This document shows positions 1 to 64,000 of a stretch of DNA of 64,000 bases, piece by piece. The stretch is taken from assembly GCA_963720755.1 (NCBI GenBank), contig CAVRGP010000011.1, positions 768,001-832,000 of the forward strand, in the 5' to 3' direction. Source of the stretch: an uncultured Chloroflexia bacterium (GTDB lineage Bacteria > Chloroflexota > Limnocylindria > Limnocylindrales > CSP1-4). The notes below the pieces were generated by a model. The model searched no databases. It was not told where the DNA came from and was given only the letters and a program-made list of their open reading frames with translations. The translations under genes and the position numbers were made by a program. Every line of letters begins with the position of its first letter. Position 1 is the first letter of the stretch.

Positions 1-163
1 CCACGCCGGATCGTTCGCACATGACCCCGCACAGCGCGGCGAACCCGATCGGGACACCGGCCTTGACGATGATCGGAGCGATGTCCGGCAGGACCGCCAG
101 GATGTACCCGACGAACTCGAAGATGAGTCCGATGATCGGCAGGCCGTACAGGAACTGGTCCAT
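1..163 (-). CDS. Nucleoside/sugar ABC transporter permease (second permease), runs off the window edge
   Basis: Minus-strand ATG at 163 overlaps the stop of the upstream permease; translates MDQFLYGLP...ALCGVMCERSGV, matching the ERSGVxNIG motif of BMP-associated permeases. Confidence 0.8.
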   Translation of the reverse strand, partial: MDQFLYGLPIIGLIFEFVGYILAVLPDIAPIIVKAGVPIGFAALCGVMCERSGV

Positions 164-1284
164 CAGCGGATCGTCGCCTCGCCGCTGTAGGTCGCCGCGA
201 AGGTCGTGGTCTCCTCAAGGCCTGTCCCGGCGCCTTTGAGTCGGAAGATCCGCTTGATGACCGGGCTGGCGACCAGGAAGAAGAGGATCGTCGCCTGCAG
301 GACGCCGACCAGTTCAGCCGGGACCCCGGCCTGGATCTGCATCGCGGCCGAGCCGGTCCGCATCGCCCCGAACAGGAGCGCAGCCAGGACGATCCCGATC
401 GGGCTCGTCCGGCCGAGCAGGGCCACGGCGATCGAGTCGAACCCGACCGTGGTGCCGTAGGTCGTCGTCATCTGATGGGTCGCACCCAACAGGTCGGTCG
501 CCCCGGCCATCCCGGCCAGGAGGCCGGCCACCGACATCGTCCAGATGATCAGCCGTCGTGGCGACATGCCCGCGTACCGCGCGGCATCCGGACTTGCGCC
601 GGCGATCCGGATCTCGAACCCGCGTGTCGTGCGGAAGAGCAGCCAGCCATAGAGCACCGCCATGATCGGCGCATAGATGATCGCGATCGTGCCATTGCGT
701 CCGATGATCACCGGCAAAGCGGCGTTGCCGACGGGCAGGGTCGTCGGTGACACGGATCCCGGGACGTTCAACGGGCCACTCACGGCCGCCGCCAGGATGG
801 CCAGGGCCACGAAGTTGAGCATGATCGTCGTCACCACTTCGTGGGCGCCGGACACGGCCTTGAGGAACCCGGGGATGAAGCCCCAGGCCGCGCCGAAGAC
901 CATCCCCGCGGCCAGGGCGAGCGGAACCGCGACGATGACCGGGCTCTCGCGGAGCTGGACGCCGACGATGACCGAGCCGAGCGCGCCCATCAGGAATTGA
1001 CCCTGGGCACCGATGTTGAACAGCCCGGCCTTGAATGCCAGGCCCACCGACAGACCGCCGAGCAGGAGCGGCATCGAGTTGGTGAGCGTGTTGACGATCG
1101 CCCGCTCCGACCCGAGCGCCCCGCTGATCAGCGCGCCATAGGCATCGATCGCGAGGCCGAATGACAGTTCGCCGCTCACGAGCCACTCGGAACCGACGAT
1201 GACGAACGACCCGACGAGCAGGGCCAGGATGATCGAGATGAGCGGAAGCGCCAGCATCGCCCACACCCGGCTGATCACGGTCAT
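163..1284 (-). CDS. Nucleoside/sugar ABC transporter permease (BPD_transp_2 type)
   Basis: Hydrophobic 373 aa ORF with GLFNIGAQGQ, HEVVTTIMLN and GFDSIAVALLG motifs. Confidence 0.92.
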   Translation of the reverse strand: MTVISRVWAMLALPLISIILALLVGSFVIVGSEWLVSGELSFGLAIDAYGALISGALGSERAIVNTLTNSMPLLLGGLSVGLAFKAGLFNIGAQGQFLMGALGSVIVGVQLRESPVIVAVPLALAAGMVFGAAWGFIPGFLKAVSGAHEVVTTIMLNFVALAILAAAVSGPLNVPGSVSPTTLPVGNAALPVIIGRNGTIAIIYAPIMAVLYGWLLFRTTRGFEIRIAGASPDAARYAGMSPRRLIIWTMSVAGLLAGMAGATDLLGATHQMTTTYGTTVGFDSIAVALLGRTSPIGIVLAALLFGAMRTGSAAMQIQAGVPAELVGVLQATILFFLVASPVIKRIFRLKGAGTGLEETTTFAATYSGEATIR

Positions 1285-2879
1285 GCCGCACCCTCGGCCG
1301 CGCTCTTTTCCGGCTCATGGCCGCCGGTGGCCATGAGGATCCCGATCTCGTTCTTGTCCGCGGTCCGCGCATCGCGGATGCCGACCAGGCGGCCGCGATA
1401 CATGACGGCGATCCGATCGGACAGCTCGAGGACCTCGTCCAATTCGGCTGAGACAAGCAGGATCGCGGTGCCCGCATCGCGTTTGGCGATCGTCTGGCGA
1501 TGGATGAACTCGATGCTCCCGACGTCAAGCCCACGGGTCGGCTGATCCAGGACGAGGAGGCGCAGGTCACGGCCGAACTCGCGAGCGACGACGACCTTCT
1601 GCTGATTGCCGCCGGACAGGGTTGCCGCCTTGGCCTCGGCCGATGTCGTCCGGATGTCGAACGCCTTGATCCGTTCCTCGGCTGACGCCTTGATCGCCGC
1701 ATCATTGCGGAGCAGGCCGCGCGAGTACGGCGGTCGGTGGTAGCTGGTCAGGACCAGGTTGTCCGCGATGCTGAACGACAGGACAAGGCCGAACCGATGG
1801 CGATCTGCGGGGACGTAGCCGACACCGGTCTCGTAGATGGCCCGTGACCCCTTGCCGGTGATATCGGCATCGCCGAGTCGGACGTGTCCGCCACTCGGTT
1901 TGCGAAGCCCGACGATGGCTTCGACCAGTTCGTCCTGACCGTTGCCGGCGACGCCGGCGATGCCCAGGATCTCGCCCGCGCGGACCTCGAGGTCGATGTC
2001 GTGGACGACCTCCTGGCCTCGCGTGCCCTTGACGACCAGTCCGGAGACCGTCAGGACCGGGCCCGCGGGGTTCGATTCGCCGCGGTCGACCGTGAGTGAG
2101 ACTTCGCGGCCGACCATGAGCTCGGCGAGATCCGCCTCGTCGGTCGCCGACGGGACCCGTTCTCCGACGACCTTGCCGCGTCGAATGACGGTGATCCGAT
2201 CGGCGATCTCGATGACCTCGTACAGCTTGTGGCTGATGAAGACGATGCTGTGTCCTTCCGCGGCGAGGCGGCGGAGGACCTCGAAGATCTCCTCGGTTTC
2301 CTGGGGCGTGAGCACTGCGGTCGGCTCATCGAGGACCAGGATCTTGGCATTCCGATACAGCGCCTTCAGGATCTCGACGCGCTGCTGCCAGCCGACCGAG
2401 AGCGAGCCGACCTTGACGTCGGGGTCGATCTCGAACCCGAACCGGCGGCCGAGATCGACGATGCGGCGGCGGATCTCATTTCGGTCCAGGAAGACGCCGG
2501 CCGTGGTGGATTCCTGGCCGAGCACGATGTTCTCGGCGACGGTCAGCACGGGAACGAGCATGAAATGTTGATGGACCATGCTGATCCCGCGGGCGATGGC
2601 GTCTGACGGGCCGGTCAGACTGAGCTCTGTGCCGTCGAGCAGGATCTGACCCTCATCGGGGCGGGCCAGTCCGTACAGGATGTTCATGAGGGTGGTCTTG
2701 CCGGCGCCGTTCTCTCCGAGCAGCGCATGGATCTCGCCCGGGCGGATCTCAAGATCGATGGCGTCGTTGGCAACGACCCCCGGATAGCGCTTCGTGATGC
2801 CTCGCATCTCGAGCGCCGGAGCGCGGACGTTCGGGGATCCCGATTCCATGGGCTCTTCGCCCTCGTTCACGGTGGTCAT
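1281..2879 (-). CDS. ABC transporter ATP-binding protein, two-domain (nucleoside/sugar CUT2 type)
   Basis: GENGAGKTT Walker A, LVLDEPT, LSGGNQQK in second domain. Confidence 0.95.
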   Translation of the reverse strand: MTTVNEGEEPMESGSPNVRAPALEMRGITKRYPGVVANDAIDLEIRPGEIHALLGENGAGKTTLMNILYGLARPDEGQILLDGTELSLTGPSDAIARGISMVHQHFMLVPVLTVAENIVLGQESTTAGVFLDRNEIRRRIVDLGRRFGFEIDPDVKVGSLSVGWQQRVEILKALYRNAKILVLDEPTAVLTPQETEEIFEVLRRLAAEGHSIVFISHKLYEVIEIADRITVIRRGKVVGERVPSATDEADLAELMVGREVSLTVDRGESNPAGPVLTVSGLVVKGTRGQEVVHDIDLEVRAGEILGIAGVAGNGQDELVEAIVGLRKPSGGHVRLGDADITGKGSRAIYETGVGYVPADRHRFGLVLSFSIADNLVLTSYHRPPYSRGLLRNDAAIKASAEERIKAFDIRTTSAEAKAATLSGGNQQKVVVAREFGRDLRLLVLDQPTRGLDVGSIEFIHRQTIAKRDAGTAILLVSAELDEVLELSDRIAVMYRGRLVGIRDARTADKNEIGILMATGGHEPEKSAAEGAA

Positions 2880-2896
2880 GGGTTGGGGATAGAGAT

Positions 2897-2927
2897 GAGC
2901 GGGCCGGTCATCACGACCGACCCGCTC
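2897..2927 (-). terminator. Stem-loop between the binding-protein and ATPase genes (mRNA-stabilising or attenuating hairpin)
   Basis: gagcggg-ccggtc-atcac-gaccga-cccgctc inverted repeat just downstream of the BMP stop codon. Confidence 0.5.
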
Positions 2928-2945
2928 GACCAGACGTCGTCCGGT

Positions 2946-4151
2946 CTAGTTACCGATGGGCGGTGCGGGCGTCATGCCGCACTCGGGAGCTGGCGGGCAG
3001 GTGACGACGGTGCCACTGGCCATACCGGCCAGGGCCGTGTCGATCGTCGCCTGCATGTCCGCCGGGAGCTTGCTGGCCGCTTCGTAGAAGGGCGAGACCC
3101 CGACGCCGTCGTTGGCGGCGTTGTAGTAGATCTTGCCTCCAACGGCGGTGCCGCCGGAGATTTGCTGGATGGACGTCGCGACGGACACGCTCAGGTGCTT
3201 CTCTGCGCTTGTCAGGATGCACGCCTGCGACGCCGGGTAGGACTGGTACTGGTCGACGTCGACACCGATGGCGTTGATGCCGGCCGCACAGGCGGCGTCG
3301 ATGACACCGTTGCCGGTCGCGCCGGCGACCTGGAAGACGACGTCGATGCCCGGATTCTGCTTGATGAACTGCTGGCCGAAGGTTGTGCCACCGGGCTGGT
3401 CATAGAAGCCCTTGACGAAGTCGCTGGCCGAGACCCAAGCGGTCTTGACGACGATGCTCGGGTTGACCGACTGGGCTCCAAGGTAGTAGCCCTGGATGTA
3501 GCGAACGCACGGAGCGCAGACGGCGACGCCGCCGACGGCGCCGATGATCCCGCTCTGGCTGGCGGACGCGGCGACCATCCCGGCGAGGTAGCCGGCCTGG
3601 TCTTCCTGGAAGTTGATCGCGATGTAGTTCGGGATCAACGTGGCGAGGTCGCCGGAGCAATCGGAGAAGTCAAGGCTCACGTCACCGTTGGCGTCGATGC
3701 ACGGATCGGCGTCGACTCCGATGAACCAGATATCCGGGTTCTCCTTGGCCAGTTTGGCCGTGGCATTGACCAGGTTGAACCCGACCGCGACGATGATGTC
3801 GTAGCCCTGGTCGACGTAGGCCTGCAGGTCCGGCTCGTAGTCGGACGGTGCGGTCGGGACGACGACCGACGGTGTCTTGGCGCCGATCTGGCGCGCCCCG
3901 GCGACGGCGCCGGCGTAGCTGTACTGGTTGAAGTTCTTGTCGTTGACGGCACCGACGTCGGTGACGACGCCGATCTTGAGGTCGCTCGTCGGCTTGGCCG
4001 ACGGGGCCTCCGTCGGGGCTTCCGACATCGCGGCCGAAGGCTCCGTCGTCGGAGCGGTCGTCGGCGCGTTCGTCGCCGCGCTGCTGTTGCAGGCGGCGAC
4101 CAGGATGGACAACCCTGCGAACAGGGTCAGCCCAGTGCTGCGGATGCGCAT
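2946..4151 (-). CDS. BMP family ABC substrate-binding lipoprotein (purine nucleoside receptor-like)
   Basis: SD GGAGGAGG before ATG 4151; lipobox ILVAA-C; DKNFNQ, FQEDQAGYLAG and IGVDVDQ motifs. Confidence 0.92.
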   Translation of the reverse strand: MRIRSTGLTLFAGLSILVAACNSSAATNAPTTAPTTEPSAAMSEAPTEAPSAKPTSDLKIGVVTDVGAVNDKNFNQYSYAGAVAGARQIGAKTPSVVVPTAPSDYEPDLQAYVDQGYDIIVAVGFNLVNATAKLAKENPDIWFIGVDADPCIDANGDVSLDFSDCSGDLATLIPNYIAINFQEDQAGYLAGMVAASASQSGIIGAVGGVAVCAPCVRYIQGYYLGAQSVNPSIVVKTAWVSASDFVKGFYDQPGGTTFGQQFIKQNPGIDVVFQVAGATGNGVIDAACAAGINAIGVDVDQYQSYPASQACILTSAEKHLSVSVATSIQQISGGTAVGGKIYYNAANDGVGVSPFYEAASKLPADMQATIDTALAGMASGTVVTCPPAPECGMTPAPPIGN

Positions 4152-4333
4152 GTTTCCTCCTCCAAAGGTCCACGACCGGGTCATCCGGCATCGTGTTCGG
4201 ACCAGGGGCGACGTGGGCTAGTTGCCGTCGACCCTCCCGGCCGACCGCGGTGCACATCGTAACGACCGGAGGTATGACGCGGCAAGCCGATTCGCGCGAT
4301 CGCGGGGGGATGTCGCGGTCACGCCGCCGGGGC

Positions 4334-4711
4334 TCATCGCCGGCCGCGCTGCAGTTCGTCGATCCGCTCGTCGGAGATCCCGAGATGGTGGGCGATCTCG
4401 TGGTAGACGGTGTCCGCGACGGCCGCCGCGAATCGGTCCGGCGTCCGGTTCGCTCGCACCAGCGGCCCACGGAAGATCGTGATCTTGCTGGGCGCGGGGG
4501 CGCCATCCGCCGACCATCGGGTCCGCGGGATGCCCTGGTACAGGCCGAACAGTCCGCCTGCGCCGACCGATGCCAGCTGCTCCGCCGTCGCTTCGTCCTC
4601 GATGACGATGGCGACACTGCCGAGCTGATCTCGAAATGGCGCCGGCAGCGCCTCGAGGGCATCGATGACGATCGTCTCGATGTCGTCATCGGAAGGATCG
4701 AATGTGGCCAC
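4334..4711 (-). CDS. Zinicin-like (minimal zincin) metallopeptidase
   Basis: LFGLYQG, KITIFRGPL, YHEIAHHLG (HExxH); GTG start 6 nt after TATCGT. Confidence 0.85.
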   Translation of the reverse strand: MATFDPSDDDIETIVIDALEALPAPFRDQLGSVAIVIEDEATAEQLASVGAGGLFGLYQGIPRTRWSADGAPAPSKITIFRGPLVRANRTPDRFAAAVADTVYHEIAHHLGISDERIDELQRGRR

Positions 4712-4830
4712 ACGGAGACGATAGCGGGTCGGACGTCTCGGGGCGTCCGGTTCGCCGCCATGCGACGGGTCATTCGGCCCTAGCGCGCTCGAGCTCGGGC
4801 GTCCATCGTGGGGTGACACAGGAGGCCGAC

Positions 4831-5229
4831 ATGACCATCGACGCGATCCCGCAGACCACCACGCCATTCAACGAGGACATCCTCGCCCGAACGAAGCGAA
4901 ACCACTACTTCCGAGAGGTCGTTTCGACTGGGCCGCACGCCCAGGTCGTGGTGATGAGCATCCCGCCGGCGGGCGACATCGGCGAAGAGATCCATGACGA
5001 CGTCGATCAGGTCCTCGTCTTTGTCGAAGGTGATGGCGTTGCCATCCTCGACGGTCGGCGGACCCCCGTCTCACCGGGCCGCCTCGTCCACGTCCCAGCA
5101 GGGCTGCGCCACAACTTCGTGAACGAGGGAACGACCGATCTCAAGTTGTACACGGTGTATGCCCCGCCGGAGCACGCCGAGGGCACGATCCACCGGACCA
5201 AGGCAGAGGCCGACGCTGACGAGGGCTAG
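4831..5229 (+). CDS. Cupin domain protein
   Basis: SD GGAGG; IGEEIH..DQ..VEG and VPAG.RHNF.N cupin motifs. Confidence 0.88.
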   Translation: MTIDAIPQTTTPFNEDILARTKRNHYFREVVSTGPHAQVVVMSIPPAGDIGEEIHDDVDQVLVFVEGDGVAILDGRRTPVSPGRLVHVPAGLRHNFVNEGTTDLKLYTVYAPPEHAEGTIHRTKAEADADEG

Positions 5230-5232
5230 CCG

Positions 5233-5260
5233 TTGACAATGGCGACGGGTCCGCGATAGT
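5233..5260 (+). promoter_or_regulatory. Sigma70-type promoter for the DUF4242 gene
   Basis: TTGACA (5233-5238), 16 nt spacer, GATAGT (5255-5260). Confidence 0.5.
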
Positions 5261-5302
5261 TGACCGTCTTACCCCGGACGACGCGACAGGAGACCCGACG
5301 CC

Positions 5303-5554
5303 ATGCCGCTGTACCTCGACACGCACGACCATGTCCCTGGCCTGACCGGTGAGGCCGTCGCCCAGGCGCATGCCGCGGACCTGGCGGTCCAGGGCAAGTA
5401 CGACGTCAAGTACCTGCGCTACTGGTACGACGAGGCGACCGGCAAGGTCTTCTGCCTCGCCGAAGCGCCAAGTCCAGAAGCAGCGGAAGCCGTCCACCGG
5501 GAGGCCCACGGCCTGCTCGCCGACTCGATCGTGGAGGTCAAAGAGGGAGCGTAG
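5303..5554 (+). CDS. DUF4242 / SCO4226-like nickel-binding protein
   Basis: MPLYLDTH...AHAADL...YWYDE..GKVFCL..AP......VHREAHGL signature; SD AGGAG. Confidence 0.88.
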   Translation: MPLYLDTHDHVPGLTGEAVAQAHAADLAVQGKYDVKYLRYWYDEATGKVFCLAEAPSPEAAEAVHREAHGLLADSIVEVKEGA

Positions 5555-8303
5555 CCAGCGCCTCGTTCGGGGTCATCTGGCGGCCCTCGCGCCTGGCAGC
5601 CTCGAACCGCTCGGTCCCAAGGCGAGCCTCGAGGTTAGCCAGCTGCTGGTCATGCGCGGCGGCGGTCCGGGGCGGGACGATCGCCCGGATGGACTCCCGG
5701 AGTGACGTGGCGGCGCCATCGAGTCGGGCGGCGGCCTCCGGATCCTCGGTCGCGACCGCCCCGGCCAGGCTCTCCATCGCGCTGGCGAGGCCGGGCATGT
5801 CCCCGAGCTCCTGGCGGATCGCCAGGCTCTGCCGGAACAGCCCACGTGCGCGAGGCCCATCCCCATCGGCCAGTGCCAACTCGGCAAGCTGGGTCAGCAC
5901 GCGCGCGACGCCCCGTCGGTCGCCGAGCTCCTCGAGGATGGCCAGGGCTTCGATGTGGAGTGTCCGGGATCGCTCAAGCTGACCGGCTCGGTGGGCGATC
6001 CGCGCGAACGCATCCAGAGCGAACGCCTCCGTCCAGCGATCCCCCAGGCGCCGGATGGAGGCGAGGATCTCCTCCTCGAGCGATTGGGTGGCGGCCAGGT
6101 CGCCCTCCCGAGCCGCGACATCGGCAAGGTTGATGGATCCGAAGGCCGCGCCGCGCACGTCGCCGAGCTCCTTCGAGATCGAGATCGCCTCCTCGTAGAG
6201 TTCGCGGGCCCGCGCATTGTCGCCGAGCTGGATCGAGGTGTTCGCCAGGTTGTTCGCCGCGTAGGCCACGCCCTGTGGATCGCCGATCTGCCGCTGGAGC
6301 GCCAGGCTTTCGCTCTGGAGTTCCGCGGCGGCCCGGAGATCACCCTGCATGAACGCCAGATTGGCGGCGCCGGTCAGGGCATCGGCTCGCAGCGCGGACG
6401 TCTCCTCGCCGACAGCGTCCAGCATCCGATCCAGCCAGGCGCGCCCCTCGGAGAGGTGGCCACGGATCTCCCAGTACCGCCACAGGCCGGCTGCGATCCG
6501 CAGACCCGCCCGGGCCTCGCCGGGTTGATCGAGGCACCATTCGAGGGCGGCTCGAACGTCTTCGTGCTCGTCGTCGAGACGACGGAGCCAATCGATCGGT
6601 TCGGGACCGTGGAAAAAGGCAGGCGATGCCTTGTCGACAAGGGCGAGGAAGAGGTCGCGGTGACGCCGCAGCGTCGAATCGGCCTCGTCCGCCTCGACGA
6701 GCCGGCTGCGGGCGTACTCCCGGACGGTCTCGAGCAGCCGGAAATGGGCCTCCGACGAGGTCGGATCGGTGAACACCAGGGACTTCTCGACCAGCCGTCC
6801 GAGGAGGTCCAGGATGTCCATCGCGTCGACCGGGTCTCCCGCGCAGACTGACTCGGCTGCTTCGAGTGACGCTCCACTCGCGAACACGGACAGGCGTCGG
6901 AGCACCGCTCGCTCCGGCTCGGTCAACAGGTCGTAGCTCCAGTCGATCGTCGCGCGCAACGTCTGATGCCGGGCGACCGACGTTCGACTCCCGCCGGTCA
7001 GGAGCCGGAACCGATCGTCGAGGCGGGACGCGATCTGTTCGACCGGGAGCGCCCTGACGCGGGCCGCCGCGAGTTCGATGGCGAGCGGGATGCCGTCGAG
7101 GCGGCGGCACAGCTGCGCGACCGACCGGGCATTCTGGTCGGTCAATCCGAACGACGGCTGGACCGCCTGCGCGCGCTCCACGAACAGCTGACAGGCATCG
7201 ATCGATGCGAGGTCGCGTGCGCTGATGCTCGCGTCGACGCCGGGCGTCGAGAGCGAGGCGATCGGCAGGATCGCCTCGCCGGGCACGCCAAGCGCCTCCC
7301 GGCTGGTGACGACGATGCGAACCGTGGAGCAGACCTGGACGAGGTTCTCGGCAAGCTCGGCGGCCGCCGTGAGGACGGGGTCGCAGTCGTCGAGGACGAG
7401 GAGGAGTCGCTTGCCTTTGAGTTGATCGACGATCGTGGACAGCAGCGACCGCCCGGCCGGATCGGGCAGACCGATCGCACTCACCACCGAGGGCAGCAGG
7501 AAGCTCGGATCGCTGAGATTGCCGCACTCGATGATCCAGGTCCCGTCGTCGAATCGTTCGAGCAGCGTCCTGGCCAGGCGCCGTCCGATCCGGGTCTTGC
7601 CCACGCCACCCGGACCGGTCAGCGTCAGCAACGACGACTGGTCGAGCATCCGGGTCGCCTGCTCGATCTCACGGTCGCGACCGACGAAGCTCGTGACCTC
7701 GAGCTTGAGGTTGTTCCTCGGCGCATCGCCCGTCCTGGGCGGTGGGAAGTCGCGGGCCAGCCCTGGCCCGGAGACCTGATACAGGCGCTGGGCAGGCCCG
7801 TCGAGCGAGCGCAGGCTGTGCGCTCCCAGGTCGACCGTCCCCAGCGGTGGCCGAAGGTCCTCGGCGACCAAGTCCCGGGTGGTCTGCGAGATCAGGATCT
7901 GGCCGCCGTGACCGGCCGAGCAGATCCTGGCGGCCCGGTGGACGTCCAGTCCGATATAGCCCTCGGTTGCGTTGCGCGGCTCCCCGGTATGGATCCCCAT
8001 CCGGTCACGCACGACGGCGTCGCCGGGCCAGGGGTGGGCCGCGAGGGCCAGCTGCGCGTCGACCGCCGCCTGGACGGCCTCTCGCGCGCTCGCGAAGACG
8101 AAATAGAGCCCATCGCCGGCCGAGCCGCGCTCGAATGCGCCATGCCGGGCGAATGCCTCGCGGATCAACCGATTGTGGTCGGCCAGCACCTCCGGATACC
8201 GGTCGCCGAGCGACTGGAGCAACGCCGTCGAGCCCTCGATGTCGGTGAAGACCATCGTGACGGTCCCGGCCGGAAGCCCCGGCGCCTGTGAATCGATGGA
8301 CAA
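5538..8303 (-). CDS. Class III adenylate/guanylate cyclase - STAND-like ATPase - TPR protein
   Basis: FTDIEGST and GDG cyclase motifs; LTGPGGVGKT Walker A, LLVLDDC, LDGIPLAIELAAAR; C-terminal TPR-like repeats; TTG start chosen after GAGGAG. Confidence 0.88.
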   Translation of the reverse strand: MSIDSQAPGLPAGTVTMVFTDIEGSTALLQSLGDRYPEVLADHNRLIREAFARHGAFERGSAGDGLYFVFASAREAVQAAVDAQLALAAHPWPGDAVVRDRMGIHTGEPRNATEGYIGLDVHRAARICSAGHGGQILISQTTRDLVAEDLRPPLGTVDLGAHSLRSLDGPAQRLYQVSGPGLARDFPPPRTGDAPRNNLKLEVTSFVGRDREIEQATRMLDQSSLLTLTGPGGVGKTRIGRRLARTLLERFDDGTWIIECGNLSDPSFLLPSVVSAIGLPDPAGRSLLSTIVDQLKGKRLLLVLDDCDPVLTAAAELAENLVQVCSTVRIVVTSREALGVPGEAILPIASLSTPGVDASISARDLASIDACQLFVERAQAVQPSFGLTDQNARSVAQLCRRLDGIPLAIELAAARVRALPVEQIASRLDDRFRLLTGGSRTSVARHQTLRATIDWSYDLLTEPERAVLRRLSVFASGASLEAAESVCAGDPVDAMDILDLLGRLVEKSLVFTDPTSSEAHFRLLETVREYARSRLVEADEADSTLRRHRDLFLALVDKASPAFFHGPEPIDWLRRLDDEHEDVRAALEWCLDQPGEARAGLRIAAGLWRYWEIRGHLSEGRAWLDRMLDAVGEETSALRADALTGAANLAFMQGDLRAAAELQSESLALQRQIGDPQGVAYAANNLANTSIQLGDNARARELYEEAISISKELGDVRGAAFGSINLADVAAREGDLAATQSLEEEILASIRRLGDRWTEAFALDAFARIAHRAGQLERSRTLHIEALAILEELGDRRGVARVLTQLAELALADGDGPRARGLFRQSLAIRQELGDMPGLASAMESLAGAVATEDPEAAARLDGAATSLRESIRAIVPPRTAAAHDQQLANLEARLGTERFEAARREGRQMTPNEALATLPL

Positions 8304-8438
8304 CGATCGGCTCCTCTGTCGACTCGGACCCAGAAGACTACGCGGAACGCCGATGGTACGGCGTCTCCGACCCGTTGCCACGCATCATCGACGAGGGGAG
8401 CCGATCGTCAGGCCCGGCCCGGCTGCCGAGAGGACCCG

Positions 8439-9268
8439 TCAGCTGGGCTTTGTCGAGGCAGCTCGTGAGCGGGCGGTCGAACTGGCGGAAGGAGGTGTCA
8501 GCCCGCAATCCGGGGTCGTGCAGAGTTCCAGACCCAGCTCGGTCAGGCCCTCGGCGAGGGGCGTGAATCCGAGGTTGCCGGCGAGGCTTCGCGAGGTGAT
8601 CCCGGCGGGCTCTCCTCGGACCAGCACGACGCTGCCGGAGTCGCCACCACCGACCTGGAGTCGCGAGGCGATCAGGCACGGGAAGTAGGAGCCGTCCTGC
8701 GCGGCATCCTGCAGGTAGGAGCCCTTCTCGAGGACCGTCCCGGTGCGGTAGATGCCGCGTCCGTCCATCTCGATCGGATCCCCGACGGCGACGTCGGTAC
8801 AGGCGAGCGGCTGGCTGTCCGGCGCGAGGATCCGGTAGCCGCCGACCCCGAGGTCGATCTCGTTGAGGTGGCCCCACGGGATCCGGTCGGGCGCGACGAT
8901 GAGGTAGTTCATGTCCGACGCCTGACAGGTGTGGTCCGGATAGGCGCAGGTGGCGTCCTGTGCCGTCGGGCCGAAGATGCCCTGGACGGTCCCGTCGGGC
9001 GACGTCGCGGTCGTGCCCATGCCAGCACAATGCGGCGACGACGTGAGCACGATGGTGTCACCGAGCCGCGCATAGACGCCGGCTGAGCAGTAGCCAGGGA
9101 TCCACTGGCCGGCCAGGACCGGAGGGTCGTAGACGGTGTCGTACGGTGCGGCGTCGTGATGGCACGCACGACCGTGAAGGTTCCGAGCCCGAGCGCGAGT
9201 CCGGCCAGGACGACGATGACCAGGCGGACGGGACGGATGCGGATCCGGGCTCGAGTCGTGGGCACCAT
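8439..9268 (-). CDS. Exported trypsin-like (S1) serine protease, apparent 1-nt frameshift near 9150
   Basis: Hydrophobic N-terminus in the frame starting 9268; protease frame has LTSSPHC (His), ASDMNY (Asp), GGDSGS (Ser). Confidence 0.65.
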
Positions 9269-9339
9269 GGCCCAACCGTCGCATCGCGGTTCGTCGGCGC
9301 AACACCCTCAAGGTCCTGGGACCTCGGGTCGGTCCGCGG

Positions 9340-9984
9340 TCAACGGCGGAGCATCGTCAGCACCGCCAGCACCCGCCGGTTCAGGTCCGGAGACGGCTCG
9401 AGGTCGAGCTTCTGGAACACGACGGCCGAGGCGGCCTCCACCGTGCGCTCGCTGATCCCGAGTTCACGGGCGATGCCCGCGTTCGACCGGCCCTCGGCCA
9501 TCAGGGCGAGAATCTCGCGTTCGCGGCTCGTGAGTGACTCGAGTGGCGAGTCGGGCCGCCTCCCGCGCATGAGTTGGGCCACGATGGTCGGGTCGATCAC
9601 GCACTCGCCCTCGGTGACCCGGCGCAGGGCATCCACGAGCACGGCGATGTTCGAGACCCGCTCCTTGAGCAGGTACCCGAGTCCGCCGGGCTGGTCGGCG
9701 AGCAGGCGCTGCGCATAGCGCGGCTCCACGTACTGGCTGAGCAGCACGACGGCGGTTGACGGGTGCTCGTCGCGGATCCGCCGCGCGGCGACCAGGCCCT
9801 CATCACTGTGCGTGGGCGGCATCCGGATGTCGACGATCGCGACGTCGGGCTGCTGGCGGACGACGAGCGTCAGTAGCTCATCGGCGTCGCCCGCCTCGCC
9901 CACGACTTCGACGCCGGCATCAGCGAGCAAGCGCGCCAGCCCGGACCGGACCAGCATCACGTCGTCGGCGATGACTACTCGCAT
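9340..9984 (-). CDS. NarL/LuxR-family response regulator
   Basis: IADD, VDIRMPP (phospho-Asp), GYLLK; C-terminal LTSREREILALMAEGRSNAGIA HTH. Confidence 0.95.
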   Translation of the reverse strand: MRVVIADDVMLVRSGLARLLADAGVEVVGEAGDADELLTLVVRQQPDVAIVDIRMPPTHSDEGLVAARRIRDEHPSTAVVLLSQYVEPRYAQRLLADQPGGLGYLLKERVSNIAVLVDALRRVTEGECVIDPTIVAQLMRGRRPDSPLESLTSREREILALMAEGRSNAGIARELGISERTVEAASAVVFQKLDLEPSPDLNRRVLAVLTMLRR

Positions 9985-11699
9985 GGCATCTCCGCAGAGA
10001 GAAGGACGCCATCCTCGATGGACCCGACGACGAAGCGGCCGCCGACGGCACCGACCCTGTCGGCCAGATCAGTGAGGTCAGTCTGTTCCATGGCCGGGCA
10101 TCCGAGCAACCGCAGGCGGAAGTGCGCGGTGCCGCCATCCACGGTCACCACGATGCTGGCCGACGGAGAGCCCGGAGCGCGGCGTGCATGCGCTAACACG
10201 GTCGCAACAACGGCATATGCGGCCAGGGCGACATCGCGCTGAAGATCGAGCTGGGGAACATCGAACGTAACTGGCACCTCGGACGCCCGGGCCAGGTCTT
10301 CCAGGGCCGCGGTAAGGCCATGGGTCGCGAGCGTGGCAGGAAAGATCCCGTGCCCAAGCTCACGGAGGTGGGCAAGTGCCTCCCGAACGGCCGCTTCGGC
10401 CCGGCTCAGGTGCTCGTCTCCTGATATCAGGCGGGCGCGGGCAAGACTGAGCTGGAACGAGGCGCTGACCAAACGCTGCTGGGCGCCGTCGTGCAGATCG
10501 CGTTCGATACGCTGCCGTTCGGCGTCAGACGCCTCGACGATCCGGCGCTGGGAACTGCGAACATCGGCGAGGCGCGCCCTGCTCACGGCTTCAAGGCGAA
10601 GGTTCTGGATCGCCAACATGGTGGCTGGGGTGAGCGACGCCGCGACCTCAACGGGGTCGTCGCCCGAGGCGACGCCCAGACGGAGCGCCGGGCCGGAAGC
10701 GTCCGAGATCACGACGCCCCGAGCCACGTCGTGCGCCGGTTCGATCTCGACGCCGAACACGTCAACCCATCGGCCGTCGCCTGGAACCGCGAACTGGACC
10801 TCGCGGGCGTGGCCGCCAGCCCGACGATGCCGAGGCAGGCGCGCGCCGGCGAGGTCGTCGACTAGTTCCCGCACCTCCGTCCGAACCTGGCGCGCAGTGA
10901 TTCCCGCGGCGAGGGGTGCGAACCCGATCAGAAGGGCCGCGGCCACGCTCGGGAGCAGATCAGCGATGCGCGACGGAGCCTCCGTCCAGGTAGTCGCGTG
11001 CCTGATCCAGGGTAGGGCGAGGATCACGACGGCGAGAATTGCCGCCCGCGGGACCATGCTGGAGCGGCGATACGGACCCGGCCGGATCAGCCCGAGCACG
11101 GCGATGACCCCGGCTGCGCTCGTGAATGTCGTGGCAAGCACGTACGCTGCATGTCCCGAGAGCAGGCCGTTGGCCAGTGGCTCGACCCCACTACACGTCC
11201 GGCTGCATCCTGGATCGGTGAGGGGGTTGTACCCGGCCGCCTGCACGAGAACCGCGGCGGCTGCGAACCCATAGATCGCGACGAGCGGGGCGCCGGTGCT
11301 CGTACCCGGCGACCAGCGCAACCCGACGTGCGCGGCACCGGCGAGGGCCATCGGTGCGACGGCGAGCGCATACGCCCGCGCGTCGGCGGATGGCGTTGTC
11401 CATCCGGCCCACGTGGGCACGAGCAAACCGACGGTCGCGACGGCGAGTCCGACCGCTACGGCCGGCCGGTCGCTGCTGGAGATCCAGGCAGCCCCGACGA
11501 TCCCTAGACTCGCAACGAAGGCGATCGCGATCAACCAGGCTGGGAGGGCCAGCTCGAATGGGGATGCCCGATATTCGGGTATCGATACCCCCACGGTCAG
11601 CAGCGCGACACCGCTCGACACCAACGCCGCCACCAGTCCGACTGCACCACGGGGTCGGATCGCCAGCGACGTGATCGACACGCGGGCGCGCATGGTCAT
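9975..11699 (-). CDS. Membrane HisKA_3-type sensor kinase with intact His box but degenerate ATP-binding domain
   Basis: Multiple TM helices; ERQRIERDLHDGAQQRL; N, G1 and G2 boxes replaced (ATVLAH, LLGCP, TDLTDL); stop overlaps regulator start; start approximate. Confidence 0.85.
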   Translation of the reverse strand: MTMRARVSITSLAIRPRGAVGLVAALVSSGVALLTVGVSIPEYRASPFELALPAWLIAIAFVASLGIVGAAWISSSDRPAVAVGLAVATVGLLVPTWAGWTTPSADARAYALAVAPMALAGAAHVGLRWSPGTSTGAPLVAIYGFAAAAVLVQAAGYNPLTDPGCSRTCSGVEPLANGLLSGHAAYVLATTFTSAAGVIAVLGLIRPGPYRRSSMVPRAAILAVVILALPWIRHATTWTEAPSRIADLLPSVAAALLIGFAPLAAGITARQVRTEVRELVDDLAGARLPRHRRAGGHAREVQFAVPGDGRWVDVFGVEIEPAHDVARGVVISDASGPALRLGVASGDDPVEVAASLTPATMLAIQNLRLEAVSRARLADVRSSQRRIVEASDAERQRIERDLHDGAQQRLVSASFQLSLARARLISGDEHLSRAEAAVREALAHLRELGHGIFPATLATHGLTAALEDLARASEVPVTFDVPQLDLQRDVALAAYAVVATVLAHARRAPGSPSASIVVTVDGGTAHFRLRLLGCPAMEQTDLTDLADRVGAVGGRFVVGSIEDGVLLSAEMPCE

Positions 11700-11831
11700 G
11701 CGTGGCATTGTGCGACGCATTCGTCCGGTTGATACTCGTGTTTCCCGAAAGGCGAGCCGTGTCAGCCCGCTTCGAGCGGCCACCGTCGAGCGGTACAACC
11801 TGCACATTCAGCCGCGATGTGAGGACCGATC

Positions 11832-13394
11832 ATGAACGGGCAGCGAGTCGGCAGGTTCATTTCTCTCGCCCTCGGTGCGGGGCTGATCGCCGGGTGCGCC
11901 ACCACTCCGCAACCGCAACCAGCGCAGGACAAGGCGGGAACGCAAACGCTCGTCCTGAAGCTTGGCGCCGTCGACTCGATCGCGATCAACGGCCTCTCCT
12001 TTGGCCAGGCAGCCTTCATCGAGGACCTCGAGACGGTGTCCGGCGGACTGGTCAAGGCTGACGTCATCACCAGCTTTGGCGACCAGGCGCCTGATGCGGA
12101 GTCCCAGTTGGTCAGGGCGATCGCTTCCGGTGACATCGACGGCGGTTGGCCGTCGACCCGAGCGTTCGCGAACGCCGGGATCACCGGCCTCGAGGCCGTC
12201 GAGGCTCCGCTGACGATCACGAACTACGCTGCCAGCAAGGCACTGGTGTCCGGGCCGGTCGCGACCGATCTCCTCGATCAGCTGAATGGCACGGGAGTCG
12301 TTGGTCTTGGGTTGGCCGTCGGTCCGCTCCGCCGGCCATTCGCGGCACAGGCGGCGCTGGTGGAGCCGGCAGATTGGAAGGGCGCGACGTTTCGTTCGTT
12401 CAACTCGCCGGTGCAGACCGAGGTGATCCGCGCTCTCGGCGCCACCCCGGTCATCGCCGCCAACGATTGGGTCGATCAGATGAATGCTGGGACGCTCCGC
12501 GGGGCCGAATTCGACATCGAACAGTATTTCGAGAATGGTGCGACGCAAGCCCCGTACGTGACCGCGAATGTGGTCCTCTGGCCAAAGGTGTTCGTGCTCG
12601 CTCTCAGCCAGAAGCGCTTTGACGCCATGTCGGATCAGCAGCGGGCCTGGGTCCAGCAGGCGGCCGAGGCGGCGACCAAGGCATCGGTCGATGCGACCTA
12701 TGACGAGTCGGCGGCGGCCGCCGAACTTTGCGCGCGAGGCGTCCATTTTGTCGAGGCAAACTCGAACCAGCTTGCGCAGCTCCGCGACGCAGTCAGCCCC
12801 GTCATCAAGAAGCTTGCAGCCGATCCATTGAGCGGGCCGATCCTGACGGAGATCCAGGCCGTCGCCGCCCGGTATCCACAGGTTGAGGAACCGACCGTGC
12901 CCCCGTCCTGCCACGAGACTGCCGCGCCCAGCTCAAGTCCGGGTATTCCTGAGGACGTCGCATCGCTGCCGGACGGCGTCTACCGTGAAGAGGTGACGGT
13001 GGCGGACGCTCAGGGTCCCAAGTTCAAGGATCCAGGCCTCCGTGGCACCTGGACACTCACGGTCGATCACGGCACCTTCGCGCTCAGTTGTCGGTTCATC
13101 GACGCGCCCGACACGGATTGTGGACAGAGCCATGCGGATGGGGCGACGGTGGAGGTTGGCCGGCTCCGCGGCACCGGGAACACGGTCTACTTCGTCGGCG
13201 ACCTGGACATGCTGCGAGAGACGACCGGATGTCTGCTCCCGATCTCGATGACGCTGGATGGGCACTGCGTCGTGATCCCGCCGTACTGGTTCACCTGGTC
13301 ACTCGACGGTGACCAACTGACGTTCAAGGCCGTGGGGGGCGAGTTCGTCAACCTGCAGCAATTCTCGGTCAGGGCTTGGACCAGGATCAGCTAG
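11832..13394 (+). CDS. dctP: TRAP DctP-like substrate-binding lipoprotein with extra C-terminal domain
   Basis: Lipobox LIAG-C; WKGATFR, ALGATPV, LSQKRFDAMSDQQRAWV DctP-like motifs; extension of roughly 150 aa. Confidence 0.75.
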   Translation: MNGQRVGRFISLALGAGLIAGCATTPQPQPAQDKAGTQTLVLKLGAVDSIAINGLSFGQAAFIEDLETVSGGLVKADVITSFGDQAPDAESQLVRAIASGDIDGGWPSTRAFANAGITGLEAVEAPLTITNYAASKALVSGPVATDLLDQLNGTGVVGLGLAVGPLRRPFAAQAALVEPADWKGATFRSFNSPVQTEVIRALGATPVIAANDWVDQMNAGTLRGAEFDIEQYFENGATQAPYVTANVVLWPKVFVLALSQKRFDAMSDQQRAWVQQAAEAATKASVDATYDESAAAAELCARGVHFVEANSNQLAQLRDAVSPVIKKLAADPLSGPILTEIQAVAARYPQVEEPTVPPSCHETAAPSSSPGIPEDVASLPDGVYREEVTVADAQGPKFKDPGLRGTWTLTVDHGTFALSCRFIDAPDTDCGQSHADGATVEVGRLRGTGNTVYFVGDLDMLRETTGCLLPISMTLDGHCVVIPPYWFTWSLDGDQLTFKAVGGEFVNLQQFSVRAWTRIS

Positions 13395-14998
13395 GCTGGG
13401 ATCCGTGCGGTGAGTGTCGTACCCACTCCGTAGGGGCTCTCGACGCGGAGCCGACCACCGTACGCAGCCAGCCGATCGGCCAGGCCCTGCAGGCCGAACC
13501 CTGAGGGCTGGGCACCGCCGACCCCGTCGTCGGAGATGGCGATCACAAGGTCGGCACGATCGCGACGCAGGTCGATCGAGATGTGGCTCGCGTGAGCATG
13601 CTTGATCGCATTGGCCATCGCCTCAGAGCAAACGAAGAAGAGCGCCGTCTCACGCTCGACGTCCGCCCGTGCATCGGCTGCCAGCCCGACCGATACCGGG
13701 AGCGGGCACCGCGCGGCAAGCCCGGCGATGGCGTCGACCAGCCCACCGTTGCCGAGGATCGCCGGTGGGAGCCCGCTGATCAGGGCGAGGATCTCGTCGG
13801 CCGAAGCTTCGAGCTCACGGCCCGCGATATCGAGCGGCCCTCGAGCTTCCGCCCCACTCAGATCGCCATCGATGCGCCGGATCTCAGCGCCCGCCACCTT
13901 GATGACCTGCACGACCTCATCGCGCAGTCGTGCCGCGGTCGCGGCCCGCTGTCGATCGGTCGCCACCAGCAGCCGCCCGCGGGCCGCTTCGAGGTTCGCG
14001 AGCTGTAATTCCTGCGCCGCCTGCCAGCGCTCATGGAGCGCGGTGAGGCGGACCGCCTCGATCACGGCCGCGACGATCGTCGGATCCTGCATCGCCGACA
14101 TTCCTCGGTGGATGACCGACGCCAATCGCCCATTACCATCAGCCACGTCGATGATCAACGATTTGCCATCGTTCGCCTCCGTATCCACGCCGGCGGAGTC
14201 CCGATACCGGCCGGCAGTCGGGTCCCATACGAGGATCCTGAGATCGGGATCGCCGAGGGTCTCAGCGAGAAGCGCGGCGAGGCCCTCGATCCCCGCGCCA
14301 CTCTCGTCACCAACGAGGTGGTCCGCAAGCACGGCTCGCTCTCGAGTCACGGTCCAGCTGGCGATCGGAAACCCCACGGCGATCGCGACGAGGACAAGCT
14401 CAAGGCCGAGCAACCATGTCGATGCGTCGTAGTCGCGTGGATCGGTCGTTTCCGTCAACCACGACGTGAGGAGCACGAGGGCGACGCCGGCCGCAGCAAC
14501 GGCCGGAAACCATATAGTCGCGCGCGCCCAACGTCGGTCGATCCACGATGTAGCGGCGACCGCCGCCATGAGCGCGGCCAGCGCGGGGATGGGCGGGATC
14601 ACGCGGATGGCCAGGTAGAGTGCGACGACGAGGAGGGTCGAGGCGACCAGGATCCAGTCGCGAGGTCCGCCCGGACGACCAGTCGGAAACAGCGTCAGGG
14701 CAACCACCAGGATCGCCAGGTAGGCGAGTCGCGCCGCGGGGGCGGGGGACCCGAGTAGCCAGGCGAGCCCGACCGCAGCGAACCACACGCGGCACCGCCA
14801 CGGTCCGGGCGCGAGGATGGCCCCTACGACGAACGCCAGTCCAACGGTCAGGTCCGCGATCGTCGCCGCAGGACCGAGGCTACCGGGGGAGAGATCGGCG
14901 CGAGCCGCCAGGAGCGCCAGGACGGCCGTCATCAGGCCGAACGTCGCCCATGCCATCGGCCGCTGTTTTCCGCGCGTCGCGCCAGCAATGCCCGCCAT
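13391..14998 (-). CDS. Membrane sensor kinase-like protein with intact HATPase domain but lacking the phospho-acceptor His
   Basis: Multiple TM helices; EAMANAIKH, ISDDGVGG, GFGLQGLADRL, GTT; H-box region reads QRAATAARLRDE; start uncertain (14956-15025). Confidence 0.82.
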   Translation of the reverse strand: MAGIAGATRGKQRPMAWATFGLMTAVLALLAARADLSPGSLGPAATIADLTVGLAFVVGAILAPGPWRCRVWFAAVGLAWLLGSPAPAARLAYLAILVVALTLFPTGRPGGPRDWILVASTLLVVALYLAIRVIPPIPALAALMAAVAATSWIDRRWARATIWFPAVAAAGVALVLLTSWLTETTDPRDYDASTWLLGLELVLVAIAVGFPIASWTVTRERAVLADHLVGDESGAGIEGLAALLAETLGDPDLRILVWDPTAGRYRDSAGVDTEANDGKSLIIDVADGNGRLASVIHRGMSAMQDPTIVAAVIEAVRLTALHERWQAAQELQLANLEAARGRLLVATDRQRAATAARLRDEVVQVIKVAGAEIRRIDGDLSGAEARGPLDIAGRELEASADEILALISGLPPAILGNGGLVDAIAGLAARCPLPVSVGLAADARADVERETALFFVCSEAMANAIKHAHASHISIDLRRDRADLVIAISDDGVGGAQPSGFGLQGLADRLAAYGGRLRVESPYGVGTTLTARIPA

Positions 14999-15171
14999 GC
15001 GCACGTCGATAGTCGATGTCCGCATGGCTGTCAAGGCCTCGTGCGCGAGCGACACCGTGCTACCCCGGCTCCGGACCGAGCCAACGCCGTTGGAGCAGGG
15101 GCCCGAGCTTCCTACCTTGGATCCGAGGCCCGGCCGTTGCGTGTGCCGGGCAGGCCGATGGAGGTGGGAAC

Positions 15172-16794
15172 ATGTACGTTCGATCGGGAAGGACACCGGT
15201 GGCCGTCCTGGCGGCGTGGCTCCTGGCGACGACGGCGGTGCCTGGTGCGGTGGCCGCCGCCAGCCCGCTGTGCGTCGGCGGACCGGGCTGCTATACATCG
15301 GTGCAGGCGGCCGCCGATGCGGCGCACGACGGTGATGTGATCAAGATCAACCCCGGAACCTATGCCGGCGGCGTGACCGTCACGGCCAGCGTGCGGCTCA
15401 TCGGCGCCGGCGCGGCCCGGTCCCGGATCAAGGGTGGCGGGCCGGTCCTGACCATCGGGACGTACGGTGCAGATACGGAGCCGACGGTCGTCATCGAGGG
15501 GCTCTCGATCACGGGCGGCGTGACCCGCACGAGCCCGCAGTCATCCGAATGGGTCGGCGAGTCGGGCGTCGTCGCTCTCGGCGGCGGCATCGAGATCCCG
15601 CCCAACGCGGACTACTCCGGTGGCGCAACCGTCACCATCAGGGACAGCCTGATTACCGGCAACCGCGTCGCCCCGTTGACCACGGCGCCCGTCGGGCCGC
15701 CGTGCCCCGCTGGGGCCTGTCCATTCGCTCTGGCCTCGGGTGGAGGCATCGACTCCTGGGGCACGCTGACCCTGGTTCGTACCACGGTGAGCAACAACCT
15801 CGTGGGCGCCGCTTCGGGACTTTCGGACCTCGCCAGCGACGCAGAGGGCGCCGGCATCCGAAGCTGGATCGCACCGCTCACGATCCGGAACAGCCGAATC
15901 ACCGGGAACCGGGCGAGCGCCGTTGCCCCGAATGGACGGTTTGCCGACAGCGGCGGGATCTTCGTCAACGCCGGCTCATTCGAGATGGATCACAGCTCGG
16001 TGAGTGGTAATAGCGTCGTGCTGGAAGCAGCCTTGCCCGACACCGTCGACCTGGGAGCTCACGCCGGCGGCATCCATCTTGCCGACGACGTCGACCACGC
16101 GACGATCAACGACAGCGTCATCGCCGGGAACGCCGTGAGGATGACGAATAGCGTCGGCTCCGCGGACGCGTTCTCGGGCGGCCTTCACGTCGACTGGGGC
16201 GTGCAGCCGTTCACGATGACCGACAGCGTCATCGCCTTCAACCGCGTGTCCGTCAGGACGATTGGTGGATCGACCGGGGACGCCTCCGGCGACTCAGGCG
16301 CGGGCGAAATGCACGGGTCCTTCGACGGCACGCGCTTCGCGGGCAACACCGTGGAAATCAGGTCCGTCGCGGGCAATGCGTACGCTCTCGCCGGCGTGTC
16401 GATCTTCACCGGCGTCATCTCGCACGGCACGGTGGCTGGCAACAGGGTCACGGCCTCGAGCCACAGCGGAGAGGCGTGGATCGGTGGCGCCGCGCTCATG
16501 GCTGACGATGGCGGCATCACCCTGCGCGAGACGACGGTGCGCAACAACACCGCTCACGTGAGCGGTCACGACGCCGCCACGGCACAAGGCGGCGGGATCT
16601 ACGACTCGCCGATCCCCGACGGACCGCCGGGCGGTCCGCTGACGCTCGACCACAGCACTGTGACAGGCAACGTCCTCACCGGCTCGAGCGGCGCCACCCT
16701 CCAGGGCGGCGGGATCTACGCCACGGACGTGCCAGTGACGATCACCAGCAGCGTCGTGCGGCACAACGTTCCCGATCAGTGCTTCGGGTGCTGA
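15172..16794 (+). CDS. Secreted right-handed parallel beta-helix (pectin-lyase-like) protein
   Basis: SD GGAGGT; signal peptide; SVQAAADAAHDGDVIKINPGTY start; repeated GGGI and xITGN motifs; C-terminal NVPDQCFGC. Confidence 0.78.
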   Translation: MYVRSGRTPVAVLAAWLLATTAVPGAVAAASPLCVGGPGCYTSVQAAADAAHDGDVIKINPGTYAGGVTVTASVRLIGAGAARSRIKGGGPVLTIGTYGADTEPTVVIEGLSITGGVTRTSPQSSEWVGESGVVALGGGIEIPPNADYSGGATVTIRDSLITGNRVAPLTTAPVGPPCPAGACPFALASGGGIDSWGTLTLVRTTVSNNLVGAASGLSDLASDAEGAGIRSWIAPLTIRNSRITGNRASAVAPNGRFADSGGIFVNAGSFEMDHSSVSGNSVVLEAALPDTVDLGAHAGGIHLADDVDHATINDSVIAGNAVRMTNSVGSADAFSGGLHVDWGVQPFTMTDSVIAFNRVSVRTIGGSTGDASGDSGAGEMHGSFDGTRFAGNTVEIRSVAGNAYALAGVSIFTGVISHGTVAGNRVTASSHSGEAWIGGAALMADDGGITLRETTVRNNTAHVSGHDAATAQGGGIYDSPIPDGPPGGPLTLDHSTVTGNVLTGSSGATLQGGGIYATDVPVTITSSVVRHNVPDQCFGC

Positions 16795-16819
16795 ATCCTC
16801 GGTAGCGCCTCGGGTTCCA

Positions 16820-16863
16820 GGCCGGGATCGGTCGTCGATCGACGATCACGCCCGTTCCCGGCC
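16820..16863. terminator. Imperfect GC-rich hairpin between convergent genes
   Basis: ggccggga...tcccggcc outer stem with internal gatc/gatc pairing. Confidence 0.4.
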
Positions 16864-16992
16864 ATATCTCGCCCTCCCGTGCTCCCTCTGGCGGGCTGAC
16901 ACCGACCGGCCATCGCATCAGCCGCCTCGCGCGTCTCGCGGCCCGCCGGCATCCGACGCGGGTCGAGCCTCTGAGGCAGCGAGGTCGGGCGG

Positions 16993-18286
16993 CTATGCGT
17001 CGGGGCGGAGACCCGGCTTCGTGAGTCGATAGGCGCCCTCGATCGCAACCGCCAGGGCGAGCATCGCTGCCAGGATCCACAGCTTGTCAGGTGAGGTCGT
17101 TGCCGTTTGCCAGATCAGTGCGCCCAACGCAACGAGGCACGCGACGGCCCCGACGACCGAGATCCAGACGAGACTGCCGGCGTGAAACGCGTGCCGCACG
17201 TTGGCGGCGTTCACCGCGGCGAAGATCAGCAGGAAGCCGGCGCTGCCCAAGCGTGGCGATGCTGGTCAGGTCGAACACGTTGGCGATCAGCAGCGTCATC
17301 CCTGCGGTGATCAGCAGTCCCTCGGCGGGTTGACCCCATGCCTTGCGTTCGAGCGTCGCCGGCAATTCGCCGTCGCGCGCGATGGTATAGCTCACGCGTG
17401 CTGCGCCGTAGAGCGTGGCATTGATCGCCGAGGCGGTGGACAGCATCGCCGCGATGGCGATGAGCGTGAAGCCGGTCTGTCCGAGAAACGGTCGGGCCGC
17501 TTCGGCCAGCGCGTAATCCTTGGCTGCCACGATCTTGTCCACCGATAGATTGCCCACGGCGACGAACGCCACCAGGACGTACAAGAAGATCACGAACCCG
17601 ACGGCTGTGTAGTACGCGCGCGGCAGCGTCCGAGGCACGTCCTCGACGTCCTGTGCCGTGTTGGCGATCAGTTCGAAGCCTTCATAGGCGAGGAAGATGA
17701 TCATCCCGCCGGCCGCCAGTTGCATCGGTGGCGACCAGGTGTCCGGGGCGAGCTGGGTGGTGTCGATGCCGGTCAGGCCCACGCCGACGAAGAACAGCAG
17801 GATCGCGATCTTCAGGCCCACGATCCAGCTCTCCGCCTTGCCGATCAGCTCGGCGCCGAGGAGGTTGAGCCCGGCGATCGTGATCACGCTGAGGCTGATC
17901 AGGATATGCGTGCCGACTCCCTGCCACGCGGGTGGCAGGAACGTTGCGCCATAGCTGCCGAAGGCGAAGGCGTACAACGACAGCATCACGATGTAGCTCA
18001 GCCACAGCAGGACGTTGAGGCTGCCGGTCAACATGCCCGACCCGAAGATGCGATCCAGGAAGGTGACCGTCCCTCCGCGGCTCGGGTAGGCCACCGAGAG
18101 CTTCGTGTACGAGTAGGTCGTGAGCAGCGCCACGACGCCCGCCAGCAGGAACGCCACCGGCGTGCCGCCGCGCGCCAGCTGCACGGCCAGGCCAAGGACC
18201 GCAAAGATCCCGCCGCCGACCATCCCGCCGACGCCGATGGCGACCACTGCCCAGAACCCGATCTTGCCGTTGCTTGCTCCGCCCAC
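16993..18286 (-). CDS. APC-family amino acid permease, apparent +1 frameshift near 17250
   Basis: GVGGMVGGGIF, FLAYEGFE, STASAINATL; last TM helices continue in another frame (LGSAGFLLIFAAVN...). Confidence 0.85.
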
Positions 18287-18409
18287 GAGCAGGTCACCTC
18301 CCGATCACGTGCCCGCCCTGATTGGCCGGGGAGTCTAGAAGAGACCGCATCAGCGTAGCCGGTGAGCCACCCGCGCCGGCAGGTCCGGCCGGGCTACCAT
18401 TGACCCCCG

Positions 18410-21400
18410 ATGACGATCGCCCCGAACGACTTCACGCATCTCCACGTCCACTCCGAGTTCAGCCTTCTCGACGGTCTCGGCCGGATCACGGAGTTGGTCG
18501 ACACGGCGGCCCAGCTGGGCATGGATTCGATGGCGATCACCGACCACGGCGCCCTGTACGGTGCGGTCGCCTTCTATCAGGCCGCGAAGTCGAAGGGGAT
18601 CAAGCCGATCATCGGCGTCGAGACCTACGTCGCGCGCCGGTCGATGACCGACAAGGAAGGCAAGGCCGACAGCCAGCCCTTCCACTTGATCCTGCTGGCC
18701 CAGGACCTGGGCGGCTACCAGAACCTGTGTCGCCTGATCACCGACGCCCACATCGACGGCTACTACTACAAGCCACGGATCGACCGCGAGCACCTGGCCC
18801 GGTACAGCGAGGGGCTCATCGGTCTGTCGTCGTGCCTGTCGGGCGAGATCCCCCGGGCGCTCGAGGTCGAGGACTGGGAACTCGCCCGGAACCTCGCCGG
18901 CGAGTACCGGGACATCTTCGGTGGCGACCGGTTCTTCCTCGAGGTCCAGGACCACGGTCTGCCGGACCAGCGACGGCTGAACGAGCAACTCTTCCGTCTG
19001 GCCCCGGAGGTCGGTCTGCCGCTGGTCGTGACCAACGATCTGCACTACGTGCGCCAGGACCAGTCCGAGGCCCACGATGTCCTGCTCTGCGTCGGGACGG
19101 GCAACAACCTCGACACGCCGAACCGGATGCGGTTCGACACGAACGAGTTCTATGTGAAGTCGGCGGCCCAGATGGCGGCACTCTTCCCGGATCATCCCGA
19201 GGTGGTGGCAAACACGCGCCGGATCGCCGAGATGACCGACCTCACCCTCCCGCTCGGCCAGCTTCGGATCCCGCATTTCCCGGTCCCGGACGGCCACACC
19301 ACGGAGACCTGGCTCCGGGCTGAGTGTCAGCGCGGGCTCGAGCGCCGCTACGGGACGGTCACCCCGGAGCTCCAGGCGAGGCTCGATTACGAGCTCGGGG
19401 TCATCCTCACGATGGGCTACGCCGGCTACTTCCTGATCGTCGCCGATTTCATCGCGTTCGCCCGGGAGCAGGGGATCCAGACGACCTGCCGGGGGAGCGC
19501 TCCGGGTTCGGTCGTGACCTACACGCTTGGGATCACCCCGGTCGATCCGATCCTGTACCAGCTGCCGTTCGAACGCTTCCTGAACCCGGACCGAGTGACG
19601 ATGCCGGACATCGATGTCGACTTCGAGGATGGTCGCCGCGAAGAGGTCATCGCCTATGTCGGTCGCAAGTACGGCCAGGACCACGTCGCCCAGATCATCA
19701 CCTTCGGGACGATGCTCGCCCGGGCAGCCATCCGCGACGTCGGGCGCGTCCTCGGTCACAGTTATGGTGAGGTCGACCGTATCGCCAAGGCCGTCCCGAA
19801 CCAGCTCGGGATCCGCCTCGACGAGGCGATCGAGATCTCACCGGAGCTGCGCGGCCTTGTCGACGGCGACCCGGCGGTCAAGCGGATCACCGACTTCGCC
19901 CGGCACCTCGAGGGCGTCGCCCGCAACGCTTCGACCCACGCCGCCGGCGTCGTCATCAGCCGCGAACCCCTGACCGAGCTGATGCCGCTCCAGAAGGCCA
20001 CGAACTCGGATGGCTTGATGAGCCAGTACGAGATGCATGCGATCGAGGCGCTCGGGCTGCTCAAGTTCGACTTCCTGGGACTGTCGAACCTGACGATCCT
20101 GCGCCAGGCGGTCGACCACGTTCGAGCCGATCGCGGCATCGAGATCGACCTCGACGCCATCCCGCTCGATGACGCCAAGACCTTCGAACTCCTGGCATCG
20201 GGCGAGACGACCGGCGTCTTCCAGCTCGAGTCGGCCGGGATGCGGCGGTATGTCCGGGACCTTCAGCCGACGTCCGTGTACGACCTGGCCGCGATGGTCG
20301 CCCTCTATCGCCCGGGGCCGATGGACAACATCCCCGCGTATATCCGGCGGAAGCACGGCCAGGAGCCGGTCACCTATCTCCACCCGCTGCTGGAGCCGTA
20401 CCTGGAGAAGACCTACGGGATCTTCGTCTACCAGGAGGACATCATGTCCGCGGCTATCGCGCTCGGTGGGTTCACCGGGCCGGAGGCGGACACGCTCGGG
20501 TACGCCATCCGCAAGAAGAAGTCCGCGGTCCTGCGCGCCCAGAAGGAGAAGTTCGTCACCCAGGCCGCCGAGCGCGGAGTGGAGCCACAGGTCATCGATG
20601 CGGTGTTCAAGGCGTTCGAACCGTTCGAGCGCTACGGCTTCAACAAGGCCCATGCCACGTGCTACGGCTTGATCGCCTATCAGACCGCGTATATGAAGGC
20701 CAACCACACGGTCCAGTACATGACCGCCGTGCTGACCGCGTTCCGGTCGAACGAGGAGAAGGTCGCCGCGGCGGTCGCGGAATGCCGGCGGATGGGGATC
20801 GAGGTGCTGCCGCCCGATGTCCACCGGAGCTCGCTCGAGTTCACGGTCGAGGGTGAGGCGATCCGGTTCGGGCTGCTGGCGGTCAAGAATGTCGGGCAGG
20901 GCGCCATCGAGTCGATCATCGCCGCGCGCGACGAGGGCGGACCGTTCCACTCGCTGACCGACTTCTGCACGCGGATCGACCTGCGGCTGGCCAATCGGAA
21001 GGTCCTCGAGGCGCTCGCCAAAGTCGGCGCGCTCAGCGCCTTCGGCCATCCCTCACAGATCCTCCTCGGGCTCGATGACGCCATCGCCGCCGCCCAGGCG
21101 ACCCAGCGCGACCGGATCACCGGCCAGACATCGCTGTTCGATATGGCCGCGACCGATGCGGCGACGTTCGAGCGTCCGCTCCCGCAGGCGACCGAGGTGC
21201 CCGTCCGGGAGCGTCTCCGCTGGGAGAAGGAGCTGCTCGGCCTGTACCTCTCGGAACACCCGATGGGTGAGGTCGCCGAGCGGGTCGGGCGGTTCGTGAC
21301 CGCCTACTCGAGCGACCTGCGGGACGAATCGCTCGACGGTCAGCGGGTCGTCGTCGGCGGCATCGTCACCGGCGTCCGGACCGTCATCACCAAGGCCAAG

Positions 21401-22222
21401 GCGTCGATGGCGATCGTCACGATGGAGGACCTCCAGGGTTCGATCGAAGTGGTCGTCTTCCCGCGCCTGTTCGAGCAGACCGCCGGCACGTGGCGCGATG
21501 GTGAGATCCTGCTGGTCGCCGGTCGAGTCGACCACAAGGGTGAGGAGGTCTCGCTGCTCGCCGACCTCGCGGTCGAGTGGGATGAGGCCGCCGCGGCGGG
21601 CGAGGAGTCGTTCGCTCGCAAGGTCGAGGCGGGTGACCGCGGCGCGGGTCGGCGCCGGGGGCCTAATGCGAATGGCAACGGGTCGGCGTCCGGCGGTGGG
21701 ACGGTCAACGGCGGGCGACCGCTGGTCGCGGTGGGGCCAGGGACGGCCGCCACCGAATCACGGGATCCGGCGATCCCGTTCGTATCGCCTCGTCGGGGTG
21801 GATCGACCGCGACGCTGCCCGCGATCGCGCCCGCTCAGCCGGTCTCGACCTACCCGGAGACGCGCGGCGTGATGGCATCGGGCGACGCCGATGACGACCC
21901 GTCCGTTCCCGACGAAGCGCGCGCCGCGATCCTCGCTGGAGCCACATCGGATGCCCCTGTGGATGCCGGTCCCGACACGGTGCTCCACGTGCGGTTCGCC
22001 GCGAGAGCGGCGCCCGACCGCGTCGTCGGAGCGATGGAGACGTTCAAGACGGTCCTCCGCTCCCATCCGGGCACGACCCGGGTGGTGATCCACGTCCCGG
22101 CATCAGGATCCGGCGAGAGCCTGCCGATGGAGCTGCGACGCGGCGTCGCCTACGATGCCGAGCTTCTGGCCGAGGTCCGTCGCCGGCTGGGCGACGGGCT
22201 CATCGAACTCCAGCTCACCTAG
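18410..22222 (+). CDS. dnaE: DNA polymerase III alpha subunit
   Basis: HLHVHSEFSLLDG PHP domain, RGSA, MPDIDVDF, KFDFLGL, YGFNKAHA, OB fold. Confidence 0.98.
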   Translation: MTIAPNDFTHLHVHSEFSLLDGLGRITELVDTAAQLGMDSMAITDHGALYGAVAFYQAAKSKGIKPIIGVETYVARRSMTDKEGKADSQPFHLILLAQDLGGYQNLCRLITDAHIDGYYYKPRIDREHLARYSEGLIGLSSCLSGEIPRALEVEDWELARNLAGEYRDIFGGDRFFLEVQDHGLPDQRRLNEQLFRLAPEVGLPLVVTNDLHYVRQDQSEAHDVLLCVGTGNNLDTPNRMRFDTNEFYVKSAAQMAALFPDHPEVVANTRRIAEMTDLTLPLGQLRIPHFPVPDGHTTETWLRAECQRGLERRYGTVTPELQARLDYELGVILTMGYAGYFLIVADFIAFAREQGIQTTCRGSAPGSVVTYTLGITPVDPILYQLPFERFLNPDRVTMPDIDVDFEDGRREEVIAYVGRKYGQDHVAQIITFGTMLARAAIRDVGRVLGHSYGEVDRIAKAVPNQLGIRLDEAIEISPELRGLVDGDPAVKRITDFARHLEGVARNASTHAAGVVISREPLTELMPLQKATNSDGLMSQYEMHAIEALGLLKFDFLGLSNLTILRQAVDHVRADRGIEIDLDAIPLDDAKTFELLASGETTGVFQLESAGMRRYVRDLQPTSVYDLAAMVALYRPGPMDNIPAYIRRKHGQEPVTYLHPLLEPYLEKTYGIFVYQEDIMSAAIALGGFTGPEADTLGYAIRKKKSAVLRAQKEKFVTQAAERGVEPQVIDAVFKAFEPFERYGFNKAHATCYGLIAYQTAYMKANHTVQYMTAVLTAFRSNEEKVAAAVAECRRMGIEVLPPDVHRSSLEFTVEGEAIRFGLLAVKNVGQGAIESIIAARDEGGPFHSLTDFCTRIDLRLANRKVLEALAKVGALSAFGHPSQILLGLDDAIAAAQATQRDRITGQTSLFDMAATDAATFERPLPQATEVPVRERLRWEKELLGLYLSEHPMGEVAERVGRFVTAYSSDLRDESLDGQRVVVGGIVTGVRTVITKAKASMAIVTMEDLQGSIEVVVFPRLFEQTAGTWRDGEILLVAGRVDHKGEEVSLLADLAVEWDEAAAAGEESFARKVEAGDRGAGRRRGPNANGNGSASGGGTVNGGRPLVAVGPGTAATESRDPAIPFVSPRRGGSTATLPAIAPAQPVSTYPETRGVMASGDADDDPSVPDEARAAILAGATSDAPVDAGPDTVLHVRFAARAAPDRVVGAMETFKTVLRSHPGTTRVVIHVPASGSGESLPMELRRGVAYDAELLAEVRRRLGDGLIELQLT

Positions 22223-22229
22223 CGGGGGC

Positions 22230-22799
22230 TCAGGCCTCGCCCGTCACGCGGCGGATCTGCTGGACGGCCGAGAATCGCTCGTGGTAGTCGGCACGGATGA
22301 CGTTCATCTCGGCGTCCTCGATGTCGAGTTCGCCGGCGATCTGGTTGAGGACGGCGGTCTCTTCGGCTGAGATCGTCCCGTTGGCCGCCGTGACCGCGAA
22401 ACAGGCCCGCAGGACGACGAGCCGCTGCGACTTGTCCGCGAGTGCCTTGAATTCGCGCGTGACGACGTAGTCCTCTGTTCCCCCGACCGTCTTTGCCTGG
22501 AGCTTGGCCATCTCGGTCACCAGGACTGCCGTCGCTTCATCGAGCGCCTCGTTCGCCTCCAGTTCCGCCTCGATCGCCGCCGTCTCCTCGTCGCTGATGT
22601 CGAGGTCGGCGTTGGCAGCACGAGCGAGGGTGTAGGCCGCGGACGCGATCAGTCGAGCTTGCTCCGGCGGCATCGCCTCGAGCTTGGCGACGATCCGACG
22701 GACGGTGGCCGTATCACCCGGGGCGGTGTTCGGGGCGGCCGCCGTGGCGGGTTCGGCGGATGCTGTGGTGTCGGCGGATCCGAAGAAGCGGCGGAACAT
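22230..22799 (-). CDS. TerB-family (tellurite resistance-like) protein
   Basis: Twin A.AD..IS.EE and A.G.IS.EE...IA.EL motifs; ATG after GGAG. Confidence 0.75.
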   Translation of the reverse strand: MFRRFFGSADTTASAEPATAAAPNTAPGDTATVRRIVAKLEAMPPEQARLIASAAYTLARAANADLDISDEETAAIEAELEANEALDEATAVLVTEMAKLQAKTVGGTEDYVVTREFKALADKSQRLVVLRACFAVTAANGTISAEETAVLNQIAGELDIEDAEMNVIRADYHERFSAVQQIRRVTGEA

Positions 22800-22887
22800 G
22801 CAGGTACTCCAGGGTGTGGTGGGGGAGCGGGCGCGACCGCTCGAAGCGGGCAGACCGGAGTCTACCGTGGACGCCGGTTCGCGGCCG

Positions 22888-23334
22888 TCAGCGACGGAGC
22901 ACGTTGGCGACGTCCGGCTCCGGGCCCTGCCATCGGCCGACTTCCTCCGTGGCGAACCGGCCGTAGTAGTTGATGAAGTGCCCGCCGTGTCGCGCCAGGA
23001 CGGCGGCCGCCGCGGCCTTCGCGTCCTCGCCACGAACGCGAATCATCGCCACCGCACGCCCGTCTCGCAGCGCCCATTCGTAGCTGGCGAAATCGACGAG
23101 CTGATCCATCAGCGTGAAATCGAACGCCCGCCGGAGGCGGCCGAGGCGACCCGACACACTGCCGACGCCGTCCATCCGGTCGGCGCCCTCGTCTCCGCGA
23201 AGGAGTTCGAGGTCGTCCGTGGCGATCCCGCTCGCCCGCAGTTCGGTCATGGCGGCCGCGGCCCGCGCAGGGTCGTCGATGACCGCGAGCAACCGATTCA
23301 TCGGATACCCGATCGGGCGGCGAGGCGTGGCCAT
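22888..23334 (-). CDS. Conserved hypothetical protein
   Basis: YP....LAVIDD...LARHGGHFINYYGRF pattern; ATG 7 nt after TAGACT. Confidence 0.65.
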   Translation of the reverse strand: MATPRRPIGYPMNRLLAVIDDPARAAAAMTELRASGIATDDLELLRGDEGADRMDGVGSVSGRLGRLRRAFDFTLMDQLVDFASYEWALRDGRAVAMIRVRGEDAKAAAAAVLARHGGHFINYYGRFATEEVGRWQGPEPDVANVLRR

Positions 23335-23414
23335 GGGCCGGAGTCTAGCGGTGAGCGGATGCACACGAGCCGTTCGCACCCATTCCTGGTGCGCGGCGGT
23401 GACCCCTCGTCTGG

Positions 23415-24782
23415 TCAGGCGGCCATACGGGCGGCCAGGACCGCCCGGTCGATCGGCCGGAACCACACCCAGTACAGCGCGGTCGCGATCGTGTACAGCG
23501 CGATGATCGTGACGAAGTTGACCGTGTAGCCGGGGTAGAACCCGATGGTCGCCTGGAGGACGGCGTACCAGATCCCCCCGATGATCCAGCCGATCTGCCA
23601 GAGCACGCTCATCGCGGCGGCCAGGGTCGCGCGTTCGTGCGGTGTGACCCGCTCCATCGCAAAGGCGCTGAAGATCGGGTTGCCGGCGTTCATCAGGGAG
23701 TTCCGGATGGCCATCGAGGCGACGACCATCCAGAGGATCGGCGAGAAGCCCAGAACGACGAGGAACGGGATACTCGCTCCCTGGACGATGACGACCGAGG
23801 TGATCTGCCCGTATCGCCTGGCCAACCTCGGCTGCGCCAGGATCGCCGCGATCGTCCCAAGGCTCGTGATGGCGAACACGGCGTTCAGCGAGGTCAGGTC
23901 GAGCCCGAACTTCCGCTGGATGAACAGATTCAGGAACGGGATCACCTGGCCGGCGCCGACCGAGATCAGGAAGCCTGGGAACACGAGGCGCGCGAACCGT
24001 CCGCGATCAGCGATGTTGATCCCCATCCGAGCGCGCGTTCTGCGCGGGTCAGCCGGGAACGCCGCCGGCTCGCCGAGGGCGACCAGCCGCGGACCTGCCA
24101 TCGATCGCGGCCGGTCATCGCTCAGAAGTGCGACCGTGCCGAGCGAGGCCGTGAGCAGGACCGCCATGAACAGCAGGACCACCTTGTACGTCCCCGGGCC
24201 GGCGGGGTCCAGGCCGGCGAGGTTCGCGATCGCCACTGCTCCGACGCCGCCGAGCAGCGCCGCGACGACATTGGTGACGTTCTGGATCGCGAACTGTGTG
24301 GCGAACAACTCGTTTCGGTGTTCGGCATCGCTGTGCTCGGTCAGGAACGGCGCCTGGACGACCTGGAATGCCATCCAGCCGGCTGACCAGAGTGCCGCGA
24401 AGGCGATGATCAGCGGCACCGCCTCGAACAGGAGCAACCCGATGAGGGCGATCAGCCCGGTGGAGATCCCGGCGGTCATGACGGCCTTCCGCCCGAAGCG
24501 ATCCGATGCCGCGCTGGCGGGGAACGCGGTGATGGCGCCGGCGCCAGCAGCGATCGTCGCCACGACGCCGATGGTCGCGGCCGGTATCCCGAGCGAGGCG
24601 AGATACAGGTTGAAATCGATCCAGTAGAGGCTCAGCGCGGCGCCCGCGACGAAGGTGGTGACCAGGAAGACCCGGGCATCGTGGTGGAACCGGGCGATGA
24701 CGCGGAATGGCGATCGCCAGCGCGATCCGGGAGTGCCGCTCGGCCCCGCGCCGCCGGACGGTCCGTCGAGCCCCTTCGGCAT
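23415..24782 (-). CDS. MFS transporter
   Basis: About 12 TM helices; SDRFGRK MFS motif A. Confidence 0.9.
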   Translation of the reverse strand: MPKGLDGPSGGAGPSGTPGSRWRSPFRVIARFHHDARVFLVTTFVAGAALSLYWIDFNLYLASLGIPAATIGVVATIAAGAGAITAFPASAASDRFGRKAVMTAGISTGLIALIGLLLFEAVPLIIAFAALWSAGWMAFQVVQAPFLTEHSDAEHRNELFATQFAIQNVTNVVAALLGGVGAVAIANLAGLDPAGPGTYKVVLLFMAVLLTASLGTVALLSDDRPRSMAGPRLVALGEPAAFPADPRRTRARMGINIADRGRFARLVFPGFLISVGAGQVIPFLNLFIQRKFGLDLTSLNAVFAITSLGTIAAILAQPRLARRYGQITSVVIVQGASIPFLVVLGFSPILWMVVASMAIRNSLMNAGNPIFSAFAMERVTPHERATLAAAMSVLWQIGWIIGGIWYAVLQATIGFYPGYTVNFVTIIALYTIATALYWVWFRPIDRAVLAARMAA

Positions 24783-24811
24783 CGTGGTCCCCTGGGCCTG
24801 AGCTACGTGGA

Positions 24812-24898
24812 TGGTGCCGGAGACGAGACTTGAACTCGTACGAGGTTGCCCTCAACGGTGTTTGAGACCGTCGCGTCTGCCTGTTCCGCCACTCCGGC
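24812..24898 (-). tRNA. tRNA-Leu(CAA)
   Basis: GCCGGAG acceptor, ACGGT-CTCAAAC-ACCGT anticodon arm, long variable arm, TTCAAGT loop, encoded CCA. Confidence 0.95.
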
Positions 24899-24973
24899 CG
24901 GGCGCGTGCGCCATCGTACCGTCCGTGCGCACCGGTCGCACCGAACGTCCACAAACGACGTATCGTGCGCGGC

Positions 24974-25570
24974 ATGGCGGATGTCCTCCTCCTTGGTTTC
25001 ATCGCCGGCTACGTCCGGGGTGGCTGGAGCACGGGCTTCCTTCGACGTCTCGTCGGTCTCGGCTTCCTGGCAGCATCGTTCGTGGCCGGCGCATACCTCC
25101 GTCAACCGGTCGGTGCGATCATCGCCGGGATCTTCCCGGACATCCCGCCGTCCTACGCCGACATGGTCGGGTACTCGGTGTCGTTCACGGTGCTGGTCGC
25201 CGGTCTGAACATCATCAGCGGCCCGGTCCTCGGGAAGGTCGCGATGACCGGTCTTTCACGGGCGATGGATCAGGCGCTTGGCGCCGTGTTCGGGGCGATC
25301 GAGGCCGTCCTCCTCATCTCCGTCGCGATCGTGATCCTCGATACCTACTTCGGCAAGACTGGTGCGCTGGCGACGGACCCGGGGCTTGGTTTCCTCAAGA
25401 CGCTGAGCCAGGCGCTCGACCAGTCGACGATCGGTCAGTTCCTGATCCAGACGACCGTGCCGTTCGTCCTGGCGATCCTGGGGCCGCTCCTGCCGACGGA
25501 CGTCAGCTCGCTCGTCCCGACGGACGTGCCCGGTCTGGACCTGCCCGGCCTCGTGCCCTCGAAGCCGTAG
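24974..25570 (+). CDS. cvpA: CvpA (colicin V production) family membrane protein
   Basis: D.LLL......GW..GFLR start and MDQALGAVFGAIE motif. Confidence 0.8.
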   Translation: MADVLLLGFIAGYVRGGWSTGFLRRLVGLGFLAASFVAGAYLRQPVGAIIAGIFPDIPPSYADMVGYSVSFTVLVAGLNIISGPVLGKVAMTGLSRAMDQALGAVFGAIEAVLLISVAIVILDTYFGKTGALATDPGLGFLKTLSQALDQSTIGQFLIQTTVPFVLAILGPLLPTDVSSLVPTDVPGLDLPGLVPSKP

Positions 25571-25684
25571 CAAGCGTCGGACCGACCTCCATCGGGAACC
25601 GTCCCGAGATTGGCGGCGTCTTGGCCGGGTCCGATGCTAGACTCGCCCAGCCTCAGAATCGCCGTCCGGAGGGACCCCCCGATC

Positions 25685-26294
25685 GTGGAGGACCTTCGAC
25701 CGACCATGGTCTCCGACGACCCAGTCCAGCGCCGCGACCTCATCCTGCTCGAGCGCGCTCGTGATGGCGACCTCGGGGCGTTCAACGACCTCGTCGTCCT
25801 CTACCAGGACCAGCTGTTCGCGCTCGTCGTGCGGATGGTTCCCGATCGTGACCAGGCGTCCGACTGCGTGCAGGAAGCGTTCTTCTCAGCCTACCGAAAC
25901 CTGACCTCGTTCCGCGGCGGCAGCGTGAAGTCGTGGCTGAACCGGATCTGCGTCAACGCGGCGATGGATCTCCAGCGTGCCCGCAAGCGACGGCCGGTCC
26001 AGCCATACCCCGAATTCGAGGACGAGAGCTGGCAGCCACCCGCCGGTCCCGAGGCCGACCCGGAACGGACGGCCATCGAGGCCGAGCGGACGCGCGTGCT
26101 GGCGGAGCGCCCTAGCCGGGATCACCGATCAGCAGCGAGCCGCGATCGTCCTGTACGACGTCGAGGGCTACGACTACGCGGAGATCGCGCAGATGACCGG
26201 CGTCTCCCTCGGGACCGTCAAGTCGCGGATCCACCGCGGTCGCCTTGCGCTGCGTGGGTTGCTGGACGACCGGATGGAGCTGTTCCGTGGCTGA
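25685..26294 (+). CDS. ECF sigma-70 factor, apparent +1 frameshift near 26105
   Basis: Region 2 (DCVQEAF, SWLNRICVN) in one frame; region 4 (QRAAIVL...YAEIA...GTVKSRIHRGR) in the next frame. Confidence 0.88.
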
Positions 26295-27339
26295 CGCGTC
26301 GCGACTCCACGCTGAACACGATCCGTTGCGGATCGCGGCCCTTGTCGGTGAACCTGCCGACGGAGGGGCCGAGGTGGCAGCGCGTACCTGGATCGAAAGC
26401 TGTCCGGCATGCGCGACCTTGTATGCGGACCTCGCGGCGTTGTCGATCGCCACACGTGCCCTGCCGGCGCCGCAACGGCCGCATGACTTCCAGCTGACGG
26501 TCGCCGATGCGGCCCGTCTCACCGATGCGGTCGCGCAGCATGCCGGGCATGACGCCTCGCTCGTCGCCGCGTTCGCCGATGGGTCGATCGATCCTGCGGA
26601 TGTGCAGCGGGCGGAGGCGCTCGTCGGTTCGTGCGCCGATTGCGCCGCCCTTGACGCGGATCTCCGAATACTCGCCGACGCCACCAGGGCGATGGCAACG
26701 CCAGCGCGACCGCGCGACTACGCCTTGTCGCCAGACGACGCGGCACGATTGCGTCCGGCCGGTTGGCGCCGGTTCCTCGCGGGTGTCGGGTCGTCGCGTG
26801 ACGCGCTGAGCCGGCCGCTGGCGATCGGGCTGACGACCCTTGGCCTCGTCGGCGTGCTCATCGCGGGCGCGCCATCGATCTTGTGGGTCGGGTCGTCGGC
26901 GTCCTCGCTTGACACGGTCGGTTCGCCGATCGAAGCCGGGGCAGCGGGTGCTGCCGCACCATCCGATGCCAGGGATGTATCCGGTCTTGCCTCGCCGGCT
27001 CCGAAGCCCGCGACCGGTGTCCAGCCAGACACTGCCGGGGATCCCAACGACGCGAGCGGCGGACCCGATCAAGCGCCCGTTGCGGAGGCGAGTCCCGGTT
27101 CGAGCGTCGGACCGGCGGTGGTTGCGCCACCGTTCGCCGCAGCGACGACCGAACCGGGCTCCAAGGACCTGAACGATGGGTCCTCCGTCACTCCCGAACG
27201 CGTGGCAGGCACCGGCTCGACGAGCGACCGGACGACGACCGGCATGGCGCCGATGCTGTGGCTGTCGGCGCTCTTCCTCGTGGCCGGACTGGGTCTCTTC
27301 GCGATCCGGTGGGGAGCGCGCCGGCTCGGGGACGGCTGA
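26287..27339 (+). CDS. Membrane anti-sigma factor with tandem zinc-finger (ZAS-like) domains
   Basis: Overlaps the sigma stop; two HxxHD...CxxC...PxD[FY]xL...DAARL repeats, a TM helix, Pro/Ala/Ser-rich region and a second C-terminal TM. Confidence 0.75.
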   Translation: MADASRLHAEHDPLRIAALVGEPADGGAEVAARTWIESCPACATLYADLAALSIATRALPAPQRPHDFQLTVADAARLTDAVAQHAGHDASLVAAFADGSIDPADVQRAEALVGSCADCAALDADLRILADATRAMATPARPRDYALSPDDAARLRPAGWRRFLAGVGSSRDALSRPLAIGLTTLGLVGVLIAGAPSILWVGSSASSLDTVGSPIEAGAAGAAAPSDARDVSGLASPAPKPATGVQPDTAGDPNDASGGPDQAPVAEASPGSSVGPAVVAPPFAAATTEPGSKDLNDGSSVTPERVAGTGSTSDRTTTGMAPMLWLSALFLVAGLGLFAIRWGARRLGDG

Positions 27340-27402
27340 GGGCCAACGCCAGCGCCGAATCTCCGCTCCGACCGGGTTCGGAGGCCCCGCTACACTTGGT
27401 CC

Positions 27403-30363
27403 GTGCCCACAGAACGCCTGATGTTGCTCGATGGGAACGGGCTCATCTACCGCGGTTATTTCGCGTTGCCGCCCCTCACGACGTCGAAGGGCGAGTTGGT
27501 CAACGCGGTGTTCGGTTTCTGCAGCATCGTGCTCCGCGGGATCCAGGACCTCCATCCGGACTACCTGGCCGTCGCCTTCGACCTCCAGGGACCGACGTTC
27601 CGACACGAGCAGTACGCCGAGTACAAGGCCACCCGGCAGCGGATGCCGGACGACCTGCGCGACCAGTTCCCCAAGGTCCGCGAGGTGGTCAAGGCGCTCC
27701 GGATCCCGGTCTACGAACTGGCCGGCTACGAGGCTGATGACGTCATCGGCACGATCACCGTCGATGCCGAGCGGCGCGGCTTGGATACGACCATCGTGAC
27801 CGGCGATCTCGACATGCTCCAGCTGGTGACCGATCACACCCGGCTCATGACCACACGGAGCGGGGTCGAGAACACGATCCTGTATGACCCGGCCAGGATC
27901 GCCGAGCGGTTCGACCTCGTCCCCGGCCAGATGATCGACTACAAGGCCCTCAAGGGCGACCCGACGGACAACATCCCGGGCGTGCCCGGGGTGGGGGAGA
28001 AGACCGCGGCCAAGCTCATCCGCGAATTCGGCACGCTCGACGCGGTGTACGAGCGGATCGACGAGGTCAAGCCGGACAAGTTGCGCGACAAGCTGGTCGA
28101 GCACCGCGAGTCGGTGTTCATGGGCAAGGATCTGTCGACGATCGTCCGCGACCTGCCCGTGGACTTCGACCTCGAGGCCGCCCGCCTGGGCGACTACGAC
28201 CGCGAGACGGTCATCCGGCTGTTCCGCGAGTACGAGTTCCGAACGTTGATCGAGCGCCTGCCGGCGATGACCGGCGAATCGGCAGGGGACGCGGCCGAGG
28301 CGCTCCGCGGGGTTGCGACCGATGGCTCGGTGCCGGCTGCGCGGGTCGCCGGATCGGCGCGGCCGTCTGGCTGGGGTGCGCCACGATCGAACCGGCCGGC
28401 CACCGAAGGTGGCGGCCTCCAGCTGTCCCTCGATTTCGATGCGGTGTCCGGGCCGTCCGCGACGGCAACGACCGGTCCTGAGGCGTCGACGGAGGTAGCG
28501 GCCCCGCCGGTCGAGGGTGAACCCGACGACCTCCCGACCGCGCTTGCCGCGGCGATCAACGACCCGTCGCGGATCGAGGTCCATGCGGGTGACCGGATCG
28601 CCGCGCTGGAGTCGTGGCTGGCGGCCCAGGCGACCGTCGGTGTCGGGTTGCTCCTCGACGATCCTCGGCCGCGACGCGGGATGCCCATCGCCCTCGCGCT
28701 GGCGGGGTCGGACGGTCGAACCGTCGCTGTCGAAGGACCCGATGACGCGGCGGCACTCCGGCGACTCCTCGATCGGCTCGGGACCGCGGTCGTCGGGCAC
28801 GAGGTGAAGCCGCTGCTCGTCGCGCGGATCGCCGACGACCCGGATGCGCCACCGACCCCGGTCGCCTTCGACACCCAGATCGCCGCCTACATCCTCAACG
28901 CCGCGCTTCGAAGCCAGACGATCGCGGACGTCGTGGCGGAGCAACTCGACCTGATCCTGCCGGATACCTCGACGCTCGACGGGGCAGCCCGGGCCGGGCT
29001 GGAGGCGCTGTCGGCGCTGGCCGTCCGGGAGCCGCTCGAACGCCGGCTCATCGAGGAGGGCCTCGATCGGCTCTTCCGCGAGATCGAGCTGCCGCTCATC
29101 CCCGTCCTCGCGCGGATGGAGGCGACCGGCGTCGCGCTCGACCGCGACGCGCTGGGGCTGCTCGCGACCGAATTCGGCGCGGAGATCTCGCGACTCGAGA
29201 CCGAGATCTATGCCGACGTCGGGCACGAATTCAACCTCGGCAGTCCGAAGCAACTCGAGCAGATCCTGTTCTTCGAGCTGAACCTGCCGAAGGGCAAGCG
29301 GACCAAGACGGGTTACTCGACCGATGCGTCGGTCCTCGAGGACCTGCGGGCGGCGCACCCGATGATCGACAAGCTGCTCGAATGGCGGATCTACACGAAG
29401 CTCCGCTCGACCTATGTCGATGCGCTCCCGATGCTGATCGCCGACGACGACCGGCTCCACACGACGTTCCACCAGGCCGTCGCGGCCACCGGCCGGCTGT
29501 CGTCGTCGGACCCGAACCTCCAGAACATCCCGATCCGGACACCACTCGGCCGCCGGATCCGGCGGGCGTTCGTGGCCGGCGAGCCTGACCTCACCCTCGT
29601 GGCCGCCGACTACAGCCAGATCGAGTTGCGGATCCTCGCCCACGTCTCCGGCGACGAACACCTGCGCGACGCGTTCGCCCGCGGCGCCGACCTGCATCGG
29701 GAAACCGCGGCGCTCGTCCTCCACAAGGACCCGGCCGAGGTGACCCTCGCGGAGCGGTCGATGGCGAAGATGGTCAACTTCGGGATCGCCTATGGACTGT
29801 CCGACTTCGGGTTGTCCGAGCGCGCCAACATCCCCCGCGCTGAAGCCCAGGCGTTCATCAACACGTACTTCGCGACGTATTCGGGCATCAGCTACTACAT
29901 GCTGGCGATCAAGGAGCAAGCCAGGACTCAGGGGTTCGTGACCACACTCCTCGGCCGGAAGCGGCACATCCCGGAGCTGGCCGCCCGCAACCCGACGCTT
30001 CGCGCGGCCGGTGAGCGGATGGCCATCAACATGCCGATCCAAGGGACCGCGGCGGACATCGTCAAGATCGCGATGATCCGGCTCGACGAGCGGTTGCGGA
30101 GCGGTGGCTTCCTGGCTCGGCCGCTGCTCCAGGTCCACGACGAGTTGCTGCTCGAAGTCCCGCGCGACGAGGTCGACCGGCTGGTGCCGCTGTTGAGGGA
30201 CACCATGGAGAGCGCGCTTCCACTCGACGTGCCACTGACGGTCGACATCAAGATCGGCGACGACTGGGAGTCGATGGCGCCGCTGACCCGTGCCGATGCC
30301 CTCGCCGCGGAAGCCGACGAGGCGCCCGATCTCGATGCGCCGGTCGCGCCGATCAGCAGCTAG
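27403..30363 (+). CDS. polA: DNA polymerase I
   Basis: LLDGN...YEADDVIG 5' nuclease; TGRLSSSDPNLQNIP, DYSQIELR, QVHDEL. Confidence 0.98.
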   Translation: MPTERLMLLDGNGLIYRGYFALPPLTTSKGELVNAVFGFCSIVLRGIQDLHPDYLAVAFDLQGPTFRHEQYAEYKATRQRMPDDLRDQFPKVREVVKALRIPVYELAGYEADDVIGTITVDAERRGLDTTIVTGDLDMLQLVTDHTRLMTTRSGVENTILYDPARIAERFDLVPGQMIDYKALKGDPTDNIPGVPGVGEKTAAKLIREFGTLDAVYERIDEVKPDKLRDKLVEHRESVFMGKDLSTIVRDLPVDFDLEAARLGDYDRETVIRLFREYEFRTLIERLPAMTGESAGDAAEALRGVATDGSVPAARVAGSARPSGWGAPRSNRPATEGGGLQLSLDFDAVSGPSATATTGPEASTEVAAPPVEGEPDDLPTALAAAINDPSRIEVHAGDRIAALESWLAAQATVGVGLLLDDPRPRRGMPIALALAGSDGRTVAVEGPDDAAALRRLLDRLGTAVVGHEVKPLLVARIADDPDAPPTPVAFDTQIAAYILNAALRSQTIADVVAEQLDLILPDTSTLDGAARAGLEALSALAVREPLERRLIEEGLDRLFREIELPLIPVLARMEATGVALDRDALGLLATEFGAEISRLETEIYADVGHEFNLGSPKQLEQILFFELNLPKGKRTKTGYSTDASVLEDLRAAHPMIDKLLEWRIYTKLRSTYVDALPMLIADDDRLHTTFHQAVAATGRLSSSDPNLQNIPIRTPLGRRIRRAFVAGEPDLTLVAADYSQIELRILAHVSGDEHLRDAFARGADLHRETAALVLHKDPAEVTLAERSMAKMVNFGIAYGLSDFGLSERANIPRAEAQAFINTYFATYSGISYYMLAIKEQARTQGFVTTLLGRKRHIPELAARNPTLRAAGERMAINMPIQGTAADIVKIAMIRLDERLRSGGFLARPLLQVHDELLLEVPRDEVDRLVPLLRDTMESALPLDVPLTVDIKIGDDWESMAPLTRADALAAEADEAPDLDAPVAPISS

Positions 30364-30372
30364 GCTCCTCGG

Positions 30373-31455
30373 ATGCCTGAACTCCCTGAGGTCGAGACGG
30401 TCGTGCGCGACCTGCGCCCGAAGATCGTGGGCTCGACGATCGTCGATGCCCGCTGCTCCTGGGCCCGGACGTTGCGGACTCACACGCCGGGCGCGTTCGC
30501 CGAGGCGATCGCGGGCCGACAGGTCGAGACGGTCGACCGGAGAGCGAAGCTGGTCGTCGTCGGGCTGTCCGGGGACGCGGCCCTGACCATCCATCTCAAG
30601 ATGACCGGGCAGTTGTTCGTCGTACCGGCCACGGTTCCGATGGATCCGTATGTCCGGCTCGTCCTTGGGCTCGCCGACGGACGTGAGGTCCGGTTTCGCG
30701 ACATCCGCAAGTTCGGCAAGGTCGGCCTGTACGGGCGGGATCCGGTGACCGGTGAACTCGTGACCGAAGTCGGAGGGACGTCCGTGTTCGCGGCATTCGG
30801 CCCCGAGCCGCTCGATCCATCGTTCCGCCTCCGCGACTTTCGGGTTCGGCTGCGCCGGCGCAAGGGCCGGCTGAAGCCGCTCCTGCTCGATCAATCGTTC
30901 CTCGCCGGGGTCGGCAACATCTATGCGGACGAGGCGCTATGGGCGGCACGGCTGCACCCGCTTCGGTCCGTCGGGACGCTTCATCTCCCGGACGAGCGGC
31001 ACCTGTACGAGGCGGTACGGACCATCCTCGCCGAGGCGATCGAGCGACGCGGCAGCTCCATCGACGATTACACCGCGCCGGACGGTGACGGTTCGATGCA
31101 GGAGCGGCTCGCGGTCTACCAGCGGACCGGCGAGCCATGTCCCCGCTGCGGACGGCCGATCAAGCGGATCGTCATCGGGTCGAGGGCGACCCACTTCTGC
31201 TCGTGGTGTCAACGGCTGGCGGCGTCCGACCGGGCGGCGGCAAAGGTCATCCTCCGGGGCGTGACGGGCGGCCGGCGACGCGGCGGCGGACGCTGGACAG
31301 AGTTGGCGGGGGAGGGGAGCATCGGCCTGACCCAGGCGGAAGCGGAACGGGCCGCCCGGGCCGCGATCCGCGCACGAGCCGAGCGGACGAAGCGGGCCGC
31401 GGCGACGCGGCGAGCAGCCGCGCGCGCGTCCGTCGCCGGGGCGACCACGCGATGA
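30373..31455 (+). CDS. mutM: Formamidopyrimidine-DNA glycosylase (Fpg) with basic C-terminal extension
   Basis: MPELPEVET, HLKMTG, GVGNIYADE, CPRC...CSWC zinc finger. Confidence 0.96.
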   Translation: MPELPEVETVVRDLRPKIVGSTIVDARCSWARTLRTHTPGAFAEAIAGRQVETVDRRAKLVVVGLSGDAALTIHLKMTGQLFVVPATVPMDPYVRLVLGLADGREVRFRDIRKFGKVGLYGRDPVTGELVTEVGGTSVFAAFGPEPLDPSFRLRDFRVRLRRRKGRLKPLLLDQSFLAGVGNIYADEALWAARLHPLRSVGTLHLPDERHLYEAVRTILAEAIERRGSSIDDYTAPDGDGSMQERLAVYQRTGEPCPRCGRPIKRIVIGSRATHFCSWCQRLAASDRAAAKVILRGVTGGRRRGGGRWTELAGEGSIGLTQAEAERAARAAIRARAERTKRAAATRRAAARASVAGATTR

Positions 31456-33518
31456 GCATCCTGCGACTCACCGGTGTCAGCCGGGAGATCGGCACCTTCG
31501 TGATCCTCGATTCGATCGATGCATCGATCGCGTTGGGGGACCGGATCGGCCTCGTCGGTCCGAACGGCGCCGGCAAGACCACGCTGCTCCGGCTCGCGTC
31601 GGGCCGGGACGAGCCGGACCGAGGCGAGGTCCACCGAAAGCGTGGCCTGACCCTGGGTCTCCTGGCCCAGGAAGCCCACTTCGACGAGGCGTTCATGGCC
31701 TCGCCGGATCTGCGCCTCGCGGTGCGCACGGGCGCCGCCCACCTCGACCGGATGGCCGAGCGCCTCGCGTCTATGGAGCGCGACGGCCACGTGACCGAGC
31801 ATGCCTACGCAGACCTCCTGCATCGATACGAGATCCTGGGGGGCTACACGCTGGACCAGCGGGTCGACAGCGCCCTGACCGGATTGGGTTTCGGCAAGGA
31901 CGAATGGGCGAAACCGCCGTCGGCGCTGTCCGGCGGCGAGCAGACCCGGGCATCGCTGGCCCGGCTCGTCATCGCGGACCCGGACCTCCTTCTCCTCGAC
32001 GAGCCGACGAACCATCTCGATCTCGATGCGCTCGAGTGGCTCGAGGAGCACCTTCGCCGGCGGAACGGGTCATTGCTCGTGGCATCCCACGACCGGGCAT
32101 TCCTCGACGCCACGGTCGACCGGGTCTGGGAACTCCGCGACCGGCGGTTGACGGCGTTCCGCGGCGACTACAGCGCCTACCACCGCCAGCGGATCGAGCG
32201 TGATGCGCGGACGGTCAAGGAAGTCGAGACCCAGGCCGAGGCGATCGCGCGCGAGAAGGAACTCGTCCAGCGCTATCGGAGCCACCGCAAGTTCAGCAAG
32301 ATGCACGAGCATGAGGCCCGGCTCGAGCGACTCGAGGCGGAGCGGCGGGATGCCCCGAAGGCTGGACGCCGATTGGCCATCCCCACGGCGGCATTGCTCG
32401 GCGGCGAAGGTCCGTCGCGAAGCGGTGAGATCGTGGTCAGGATCGACGGCCTCTCGGTGGGCTATCTCCCTGGGCGCGGGGCGATGGCCCCCGATGGTTC
32501 CGCTGCGTCCGAGGCCAAGCTCGTCGCCCGCGCCCCGTTCCTGGCCGCGCAACGCGGCGAGCGGATCGGGATCGTCGGCCCGAACGGCGCGGGCAAGACC
32601 ACCTTGTTGCGGACGATCGCCGGTGACCTGCCGCCGCTCGACGGCGGTGTCGGGTTCGGGAACGCGGTCCAGATCGGCTATCTCGCCCAGCTCCGGAGCG
32701 CGGGGATCGCCGGGGCGACCGTTCTCGACGCCCTCCTGGAGGCGGCCCCGGTCACCGGGGGCGAGGCTCGAGCGTACCTGGCCCGCTTCCTGTTCCGGGG
32801 CGACGACGCCTTCAAGGAGGTCCGGATGCTGTCGGGCGGGGAACGGTCCCGCCTGGAGCTCGCGCTGCTTGGCATCCAGGCCTCGAACCTCCTCCTGCTC
32901 GACGAACCGACGAACCACCTCGACATCCCGGCCCGGGAGGCGATCGAGGCGTTCATGATCGAGTCGCCGGCGACTCTGTTGGTCGTTTCCCACGACCGGC
33001 GCCTGCTGCAGACGGTGTGCGAGAAGCTGTGGGTGGTCGACCGTGGCTCGGCGGTCGCGTTCGACGGCGGATATCAGGCTTGGCGGGCGGCCGTGGCCGC
33101 AGGATGGACGATCGAATCGGCCCTTGCGCAGGAGGCGGCGCGACTGCACGGGGGCCGGTCCGGCGGTCGTTCGGCCGGCGCTCCCTCCGGCGCTGCGCCT
33201 CATGGTCGCGACGGCCGCACGCCCGCCGGGCCGGCGGGTCTTGGCGGGGCAGCGGCTTCGCCGGCTGCTACCAGGAAGAAGGGTGGGAAGAAGGACAAGC
33301 TGTCGAAGGAGGCGTACAAGCGACAGCGGGCTGCTGCCGAAGGGGAGTTGACTCGGCTGGGGTTGCGCCGGAGTCACCTCGAGTTGGCGATGGCAGATCC
33401 GGCGGTCCAGGCGAACTTCGTGGAGCTACGTCGGGTCACCAGCGAGCTGGCGGATATCGACGTGGCCCTGAGCGTCGCCGAGGATGCCTGGCTCGACGTC
33501 GAGGAGCGAGCGCCATGA
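31452..33518 (+). CDS. ABC-F family ATPase with C-terminal coiled-coil (Uup-like)
   Basis: Two GPNGAGKTT / LSGGE / LDEPTNHLD cassettes, no TM segments. Confidence 0.92.
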   Translation: MSILRLTGVSREIGTFVILDSIDASIALGDRIGLVGPNGAGKTTLLRLASGRDEPDRGEVHRKRGLTLGLLAQEAHFDEAFMASPDLRLAVRTGAAHLDRMAERLASMERDGHVTEHAYADLLHRYEILGGYTLDQRVDSALTGLGFGKDEWAKPPSALSGGEQTRASLARLVIADPDLLLLDEPTNHLDLDALEWLEEHLRRRNGSLLVASHDRAFLDATVDRVWELRDRRLTAFRGDYSAYHRQRIERDARTVKEVETQAEAIAREKELVQRYRSHRKFSKMHEHEARLERLEAERRDAPKAGRRLAIPTAALLGGEGPSRSGEIVVRIDGLSVGYLPGRGAMAPDGSAASEAKLVARAPFLAAQRGERIGIVGPNGAGKTTLLRTIAGDLPPLDGGVGFGNAVQIGYLAQLRSAGIAGATVLDALLEAAPVTGGEARAYLARFLFRGDDAFKEVRMLSGGERSRLELALLGIQASNLLLLDEPTNHLDIPAREAIEAFMIESPATLLVVSHDRRLLQTVCEKLWVVDRGSAVAFDGGYQAWRAAVAAGWTIESALAQEAARLHGGRSGGRSAGAPSGAAPHGRDGRTPAGPAGLGGAAASPAATRKKGGKKDKLSKEAYKRQRAAAEGELTRLGLRRSHLELAMADPAVQANFVELRRVTSELADIDVALSVAEDAWLDVEERAP

Positions 33519-34126
33519 CCGTGCGGATCGGGCTGACCGGGCCGATCGGCTGCGGCAAGTCGACGGTCGCGGGTTGGCTGGGCGAGCGGACCGGCGTCGT
33601 GGTCATCGACGCGGACGATGTGGCGCACGAGGTCGTGGAGCCCGGTGAACCGGCGCTGGAGGCCGTGCTGGGTCGGTTCGGCCAGGACCTGCGTCGGGCT
33701 GACGGGACGCTGGACCGCCTCGCGCTGGGCAGGATCGTGTTCGCGGACCCGGCGGCCCTCCGCGACCTCGAGGCGATCATCCACCCAGCGGTCCGGCCGC
33801 GGATCCTGGACCGCATCGCCGCCGCCGAGGCCGATGACGCCCCCGCCGTCGTGATCGAGGCGATCAAGTTGGTGGAGGGTGGCCTGGCCGAAGCCTGCGA
33901 TGAAGTCTGGCTGGTGACGTGCGACCCGGCAGTCCAGCAGGACCGGCTCGTCGGACGCGGAACGATCGCCGCGGACGCGGCCGACCGGATCGCGACCCAG
34001 GGCGATCTCGCCGACCGGCTGGCGTCGCGGGCGAGCCACGTGATCGATACCTCCGGGGAGCCAGTTTCGACCCGGGTGCTCGTCGACGAGGCGTTCGAGC
34101 GCGTCGTCGGGAACGCACGGCCCTGA
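33515..34126 (+). CDS. coaE: Dephospho-CoA kinase
   Basis: IGLTGPIGCGKSTV, IDAD, LEAIIHPAV. Confidence 0.95.
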   Translation: MTVRIGLTGPIGCGKSTVAGWLGERTGVVVIDADDVAHEVVEPGEPALEAVLGRFGQDLRRADGTLDRLALGRIVFADPAALRDLEAIIHPAVRPRILDRIAAAEADDAPAVVIEAIKLVEGGLAEACDEVWLVTCDPAVQQDRLVGRGTIAADAADRIATQGDLADRLASRASHVIDTSGEPVSTRVLVDEAFERVVGNARP

Positions 34127-34168
34127 CCGCGAAGCCGGGGATCGACCCACCGCGACGGATCTGCCTGC

Positions 34169-34184
34169 CAGAACACCTGTTCTG
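34169..34184 (+). promoter_or_regulatory. LexA (SOS) box upstream of uvrB
   Basis: CAGAAC-ACCT-GTTCTG palindrome (GAAC-N4-GTTC), 18 nt upstream of -10 TAGACT. Confidence 0.85.
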
Positions 34185-34215
34185 TTCGTGCGTGGACTGG
34201 TAGACTTGGCGGCAC

Positions 34216-36572
<2,357 letters not shown>

Positions 36573-36576
<4 letters not shown>

Positions 36577-37769
36577 TAGAGGCCCAGGCGCACACGCTGG
36601 CGACGGACGGCCGCCAGGCGATCCCCATCGGTGAGGCCCTCGAGGTCGTGGAGCATCCGATTGAGCGCTCGGACGATCTGGCCGGAGTCCGCACCGTACG
36701 AGGCGATCTCCGCACAGGCGAGCTCGAGGTAGTCGGTCCAGCCGGGGCTCGGGAGCACCAGCCGCAAGGCACCGCTCTCGTCGAAGTGCCGACCATCGCC
36801 GATCGATCTGCCCGCCAGCCGTCGGAGCAGATCGTGGAGCTGCTCGATGACCGACGCGGCCGTCGTCGGATCATTGATGCCGGGCGACAGCGCTCGCACC
36901 GCGACATCGACGAGCTGCCGGAACCCGAAGGCCGGGTCCTGTCCCATCGCCCGCTCCCGACCGATCGACATCGCAGCGAGGACCTCGTCGGTCGGTGCGC
37001 GTCCATGGCCGTGGACGCGTACCAGTGGTGCGTTGCCGGGGGTCGATCCTCCGATGCCGGTCAGGAACTCGAGGGTCGTCCCGGACGCGCCCGCGAGTCG
37101 GACGAGCCGGTCGATATCGACGCCCTGGAGTACACCCGGATCGTCCGGCGCGTCGATCGTCGAGGTCGCGACCGACATCGTCGCGGCCACTCGCGGCGGC
37201 ATGGCCGTTCCATCCGGATAGCACCGATCGATGGCCGCTCGCGTCTCCGCCGCGACGCTTCCGATGATCGTCGACACGCGCATGGCATGAGCCATGTGAT
37301 CGATGTAGTAAACGAACGCCGCGACCGATGTCAGGAGCAGGACGAACGCCCCCGAGACCGCGAGCGATGGCACGAACGCGTCCCCGTCGACCGACCGGAC
37401 GTCCCGCAACACGAGCAGCGCGTAGACGAATGTCGCGACGAAGATGCCAAGCACGAGTTGGTTCTTCCGGTCGCGGAGGAACGTGCGTGTGACCCGGGGC
37501 GAGAACTGGCTCGAGGCGAGTTGAAGGACGAGCATCGTCACCGTGAACACCAGTCCGGTGAAGGACAGCATCGCGGCCGCGATCGTCGACAGGATGAGCC
37601 GCGCGCTGTCTGGCCCACCGCCGAAGAAGAATAGATCGGCCCGTGTCGTGCCGACGGCCTGGTCGATCCGGACCAGGACCCAGGCCAGGATCGCTGCGAC
37701 CACGGTCGCGATAGCCGGGATCAGCCACAACCGCTCGCGAAGTGTCTCGAACAGGATCGATACCCGCAT
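36573..37769 (-). CDS. DUF2254 family membrane protein
   Basis: [39 protein letters not shown] motifs. Confidence 0.85.
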
Positions 37770-37840
37770 CCTCGAAGTCTCCTCCTCGTGCGCCCGCCCA
37801 CTCTAGGTGAATGGGTCAGACGCCGGGATGACCCGTCGAC

Positions 37841-37854
37841 AGAACGGGTGTTCG
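37841..37854 (+). promoter_or_regulatory. LexA (SOS) box upstream of uvrA
   Basis: AGAAC-GGGT-GTTCG, 18 nt upstream of -10 TACACT. Confidence 0.82.
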
Positions 37855-37883
37855 GTTTGTCCAGAGTCCGTTACACTTCGTCT

Positions 37884-40800
37884 GTGCCCCAGGATCAGCT
37901 CATCGTGCGCGGTGCGCGCGAACACAACCTCAAGAACGTGGATGTCGCGTTCCCGCGCGACCGGCTCGTGGTCATCACCGGCCTGTCCGGGAGCGGCAAG
38001 TCGAGCCTCGCGTTCGACACCATCTACGCGGAGGGGCAGCGGCGCTACGTCGAGAGCCTGAGCGCCTATGCGCGCCAGTTCCTCGGTCAGATGGAGAAGC
38101 CGGACGTCGACCAGATCGATGGGCTGTCACCGGCCATCTCGATCGACCAGAAAGGTGCTTCGCGAAACCCGCGGTCGACGGTCGGGACGGTCACCGAGAT
38201 CTACGACCACCTACGGCTCCTGTTCGCCCGCATCGGCGTCCCGCATTGCCCGAACGGCCATGCCATCGAGCGGCAGAGCGTCCAGCAGATCGTCGACCAG
38301 GTCCTGGCCCTGCCGGAGGGGACCCGCCTGTTGGTGCTAGGCCCCCTCATCAAGGACCGCAAGACCGAAGGTGATCGCGTCTTCGATGCCGCCCGTCGGC
38401 AGGGCTTCGTTCGGATCCGAGTGGACGGCGAGATGGTCGACATCGCGGACGCCCCCAAACTCGACAAGTACAAGCGCCATTCGATCGATGTCGTGGTCGA
38501 TCGCTACATCGTCAGGCACGCCGAGGCCCCGGATGGCGCCGCTCGGGCGGCCGACGGCCGCCCGATCGACCCGGAGACCGGGGAAACCATCCCGGATCCG
38601 GATGCCGGGCGACTGGCCGACTCGATCGAAACGGCGTTGCGACTCGGTGAAGGAGTCGTCCTGATCGCCCCGGCTCCCCGCGACGGTGAGCCGCCGGACT
38701 TCGAAGAGCGGCGGTACAGCGAACGCTACAGCTGCCCGTACGACGGCTACACGGCGGACGAGCTCGAGCCGCGAAGCTTCTCGTTCAACTCGCCCCACGG
38801 GGCCTGCCCCGGCTGCGCCGGACTCGGCACGAAGCTGGAGATCGACGCGGATCTGGTCATCCCGGACCGGACGAAGAGTCTCGCCGCCGGGGCACTCGTG
38901 CCGTGGGCCCGGATGCCGACCGACGCGTCGTGGCGGCTCAAGATCCTCGAAGCGATCTGCGCGGCGCACGGTTGGGACTACACCGCCCCGATCCAGGACC
39001 TCCCCGCGGAGGCGCTCGAGTACGTCCTCCGGGCGAAGAAGGACGAGAAGGTCATCGTCCGGTACCGGACGGAGCGGGGCGAGAATACGTACAAGGCCAC
39101 GTTCGAAGGCGTCGTCACGAACCTCGAGCGTCGATACCGCGAGACGGATTCCGACTACATCAAGGCCGAACTCGAGAAGTTCATGGTCAGTCGGCCATGC
39201 CCGGTCTGCCATGGGAAGCGGCTCCGGCCGGAGATCCTCGCGGTCTTGATCGGCAAGCGCAACGTCTGGGACGTTTCGACGATGTCGATCACGGACGCGC
39301 TGCGCTGGTCATCGGATCTCGAGGCGACCCTGACCGACCGGGAACGGACGATCGCCCACCAGTTGCTCAAGGAGATCGGCGCACGACTCGGGTTCCTGGT
39401 CGATGTCGGACTGGACTACCTGACCCTCGACCGGACCAGCGTGACCCTGTCCGGTGGCGAGGCCCAGCGCATCCGACTGGCGACCCAGATCGGGACGACC
39501 CTGATGGGCGTCCTGTACATCCTCGACGAGCCGTCGATCGGTCTCCACCAGCGCGACAACGCGAAGTTGATCGCGACCCTCACCCGGCTCCGCGACCTCG
39601 GCAACACGGTCCTCGTCGTCGAGCACGACGAAGAGACGATCCGGACCGCCGACTGGGTCGTCGACATCGGGCCCGGGGCAGGGGAGCATGGAGGAGAGAT
39701 CGTCGCCAACGGGCCGCTCGAGGCCGTCCTGGCCGAGCCGCGGTCGATCACCGGCGCGTTCCTGCGGGGCGAACGGGCCGTGCCCATCCCGGAGACCCGG
39801 CGGACGGGCAGCGGCAAGACATTGACCGTGCGGGGGGCCCGCGAGCACAACCTGCGAGACCTCGATCTGCGCGTTCCACTGGCGACATTCGTGGCCGTCA
39901 CCGGGGTATCGGGCAGCGGCAAGAGCACGCTGGTGACGGAGGTCCTGTATCGCGCGCTTGCCAGGGAACTCAACGGTTCACGCGAACCGGTCGGGGCCTA
40001 CGACGCGCTCGAAGGTGCTGAGCACATCGACAAGATCATCGAGATCGACCAGAGCCCGATCGGTCGCACACCACGGTCGAACCCGGCCACCTATGTCGGG
40101 TTGTTCACGACGATCCGGGAACTGTTCGCCGGCGTTCCGGAGTCGCGCCTGCGTGGCTACACGCCCGGTCGGTTCAGCTTCAACGTCAAAGGTGGCCGCT
40201 GCGAGCACTGCAAGGGCGACGGCATCCTCAAGATCGAGATGCAGTTCCTGCCCGATGTCTACGTCCCGTGCGAGGTCTGCCTCGGCAAGCGCTACAACCG
40301 CGAAGCCCTCGAGGTCCACTACAAGGGCAAGTCGATCGCGGACGTCCTCGAGATGACCATCGCCGAGGCGCTCGACTTCTTCAACGCCGTGCCCAAGGTC
40401 CGGGCAAAGCTCCAGACGCTCAATGATGTCGGGCTGGGATACGTCCATCTTGGGCAACCGGCCACGACCCTGTCGGGTGGAGAGGCGCAGCGCGTCAAGC
40501 TGTCGACCGAGCTGTCCCGACGGGCGACCGGCCGCACCTTGTATGTCCTTGACGAACCGACGACGGGCCTCCACTTCGCCGATGTCGAGAAGCTGCTCCA
40601 GGTCCTCCATCGCCTGGTCGACAGCGGCAATACGGTCCTGGTCATCGAGCACAACCTGGACGTCATCAAGACGGCAGACTGGATCGTCGATCTTGGACCG
40701 GAGGGAGGCGACCGGGGTGGTCGGATCGTCGCCGAGGGGACCCCGGAGGCGATCGCGTCGGCCAGGGGATCGGCGACCGGGGAATATCTCGCCCGCGTCC

Positions 40801-40946
40801 TTCGCGGTGAACCGCTGGTCCCGTTGTCCGACGTGACGTTCGCTGACGAGGCCGGCCGGGGAGGGACGGACAACGGTCGCGCGACCGGCAAGGTGATCCG
40901 GCTGGCGCCATCGAGGAAGCGGGCGGCGGCCGCGCGGGCGCGTTGA
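37884..40946 (+). CDS. uvrA: Excinuclease ABC subunit A
   Basis: [27 protein letters not shown], second ABC domain; GTG start 6 nt after TACACT. Confidence 0.98.
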
Positions 40947-40991
40947 CCGCATCCTGGCGCACCGGGACCGATCGGCGGCTAGCATAGGCAG

Positions 40992-41444
40992 ATGCCCGAT
41001 ATCGACTTCGCCTTCCTCGCCGATGCCGCCGAGACGGTCCCAGGCCAGAAGTTCCACGTCCTCGGCGGTGGGGTCGCCCGGATCGGGGGCCGACGGTTCC
41101 CGCTTCGGCACCCGCACCTCGCGCTGGTCATCGGGCTGCAGGTGACATCCCCGGAGACCGATCGCGAGCACGAGATCCGGTTCGTGCTGCTGGATCCGGA
41201 CGGCGGCGAGGTCGCCGGGGCGACGGGGAGCCTGAAGGCGCGCAGCCAGCACGATGCCCGCGATGCTGTCCTGACCTTCTCGATCGACCTCTGGAACCTG
41301 ACCTTCCCGGCGCCCGGCGACTATTCGTTCCGGATCCTGGTGAACGGGTCCGAGCGCAAGCGGCTGCCCCTGCTGCTCGTGGCGCCGCCGGACAAGGCCG
41401 ACGGCGGCGTCGGCATCCTTGGAACCAAGCCGGCGGATGACTGA
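40992..41444 (+). CDS. Hypothetical protein, DUF6941-like
   Basis: FAFLADAA....GQKFHVLGGG start and FPAPGDYSFRILVNG motif. Confidence 0.65.
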   Translation: MPDIDFAFLADAAETVPGQKFHVLGGGVARIGGRRFPLRHPHLALVIGLQVTSPETDREHEIRFVLLDPDGGEVAGATGSLKARSQHDARDAVLTFSIDLWNLTFPAPGDYSFRILVNGSERKRLPLLLVAPPDKADGGVGILGTKPADD

Positions 41445-41450
41445 GCACGG

Positions 41451-41807
41451 ATGACCGACGGACGATCCGTCGGGGCGCCGCGCCGGGCACCGCGTCACGA
41501 ATACCCCGCCATCGACGATCTCGGTCTTGCAGCCGCGCGGCTGGCCGATCGGCTCCTGGGCGCCGCCCGCGAGATCGGGTCCGATCGCTGGATCGCGTAC
41601 CTCGAGCCCTTGCCGGACCACCTGCGCGATGACGAGCCGATCGCCCTGCGCACGACGGCGATCCGCTGCCGAGCGGCGTACGGGGTCAAGGACTCGATCC
41701 GCGATGTCCTGCCGGCCGAGTTGACCGAGCCATTCCTCGACGCGGTCGACCGGCTCCTCAGGGAGCTGAACCGGGCGCGGGCCGCAGACCGAGCTCTGCA
41801 GGACTGA
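41451..41807 (+). CDS. Hypothetical helical protein
   Basis: 118 aa ORF with normal high-GC codon use directly after the DUF6941-like gene. Confidence 0.55.
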   Translation: MTDGRSVGAPRRAPRHEYPAIDDLGLAAARLADRLLGAAREIGSDRWIAYLEPLPDHLRDDEPIALRTTAIRCRAAYGVKDSIRDVLPAELTEPFLDAVDRLLRELNRARAADRALQD

Positions 41808-43389
41808 ACGCCTCGAGCAGGAACGGCGATGGGACCGCCGGATCGTACAGGAGGACCAACGACCGACGGGCGCGGGTCCAGGCGACGTAGCCGAGCCGTC
41901 GTTCCTCTTCCAGGGCGCGGATGGGATCCTCGGCCTGGCTGACGGCTCGGGCACTCGGGAAGCGGCCAGCCTCCATACCGACGACCAGGACGTGGTCGAA
42001 TTCGAGCCCCTTGGTGGCGTGGGCGGTGGCCAGGGTCAACGGTGCGTCATCGCGACGGAGATCGGCCAGGCGGGCTCGGGTGTCCTCGATGGCGTCGACG
42101 AGGCTTTCGAGATCCGGATGGCCGATCGCCCAGCCGAGGAGCGCGGTCGTCAGCTCTCGTCGCGCGCCATCGGTTCCGGCGGCGTCGCGCACGGCCCCAA
42201 CCACGGCAAGCGTCGGGAGCCCCGGCGCCGACGTCGCCACGGACCGAGCCTGCCCCAGCACCTCGTCGAGCAAGGGCGACTCGACGAGCAATTCGATCCG
42301 GGGCGCCCGGAATGGAAGACCGAGCAGCAGCGCGACCACGACGGCGGGAAGCAGTTCACGGTTGGTCCGAGCCAGGATCGCGCGGGTGGAGTCGTCATCC
42401 GGCCACGACCGCACCACTCGCTCGACGCGGACCGTTTCGTCCGCCGGGTCGGGCGCGAGGATCAGGTGCCCGGCCGATGACGGGCCGGCCCGGATCGTCT
42501 TCGCGAAACGCTCGTCGTTGTGTTCGACCAGGCGGACGGCACGTTCGACCACGGGGCGTGGGCAGCGGTAATTGACTTCGAGATCGACCCGCTTGAGTCC
42601 GGGCAGCAACGCTTCCAGGCGGAGGATCCGGCGCACGTCGGCCAGACGCCAACCGTAGATCGACTGGTCGTCGTCGCCGACCAGGAAGATCCGGTTCGCC
42701 GGGGCCGCCAACAGCAGCGCCAGCCGGAGTTGGGCCCGATCGACGTCCTGGACCTCATCGACGAGGAGTTCGGTGCAGTGCGTGCGCCAGCGGCGAAGGA
42801 GGGCGTCGTCGCGTTCGAGACGGTCGATCGCCCGGAGGATCAGGTCGTCGAAGTCGAGGCCGCCGGATGCCGCGATCGCCGCCTCATAGTCGACGAAGGC
42901 CCGGGCCATCGGGCCGGCGTCGGGGTCGGCGGCGACGTCGGCTGCGGTCACGCCGAGCTCGACCTTGAGACGCGACACGACGGTGTCGAGGCGGAGGAGG
43001 GCGGGTTCATCGGCCCACGGGGCGACCTCGGCCAGGATCGCCGCGCGATCGGCCAGGGGATCCACCGGCACGCCGGCATCCCGAAGGATCTCGCGCCCGA
43101 GCGCGTGGAAGGTCCGGACCCGGACGGCGCCCGGATCGACGCCGAGCGGGTCGACCGCCGCATCGAGTCGCTCGGTCATCTCGACCGCCGCCCGCTTGTT
43201 GAACGTGATCGCCCGGATCTGTTCCGGGGGCGTGCCGCCATCGATCAGCCAAGCCGCCCGGGCCACGAGGGTCGTGGTTTTGCCCGATCCGGCGGGCGCG
43301 ATACACAACGCCGGCCCGGGCGGTGACGTCGCGGCGGCCCGCTGGTCCGGCGCCAGGCGAGCGAGCCGATCGGTGACCGCAGGGTGCAT
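41758..43389 (-). CDS. Compact UvrD/Rep/PcrA-family (SF1A) helicase
   Basis: APAGSGKTT, TFNKRAA, TFHALG, VDEVQD, VGDDDQSIYGWR, NYRC, TAHATKGLEF, EEERRLGYVAWTRAR. Confidence 0.9.
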   Translation of the reverse strand: MHPAVTDRLARLAPDQRAAATSPPGPALCIAPAGSGKTTTLVARAAWLIDGGTPPEQIRAITFNKRAAVEMTERLDAAVDPLGVDPGAVRVRTFHALGREILRDAGVPVDPLADRAAILAEVAPWADEPALLRLDTVVSRLKVELGVTAADVAADPDAGPMARAFVDYEAAIAASGGLDFDDLILRAIDRLERDDALLRRWRTHCTELLVDEVQDVDRAQLRLALLLAAPANRIFLVGDDDQSIYGWRLADVRRILRLEALLPGLKRVDLEVNYRCPRPVVERAVRLVEHNDERFAKTIRAGPSSAGHLILAPDPADETVRVERVVRSWPDDDSTRAILARTNRELLPAVVVALLLGLPFRAPRIELLVESPLLDEVLGQARSVATSAPGLPTLAVVGAVRDAAGTDGARRELTTALLGWAIGHPDLESLVDAIEDTRARLADLRRDDAPLTLATAHATKGLEFDHVLVVGMEAGRFPSARAVSQAEDPIRALEEERRLGYVAWTRARRSLVLLYDPAVPSPFLLEAFSPAELGLRPAPGSAP

Positions 43390-43451
43390 CGTCGGATCGT
43401 CGCTGACAGCCCTCATCCGCGGATCACCCGTGCTTGCCGTAGCATCGAGAT

Positions 43452-45302
43452 GTGACCCCCGAACTCCAGTCAGCCCTGGCCCGACTCCCCGACAAACCCG
43501 GCGTCTACCTGATGAAGGACGTCCGCGGCGATGTCGTCTACGTCGGCAAGGCCCAGAGCCTGCGGAGCCGCGTCCGGAGCTACTGGCAGAAGCAGGCGCC
43601 CGGTGGCGAGATCCATCGCATTCGGAGCGTCATCGACAAGGTCGTCGACGTCGAGGTCACCCAGACGGATTCGGTCTCGGAGGCGTTGCTCCTCGAGGCC
43701 AACCTGATCAAGCGGTATCGACCGCGGTTCAACGTCCGCCTCAAGGACGACAAGAGCTATCCCTACATCAAGGTGACCCTGAGCGACGACTTCCCGCGGG
43801 TCGAGCGCACCCGCAAGCTCGTCAACGACGGCAGTCGCTACTTCGGTCCGTACGCATCCGCCTCGAGCGTCGACGAATCGATGAATCTCGTGCGCCGCCT
43901 GTTCCCGTTCCGGACCTGCACGATCGACATCACCGACGGCGTCCGCGCGCTGCAACGGCCGTGCCTCCTGTATCACATCAAGCGCTGCCAGGGTCCCTGC
44001 ATCACGGCCATCGGCAAGGCCGACTATCGGGCCGACATCGACCAGGTCGAACTCTTCCTCGAGGGACGCCAGGAGACCCTGGTCAGGGCTCTTCGGTCGG
44101 AAATGGCCGCTGCCGCCGAACGGACCGACTACGAGCGTGCGGCCGTCCTGCGCGACAAGATCCGGGCCATCGAGCGGACGATGGAGAGCCAGAAGATGGC
44201 CGCCTTCGCGAAGACCGAGCTCGACCTGCTCGGCATGGCCCGGCAGGATAACCAGGCGGCGATCCAGCTGTTCGTGATCCGCGATGGGCAGATGATCGGT
44301 CGCGACGTCTTCCTGCTGGACGCGGCCCGGGACGCCTCCGATGACGAGGTGCTGTCCAGTTTCCTCGAGCAGTACTACGCTCGGGCCGGGTCGATCCCGC
44401 GTGAGGTCTACGTCCCTGCCGGCATCGAGGACGGGCCAGATGTGGAGGCATTCCTCGCGGACCGGCGGGGCGGACCCGTTCACCTGCGGGTCCCCGTTCG
44501 CGGCGAGAAGCGGGAACTCCTCGCCCTCGCCACCCGGAACGCGACCGAGACGCTGGCCCGGGAACAGGCCCGCTGGCTGGCCGACCAGGGCAAGACGCTG
44601 GCCGCCCTCGAGGAATTGGCCGATGCGCTCGGACTGGCCGGCCCGCCCCTGCGCATCGAGTGCTATGACATCAGCAACTTCCAGGGGGCCGAGTCGGTCG
44701 GCAGCATGGTCGTGTTCGAAGACGGGAAGCCGCGTTCCGGTGAGTACCGCCGGTTCCGGATCAAGACCGTCACCGGCGCGAACGATTTCGCCAGCCACCA
44801 GGAGGTCCTCAGGCGGCGATTCCGCAACGCCCGGCACGGTGAGGAAGGGGTGGAGGAGGCGCGGCGCTGGGCCATGCCCGATCTCGTCATCGTCGACGGC
44901 GGCAAGGGCCAGGTCAGCGCGGCAAAGGCCGTGCTCGACGAACTCGGCCTTCACGACCTGCCGATGGCCGGCCTGGCGAAGGAACGGGAGGAGTTGTTCC
45001 TCCCTGGCGAGACGGAGCCGATCCTCCTCCCGACGACCTCGCCGGCGCTCTACCTGGTCCAGCGCCTTCGCGACGAGGCCCATCGTTTCGCGATCACCTA
45101 TCACCGCAACCTGCGGGCAAAGCGCAGCGTCCGCTCGGGCTTCGACGACCTCCCCGGGGTGGGGGCGAAGCGCAAACGGGAGTTGCTCAAGGTCTTCGGA
45201 TCGATCAAGCGGGTCCGGGATGCACCTGTCGAGCAGATCGCCGCCGTCCCGGGGATCGGGCCATCGCTGGCAGCGAAGATCAAGGCGAATCTCGAGGCCT
45301 GA
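43452..45302 (+). CDS. uvrC: Excinuclease ABC subunit C
   Basis: PGVYLM..YVGKA GIY-YIG, IECYDIS, DGGKGQ, RDEAHRFA, HhH. Confidence 0.97.
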   Translation: MTPELQSALARLPDKPGVYLMKDVRGDVVYVGKAQSLRSRVRSYWQKQAPGGEIHRIRSVIDKVVDVEVTQTDSVSEALLLEANLIKRYRPRFNVRLKDDKSYPYIKVTLSDDFPRVERTRKLVNDGSRYFGPYASASSVDESMNLVRRLFPFRTCTIDITDGVRALQRPCLLYHIKRCQGPCITAIGKADYRADIDQVELFLEGRQETLVRALRSEMAAAAERTDYERAAVLRDKIRAIERTMESQKMAAFAKTELDLLGMARQDNQAAIQLFVIRDGQMIGRDVFLLDAARDASDDEVLSSFLEQYYARAGSIPREVYVPAGIEDGPDVEAFLADRRGGPVHLRVPVRGEKRELLALATRNATETLAREQARWLADQGKTLAALEELADALGLAGPPLRIECYDISNFQGAESVGSMVVFEDGKPRSGEYRRFRIKTVTGANDFASHQEVLRRRFRNARHGEEGVEEARRWAMPDLVIVDGGKGQVSAAKAVLDELGLHDLPMAGLAKEREELFLPGETEPILLPTTSPALYLVQRLRDEAHRFAITYHRNLRAKRSVRSGFDDLPGVGAKRKRELLKVFGSIKRVRDAPVEQIAAVPGIGPSLAAKIKANLEA

Positions 45303-45481
45303 GCGCACGACCCGGTGCCACCTCCCTCCCGGCTCCGTGTCGAGTTCTTCACCATTCCCTTGACCCCATCGCTACCGCCGGACGGTAGGGTGATGGGGAT
45401 CGACCCGATGGGTGGTCGAATGCCCGAGGAACCTTGCCCAGATGTACCCTCACGCCCAAGACCCTGTAACATCCCGCCTCG

Positions 45482-46843
45482 ATGCGTAAAGCCGGTCCGA
45501 TCCTGATCCTGCTCATCGGTATCTTCGCCCTGGCCATCGATTTCGTGCCCGGGCTCCAGTTGCCGGACTCGTCGAGCACTGATGGCGTCTGGCGGACGGT
45601 CGAGACGAAACTCGGCCTCGACCTGTCGGGCGGGCTGCGGGTCGAGTACCAGGCCCAGCCGGTCGATGGCAAATCGCCGAGCGCCGGTGACATGGCGGTC
45701 ATCAAGGACATCGTCGAGCGCCGCGTCAACACCACGGGTGTCTCCGAACCCGTCGTGACCACCCAGGGTTCGGACCGCGTGGTCGTCGAACTCCCGGGCG
45801 TCACGGATCCGGAAGCGGTGCGCAAGCTGGTCGGGACGACCGGCCGCCTCGACTTCGTGCCGCTCGGTCAGACCCAGGTGTCCGAGGGTCAGATCCTTGA
45901 CCTTGTGAAGTACCCGCCCTCCTTCAGTGGCGACCAGGTCTCGTCGGCCACCGTCGGCACGGACACGAACGGCCGTCCAGCCGTCGACTTCGTGCTCAAG
46001 GATGAGGGCCGCGCCAAGTTCGCCGAATACACCAAGGACCATATCGGCGACTACTTCGCGATCACCCTGGATGGGACGGTCATCTCCGCACCCGTCATCC
46101 AGAACTCCATCCCGAACGGCAATGTCCAGATCACCGGCGGCGGGTTGTCCGGCTTCACCGCCCAGGCGGCGACCCAGCTCGTCACCGTCCTCAAGTTCGG
46201 CTCGCTGCCGTTCCCGATCACGGCTCTGTCGAGCGAGACCATCAGCGCGACCCTCGGCACCCAGTTCCTTGTCCAGACGGTGATCGCCGGTCTGATCGGC
46301 ATCTCCCTCGTCTTCGCCTTCATGCTCATCTACTACCGGCTGCCCGGAGCGGTTGCGAGCTTCGCCCTGATCTACTACACGATCGTGATGTACGCGATCT
46401 TCCGGCTCATCCCGGTGACCCTCACCCTGGCAGGGATCGCTGGCTTCGTGCTCTCGGTGGGCATGGCGGTCGATGCCAATATCCTCATCTTCGAACGGAT
46501 GAAGGAAGAGCTGCGGGTCGGGAAGTCGTTGCCGGCCGCGGTCGAGGCCGGCTTCAACCGAGCCTGGAACTCGATCCTCGACTCGAACGTGTCGAGCCTG
46601 ATCACGGCGACCATCCTGTATGCCTTCGGTTCGTCGGTCATCCGCGGGTTCGCCCTGGTCCTGATCATCGGCGTCCTCGTCTCGATGTTCAGCGCGATCG
46701 TCGTCACCCGCACGATCCTGCGCTGGATGGTCCGACGGGAATGGGCTCGGAAGCCGTCGTTGTACGGCATGCGCGATGACGAATTCGTCGCCCTCGGGGC
46801 CATCCGACCGAGCTCCCGACGCGAGGCGCGCGGGCGTGTTTGA
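45482..46843 (+). CDS. secD: Protein translocase subunit SecD
   Basis: LGLDLSGG, GVSEP, GMAVDANILIFER, DSNV. Confidence 0.96.
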   Translation: MRKAGPILILLIGIFALAIDFVPGLQLPDSSSTDGVWRTVETKLGLDLSGGLRVEYQAQPVDGKSPSAGDMAVIKDIVERRVNTTGVSEPVVTTQGSDRVVVELPGVTDPEAVRKLVGTTGRLDFVPLGQTQVSEGQILDLVKYPPSFSGDQVSSATVGTDTNGRPAVDFVLKDEGRAKFAEYTKDHIGDYFAITLDGTVISAPVIQNSIPNGNVQITGGGLSGFTAQAATQLVTVLKFGSLPFPITALSSETISATLGTQFLVQTVIAGLIGISLVFAFMLIYYRLPGAVASFALIYYTIVMYAIFRLIPVTLTLAGIAGFVLSVGMAVDANILIFERMKEELRVGKSLPAAVEAGFNRAWNSILDSNVSSLITATILYAFGSSVIRGFALVLIIGVLVSMFSAIVVTRTILRWMVRREWARKPSLYGMRDDEFVALGAIRPSSRREARGRV

Positions 46844-48095
46844 TGTCATCGGGAAACGGCGCTGGTTCTATCTCCTCTCGCTCGCCGTCACCATCCCGGG
46901 CCTCTTCTTCATCCTGCTGACCCCGTTCACGGACGCGGGCCTGCAGTTCACCATCGATTACACCGGTGGGACGAAGTGGGAGATCCGGTTCGAGGACGCG
47001 TCCGTCACTCCCGACCAGGTCGAAGAAGTCTTCGCCAAACACGGGCTGGCAGCCGTCGCGGTCAGCACCGGTTCCGGCTTCATCGAGATCAAGACGGTCA
47101 AGCTGACCGACCTTGCACCGGCTCCGTCGCCGACCCCGGTCGCCACGTTGCCGACCGCCTCGGGTTCGCCCGGAGCGAGTGCCTCGTCGGCGGCCAGCGC
47201 AGCCCCGACGGCCAGTCCCGCGCCGAGCGCGAGCGCAGCTCCGACCTCGGGCGCGAGCGCCAGCCCGGGCTCGTCAGCGAGTGCCTCGACGGCGCCCAGC
47301 GCCTCTCCGAGTCCGATCCCGAGTGCCAGCGCGTCGCCGAGCCCAAGCGCCGCTCCGAGCGGTAGCGTCGCGCCGTCGGCCTCGCCTTCACTCCCGCCGG
47401 TTGCGTCGGGGAATACGAAGATCCCCACGGAAGGCACCCTCGGTACGATCGCGGCTGCGCTCGAAACCGAACTCGGACCGATCGCCGAACAACGCAGCCT
47501 GACGACCATCGGTGCCGTCGTGAGCAGCGACCTGATCAGCCAGGCCCTGGTGCTCATCCTGGTCGGATCGATCGGGATCCTGGCCTGGATCACTTACCGC
47601 TTCCGAGACGTCAAGTTCGGCGTCGCGGCCCTCGTCGCGCTCCTCCATGACGTGATCGTCGTCCTCGGGATCTTCGCGATCCTGGGCACGTTCTTCAACG
47701 TCGAGATCGATGCCCTGTTCGTGACGGCCATGCTGACCGTGATCGGCTTCAGTGTCCACGACACCATCGTCGTCTTCGATCGCATCCGCGAGAACAAGGC
47801 GCGCCACGCCGGCGAGCCGTTCGCCGCTATCGTCAACCACTCGATCCTGCAGACCTTCGGCCGTTCGATCATGACCAGCCTGACCGTCGTGCTGACCCTG
47901 CTCGCCCTGCTCCTGTTCGGTGGGGCCGCGATCAGCGACTTCGTGCTGGCGCTGCTCCTCGGGATCATCTCGGGCACGTACTCGTCGATCTTCGTGGCCA
48001 GTCCATTGCTGGTCGACTGGCAGCTCTGGGACGACCGGCGTCATGGTCGCGTGGCCACGGCGAGGACGCCGCGCGTCCGCCACACCGCGACCTGA
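46836..48095 (+). CDS. secF: Protein translocase subunit SecF with Ser/Pro/Ala-rich insertion
   Basis: IDYTGGT, ALLHDV, GFSVHDTIVVFDRIREN, GTYSSIFVA. Confidence 0.95.
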   Translation: MFDVIGKRRWFYLLSLAVTIPGLFFILLTPFTDAGLQFTIDYTGGTKWEIRFEDASVTPDQVEEVFAKHGLAAVAVSTGSGFIEIKTVKLTDLAPAPSPTPVATLPTASGSPGASASSAASAAPTASPAPSASAAPTSGASASPGSSASASTAPSASPSPIPSASASPSPSAAPSGSVAPSASPSLPPVASGNTKIPTEGTLGTIAAALETELGPIAEQRSLTTIGAVVSSDLISQALVLILVGSIGILAWITYRFRDVKFGVAALVALLHDVIVVLGIFAILGTFFNVEIDALFVTAMLTVIGFSVHDTIVVFDRIRENKARHAGEPFAAIVNHSILQTFGRSIMTSLTVVLTLLALLLFGGAAISDFVLALLLGIISGTYSSIFVASPLLVDWQLWDDRRHGRVATARTPRVRHTAT

Positions 48096-48154
48096 GGTCG
48101 TGGCACGAAGCCTCGATGGATCCGCGGTGCAGCGCTCCGTGGCATCCTGACGAC

Positions 48155-49921
48155 GTGATCGAGCCTCGTTTTCGGTGGACGTTCCCGGCACCGGCCAGCG
48201 AGGCGACACCGACCACCGATACTGCCCAGGCGCATGGGATCACCGCCCGACTCGCCGGCTTGCTGGCAGCGCGCGGGGCCACGTCGGACGATGACCTGAC
48301 CGCCTGGTTCGGGGACCCGATGGACGGCCTCCACGATCCATCGGCCCTGCCCGATGCGGCCATCGTCCTCGACCGGATGCGGCGGGCGCGATCGGCCGGC
48401 GAGCGGGTCCAGGTCTTCGGAGACTTCGATGCCGACGGCCTGACCGGGCTGGCCATCATGACCATCGCGCTGCGCCGCTTCGGTGTCGCCGTGGAACCGT
48501 ATGTCCCGAGTCGCCTCGAGGAGGGACATGGGCTGTCGATGGCCGCGGTCGATGCCGCGGTCGCAGCCGGTGCATCCGTGATCGTCACCGTAGATTGCGG
48601 TACGACGAGCGTCGCAGAGATCGCCGAGGCGAATACCCGGGGCCTGGACGTGATCGTCACGGACCATCACCGCGTGCCGCCCGTCCTCCCGGCGGCCCTC
48701 GCGATCGTCAATCCGCACCGAACGGATTCCACCTATCCGGATCGTCGACTGGCCGGGAGTGGCGTCGCCTTCAAGGTCGCCCAGCTCCTGCTCGCGGACG
48801 AACCAGGCGGCCCAACCGCGGCCCTTGGGCTTGCCGATCTGGCCACCATCGGCAGCGTGGCGGACGTGGCCCCGGTCATCGGCGAGAACCGCTCGATCGC
48901 TCGGATCGGGCTCGCGTTGTTGCAGACCACCCCGCGCCCCGGGATCGCCGCATTGCTCGAACGCGCCCGCACGGCCCCGTCGGCGGTGGATCTCGAGACC
49001 GTCTCGTTCGCGATCGCCCCGCGGCTCAACGCGGCCGGTCGGGTCGGCGAGGCGATGGCGGCCGCCAGACTCCTGCTGGCCGAGGACCCGGTCGACGCGG
49101 CAGTCCATGCCGACGCGTTGGAGTCCGCCAACCTGACGCGCCGCGACCTGATGAAGTCAGCCGTGACGGAAGCGCGGGTCGCCGTGGAGAACGACGACCC
49201 CGGGGCGGCCGCCACGGTCGTTCGGGGCCCCTGGTCGGTCGGGATCGTCGGGCTGGTCGCCGCCCGTCTCGTCGACGATCGTGGCCGGCCGGCCGTCGTC
49301 GGGTCCGACCTCGGGGACGTTGTCCGGGCCTCGTGTCGGAGCGACGGCTCGATGGATCTTGGCGCGGCACTGGAGCGCTGCGGCGATCTGTTCGTCCGGT
49401 TCGGCGGACATGCCGGCGCTGCCGGGTTCGAGATCCGGACGGATCGATGGGACGAATTCCAGGCGCGCTTCCTGGAACTGGCGGCTGCGTCGTCGCCACC
49501 AGATCCTCGGCGATCGATCGCGATCGACCTTGCCCTGCCGGCACGGGATGTGGATTACGGGCTCTATCGAGAGCTCGCCGGCCTGGCCCCGTGTGGTCCG
49601 GGGAACCCCGATCCGCTCGTGGCGGTGCTCGGGCTCACCGTGACCCGGGTTCGCGCCGCGACGGGCGGTCACAGCCAGTTGACCCTGCGGCGCGATCGGG
49701 ATGTCCTCGATGGCATCGCCTTCGGGCGCGCGGACATCGCCGAAGTCGTCCATGAAGGCGACCGGCTGGACGTTGTCGCCCGGCTGACCAGCCGGCACTT
49801 CGGAGGGTTCGAGTCGCTCCAGCTGGACATCCGGGACGTCGCCTCGTCCGGCAGCCACCCGGCGGCGGCCGCGATCCTCGGGTCGCCGGCTGCGCCGCTC
49901 CTCGCCGGGCTGGCCTCGTGA
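48155..49921 (+). CDS. recJ: Single-stranded-DNA exonuclease RecJ
   Basis: GDFDADG, VTVDCG, TDHH, APRLNAAGR, GGHAGAAG. Confidence 0.93.
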   Translation: MIEPRFRWTFPAPASEATPTTDTAQAHGITARLAGLLAARGATSDDDLTAWFGDPMDGLHDPSALPDAAIVLDRMRRARSAGERVQVFGDFDADGLTGLAIMTIALRRFGVAVEPYVPSRLEEGHGLSMAAVDAAVAAGASVIVTVDCGTTSVAEIAEANTRGLDVIVTDHHRVPPVLPAALAIVNPHRTDSTYPDRRLAGSGVAFKVAQLLLADEPGGPTAALGLADLATIGSVADVAPVIGENRSIARIGLALLQTTPRPGIAALLERARTAPSAVDLETVSFAIAPRLNAAGRVGEAMAAARLLLAEDPVDAAVHADALESANLTRRDLMKSAVTEARVAVENDDPGAAATVVRGPWSVGIVGLVAARLVDDRGRPAVVGSDLGDVVRASCRSDGSMDLGAALERCGDLFVRFGGHAGAAGFEIRTDRWDEFQARFLELAAASSPPDPRRSIAIDLALPARDVDYGLYRELAGLAPCGPGNPDPLVAVLGLTVTRVRAATGGHSQLTLRRDRDVLDGIAFGRADIAEVVHEGDRLDVVARLTSRHFGGFESLQLDIRDVASSGSHPAAAAILGSPAAPLLAGLAS

Positions 49922-51144
49922 ACCGCTCGGTGGCGCCCCGCTCGATGGATCGGTGGCTGGCGCCCGCCTTGTCCGTGATCGGGCTCATCATCGTTGCCCT
50001 CGTCACCCTGAGCCTCCTCAACGGCAGCGTCCCATTCGTGGGCGGCACCACCGGGACCGGCAACGATCCGGGCGGCGCCATCGGCGACGGGACCGGCGTC
50101 GATACCCAGACGCCGACGCCCTCGAATATCGTCGTCGTCCCCGATGTGGCCGACACCATCCCCGGGTCGATCGTCTACGCGAAGGCCGGCAATATCTGGG
50201 TCCAGACGGGCAAGTCCGCCCACCAGGTGACGACCGGTGGAAACGACTCGATGCCGTCATGGGCTCCCGACGGTCAGTCGATCTACTTCATCCGGACCGT
50301 CGACGACACCGGCCGTTGGCCGGCTGGCGGCGTCCTCCGTGACTACCAGATGAGCGTGCCCTCGGTGATGCAGATCCCGGCCGACGGCAGCGGGAACGCG
50401 GTGCGCGTGCTCAACGGCAAGGTCAAGATCGGCGGGAACACCTGGCACGCCTGGATCCGACAGCCGGTCCTCTCTCCGGATGGCCACACGCTCGCGATCG
50501 TGTCCGACCGACCGAACCCCTCGCAGAGCGACGTCATCCTCCAGTTCTACGACATCGATTCGGGCAAGTCGCTCATTCCCAACCTGCCCGAAACGGCCCC
50601 GCTCGGGCACCAGGACCCGGCCTGGCGTCCCGACGGCAAGTTCCTGCTGTATGTGCGGAACGATCGGAACGGCGCGAAGGGCGCGGCGGTCATCTACCGC
50701 TGGGACGTGACCAAAGGCAAGGCCACGCCATTCACCACGGCCGGCTACATCGAGCCCGCCTATTCCCCGGACGGTCGGTACGTGGCGGCGACCAAGACCA
50801 CCAGTTTCGGCAGTGACGTGGTCATCCTCGATGCCGGATCCGGCCGCGAGCTGATGCGCGTCACGAGTGACGGCTCATCGTGGTCTCCGGTCTGGTCGCC
50901 CGTCGGCGATTCGATCGCCTTCCTGCACCTTCGGGGCCAGATCGTCGATCTCAAGCTGGCCCAACTCGACGGCATCGGGCCGAACTGGACCGTCAAGGAC
51001 GTGATCGACTTGACCGAAGCCTCTGGGTTGGACGGAGATTCACGACCTCACTGGTTCGTCCCGCCGGACCAGCTGCCGACACCGACGCCGACGCCGATCC
51101 CGGCCGTCACGGCCTCGCCCGACACGTCGACGACACCGCAATGA
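49918..51144 (+). CDS. Membrane-anchored TolB/PD40-repeat beta-propeller protein
   Basis: N-terminal TM helix; repeated PSWAPDG, PVLSPDG, PAWRPDG, PAYSPDG, PVWSPVG. Confidence 0.8.
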   Translation: MNRSVAPRSMDRWLAPALSVIGLIIVALVTLSLLNGSVPFVGGTTGTGNDPGGAIGDGTGVDTQTPTPSNIVVVPDVADTIPGSIVYAKAGNIWVQTGKSAHQVTTGGNDSMPSWAPDGQSIYFIRTVDDTGRWPAGGVLRDYQMSVPSVMQIPADGSGNAVRVLNGKVKIGGNTWHAWIRQPVLSPDGHTLAIVSDRPNPSQSDVILQFYDIDSGKSLIPNLPETAPLGHQDPAWRPDGKFLLYVRNDRNGAKGAAVIYRWDVTKGKATPFTTAGYIEPAYSPDGRYVAATKTTSFGSDVVILDAGSGRELMRVTSDGSSWSPVWSPVGDSIAFLHLRGQIVDLKLAQLDGIGPNWTVKDVIDLTEASGLDGDSRPHWFVPPDQLPTPTPTPIPAVTASPDTSTTPQ

Positions 51145-52031
51145 CGACGACCTACCTGCAGCGGCTCGCCCGGCGGACCGAGGCCGTTGGCAGTGTCCTG
51201 TGCCTCGGCCTCGACCCGGATCCAGCGGCGTTGCCGGCCGGCTTCTCGCCCGATGTCCGGGGCGTGGAGGCGTTCGTGGATCTCATCGTCGAAGCCGCTG
51301 GCCCGTTTGCCGCGGCGATCAAGCCGAACCTGGCCTTCTACGAGTCGTTCGGTGCGCCCGGTCTGGCTGCACTCGAGCGGATCCGGGGCCGCATCCCGTC
51401 CGCCATCCCGGTCGTCATGGACGCAAAGCGCGCGGACATCGGCTCCACGGCGAAGCGACATGCCATCGCGCTGTTCGATGTCCTCGGCGCCGACGCGGTG
51501 ACGGTCAACCCATACCCGGGTGGGGACGCCATCACCCCGCTGCTGGAGCGTCTGGATCGGTACGCCTACGTCCTGTGCCGAACATCGAACCCAGGTGCCG
51601 CCGAACTCCAGAACCTGATGGTCGCCGAGGATCCGACGATCGACGCCCCTGCGGAACCGCTGCACCTCCGGGTCGCGAGGCGGGCCGCCTCATGGGGTCC
51701 GGGCGGGACGGTCGGTCTCGTCGTCGGGGCGACGGCTCCGGCAGAACTGCGCGCGATCCGCCAGGTCGCCCCGGGGATGGGTTTCCTGGTGCCCGGCATC
51801 GGCGCCCAGGGTGGCGAAATCGAGCCGGTCCTTGCCGCGGGACCGGCGACGGCCGCCCCCGCGGGCGACGGCGTCGGCGGGGGACTCCTGGTGAACGTGT
51901 CGCGCGCGATCAGCGGCTCGGCCATCGGCGACGCGCCAGCGGGTGCCCCGAGCGACCTCGGGGCTCGTCTGGCCGCGGCCGCCGCCGACTGGGCTTCGCG
52001 ACTCCCTGTGCTAGGCTACTTCGGCGCATGA
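51141..52031 (+). CDS. pyrF: Orotidine-5'-phosphate decarboxylase (subfamily 2)
   Basis: LCLGLDP, DAKRADIGST, CRTSNP, VVGAT, LVPGIGAQGG, NVSRAI. Confidence 0.94.
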   Translation: MTTTYLQRLARRTEAVGSVLCLGLDPDPAALPAGFSPDVRGVEAFVDLIVEAAGPFAAAIKPNLAFYESFGAPGLAALERIRGRIPSAIPVVMDAKRADIGSTAKRHAIALFDVLGADAVTVNPYPGGDAITPLLERLDRYAYVLCRTSNPGAAELQNLMVAEDPTIDAPAEPLHLRVARRAASWGPGGTVGLVVGATAPAELRAIRQVAPGMGFLVPGIGAQGGEIEPVLAAGPATAAPAGDGVGGGLLVNVSRAISGSAIGDAPAGAPSDLGARLAAAAADWASRLPVLGYFGA

Positions 52032-52097
52032 AGCGCCCGATCATCACCCATCGGAAGGGCAACCCGGAACCCTGATTTCGCAGGAGCATCGACGATC

Positions 52098-52559
52098 ATG
52101 CCTACCCCTGGACCTCTTGAGCTGGTCATCATCCTGGTGATCGCGCTCCTCATTCTTGGACCCGGCAAACTGCCGGACGTCGGGGCCGCGCTGGGCAAGA
52201 GCATCAAGGAATTCCGAAAGGCATCTGCGGACGTCCAGGAGGCGGTCAACGTCAACGTGGACACCTCGCCGCTTCCGCCCGCGCAGGTCGCCCCGCCCGC
52301 CCCGGCACAGGCGGCCCCGGCACAGGCGGCCGCGCCGTCCCCTGCGCAGGTCGCACCGGCCGTCGCCGTCGCGGCGCAGGTCGCCCCCTCTGCCCCGGTT
52401 GCCGCCCCTGAGGTCGCCCCGGCTGCGGCCCCCGCCCCTGAGGTCGCCCCGGCTGCGGCCCCCGCCCCGGTCGCGGCTGCGGCCCCCGAGGCTGCCCCGG
52501 CTCAGGTCGCCGCCCCTGACCCGGCCGCCCCGACCGACCAGACCACCGTCGCCGGCTAG
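52098..52559 (+). CDS. tatA: Twin-arginine translocase TatA with long Ala/Pro tail
   Basis: ELVIILVIALLILGPGKLPDVG..LGKSIKEFRKA. Confidence 0.92.
   Translation: MPTPGPLELVIILVIALLILGPGKLPDVGAALGKSIKEFRKASADVQEAVNVNVDTSPLPPAQVAPPAPAQAAPAQAAAPSPAQVAPAVAVAAQVAPSAPVAAPEVAPAAAPAPEVAPAAAPAPVAAAAPEAAPAQVAAPDPAAPTDQTTVAG
52402..52468 (+). repeat. 30-bp perfect tandem repeat (about 2.2 copies) in the tatA tail
   Basis: ccgcccctgaggtcgccccggctgcggccc at 52402 and 52432 plus a partial copy. Confidence 0.85.
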
Positions 52560-52579
52560 CTGGGCGCCCACCCTCGATC

Positions 52580-53371
52580 ATGGCCGACGCCGACGCCCTG
52601 CTCGAGCCGGGTGTCACCGGACGACCATCGACACCTGATCCAGAGCCGCCATCGAACCCGGCGGCCACGCCCGGCGACGAGTCGGTCATGTCGCTCCTCG
52701 ATCATCTGGGGGAGCTGCGCAAGCGGATCTTCCGGGCGATCATCGCCGTCGCCATCGCGTCGGTCATCGGCTGGTTCGCCGCGCCACAGGTCCGCCTCTG
52801 GCTGCAGCTCCCACTCGGCGATATCCCACTCCAGGTTCTGGGCGTCGGGGACGCGTTCGTCATCCAGGTCAAGATCGCGCTGGTCATCGGGGTGATCCTG
52901 GCGATGCCCGTCCTGCTGTACCAGTTGTGGGCGTTCATCGCTCCTGGCCTGACGCCGAAGGAGCGGAAACTCGTGCGGCCGTGGATCCCGATGGCGCTGG
53001 TGTTCTTCGGCATCGGCGTGCTCATCGCCTACGTCGTCCTGCCGTTCGCGATCCAGTTCCTGTTCAGTTTCACCGACGACACGTTGCAGGCGCGCCCTGC
53101 GGCCGGCCAGTATTTCGACTTCGTCACCACGATGTTCCTCGCCTTCGGCCTGGTGATGGAGTTCCCGATCCTGCTCGTCGGGCTGTCGACCGTCGGGATC
53201 GTGACGTCGAAGCGATTGACCTCCGCGCGCCGGATGGTGATCCTCGGTATCTCGATCTTCGCAGCAGTCGTGACGCCCGGCGGGGACCTGGTGAGTCCCT
53301 TCGTGCTCGGTGGGACCATGTACCTCTTGTTCGAGCTGACGATCATCTTCATCCGGCGCAGCGGTAAGTGA
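52580..53371 (+). CDS. tatC: Twin-arginine translocase TatC
   Basis: MSLLDHLGELRKR, QLWAFIAPGL...E, FGLVMEFP, AAVVTPGGD. Confidence 0.95.
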   Translation: MADADALLEPGVTGRPSTPDPEPPSNPAATPGDESVMSLLDHLGELRKRIFRAIIAVAIASVIGWFAAPQVRLWLQLPLGDIPLQVLGVGDAFVIQVKIALVIGVILAMPVLLYQLWAFIAPGLTPKERKLVRPWIPMALVFFGIGVLIAYVVLPFAIQFLFSFTDDTLQARPAAGQYFDFVTTMFLAFGLVMEFPILLVGLSTVGIVTSKRLTSARRMVILGISIFAAVVTPGGDLVSPFVLGGTMYLLFELTIIFIRRSGK

Positions 53372-54276
53372 ACGACGAGGTCGAACCCCGCCCGCCGATC
53401 GACGCGGTGACGGACCCGGCCGTCGTCATCGTGAGCGGGCTGTCGGGGGGCGGCAAGACAGCGGCAGCGAAGCTGTTCGAGGACCTCGGCTACACGGTCG
53501 TCGACAACCTGCCCGGCGAGCTGCTACCAGAGCTCGCGGACCTGGTCTCTTCCGATCGCCACCGGTTCGCCAAGGTCGCGATCGTCGTCGACGTCCGGGC
53601 CGGCGACGCCACCCTGGCCCTCGCGGCGATGCGTGGTGCCCTGGAGGGTCGCGGGATCCGTCCTCGGGTGGTCTTCCTGGAGGCCTCGGATGAGGTGCTC
53701 ATCAGGCGCTTCAGCGAGACCCGACATCGACATCCGCTCGGCGACGAGCGAGGACTCGCCGATTCGATCGCCGAGGAGCGCCGCCGCCTCGAGATCGTCC
53801 GGACCGAGGCCGATGTCGTCCTTGATACGTCGGACATGTCGCTGCGTCAGCTCCGCGAGCGCCTGTTCGCCGCGCTGGCAAGTGAGGTCCGGGCGGATCA
53901 ACTCGCATTCCAGCTGATCAGCTTCGGGTTCAAGCATGGCGTCCCGCTGGAGGCCGACCTCGTCTTCGACGTGCGGTTCATGCAGAACCCGTACTACGTG
54001 CCGGGGCTGCGCCCCCTGTCCGGGCTCACCGAGGAAGTCCGCAGCTTCGTGCTCGAGCAACCGGTGGCTGGACGGTTCATGGCGTTCCTGCAGGAATTCC
54101 TCGCGTTCGCCATCCCCGCGTACATCGCCGAGGGCAAGACACGCCTGACCATCGCGATCGGCTGTACCGGCGGTTTCCACCGTTCGATCGTGGTGGGCGA
54201 AGAACTCGCCTCCTGGTTGCGCGACCAGGACTACGGACCGGTGTCGGTGTTCCACCGGGAGCTCGACCGCACATGA
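53368..54276 (+). CDS. rapZ: RapZ/YvcJ-family P-loop nucleotide-binding protein
   Basis: SGLSGGGKT, VDNLP, RRFSETRHRHPL, SFGFKHG, IGCTGG.HRS. Confidence 0.95.
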   Translation: MNDEVEPRPPIDAVTDPAVVIVSGLSGGGKTAAAKLFEDLGYTVVDNLPGELLPELADLVSSDRHRFAKVAIVVDVRAGDATLALAAMRGALEGRGIRPRVVFLEASDEVLIRRFSETRHRHPLGDERGLADSIAEERRRLEIVRTEADVVLDTSDMSLRQLRERLFAALASEVRADQLAFQLISFGFKHGVPLEADLVFDVRFMQNPYYVPGLRPLSGLTEEVRSFVLEQPVAGRFMAFLQEFLAFAIPAYIAEGKTRLTIAIGCTGGFHRSIVVGEELASWLRDQDYGPVSVFHRELDRT

Positions 54277-55592
54277 ACCTCCGGCGCTGGTTGACCCCGG
54301 GGATCGGGATCAAGCGCTGGTTGCTGGTCGGGTTCGCGGGCCTCAGCCTTCTGGCGATCGCTGGCGCGCAGATCCTCCGCCAGTTCACGCGTGACCTGTC
54401 TCCGACGGGACTCGCCGGGACCGTTCTCGATACCCTGACCCTGCAGTTCCTCCCATCGCCACTGCGCTGGTTCGTCCTCGCGTCGATCGGCATCGCCCTC
54501 GTTGCCGTCGGCGCCTATCGCGCAGCGCACGTCCTGACCGATCCACTCCGTGCCGCGGATCCCGACCAGCCGCTGGTCGAACTCATCTACCAGAAGCGCT
54601 TCCTCGCTCGCGGGCCCCGGATCGTCGCCATCGGCGGCGGTACCGGATCGTCGGCGCTGCTCCGCGGTCTCAAGGAGCACACCAGCAACCTGACCGCGAT
54701 CGTGACGGTCGCGGACGACGGGGGGTCGTCCGGTGTCCTGCGCGATGAACTCGGGATCCCACCGGTCGGCGACATCCGCAATTGTGTCGTCGCCCTGGCC
54801 GACGCCGAGCCACTCATGAGCGACGTCCTCCAGTACCGGTTCCCTGACCGCCCCGGGGGACTCGCCGGTCATGCGCTCGGGAACCTGCTGATCGCGGCCA
54901 TGACCGCCGTGGAGGATGGCGACTTCGAGGGTGGGATCCGGATGATGAACCGGATCCTGGCGGTCCGGGGTCAGGTCGTCCCCGTCTCGTCGACGCCGAT
55001 CACCCTGCACGCCCGTCGGGTGGACGGCACCGTCGTCGACGGCCAGTCGCAGATCATGCGGACGACCGGGATCGATCGCGTGTGGATCAGCCCGAAGGAC
55101 GTCGAGCCGTCGGCGTCCGCGATCGAGGCGATCAGCGAGGCAGACCTGATCGTGGTTGGGCCGGGCAGCCTGTACACGAGCCTCTTGCCGAGTCTGCTTA
55201 TCCCCGCCATCCGGGAGGCAGTTGCGGGCGCCACGGCGCCGTGCCTGTTCGTCTGCAACGTCGCCACGCAGTCCGGCGAGACCGCGGGCTTCGATCTTGG
55301 CCGTCACGTCGACGCGATCGACGCGCACACGCTCCCCGGGCTGATCGATATCGTCCTGGCCAACAACGACCTCGAACCATTCGCGGCTGCGGACGGGTCC
55401 GTCCCGGTGGCGCTGACCTGGCCACCGGTCGGAGGATCCCGGCCTCGACTCGTCCTCGATGCAGTGGTCGATCCGTCGAATCGTCGCCACCACGATCCGG
55501 CGCGCCTGGCCTCCGCGATCATGCACGCGTTCGAGACCGAATCCGGGGTACGCCGCCGTCCGACCGGCCGGGCCGCAAGCCGCTCTGCCTGA
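54273..55592 (+). CDS. yvcK: YvcK/GlmR/CuvA family protein with N-terminal TM segments
   Basis: IGGGTG, TVADDGGSSG, GHALGNL, GPGSLYTS, HHDP. Confidence 0.92.
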   Translation: MNLRRWLTPGIGIKRWLLVGFAGLSLLAIAGAQILRQFTRDLSPTGLAGTVLDTLTLQFLPSPLRWFVLASIGIALVAVGAYRAAHVLTDPLRAADPDQPLVELIYQKRFLARGPRIVAIGGGTGSSALLRGLKEHTSNLTAIVTVADDGGSSGVLRDELGIPPVGDIRNCVVALADAEPLMSDVLQYRFPDRPGGLAGHALGNLLIAAMTAVEDGDFEGGIRMMNRILAVRGQVVPVSSTPITLHARRVDGTVVDGQSQIMRTTGIDRVWISPKDVEPSASAIEAISEADLIVVGPGSLYTSLLPSLLIPAIREAVAGATAPCLFVCNVATQSGETAGFDLGRHVDAIDAHTLPGLIDIVLANNDLEPFAAADGSVPVALTWPPVGGSRPRLVLDAVVDPSNRRHHDPARLASAIMHAFETESGVRRRPTGRAASRSA

Positions 55593-55594
55593 CC

Positions 55595-56390
55595 GTGGCC
55601 ACATCCGAACGGGACCTCGTCGCCGACCTGCGGGATGAGCTTGCGGCGATCGATCCTGCAAGACCGTGCGATCGGGTCGCCGAGCTCGACGGTCTTGGCC
55701 CCCCACCGATCGGCCGTGAGGCATCCGTCGCTCGTCTGGAGCATCGTCTCGGACGGATGGAAGCGCCCGCCACGACGGCAGGGTTCGATTGGGCGACGGC
55801 CGCTGACCACTGTCGTGCCGCCTGGGCGCGGGGGCGGTTCCTTGCCCGGGGCTCGCTCAGCCTGGCCGGTGGTCGGACCCACCTCGAATTCGTGGTCGGA
55901 CGGTCGGACGCCCCGGCGCTCGCCGCCCGGCTGACCGACTTCGGGCTGCCGGTGTCCTGGCGGGTCCGACGGGGAAGAGGCGTGGTCACCTCGAAGAATG
56001 GGGAAGCGGTCGGGACTTTCCTGCGCCGGATCGGAGCCAGTGGAGCCTTGCTCGAAGTCGAGGCGCGGCAGGTGTCGAGGGCCTTGCGTGGTGAACTGAA
56101 CCGCGTGCTCAACGCCGAATTCGGCGAATCTCCAGCGCGCCGTTGCGGCCGCCGGGCGCCAGCTCGATGCGATCGACACGCTCGACCGGGATGGCCGGCT
56201 GTCATCCCAGCCGTACCTCGTCCGGATGGTGGCCGACGCACGCCGCGAAACGCCGGAGGCCAGCCTCGGGGAACTGGCAGAGCGGCTGGACATCCATCGC
56301 TCGGCCGTCCAGCGGGCGCTCGAGCGAATGGAGCGGCTCGCCGCGCTCGATCAGCCGAGCGAGGGCTCGATCCGTCCCGCTCTGGCATGA
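55595..56390 (+). CDS. whiA: DNA-binding protein WhiA, apparent +1 frameshift near 56120
   Basis: RGRFLARGSL...HLEF, NRVLNAE then SANLQRAVAA...PEASLGELA...RSAVQRAL in the next frame; follows rapZ-yvcK. Confidence 0.85.
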
Positions 56391-56398
56391 TGGCCGGG

Positions 56399-57187
56399 AT
56401 GCGAGACGTGGTCATCGCCGCCAATTGGAAGATGCATACGACCCCGGCCGACGCAGCCGAGCTGGCCGCGACCATCGCGGCCCGGACACGCGTGAGTGAC
56501 GTCATCCGGGTCATCTGTCCACCATTCGTCGCTCTGGCGAGCGTTCGCGATGCCTTGTCGACCACGGATCCGGATATCGGGATCGGGGCGCAGACGGTCC
56601 ATCATGAGCTCCAGGGCGCGTACACGGGTGAGATCTCCGCGCCGATGCTCGACGGTCTTGCCACCTGGGTCATCGTCGGCCACTCGGAGCGCCGTCGGGA
56701 TGCGGGGGAGACGGACGAGATGATCGGCCGGAAGATCGGCCGTGCGCTGGAGGCCACCCTTCGACCGATCCTGTGCGTCGGCGAACGGCTCGAGGAACGC
56801 GAAGCCGGCCGGCAGGTCGACGTCGTTCGGGGGCAGCTGACCGGGGCCCTCGCCGGTCACGATCCCGACGCCCTGCGGTCGGGTGGGCTGGTCGTCGCCT
56901 ACGAACCGGTGTGGGCGATCGGGACTGGCCGGAACGCCAGTGGCCAGGATGCCGCGGCCATGTCGACGGCGATCCGGGCAACCATCGCGGAGCTCTGGGC
57001 AGGGTCCGCGGATGCCATCCCGGTCCTGTACGGCGGCAGCGTCACGTCGGCCAATATCGGAGAGTTCCTGGCTGAGCCGTCGATCGATGGTGCGCTCGTC
57101 GGCGGTGCGTCACTCAAGCCCGATGAGATGGCTGGGATCGTGGCTCGTGCCGGGTTGACCGCGGCAGCGCGACGCGGCGCCGGGTGA
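56399..57187 (+). CDS. tpiA: Triosephosphate isomerase
   Basis: ANWKM, GHSERR, AYEPVWAIGTG, YGGSV, LVGGASL. Confidence 0.96.
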   Translation: MRDVVIAANWKMHTTPADAAELAATIAARTRVSDVIRVICPPFVALASVRDALSTTDPDIGIGAQTVHHELQGAYTGEISAPMLDGLATWVIVGHSERRRDAGETDEMIGRKIGRALEATLRPILCVGERLEEREAGRQVDVVRGQLTGALAGHDPDALRSGGLVVAYEPVWAIGTGRNASGQDAAAMSTAIRATIAELWAGSADAIPVLYGGSVTSANIGEFLAEPSIDGALVGGASLKPDEMAGIVARAGLTAAARRGAG

Positions 57188-58788
57188 CGGTCGACCAGCC
57201 CACGCCCGCGCGGTCCGGCGAGACGATCCGACCGCGACCCATCGTCCTGGTCATCCTCGATGGGTTCGGGATCGGACATGATCCGGCGGTCGACGCGATC
57301 GCAGCGGCGCCGATGCCGACCTGGCGGCGGCTGCTCCGTGACTGGCCCCATGCCGTGTTGCGCGCCTCGGAGGAGGCGGTCGGTCTGCCGCCCGGCCAGA
57401 TGGGCAATTCCGAAGTCGGGCACCTCAACCTCGGGGCGGGGCGCCCGGTGCTCCAGGATCTGCCCCGGATCGACGCCGCCATCGCGGATGGCAGCTTCTC
57501 GACCCGTCCTGCCCTGATCGATGCCTGCCGGCATGCGGCTGGCCTCAACGGCCGCCTCCACATCGTCAGCCTGATCGGTCCAGGTGGTGTGCACGCCAAC
57601 GATCGACACCTCGTCGCCATCGTCGGCCTGGCGACCGAGATGGGAGTCCGGAGCGTTCGCGTCCACGCGCTGCTCGATGGACGCGACACGCCGCCCCGGT
57701 CCGCCCTCGGGTTCATCGCGGACCTGGAGCGACGATTGGCGGGCGCCCACCCAGATGTCCGGATCGCCTCGGTCGGCGGTCGCTACTACGCGATGGATCG
57801 GGACCAGCGATGGGAGCGGATCGAGCGAGGCTACGACGCGATCGTCCACGCGCAAGGGGAGCGGGCCGCGAGTGCCACGGCCGCGGTCGAGGCGGGCTAT
57901 GCCCGCGGTGAGAACGACGAATTCATCCTTCCGACCGTCATCGACGGCGCCGACGGCGAGGTGCGTTCGGGCGATCCGGTCATCCACGCGAACTTCCGTG
58001 CCGATCGGGCACGACAGCTGACGCATGCGCTGGCGGACGGTCGATTCAGTGCGTTCGACCGGGATGCGCCGGATGGTCGGCCCGCCCCCACCGATCTGTT
58101 CGTCGTGACGATGACCTCGTACGAAGCCGACCTGCCGGTCGAGGTCGCCTTCCCGCCGGAGACCGCGCGATCGCTCGCCCAGTCGTTCTCGGAACTCGGC
58201 TGGCGCCAGTTCCACGTCGCCGAGACCGAGAAGTACGCCCACGTGACCTACTTCTTCAACGGCGGCGTTGAAGAGCCATACCCCGGCGAGGAACGTCGAC
58301 TCATCCCGAGCCAGAAGGTCGCAACGTACGACCTGGCTCCGGCGATGAGCGCGGTCGGCGTGACCGACGCCTTGGTCACGGCGATCGGGTCCGGCGAATA
58401 CGACTTCATCGTCGCCAATCTCGCCAACCCGGATATGGTCGGCCACACCGGCGTCTGGGATGCGACCATCGAAGCGCTCGGCGTCATCGACGACTGCCTC
58501 GCCCGCATCGTCACCGCGGCCGAGGCCGTGCCGGCGGGTGGACCCGATGGTCCTGGCGTCCTCCTGGCGATCACCGCCGACCACGGCAACGCCGATGAGC
58601 TTCGCGATGCGGACGGGCGGCCCGTGACGGCCCACTCCCTCAACCCGGTCCCGTTCGTCCTGATCGGTCGCGCGGCTCTCGGATCCACCCTGACGGATGG
58701 GGTCCTGGCTGACGTGGCGCCGACCTTGCTCGAGTTGGCCGGCTTGCCAAGGTGGCCCGGTATGACCGGTCGATCGCTGATCTTGTGA
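57184..58788 (+). CDS. gpmI: 2,3-bisphosphoglycerate-independent phosphoglycerate mutase
   Basis: ILDGFG, GQMGNSEVGH, DGRDT, AETEKYAHVT, NPDMVGHTG, TADHGN. Confidence 0.97.
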   Translation: MTVDQPTPARSGETIRPRPIVLVILDGFGIGHDPAVDAIAAAPMPTWRRLLRDWPHAVLRASEEAVGLPPGQMGNSEVGHLNLGAGRPVLQDLPRIDAAIADGSFSTRPALIDACRHAAGLNGRLHIVSLIGPGGVHANDRHLVAIVGLATEMGVRSVRVHALLDGRDTPPRSALGFIADLERRLAGAHPDVRIASVGGRYYAMDRDQRWERIERGYDAIVHAQGERAASATAAVEAGYARGENDEFILPTVIDGADGEVRSGDPVIHANFRADRARQLTHALADGRFSAFDRDAPDGRPAPTDLFVVTMTSYEADLPVEVAFPPETARSLAQSFSELGWRQFHVAETEKYAHVTYFFNGGVEEPYPGEERRLIPSQKVATYDLAPAMSAVGVTDALVTAIGSGEYDFIVANLANPDMVGHTGVWDATIEALGVIDDCLARIVTAAEAVPAGGPDGPGVLLAITADHGNADELRDADGRPVTAHSLNPVPFVLIGRAALGSTLTDGVLADVAPTLLELAGLPRWPGMTGRSLIL

Positions 58789-58828
58789 TAGCATCCGACG
58801 CCGAAGCGGACAGAGGAGCGTAAGACTC

Positions 58829-59056
58829 GTGGACCCCCTCCTGGCCATCGGCCAGATCCTGGTGAGCATCGCGCTCATCGTCGCCATCCTGCTGCAAGCC
58901 CGCGGTGTCGGGCTGTCAGGGACGTTCGGCGGCGATTCGGCCGTCTATCGAAGCCGTCGAGGTGTGGAGCGTCGGCTGTGGCAATTCACGATCGTCCTGC
59001 TCGTCCTGTTCGTGACGTTCTCGCTGGCGGCGTTCATGCTCGCCCCCACCGCCTGA
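58829..59056 (+). CDS. secG: Preprotein translocase subunit SecG
   Basis: Two TM helices around ILLQARGVGLSGTFGG...RRGVE. Confidence 0.92.
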   Translation: MDPLLAIGQILVSIALIVAILLQARGVGLSGTFGGDSAVYRSRRGVERRLWQFTIVLLVLFVTFSLAAFMLAPTA

Positions 59057-59108
59057 TCCTCCGCGGAGCGCGGCGGCCCACCGCGCCTTTCCGCTCGTTC
59101 GGAGCCCG

Positions 59109-60845
59109 ATGACCCGCACCGACTCGTTCGTGGTCGGGACCCTCGTCGTATTGCTCGCCATCATCGCGGGCATCGTGGGTCTTCCGACGCTGCAGACCTC
59201 CGCCGCCACGACCAACACGCCGTCACCGACGGTGGGATCGACCGCGTCGAGGCCGTATCGTGAAGGGATCCTGGGACGCCCCGTCTCGGTCAGTCCGTTT
59301 TCTGCCCGAACCCAGGCGGACCGGGATCTGGTCGCGCTCATCTTCGCCGGCCTGGTGCGGAACGGCCCATCCGGATCGCTCGTCCCCGACCTCGCCGACC
59401 GTTGGTCCGTCGATGCGACCGGAGCGGTCTGGACGTTCCATCTTCGCGACGGCGCGATCTGGCAGGACGGCGAGCCGGTCACCGCCGATGACGTCGCCTT
59501 TACGATCCGGACGCTGCAGGATCCCGCCTACACGGGCCCAGGGGCGAGTTCCTGGTACGGCGTGAAGGTGGAAACAGAGGGACGCCAGATCGTGGTCTTC
59601 ACCCTGGCGACGCCGCTCGGTGGCTTCCTGCAGGCTGCGACCCAACCGATCGCACCGGCGCACCTCCTGGCGAACATCCCCATCGAGGAGTTGGCGACCG
59701 CGCCATTCACGAGACAGCCGGTCGGCGCCGGTCCGTTCGCCGTCGCTCGTCTGGACGACCATTCTGCGGAGCTGGTCCCGGCCGCTCAGGTGGTGCCCGC
59801 TCCCGCCCCGAGTACGGACCCGTCACCGGGCGCCACCGATTCGCTGGCGACCACACCGCCGACGAGTCATCCCACCGGACCGACGCCGTACCTGTCGGGG
59901 ATCGAATTCAGCTTCTACGACGATCCGGACATGCTGGCGGCGGCCTATCGGGCGGGCGGCCTCGATGCCGCGTCCGGGCTTCCACCGCAGTCGATCCGGG
60001 AGCTTGGGTCGATCGCCGGGAGCCGAGTCCTGCGCTACCCAAGCGCTACCCTCACGGCCGTCCTGCTGAACCTGAGACCCGGCAACCCCGAGTTCGCCGA
60101 TCCTGCGGTGCGCAAGGGGCTGCTCCAGGCGATCGACCGATCGAGCCTGATCTCCGACAGCTTCGCCGGCGCGGCCGAGCTGGCGGCGGGCCCAATCCCG
60201 CCTAGCTCCTGGTTGTCCGATCCGGGCAGTGGAGCTCCAGTCGACTACGACCGAGCGGCTGCCGTGGCGGCCCTCAAGAAGGCGGGATGGACACGATCGA
60301 CGGACGGGTGGCATCTGCCGAACGGCAAGTCGCCGATCAAGATCGACCTCCTGAGCATCGACCAGGCGTCGAACCCGGTCGCCTTCGCGACGGCCGAGGC
60401 GGTCGCTCGCGGTTGGGCGGCGATCGGCCTGGACGTGACCCATAAACCACTGCCTCCTGCCGATTTCGTCGGCGATCGGCTGGCGGCCGGTTCGTTCAAG
60501 GCGGCCGTCGCGGACGTCACGATCGGCCTCGATCCCGACCTCTATCCACTGCTCGCGTCGAGTCAGACCCGGACCGGCGGGTCCAACGTCATGGGTTTGC
60601 AGGATTCCAAGCTGGACAAGCTGCTGGCGGCGGCTCGCGCGCCGGGGACCGACACGGAGCGAAAGTCAGCCTACGCCGCCCTCCAGACGGCTCTGGCCGC
60701 CGATGCATTTATCCTCCCGCTCGCCTTCGCCGACGAGTCGATCGTCGTCCGCGACACGGTCGAAGGACCGTCGATCCGGCAGGTCGCCGATCCGGCTGAT
60801 CGATTTTGGGATGTGCTAACATGGCGCCTCGCTGCGGGCCGCTAG
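59109..60845 (+). CDS. Peptide/nickel ABC (family 5) substrate-binding protein, orphan
   Basis: LVPDLAD.W, WQDGEPVTADDVAFT, PVGAGPF, DPAVRKGLLQAIDR. Confidence 0.88.
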   Translation: MTRTDSFVVGTLVVLLAIIAGIVGLPTLQTSAATTNTPSPTVGSTASRPYREGILGRPVSVSPFSARTQADRDLVALIFAGLVRNGPSGSLVPDLADRWSVDATGAVWTFHLRDGAIWQDGEPVTADDVAFTIRTLQDPAYTGPGASSWYGVKVETEGRQIVVFTLATPLGGFLQAATQPIAPAHLLANIPIEELATAPFTRQPVGAGPFAVARLDDHSAELVPAAQVVPAPAPSTDPSPGATDSLATTPPTSHPTGPTPYLSGIEFSFYDDPDMLAAAYRAGGLDAASGLPPQSIRELGSIAGSRVLRYPSATLTAVLLNLRPGNPEFADPAVRKGLLQAIDRSSLISDSFAGAAELAAGPIPPSSWLSDPGSGAPVDYDRAAAVAALKKAGWTRSTDGWHLPNGKSPIKIDLLSIDQASNPVAFATAEAVARGWAAIGLDVTHKPLPPADFVGDRLAAGSFKAAVADVTIGLDPDLYPLLASSQTRTGGSNVMGLQDSKLDKLLAAARAPGTDTERKSAYAALQTALAADAFILPLAFADESIVVRDTVEGPSIRQVADPADRFWDVLTWRLAAGR

Positions 60846-60865
60846 CCGGTCGTGCACGGCCCTAT

Positions 60866-60952
60866 GCCGAGGTGGCGGAATTGGTAGACGCGCTAGCTTC
60901 AGGAGCTAGTGTCCGCAAGGGCGTATGGGTTCAAATCCCTTCCTCGGTACCA
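60866..60952 (+). tRNA. tRNA-Leu(CAG)
   Basis: CTAGC-TTCAGGA-GCTAG anticodon arm, long variable arm, CCA. Confidence 0.93.
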
Positions 60953-60991
60953 GACCTCGTTCGTGGACCGTCGATCGCAGCGGTCTCTCAG

Positions 60992-61076
60992 GCCCAGGTG
61001 GCGGAATTGGTATACGCGTACGTTTGAGGGGCGTATGAGGCAACTCATCCGGGTTCAAGTCCCGGCCTGGGCACCA
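60992..61076 (+). tRNA. tRNA-Leu(GAG)
   Basis: TACGT-TTGAGGG-GCGTA anticodon arm, variable arm, CCA. Confidence 0.94.
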
Positions 61077-61086
61077 CGCTGACACC

Positions 61087-61114
61087 AACGACCGTCGCAT
61101 CTGCGGCGGTCGTT
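61087..61114 (+). terminator. Hairpin between tRNA-Leu(GAG) and tRNA-Val
   Basis: aacgaccgtcgca-tc-tgcggcggtcgtt inverted repeat followed by atccttt. Confidence 0.55.
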
Positions 61115-61125
61115 ATCCTTTGCAC

Positions 61126-61202
61126 GGGCGGTTAGCTCAGTCGGTCAGAGCGCCTCGTTTACACCGAGGAGGTCACTGGTTCGAACCCAGTACCGCCCAC
61201 CA
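61126..61202 (+). tRNA. tRNA-Val(TAC)
   Basis: CCTCG-TTTACAC-CGAGG anticodon arm, GGTTCGAA, CCA. Confidence 0.96.
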
Positions 61203-61256
61203 TCAAGACGCACCAGGTGATGGGCGTGCGGGCCGGCCGCGTGGCAGGAGCGTTTC

Positions 61257-61763
61257 GTGAGCATTCGTACGGCATACAGCGTCTGGCCCGAATACAACCG
61301 CCGGCTTCGTGATGTGGTCGCCGCGATGACCGACGAACAGCTGGCACTCCGCCCATCTCCCGAGCGGTGGCCACTCTGGGCGACCGTGGGCCACCTGGCC
61401 TGTCAGCGGGTGTTCTGGTTGTGCGACTTCGCCGGTGAACCTGGCGTCGAATCCACACCATTCACCAACGCCGCGTACGACTGCCCTGGAGATGACGACC
61501 TCGAGCATGTCCTGGGGGCCGGCCAGCTCGCCGATGCGCTCGACACGTCCTACCGCATCGTCGATGCCTTCCTGGATCGGTGGACCGCAGACTCGATGTC
61601 CGAGGAACTGTCTCGCGACTGGGATGGCGAGTGGGTCCACACACGTGGGTGGGTCATCCAGCGCGTCTTCAGTCACGACGTCTACCACTGTGCTGAGTTG
61701 AACGAGGTCCTTGGTCGCACCGGATTGCCCCAGATCGATCTGTGGGGTCCCGGCACCGGGTGA
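61257..61763 (+). CDS. DinB/YfiT-family protein
   Basis: W..YNRRL...MTDEQL, VGHL, HDVYH..E metal-site pattern. Confidence 0.8.
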   Translation: MSIRTAYSVWPEYNRRLRDVVAAMTDEQLALRPSPERWPLWATVGHLACQRVFWLCDFAGEPGVESTPFTNAAYDCPGDDDLEHVLGAGQLADALDTSYRIVDAFLDRWTADSMSEELSRDWDGEWVHTRGWVIQRVFSHDVYHCAELNEVLGRTGLPQIDLWGPGTG

Positions 61764-61851
61764 CGGCCGGCCACCTCCGGGCCTGATACGGGCACTGGTA
61801 GACTTGACCCGAGCACGAGCCGACCGGCGTCGTGGCCATCGGAGGAGTTGC

Positions 61852-62421
61852 ATGGGCCTCGAACTGATCATCGTCCTCGTGATCATCGTCGTGCTGATCG
61901 TTCTCCTCGTCGGGCTCTATAACGGGCTCGTCCAGAAGCGATTGCGGATCGATGAAGCGTTCGCGCAGATTGAAGTCCAACTGAAGCGCCGCCACGACCT
62001 CATCCCGAACCTCGTCAACGCGGTCAAGGGCTATATGGGGTTCGAGCAGAAGGTCCTGACCGATGTCACCAACGCTCGTGCAGCCGCCGTTTCGGCAGGT
62101 GCCCAGGGCCCGACCCAGCAGGCAGCAGCGGAAAATGCGCTCACCGGCGCCCTGCGTTCGCTCTTCGCAGTCGTCGAGAACTACCCGGAACTCAAGGCCA
62201 ACGAGAATGTCCTGGCGCTGCAGGAGCAGCTGACCACCACGGAGAACCAGATCTCGTTCTCGCGCCAGCACTACAACGCGACCGTGCTCGACTACAACAC
62301 GAACATCCAGACGTTCCCGGCCGTGCTGCTTGCCGGCATGTTCGGCTTCACCAAGCGCGACTTCTTCGACGCCGAGCCCGAGGCGGCCAACGTCCCCAAC
62401 GTCGATCTCAGCCTGAGCTGA
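61852..62421 (+). CDS. lemA: LemA family protein
   Basis: YNGLV, QLKRRHDLIPNLV, ENYPELKAN, TENQISFSRQHYN, FP. Confidence 0.94.
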   Translation: MGLELIIVLVIIVVLIVLLVGLYNGLVQKRLRIDEAFAQIEVQLKRRHDLIPNLVNAVKGYMGFEQKVLTDVTNARAAAVSAGAQGPTQQAAAENALTGALRSLFAVVENYPELKANENVLALQEQLTTTENQISFSRQHYNATVLDYNTNIQTFPAVLLAGMFGFTKRDFFDAEPEAANVPNVDLSLS

Positions 62422-62443
62422 GCGGTCGCTGCCGGGATCGTCG

Positions 62444-63427
62444 GTGGCCGAGCGGTCGTTCTACGGGCAGATCGGAGCCAACAAACGGAACTCGTTCCTT
62501 TTGGCTGGTGGACTCGTCGCGCTCCTGGCGGTACTCGGGTTCACGATCGGATACGCGATCGTCGGGACGCCGGCTGGCGGGGTCGCCGCGACCGCGCTGG
62601 CCATCGCGGCCGGTTCCGTGTCCGGGATCGCGGCGTTCTATAGCGGCGACAAACTCGTCCTGACCGTCAGCGGGGCGCAGGCGGTCGACGAAACGTCGGC
62701 CCCGCAGCTCCTGAACGTCGTCCGAGAGATGGCCATCGCGGCCAATGTGCCGATGCCGAAGGTGTACATCATCGACGACACCGCGCCGAATGCATTCGCG
62801 ACGGGCCGCGATCCGGCCCATGCGTCGGTCGCCATCACCACGGGGTTGCTCCAGAAGCTCGACCGGGAAGAATTGCAGGGTGTCATCGGCCACGAGCTTT
62901 CGCACGTGCGCAACTTCGACATCCGGTTCTCACTCATCCTTGGGGTCATGGTCGGTGCCATCGCGATCCTGGCCGACTTTTTCCTCCGGTTCACGTTCTG
63001 GGGCGGGATGTCGTCCCGGCGATCGTCCAGCCGGGACAGTGGCGGGAATGGGGCCGCCGCGATCATGGCCGTGATCGCGATCATCCTGGCGATCCTTGCG
63101 CCGATCATCAGCCGGTTCATCCAGCTCGCGGTTAGCCGCCAACGCGAATACCTGGCGGATGCGTCGTCGGTCGAACTGACTCGCAATCCCTACGGGCTCG
63201 AGCGGGCGCTGGCCAAGATCGACGCGGACCAGGAAGTCCTCGAGGTCGCCAACCGTGGGACTCAGCACATGTACTTCACCAATCCGATCAAACGGTTCGA
63301 AGCCCGGTCGTCCGGATTGATGGACACGCACCCGCCGATCCTGGATCGGATCAACCGTCTGCGCCAGCTGACCGGCGAGGCGCCGCTCCAGTCCGCTGAC
63401 GTCGCCTCGTTGGCCGGTCCGCAGTAG
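62444..63427 (+). CDS. htpX: M48 zinc metalloprotease HtpX
   Basis: PNAFATGR, GHELSH, SRQREYLADA, THPP; follows lemA. Confidence 0.92.
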   Translation: MAERSFYGQIGANKRNSFLLAGGLVALLAVLGFTIGYAIVGTPAGGVAATALAIAAGSVSGIAAFYSGDKLVLTVSGAQAVDETSAPQLLNVVREMAIAANVPMPKVYIIDDTAPNAFATGRDPAHASVAITTGLLQKLDREELQGVIGHELSHVRNFDIRFSLILGVMVGAIAILADFFLRFTFWGGMSSRRSSSRDSGGNGAAAIMAVIAIILAILAPIISRFIQLAVSRQREYLADASSVELTRNPYGLERALAKIDADQEVLEVANRGTQHMYFTNPIKRFEARSSGLMDTHPPILDRINRLRQLTGEAPLQSADVASLAGPQ

Positions 63428-63533
63428 GGGAGTGGGGCGGACGGAGCTGCCTGGTGGGCTCGTTGCCCGGCTTCTGAGGCCCGTGGTATCGTTCCATGCG
63501 CCGACGGGCAGCCGACGGCTGGTTGGCCATCGG

Positions 63534-63609
63534 GCCGAGATAGCTCAGTTGGTAGAGCACGCGACTGAAAATCGCGGTGTCGCCAGTTCGATTCTGGCTC
63601 TCGGCACCA
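63534..63609 (+). tRNA. tRNA-Phe(GAA)
   Basis: CGCGA-CTGAAAA-TCGCG anticodon arm, CCA. Confidence 0.96.
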
Positions 63610-63634
63610 CCTCAGGGTGGGTGTGGATCTCAGA

Positions 63635-63710
63635 GCGGAAGTGGCTCAGTTGGTAGAGCATCACCTTGCCAAGGTGAGGGTCGCGGGTTCGAGTCCCGTC
63701 TTCCGCTCCA
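63635..63710 (+). tRNA. tRNA-Gly(GCC)
   Basis: TCACC-TTGCCAA-GGTGA anticodon arm, TCCA end. Confidence 0.96.
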
Positions 63711-63730
63711 AATCTCCCCTATCGGACCGC

Positions 63731-63804
63731 TGCCCCTTCGTCTAGTGGTAGGACAGCGGACTTTGGATCCGTGAACCGAGGTTCGAATCCTCGAGGGGCA
63801 GCCA
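63731..63804 (+). tRNA. tRNA-Gln(TTG)
   Basis: U1-A72 acceptor, GCGGA-CTTTGGA-TCCGT anticodon arm, GCCA end. Confidence 0.95.
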
Positions 63805-63838
63805 GCATCCGGCGGGGGCCCGCCAGCGAATATCTTCT

Positions 63839-63915
63839 GGCGACGTGGTGAAGTGGCTCAACACGGAGGTCTGCAAAACCTCTATTCACCGGTTCGAATC
63901 CGGTCGTCGCCTCCA
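63839..63915 (+). tRNA. tRNA-Cys(GCA)
   Basis: GAGGT-CTGCAAA-ACCTC anticodon arm, TCCA end. Confidence 0.95.
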
Positions 63916-63962
63916 CTTCCACTCACAAAACAGCACTCCCGGGCCGGAGTGCGCCCTCCGCT

Positions 63963-63984
63963 GTTAGCATCGCGTTAGCATCGC
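63963..63984. repeat. Tandem 11-bp direct repeat downstream of tRNA-Cys
   Basis: gttagcatcgc-gttagcatcgc, preceded by hairpin gcactcc-cgggcc-ggagtgc (63933-63952). Confidence 0.7.
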
Positions 63985-64000
63985 GACCGCCGAACGGGTG

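Follow-up and report, generated by a model that had tools for sequence, protein, structure and literature searches.

The locus described here raises the question of whether two membrane histidine kinases, one of which has kept the phospho-acceptor His and the other the ATP site, act as a single enzyme. Histidine kinases are textbook homodimers, and to our knowledge few cases of heterodimer function are known. In the window, a stretch of 64,000 nucleotides from an uncultured Chloroflexia bacterium, the two kinase genes (K1 and K2) form separate transcription units that flank an oppositely oriented binding-protein gene, and a response regulator gene adjoins K1 (Table 1). The K1 stop and the regulator start share 10 nt, and the convergent stops of K2 and the binding-protein gene overlap by 4 nt.

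Table 1. Features of the two-kinase locus, in positions of the window.
Feature	Position	Strand	Details
Response regulator gene	9340..9984	-	NarL/LuxR-type, 214 aa; Pfam Response_reg and GerE
K1 gene	9975..11708	-	Membrane kinase, 577 aa from likely start ATG 11708
K1 pseudo-ATPase domain	9978..10298	-	
K1 H-box	10470..10520	-	ERQRIERDLHDGAQQRL; His codon CAC 10491-10493
K1 outside loop (predicted)	11142..11234	-	31 aa, CxxxC; hydropathy topology
Bipartite upstream element, K1 copy	11732..11764	-	23 nt ahead of K1 start
DctP-family binding lipoprotein gene	11832..13394	+	520 aa; Pfam DctP, NCBIfam TRAP_S1
DctP domain of binding lipoprotein	~12003-12869	+	
C-terminal extension of binding lipoprotein	~12870-13391	+	Conserved; outside the region aligned with PDB TRAP binding proteins
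K2 gene	13391..15025	-	Membrane kinase paralogue, 544 aa from likely start ATG 15025
K2 ATP-site motifs	13472..13627	-	N-box 13598-13627, G1 13517-13534, G2 13472-13501
K2 pseudo-H-box	13901..13951	-	QRAATAARLRDEVVQVI; Arg codon CGC 13922-13924
Bipartite upstream element, K2 copy	15052..15083	-	26 nt ahead of K2 start

The motifs and codons that a sequence-only reading of this DNA had given for both kinases all proved exact on re-reading. In K1 (longest ORF 9975-11807(-); database gene call P0005) the phospho-acceptor is His439, accompanied by Asp at +1 and Gln at +5, the phosphatase motif positions, and ATVLAHARRA, RLLGCP, and QTDLTDLADR stand where the N, G1, and G2 boxes would be expected, the Glu and Asn of the N-box and both the G1 and G2 motifs having been lost. 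This pseudo-ATPase domain carries a conserved tail (DxADRVGAxGGxL) and a conserved C-terminal Pro-Cys. In K2 (longest ORF 13391-15298(-); database gene call P0125) the His position is occupied by Arg459, and the ATP-site motifs are intact (N-box SEAMANAIKH, G1 SDDGVG, G2 GFGLQGLADR). Pfam searches returned HisKA_3 as the sole match on K1 (E 1.3e-10), with no HATPase_c, and HATPase_c as the sole above-cut-off match on K2 (E 1.2e-10), with no HisKA_3. A PDB profile search matched DesK to K1 over the H-box only, with no ATPase domain found, and to K2 over the ATPase domain only, which aligned with those of DesK, DosT, DevS, and VraS. Of the two features that define a canonical HisKA_3 kinase, K1 possesses the His and lacks the N/G1/G2 ATPase, K2 possesses the ATPase and lacks the His, and neither alone has both. 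A further feature of canonical HisKA_3 systems, an adjoining NarL/LuxR-type regulator with a phosphorylatable Asp (D52), is present; its receiver residues D7, D8, D52, S83, and K106 are all in place, and its orthologues at 18 syntenic loci share 67-96% identity.

K1 and K2 are collinear paralogues (27% identity across 344 residues), each of which aligned end to end with a DHp-CA profile made from canonical relatives. As in split kinases, the His-bearing and ATP-using functions reside on separate, co-occurring polypeptides; no domain is missing, both kinases having retained their domains in degenerate form. Hydropathy predicted ~8 membrane helices in each, in agreement with the multi-TM regions claimed earlier.

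The reciprocal defects were conserved across both families. In the K1 family, His, Asp+1, and Gln+5 were present in every one of 120 protein clusters, and all four ATP-site motifs were absent from 119 of them. The K2 family, which comprises at least 150 clusters at 50% identity, lacked the His in 134 of 145 representatives (R 86, Q 12, H 11, other or gap 36), retained all four ATP-site motifs in 139 of 142, and conserved a pseudo-H-box motif, DRQRxxxAARLRDEVVxPI; no invariant His besides that of the N-box was found elsewhere in the K2 alignment. Because it is conserved family-wide, this pattern is far beyond chance. Values of dN/dS were below 1 in all domains of both kinases: 0.13-0.24 for the K1 DHp, 0.38-0.87 for the K1 pseudo-ATPase, 0.13-0.42 for the K2 ATPase, and 0.16-0.36 for the K2 pseudo-DHp. 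Random decay, which the sequence-only reading had named as grounds for giving up its proposal, is not what was found, each defect being conserved under purifying selection. That the genes are decaying pseudogenes or assembly errors is scarcely credible: frameshifted MAG copies do exist (L033, L038, L043, G289, and G299), yet the frames in the window are open, the same defects recur in hundreds of clusters, Kribbella isolate genomes included, and the dN/dS values point the same way. Decay as an account of the K1/K2 defects is contradicted by the family-wide conservation data.

The pseudo-ATPase is the least constrained domain of K1, a weak constraint (dN/dS up to 0.87) that sits uneasily with the heteromer proposed below. 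It also bears on the idea that K1 binds ATP non-canonically and autophosphorylates alone, the motif loss being misleading. Some pseudoenzymes do relocate catalytic residues (PMC10211241, excerpt), and the C-terminal domain was deleted in none of the 120 K1 clusters, but with all four motifs missing in all except one cluster, such low constraint on the domain, and no PDB ATPase domain matched by the K1 profile, we regard this idea as highly improbable.

Paired occurrence of His-only and ATPase-only forms, which the same reading had proposed as a check, was observed both among genomes and among loci. K1 and K2 were both present in 9 of the 301 genomes of the window's family, neither was present in 292, and none carried one alone, although these are related genomes and not independent samples. 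In all 9 genomes the two orthologues lay on the same contig, ~3.3 kb apart. Among 24 His-less, ATPase-intact ORFs, 20 had, no more than 6 kb away, a partner that carries the His and whose ATPase is dead or weakened; for two of the remaining four, partners were located by hand (L022, with L006, and L040), the partner in L033 is frameshifted, and in L029 the contig ends. Conversely, none of 24 dead-ATPase ORFs was solitary where the contig permitted checking. The gene order K2, DctP-type binding protein, K1, NarL-type regulator recurred at 19 loci in two phyla, from Chloroflexota-labeled MAGs and from Actinomycetota, including cultured Kribbella. The K1 and K2 subtrees were congruent. Since the two kinases are inherited together in many soil bacteria, with the binding protein and one regulator, they most likely work solely as a team.

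Control of transcription may add to this pairing. A bipartite element ahead of K1 and K2 has only these 2 matches in the whole 3.0 Mb genome, a count to be read with the pattern having been derived post hoc from the alignment, from the sites then found. It is conserved ahead of K1 in L027, L028, and L043, and ahead of K2 in L025, L026, L028, L038, and L043. Judged by sequence, the element would suggest shared control of the two kinases, which we count in favor of pairing. Placement of K1 and K2 in separate transcription units is an observation that goes against a heteromer.

Strict mutual dependence is not universal across the family because some K2s keep the His and three K1s keep most ATP-site motifs. 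The K1 orthologues of L036, L037, and L042 retain the N-box Asn, G1, and GxG and branch outside the dead-ATPase K1 clade, and their K2 partners are already His-less, which fits the K1 ATPase having become dispensable once K2 supplied the activity. A His is retained at the K2 position in 11 of the 145 representatives and also in L065. The description of the pair as obligate does not hold universally, given these K1s with a largely intact ATPase and these K2s with a His.

Between the kinases lies a conserved DctP-type gene that the sequence-only reading had not mentioned. Its product has a signal peptide with a LIAGC lipobox and a Pfam DctP domain (PF03480; E 1.5e-23; score 84 bits, cut-off 23.4 bits), PDB TRAP binding proteins aligned with residues 35-346 only, and it is the sole DctP homologue in the window's genome. 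Of its family's 689 matches, the 120 listed were all ~494-550 aa. DctP proteins work with DctQ/DctM membrane subunits, but the TRAP permease DctM (PF06808) gave no match in the window's genome (93.6% complete), control genomes being matched, and no permease gene lay inside the cassette at any of the 19 loci. As for a domain on which the binding protein could dock, hydropathy showed short outside loops in both kinases; the sole sizeable loop of K1 is the 31-aa one, in which C168 and C172 of the CxxxC are invariant in the alignment. The earlier suggestion of a two-sensor AND gate found no support in these short loops, the lipoprotein being the likelier sensor; it is likely the outside sensor for K1 and K2, and its ligand is probably a carboxylate. 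The apparent lack in K1 and K2, as judged by hydropathy, of an outside ligand-binding domain such as those of solved systems (PMC8050422, excerpt) is an observation against the heteromer proposal.

Taken together, these results make it rather probable that the four genes form a conserved module in which the ATPase of K2 phosphorylates the His of K1 within a heteromeric kinase that takes its signal input from the lipoprotein. K1 and K2 would form a heteromer, in the simplest case through a mixed DHp four-helix bundle, possibly as a higher-order complex; His439 of K1 would be phosphorylated in trans by the K2 ATPase domain, and the phosphoryl group would pass to Asp52 of the regulator, for which K1 without K2 input would act as phosphatase. 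The lipoprotein, probably with a carboxylate bound outside the cell, would act on the short-looped membrane domains. The motif states, their family-wide conservation, strict co-occurrence, synteny, purifying selection, and the orphan status of the binding protein were observed directly; we infer that K1 and K2 pair physically, how the phosphoryl group travels, what the binding protein does, and which class of ligand it takes.

A scheme without phosphoryl flow from K2 to K1 is unlikely, but deserves weighing. In it K1 would serve only as phosphatase or only in phosphotransfer, the regulator would receive its phosphoryl group from acetyl phosphate or from a different kinase, and K2, as a pseudokinase that binds nucleotide, would tune K1 allosterically, much as in the DivL/CckA pair. 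The Asp+1 and Gln+5 beside every K1 His agree with it, as do the other canonical HisKA_3 kinases of the window's genome. In ChrS, a kinase of the same type, Q191A is described as phosphatase-deficient, and a lab-evolved kinase without an ATPase domain acts via a non-cognate kinase, its own His being unneeded (PMC9491836, excerpt). However, a merely regulatory K2 would need no catalytic Glu, Asn, G1, and G2, which nearly all K2 representatives keep, the invariant His of K1 is not obviously required by a pure phosphatase, and decay of the K1 ATPase is confined to K2-carrying lineages. We consider it improbable that K2 instead phosphorylates a target other than K1, for example as a Ser/Thr kinase resembling the anti-sigma kinases, which share its fold, or acts directly on another protein, K1 being unrelated to the catalysis. 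K2 matched HATPase_c_2 weakly (E 8.4e-6, under the curated cut-off) and SpoIIAB faintly, which hints at this, but such matches accompany ordinary kinase ATPase domains, no STAS/anti-sigma partner was found among the neighbors scanned for families, K2 retains a constrained DHp-like hairpin, and the strict pairing with K1 would be left unexplained.

The arrangement proposed for K1 and K2 recalls classical experiments on EnvZ and NtrB, in which two mutants of one kinase, altered at the His and at the ATP site, reportedly complement each other intermolecularly: in the mixed dimer the His-less subunit, its ATPase being good, is reported to phosphorylate the subunit that has a good His and a dead ATPase. 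The mutants there were engineered from a single gene, whereas here the arrangement appears to have been fixed by nature in two diverged genes. In split kinases, as here, phospho-acceptor and ATP-using function lie on two polypeptides with one regulator; split kinases lack whole domains, as is reportedly true of Rv0600c/Rv0601c, while K1 and K2 are full-length, polytopic membrane proteins with all domains kept and one degenerate in each at the motif level. Examples are Rv0600c/Rv0601c/TcrA of M. tuberculosis (PMC3544749, excerpt), Hik36/Hik43 of Synechocystis (PMC7656254, excerpt), and CheA3/CheA4 of Rhodobacter sphaeroides, which become labeled when mixed but not singly (PMC3591291, excerpt).

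Our literature searches found no description of a HisKA_3 pair with reciprocal defects, in line with the earlier claim of no described case, which must be qualified by the full-length FasB/FasC heterodimer of another family. In group A Streptococcus, one locus encodes these two membrane kinase-like paralogues and one regulator, FasA; two-hybrid data support heterodimers and not homodimers, and the FasC kinase domain is dispensable and its His needed, the model being that the FasB kinase domain phosphorylates FasC in trans (PMC12675982, excerpt). The likeness to K1/K2 extends to paired membrane paralogues, one regulator, and one partner with a dispensable kinase domain, but, as far as the excerpted text goes, FasC is defective in function without its motifs having been lost throughout a family, and candidate His residues remain in FasB (PMC12675982). 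The Fas locus has no binding-protein gene, unlike the K1/K2 locus. FasA is a LytTR-type regulator in an AgrC-like system, unlike the NarL-type regulator and HisKA_3-type kinases described here. AbrC1/AbrC2/AbrC3 of Streptomyces coelicolor, an “atypical” system of actinobacteria, likewise combines two paralogous kinases with one regulator, but both kinases autophosphorylate their own His in vitro and show no reciprocal defects in the text available (PMC4428217, excerpt), and the paralogous kinases HrrS and ChrS form heterodimers by two-hybrid assay (PMC9491836). Among binding-protein-dependent kinases (LuxP/LuxQ, TorT/TorS, XylFII/LytS, and HptA/HptS), the binding-protein gene lies beside signaling genes and not a transporter, as at this locus, but LuxQ, TorS, LytS, and HptS have sizeable outside ligand-binding domains and K1 and K2 only short predicted loops; the DctP-family examples in the excerpted source have transporter partners only (PMC8050422). 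Split kinases and the FasB/FasC heterodimer being already known, K1/K2 is a further variation on the theme.

Tentatively, a bolder reading is possible, in which nature has fixed the pair as an obligate hetero-kinase of wide distribution. An ancient duplication would have been followed by loss of the His in one paralogue and then of ATP binding in the other, a ratchet of mutual dependence that left only the K1:K2 complex active; a TRAP binding protein, recruited and lacking a transporter, would govern from outside how this complex assembles or which conformation it takes. Such a complex, if real, would be the bacterial equivalent of receptor heterodimers that respond to a ligand and contain a dead partner. 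On this reading the four genes seem to be passed as a unit between Chloroflexota and Actinomycetota. Source names call the K1 and K2 orthologues simply “signal transduction histidine kinase” and describe the binding protein as a “C4-dicarboxylate transport” protein, names on which these findings bear, and a TRAP binding protein as dedicated sensor may be a new role. Evolution appears to have fixed complementation between a His-less and an ATPase-dead kinase, a classic laboratory experiment, in a large protein family of soil bacteria in which intermediate stages are still extant (L036, L037, and L042) and for which Kribbella provides cultured hosts. In this family, trans-phosphorylation and the asymmetry of dimers can be studied in a natural system, the theory by which bifunctional kinases respond like switches when split (PMC3591291) can be put to the test, and duplication followed by reciprocal degeneration has a worked example.

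The cassette examined here comprises a NarL-type regulator, a membrane kinase with an intact HisKA_3 H-box and a degenerate ATPase domain (K1), a DctP-type binding protein, and a paralogue of K1 which lacks the phospho-acceptor His and retains an intact ATPase (K2). The sequence-only reading had proposed that K1 and K2 constitute an obligate heterodimeric split kinase, and when the window sequence was re-read each of the motifs and codons it listed was found in place. Pfam recognized HisKA_3 alone in K1 and HATPase_c alone in K2, while profile searches of the PDB with each family matched solved DesK structures exclusively over the H-box for K1 and exclusively over the ATPase domain for K2. As paralogues, the two kinases align collinearly from the last membrane helix through to the C-terminus (344 residues, 27% identity), and hydropathy analysis gave each approximately 8 membrane helices joined by short loops. 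The K2 and binding-protein genes are convergent, with stop codons sharing 4 nt (13391-13394). ORF coordinates showed the two genes overlapping by 4 to 62 nt in 14 of the 15 orthologous loci with intact genes, the exception being retrieved locus L036 (a 6-nt gap); this convergent overlap leaves no space for separate terminators.

Coordinates of the cassette genes, their key codons and adjoining features in the window
Feature	Position	Strand	Description
Cyclase/STAND protein gene	5538-8381	-	947 aa; adenylate/guanylate cyclase domain, STAND-type NTPase and TPR repeats
290-aa ORF	8439-9311	-	just downstream of the regulator
Regulator	9340-9984	-	NarL/LuxR type; all receiver residues present (Pfam and residue reading)
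K1 ORF	9975-11807	-	likely start ATG 11708; 577 aa, as in the protein-database gene call
K1 His439	10491-10493	-	CAC codon, read in the window
Bipartite element, K1 copy	11732-11764		precedes the K1 gene
DctP-type binding-protein gene	11832-13394	+	opposite strand to both kinases
K2 ORF	13391-15298	-	likely start ATG 15025; 544 aa, as in the protein-database gene call
K2 Arg459	13922-13924	-	CGC codon, read in the window
Bipartite element, K2 copy	15052-15083		precedes the K2 gene
Beta-helix gene	15173-16794	+	secreted right-handed beta-helix protein; divergent from K2; likely start ATG 15173 after GGAGG, with signal peptide; listed ORF begins at 15016

In order to score the defects across both families, members were aligned to a profile of the domain holding the phospho-acceptor His (DHp) and the ATPase domain (CA) built from 73 canonical relatives, and G1 was counted with a rule in which DxGxG begins at the first Asp. 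The His, Asp+1 and Gln+5 were retained in 120 of 120 K1-family clusters, with the N-box Glu, N-box Asn, G1 and G2 all absent from 119 of them. For K2, the best 150 full-length matches came from a profile search across 1.84 billion representatives, and 146 of them could be aligned; the His position held Arg in 86, Gln in 12, His in 11 and another residue or a gap in 36 (145 assessable), and all four ATP-site motifs were retained in 139 of 142 representatives. By these counts, K2 conserves its catalytic site and leaves the His position free to change, and K1 does the opposite. Rough pairwise dN/dS values agree with this pattern (K1 DHp, 0.13-0.24; K1 pseudo-ATPase, 0.38-0.87; K2 ATPase, 0.13-0.42; K2 pseudo-DHp, 0.16-0.36). 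In a collection of 5.8 billion proteins, all K1 relatives carried HisKA_3 only and close K2 relatives HATPase_c only. The degenerate K1 ATPase domain has a conserved tail, DxADRVGAxGGxL, together with a C-terminal Pro-Cys. Chance, decay and sequencing error were ruled out as sources of the defects by family-wide conservation and dN/dS values below 1, and relocation of the His within K2 was likewise ruled out, the N-box His being the sole invariant His in the K2 alignment.

The sequence-only reading had also asked whether His-only and ATPase-only forms co-occur, and across 301 genomes of the window's family, searched without seeding, they do: orthologues of K1 (E <= 1e-50) were found in 8 genomes and of K2 in 9, the 8 lying within the 9, and in the ninth (G299, 62% complete) K1 adjoins K2, broken into frames. 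The tally is therefore 9 genomes with both, none with one alone and 292 with neither. The 9 represent 6 of the family's 49 genera, and within the window's own genus the other 19 genomes sampled all lack the pair. This is how a unit acquired and discarded in one piece is distributed, in related genomes that are not independent samples. One genome, G251, carries two copies of the pair with identical scores (G251:C3 32006-37025 and G251:C10 1114287-1119306), which may stem from a genuine duplication or have been doubled in assembly.

A wider scan with the K2 alignment, at one genome per species, returned 80 loci. In the first 19 (L025-L043), K2 was followed by a convergent DctP-type gene in every case and then by K1 and the regulator in 18, the contig of L029 stopping inside the DctP gene. 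Hosts were MAGs labeled Chloroflexia or Limnocylindria, as well as Actinomycetota (Kribbella antiqua, K. kalugense, K. capetownensis, Jiangellaceae, Propionibacteriaceae and Ilumatobacteraceae). All loci and the window's genome together gave 231 distinct DHp-CA ORFs, of which 159 were classed as intact in both His and ATPase, 24 as lacking the His with the ATPase intact, 24 as His-bearing with a dead ATPase, 3 as lacking the His with an ATPase that matches in part, and 21 as His-bearing with an ATPase of that kind, several of the last being artefacts of an over-strict rule which scored G1 from the second Asp of DDGxG (G1 is intact, for example, in L037, L042 and L170). For 20 of the 24 His-less ORFs, a partner that bears the His and has a dead or weakened ATPase lies no more than 6 kb away; L022 is partnered by L006 on the same contig, the partner of L040 is present in the locus but fell outside the coverage filter of the classification, that of L033 is frameshifted, and the contig of L029 ends. 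Reciprocally, 17 of the 24 dead-ATPase ORFs have a His-less partner and L006 pairs with L022; the partner of L043 is broken across three frames, that of L065 is K2-like yet His-bearing, and the contigs of L105, L106, L108 and L109 are too short to show one. Cassette genes are split into several frames in the MAG assemblies at L033, L038, L043, G289:C3 and G299:C8, which may reflect assembly indel errors or real pseudogenes. A K1-seeded metagenome scan listed mostly canonical kinases, which share the H-box pattern, and among the matches listed those of the K1 type were L105-L109 and L115. Equal longest-contig sizes across the lists of K1, K2 and binding-protein relatives suggest many more shared contigs; because matching length is indirect evidence, these cases were excluded from the co-occurrence counts.

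The invariant His and phosphatase motif of K1, the conserved acceptor-less catalytic site of K2 and their strict co-inheritance lead us to favor, with some reserve, a mechanism in which K1 and K2 would form a heteromer, the K2 ATPase would phosphorylate K1 in trans, the phosphoryl group would pass from K1 to the regulator, and K1 alone would act as a phosphatase. Mutants of a kinase lacking the His and mutants of its ATP site classically complement one another, and if the favored mechanism holds, the K1/K2 arrangement is by analogy a natural form of that complementation. The main rival, in which K2 is a nucleotide-binding regulator, K1 a phosphatase and the phosphoryl group comes from elsewhere, gives a poorer account of the conserved catalytic residues of K2 and of the K1 His, and we consider it unlikely.

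How such a pair may have arisen was approached with a quick maximum-likelihood tree built from 82 DHp-CA rows. K2 proteins of the window's cassette type (type A) formed a clade with support of 100, the dead-ATPase K1s formed another with support of 97, and the K1 and K2 subtrees matched group for group. The K1 orthologues of L036, L037 and L042 retain the N-box Asn, DxGxG and GxG, their K2 partners are already His-less, and they were placed outside the dead-ATPase K1 clade with support of 99. Because these K1s keep ATP motifs beside His-less partners and branch outside, the data fit an order in which K2 lost its His first and the K1 ATPase decayed later, an order possible only if the K2 ATPase could already serve K1. 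Comparison of the window with five Kribbella loci (L034, L035, L039-L041) gave 77-80% identity for the regulator, about 51% for the binding protein and 34-42% for the kinases; regulator identity so far above that of the kinases points to strong constraint on this protein and probably to passage of the cassette between phyla.

Two further cassette types were seen. Type B (G011, L054, L065 and L115; in G011:C6 at about 91410-97300, L022 and L006) has the layout of type A, namely His-less kinase, DctP-like gene, dead-ATPase kinase and regulator, with identities of 24-30% for the DctP-like gene and 59-64% for the regulator. One copy belongs to a genome from the same genus as the window, and the K2-like member of L065 keeps its His (KELHLGAARR). 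Type C, in Kineosporia (L061 6743-11717 and L064 7166-11735), has a dead-ATPase kinase directly followed by a kinase with Asp for His and an intact ATPase and then by a regulator, the binding protein being absent. In the 82-row tree the type B K2-like proteins joined the type A K2 clade (support 95), and type C stood apart in the free quick tree. AU tests rejected neither a single clade of all His-less or K2-like kinases (p 0.54) nor one of all K1-like kinases (p 0.68), for groups named after the tree was seen and an alignment that included the trait's own columns; for these reasons we make no claim either way on independent origins of types A, B and C. Separately, His-less members with Arg or Ser at the His position (L101 4153-6267, L103 1768-3864 and L097 6-1514) occur in another HisKA_3 clade, within tandem arrays of three or four kinases that are canonical apart from them; scored with the over-strict G1 rule, these members have partly altered ATP-site motifs.

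The product of the gene lying between the two kinase genes is a lipoprotein with a Cys-lipobox signal peptide, a domain of the DctP (TRAP binding protein) family and approximately 175 further residues with no assigned fold. It has 689 relatives; among the best 120 of them identity is never below 51% and lengths are about 494-550 aa, a size indicating that the C-terminal extension is kept. In the window's genome (93.6% complete) this protein is the sole DctP homologue, and a search for a DctM permease gave no match there and did give matches in control genomes; taken together, these results make it unlikely that the binding protein feeds a transporter. The Arg of its FRSFNSPV motif aligns with an Arg of a TRAP binding protein that is presumably the carboxylate-binding one, which hints at an organic acid as the ligand class. 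By hydropathy and alignment, K1 has a single sizeable outside loop, of 31 aa with two invariant Cys, a candidate contact for the binding protein. Genes for binding proteins that stimulate sensor kinases adjoin signaling genes, according to a review of binding proteins in signaling (PMC8050422).

A bipartite element occurs twice genome-wide, in both cases before a kinase gene, and is conserved in the closest loci, which suggests that the transcription units of K1 and K2 are controlled in common; since the pattern was derived from the very two sites it then finds, the count shows only that the element is no common motif. Beyond the cassette, the secreted beta-helix protein is the sole conserved neighbor, kept beside K2 in the closest MAG loci only (L025, L026, L028, L038 and L043), and its gene could be a target of the cassette; the Kribbella flanks differ from those of the window. 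A look-up of sequencing runs listed 4 DNA runs, all from a single soil study, and no RNA data set. The cyclase/STAND protein has a relative in L057 and is not conserved with the cassette. The 290-aa ORF had no Pfam match and no counterpart in related loci and may not be a gene.

Earlier papers already describe split kinases and one full-length heterodimeric pair. The FasB/FasC model (PMC12675982) parallels the proposed trans-phosphorylation, the CheA3/CheA4 split kinase (PMC3591291) parallels the proposed mechanism, and two-hybrid assays detected heterodimers between two paralogous kinases, HrrS and ChrS (PMC9491836). Both kinases of the known two-kinase actinobacterial system AbrC1/AbrC2 are self-sufficient (PMC4428217). 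In the main texts of a literature lying mostly outside subscription journals, our searches turned up neither a HisKA_3 pair whose motif-level defects are reciprocal nor a DctP-type protein linked with one. The central biochemical claim is one that we infer, for a system that is widespread and conserved, has living intermediates and cultured hosts, and is directly testable.
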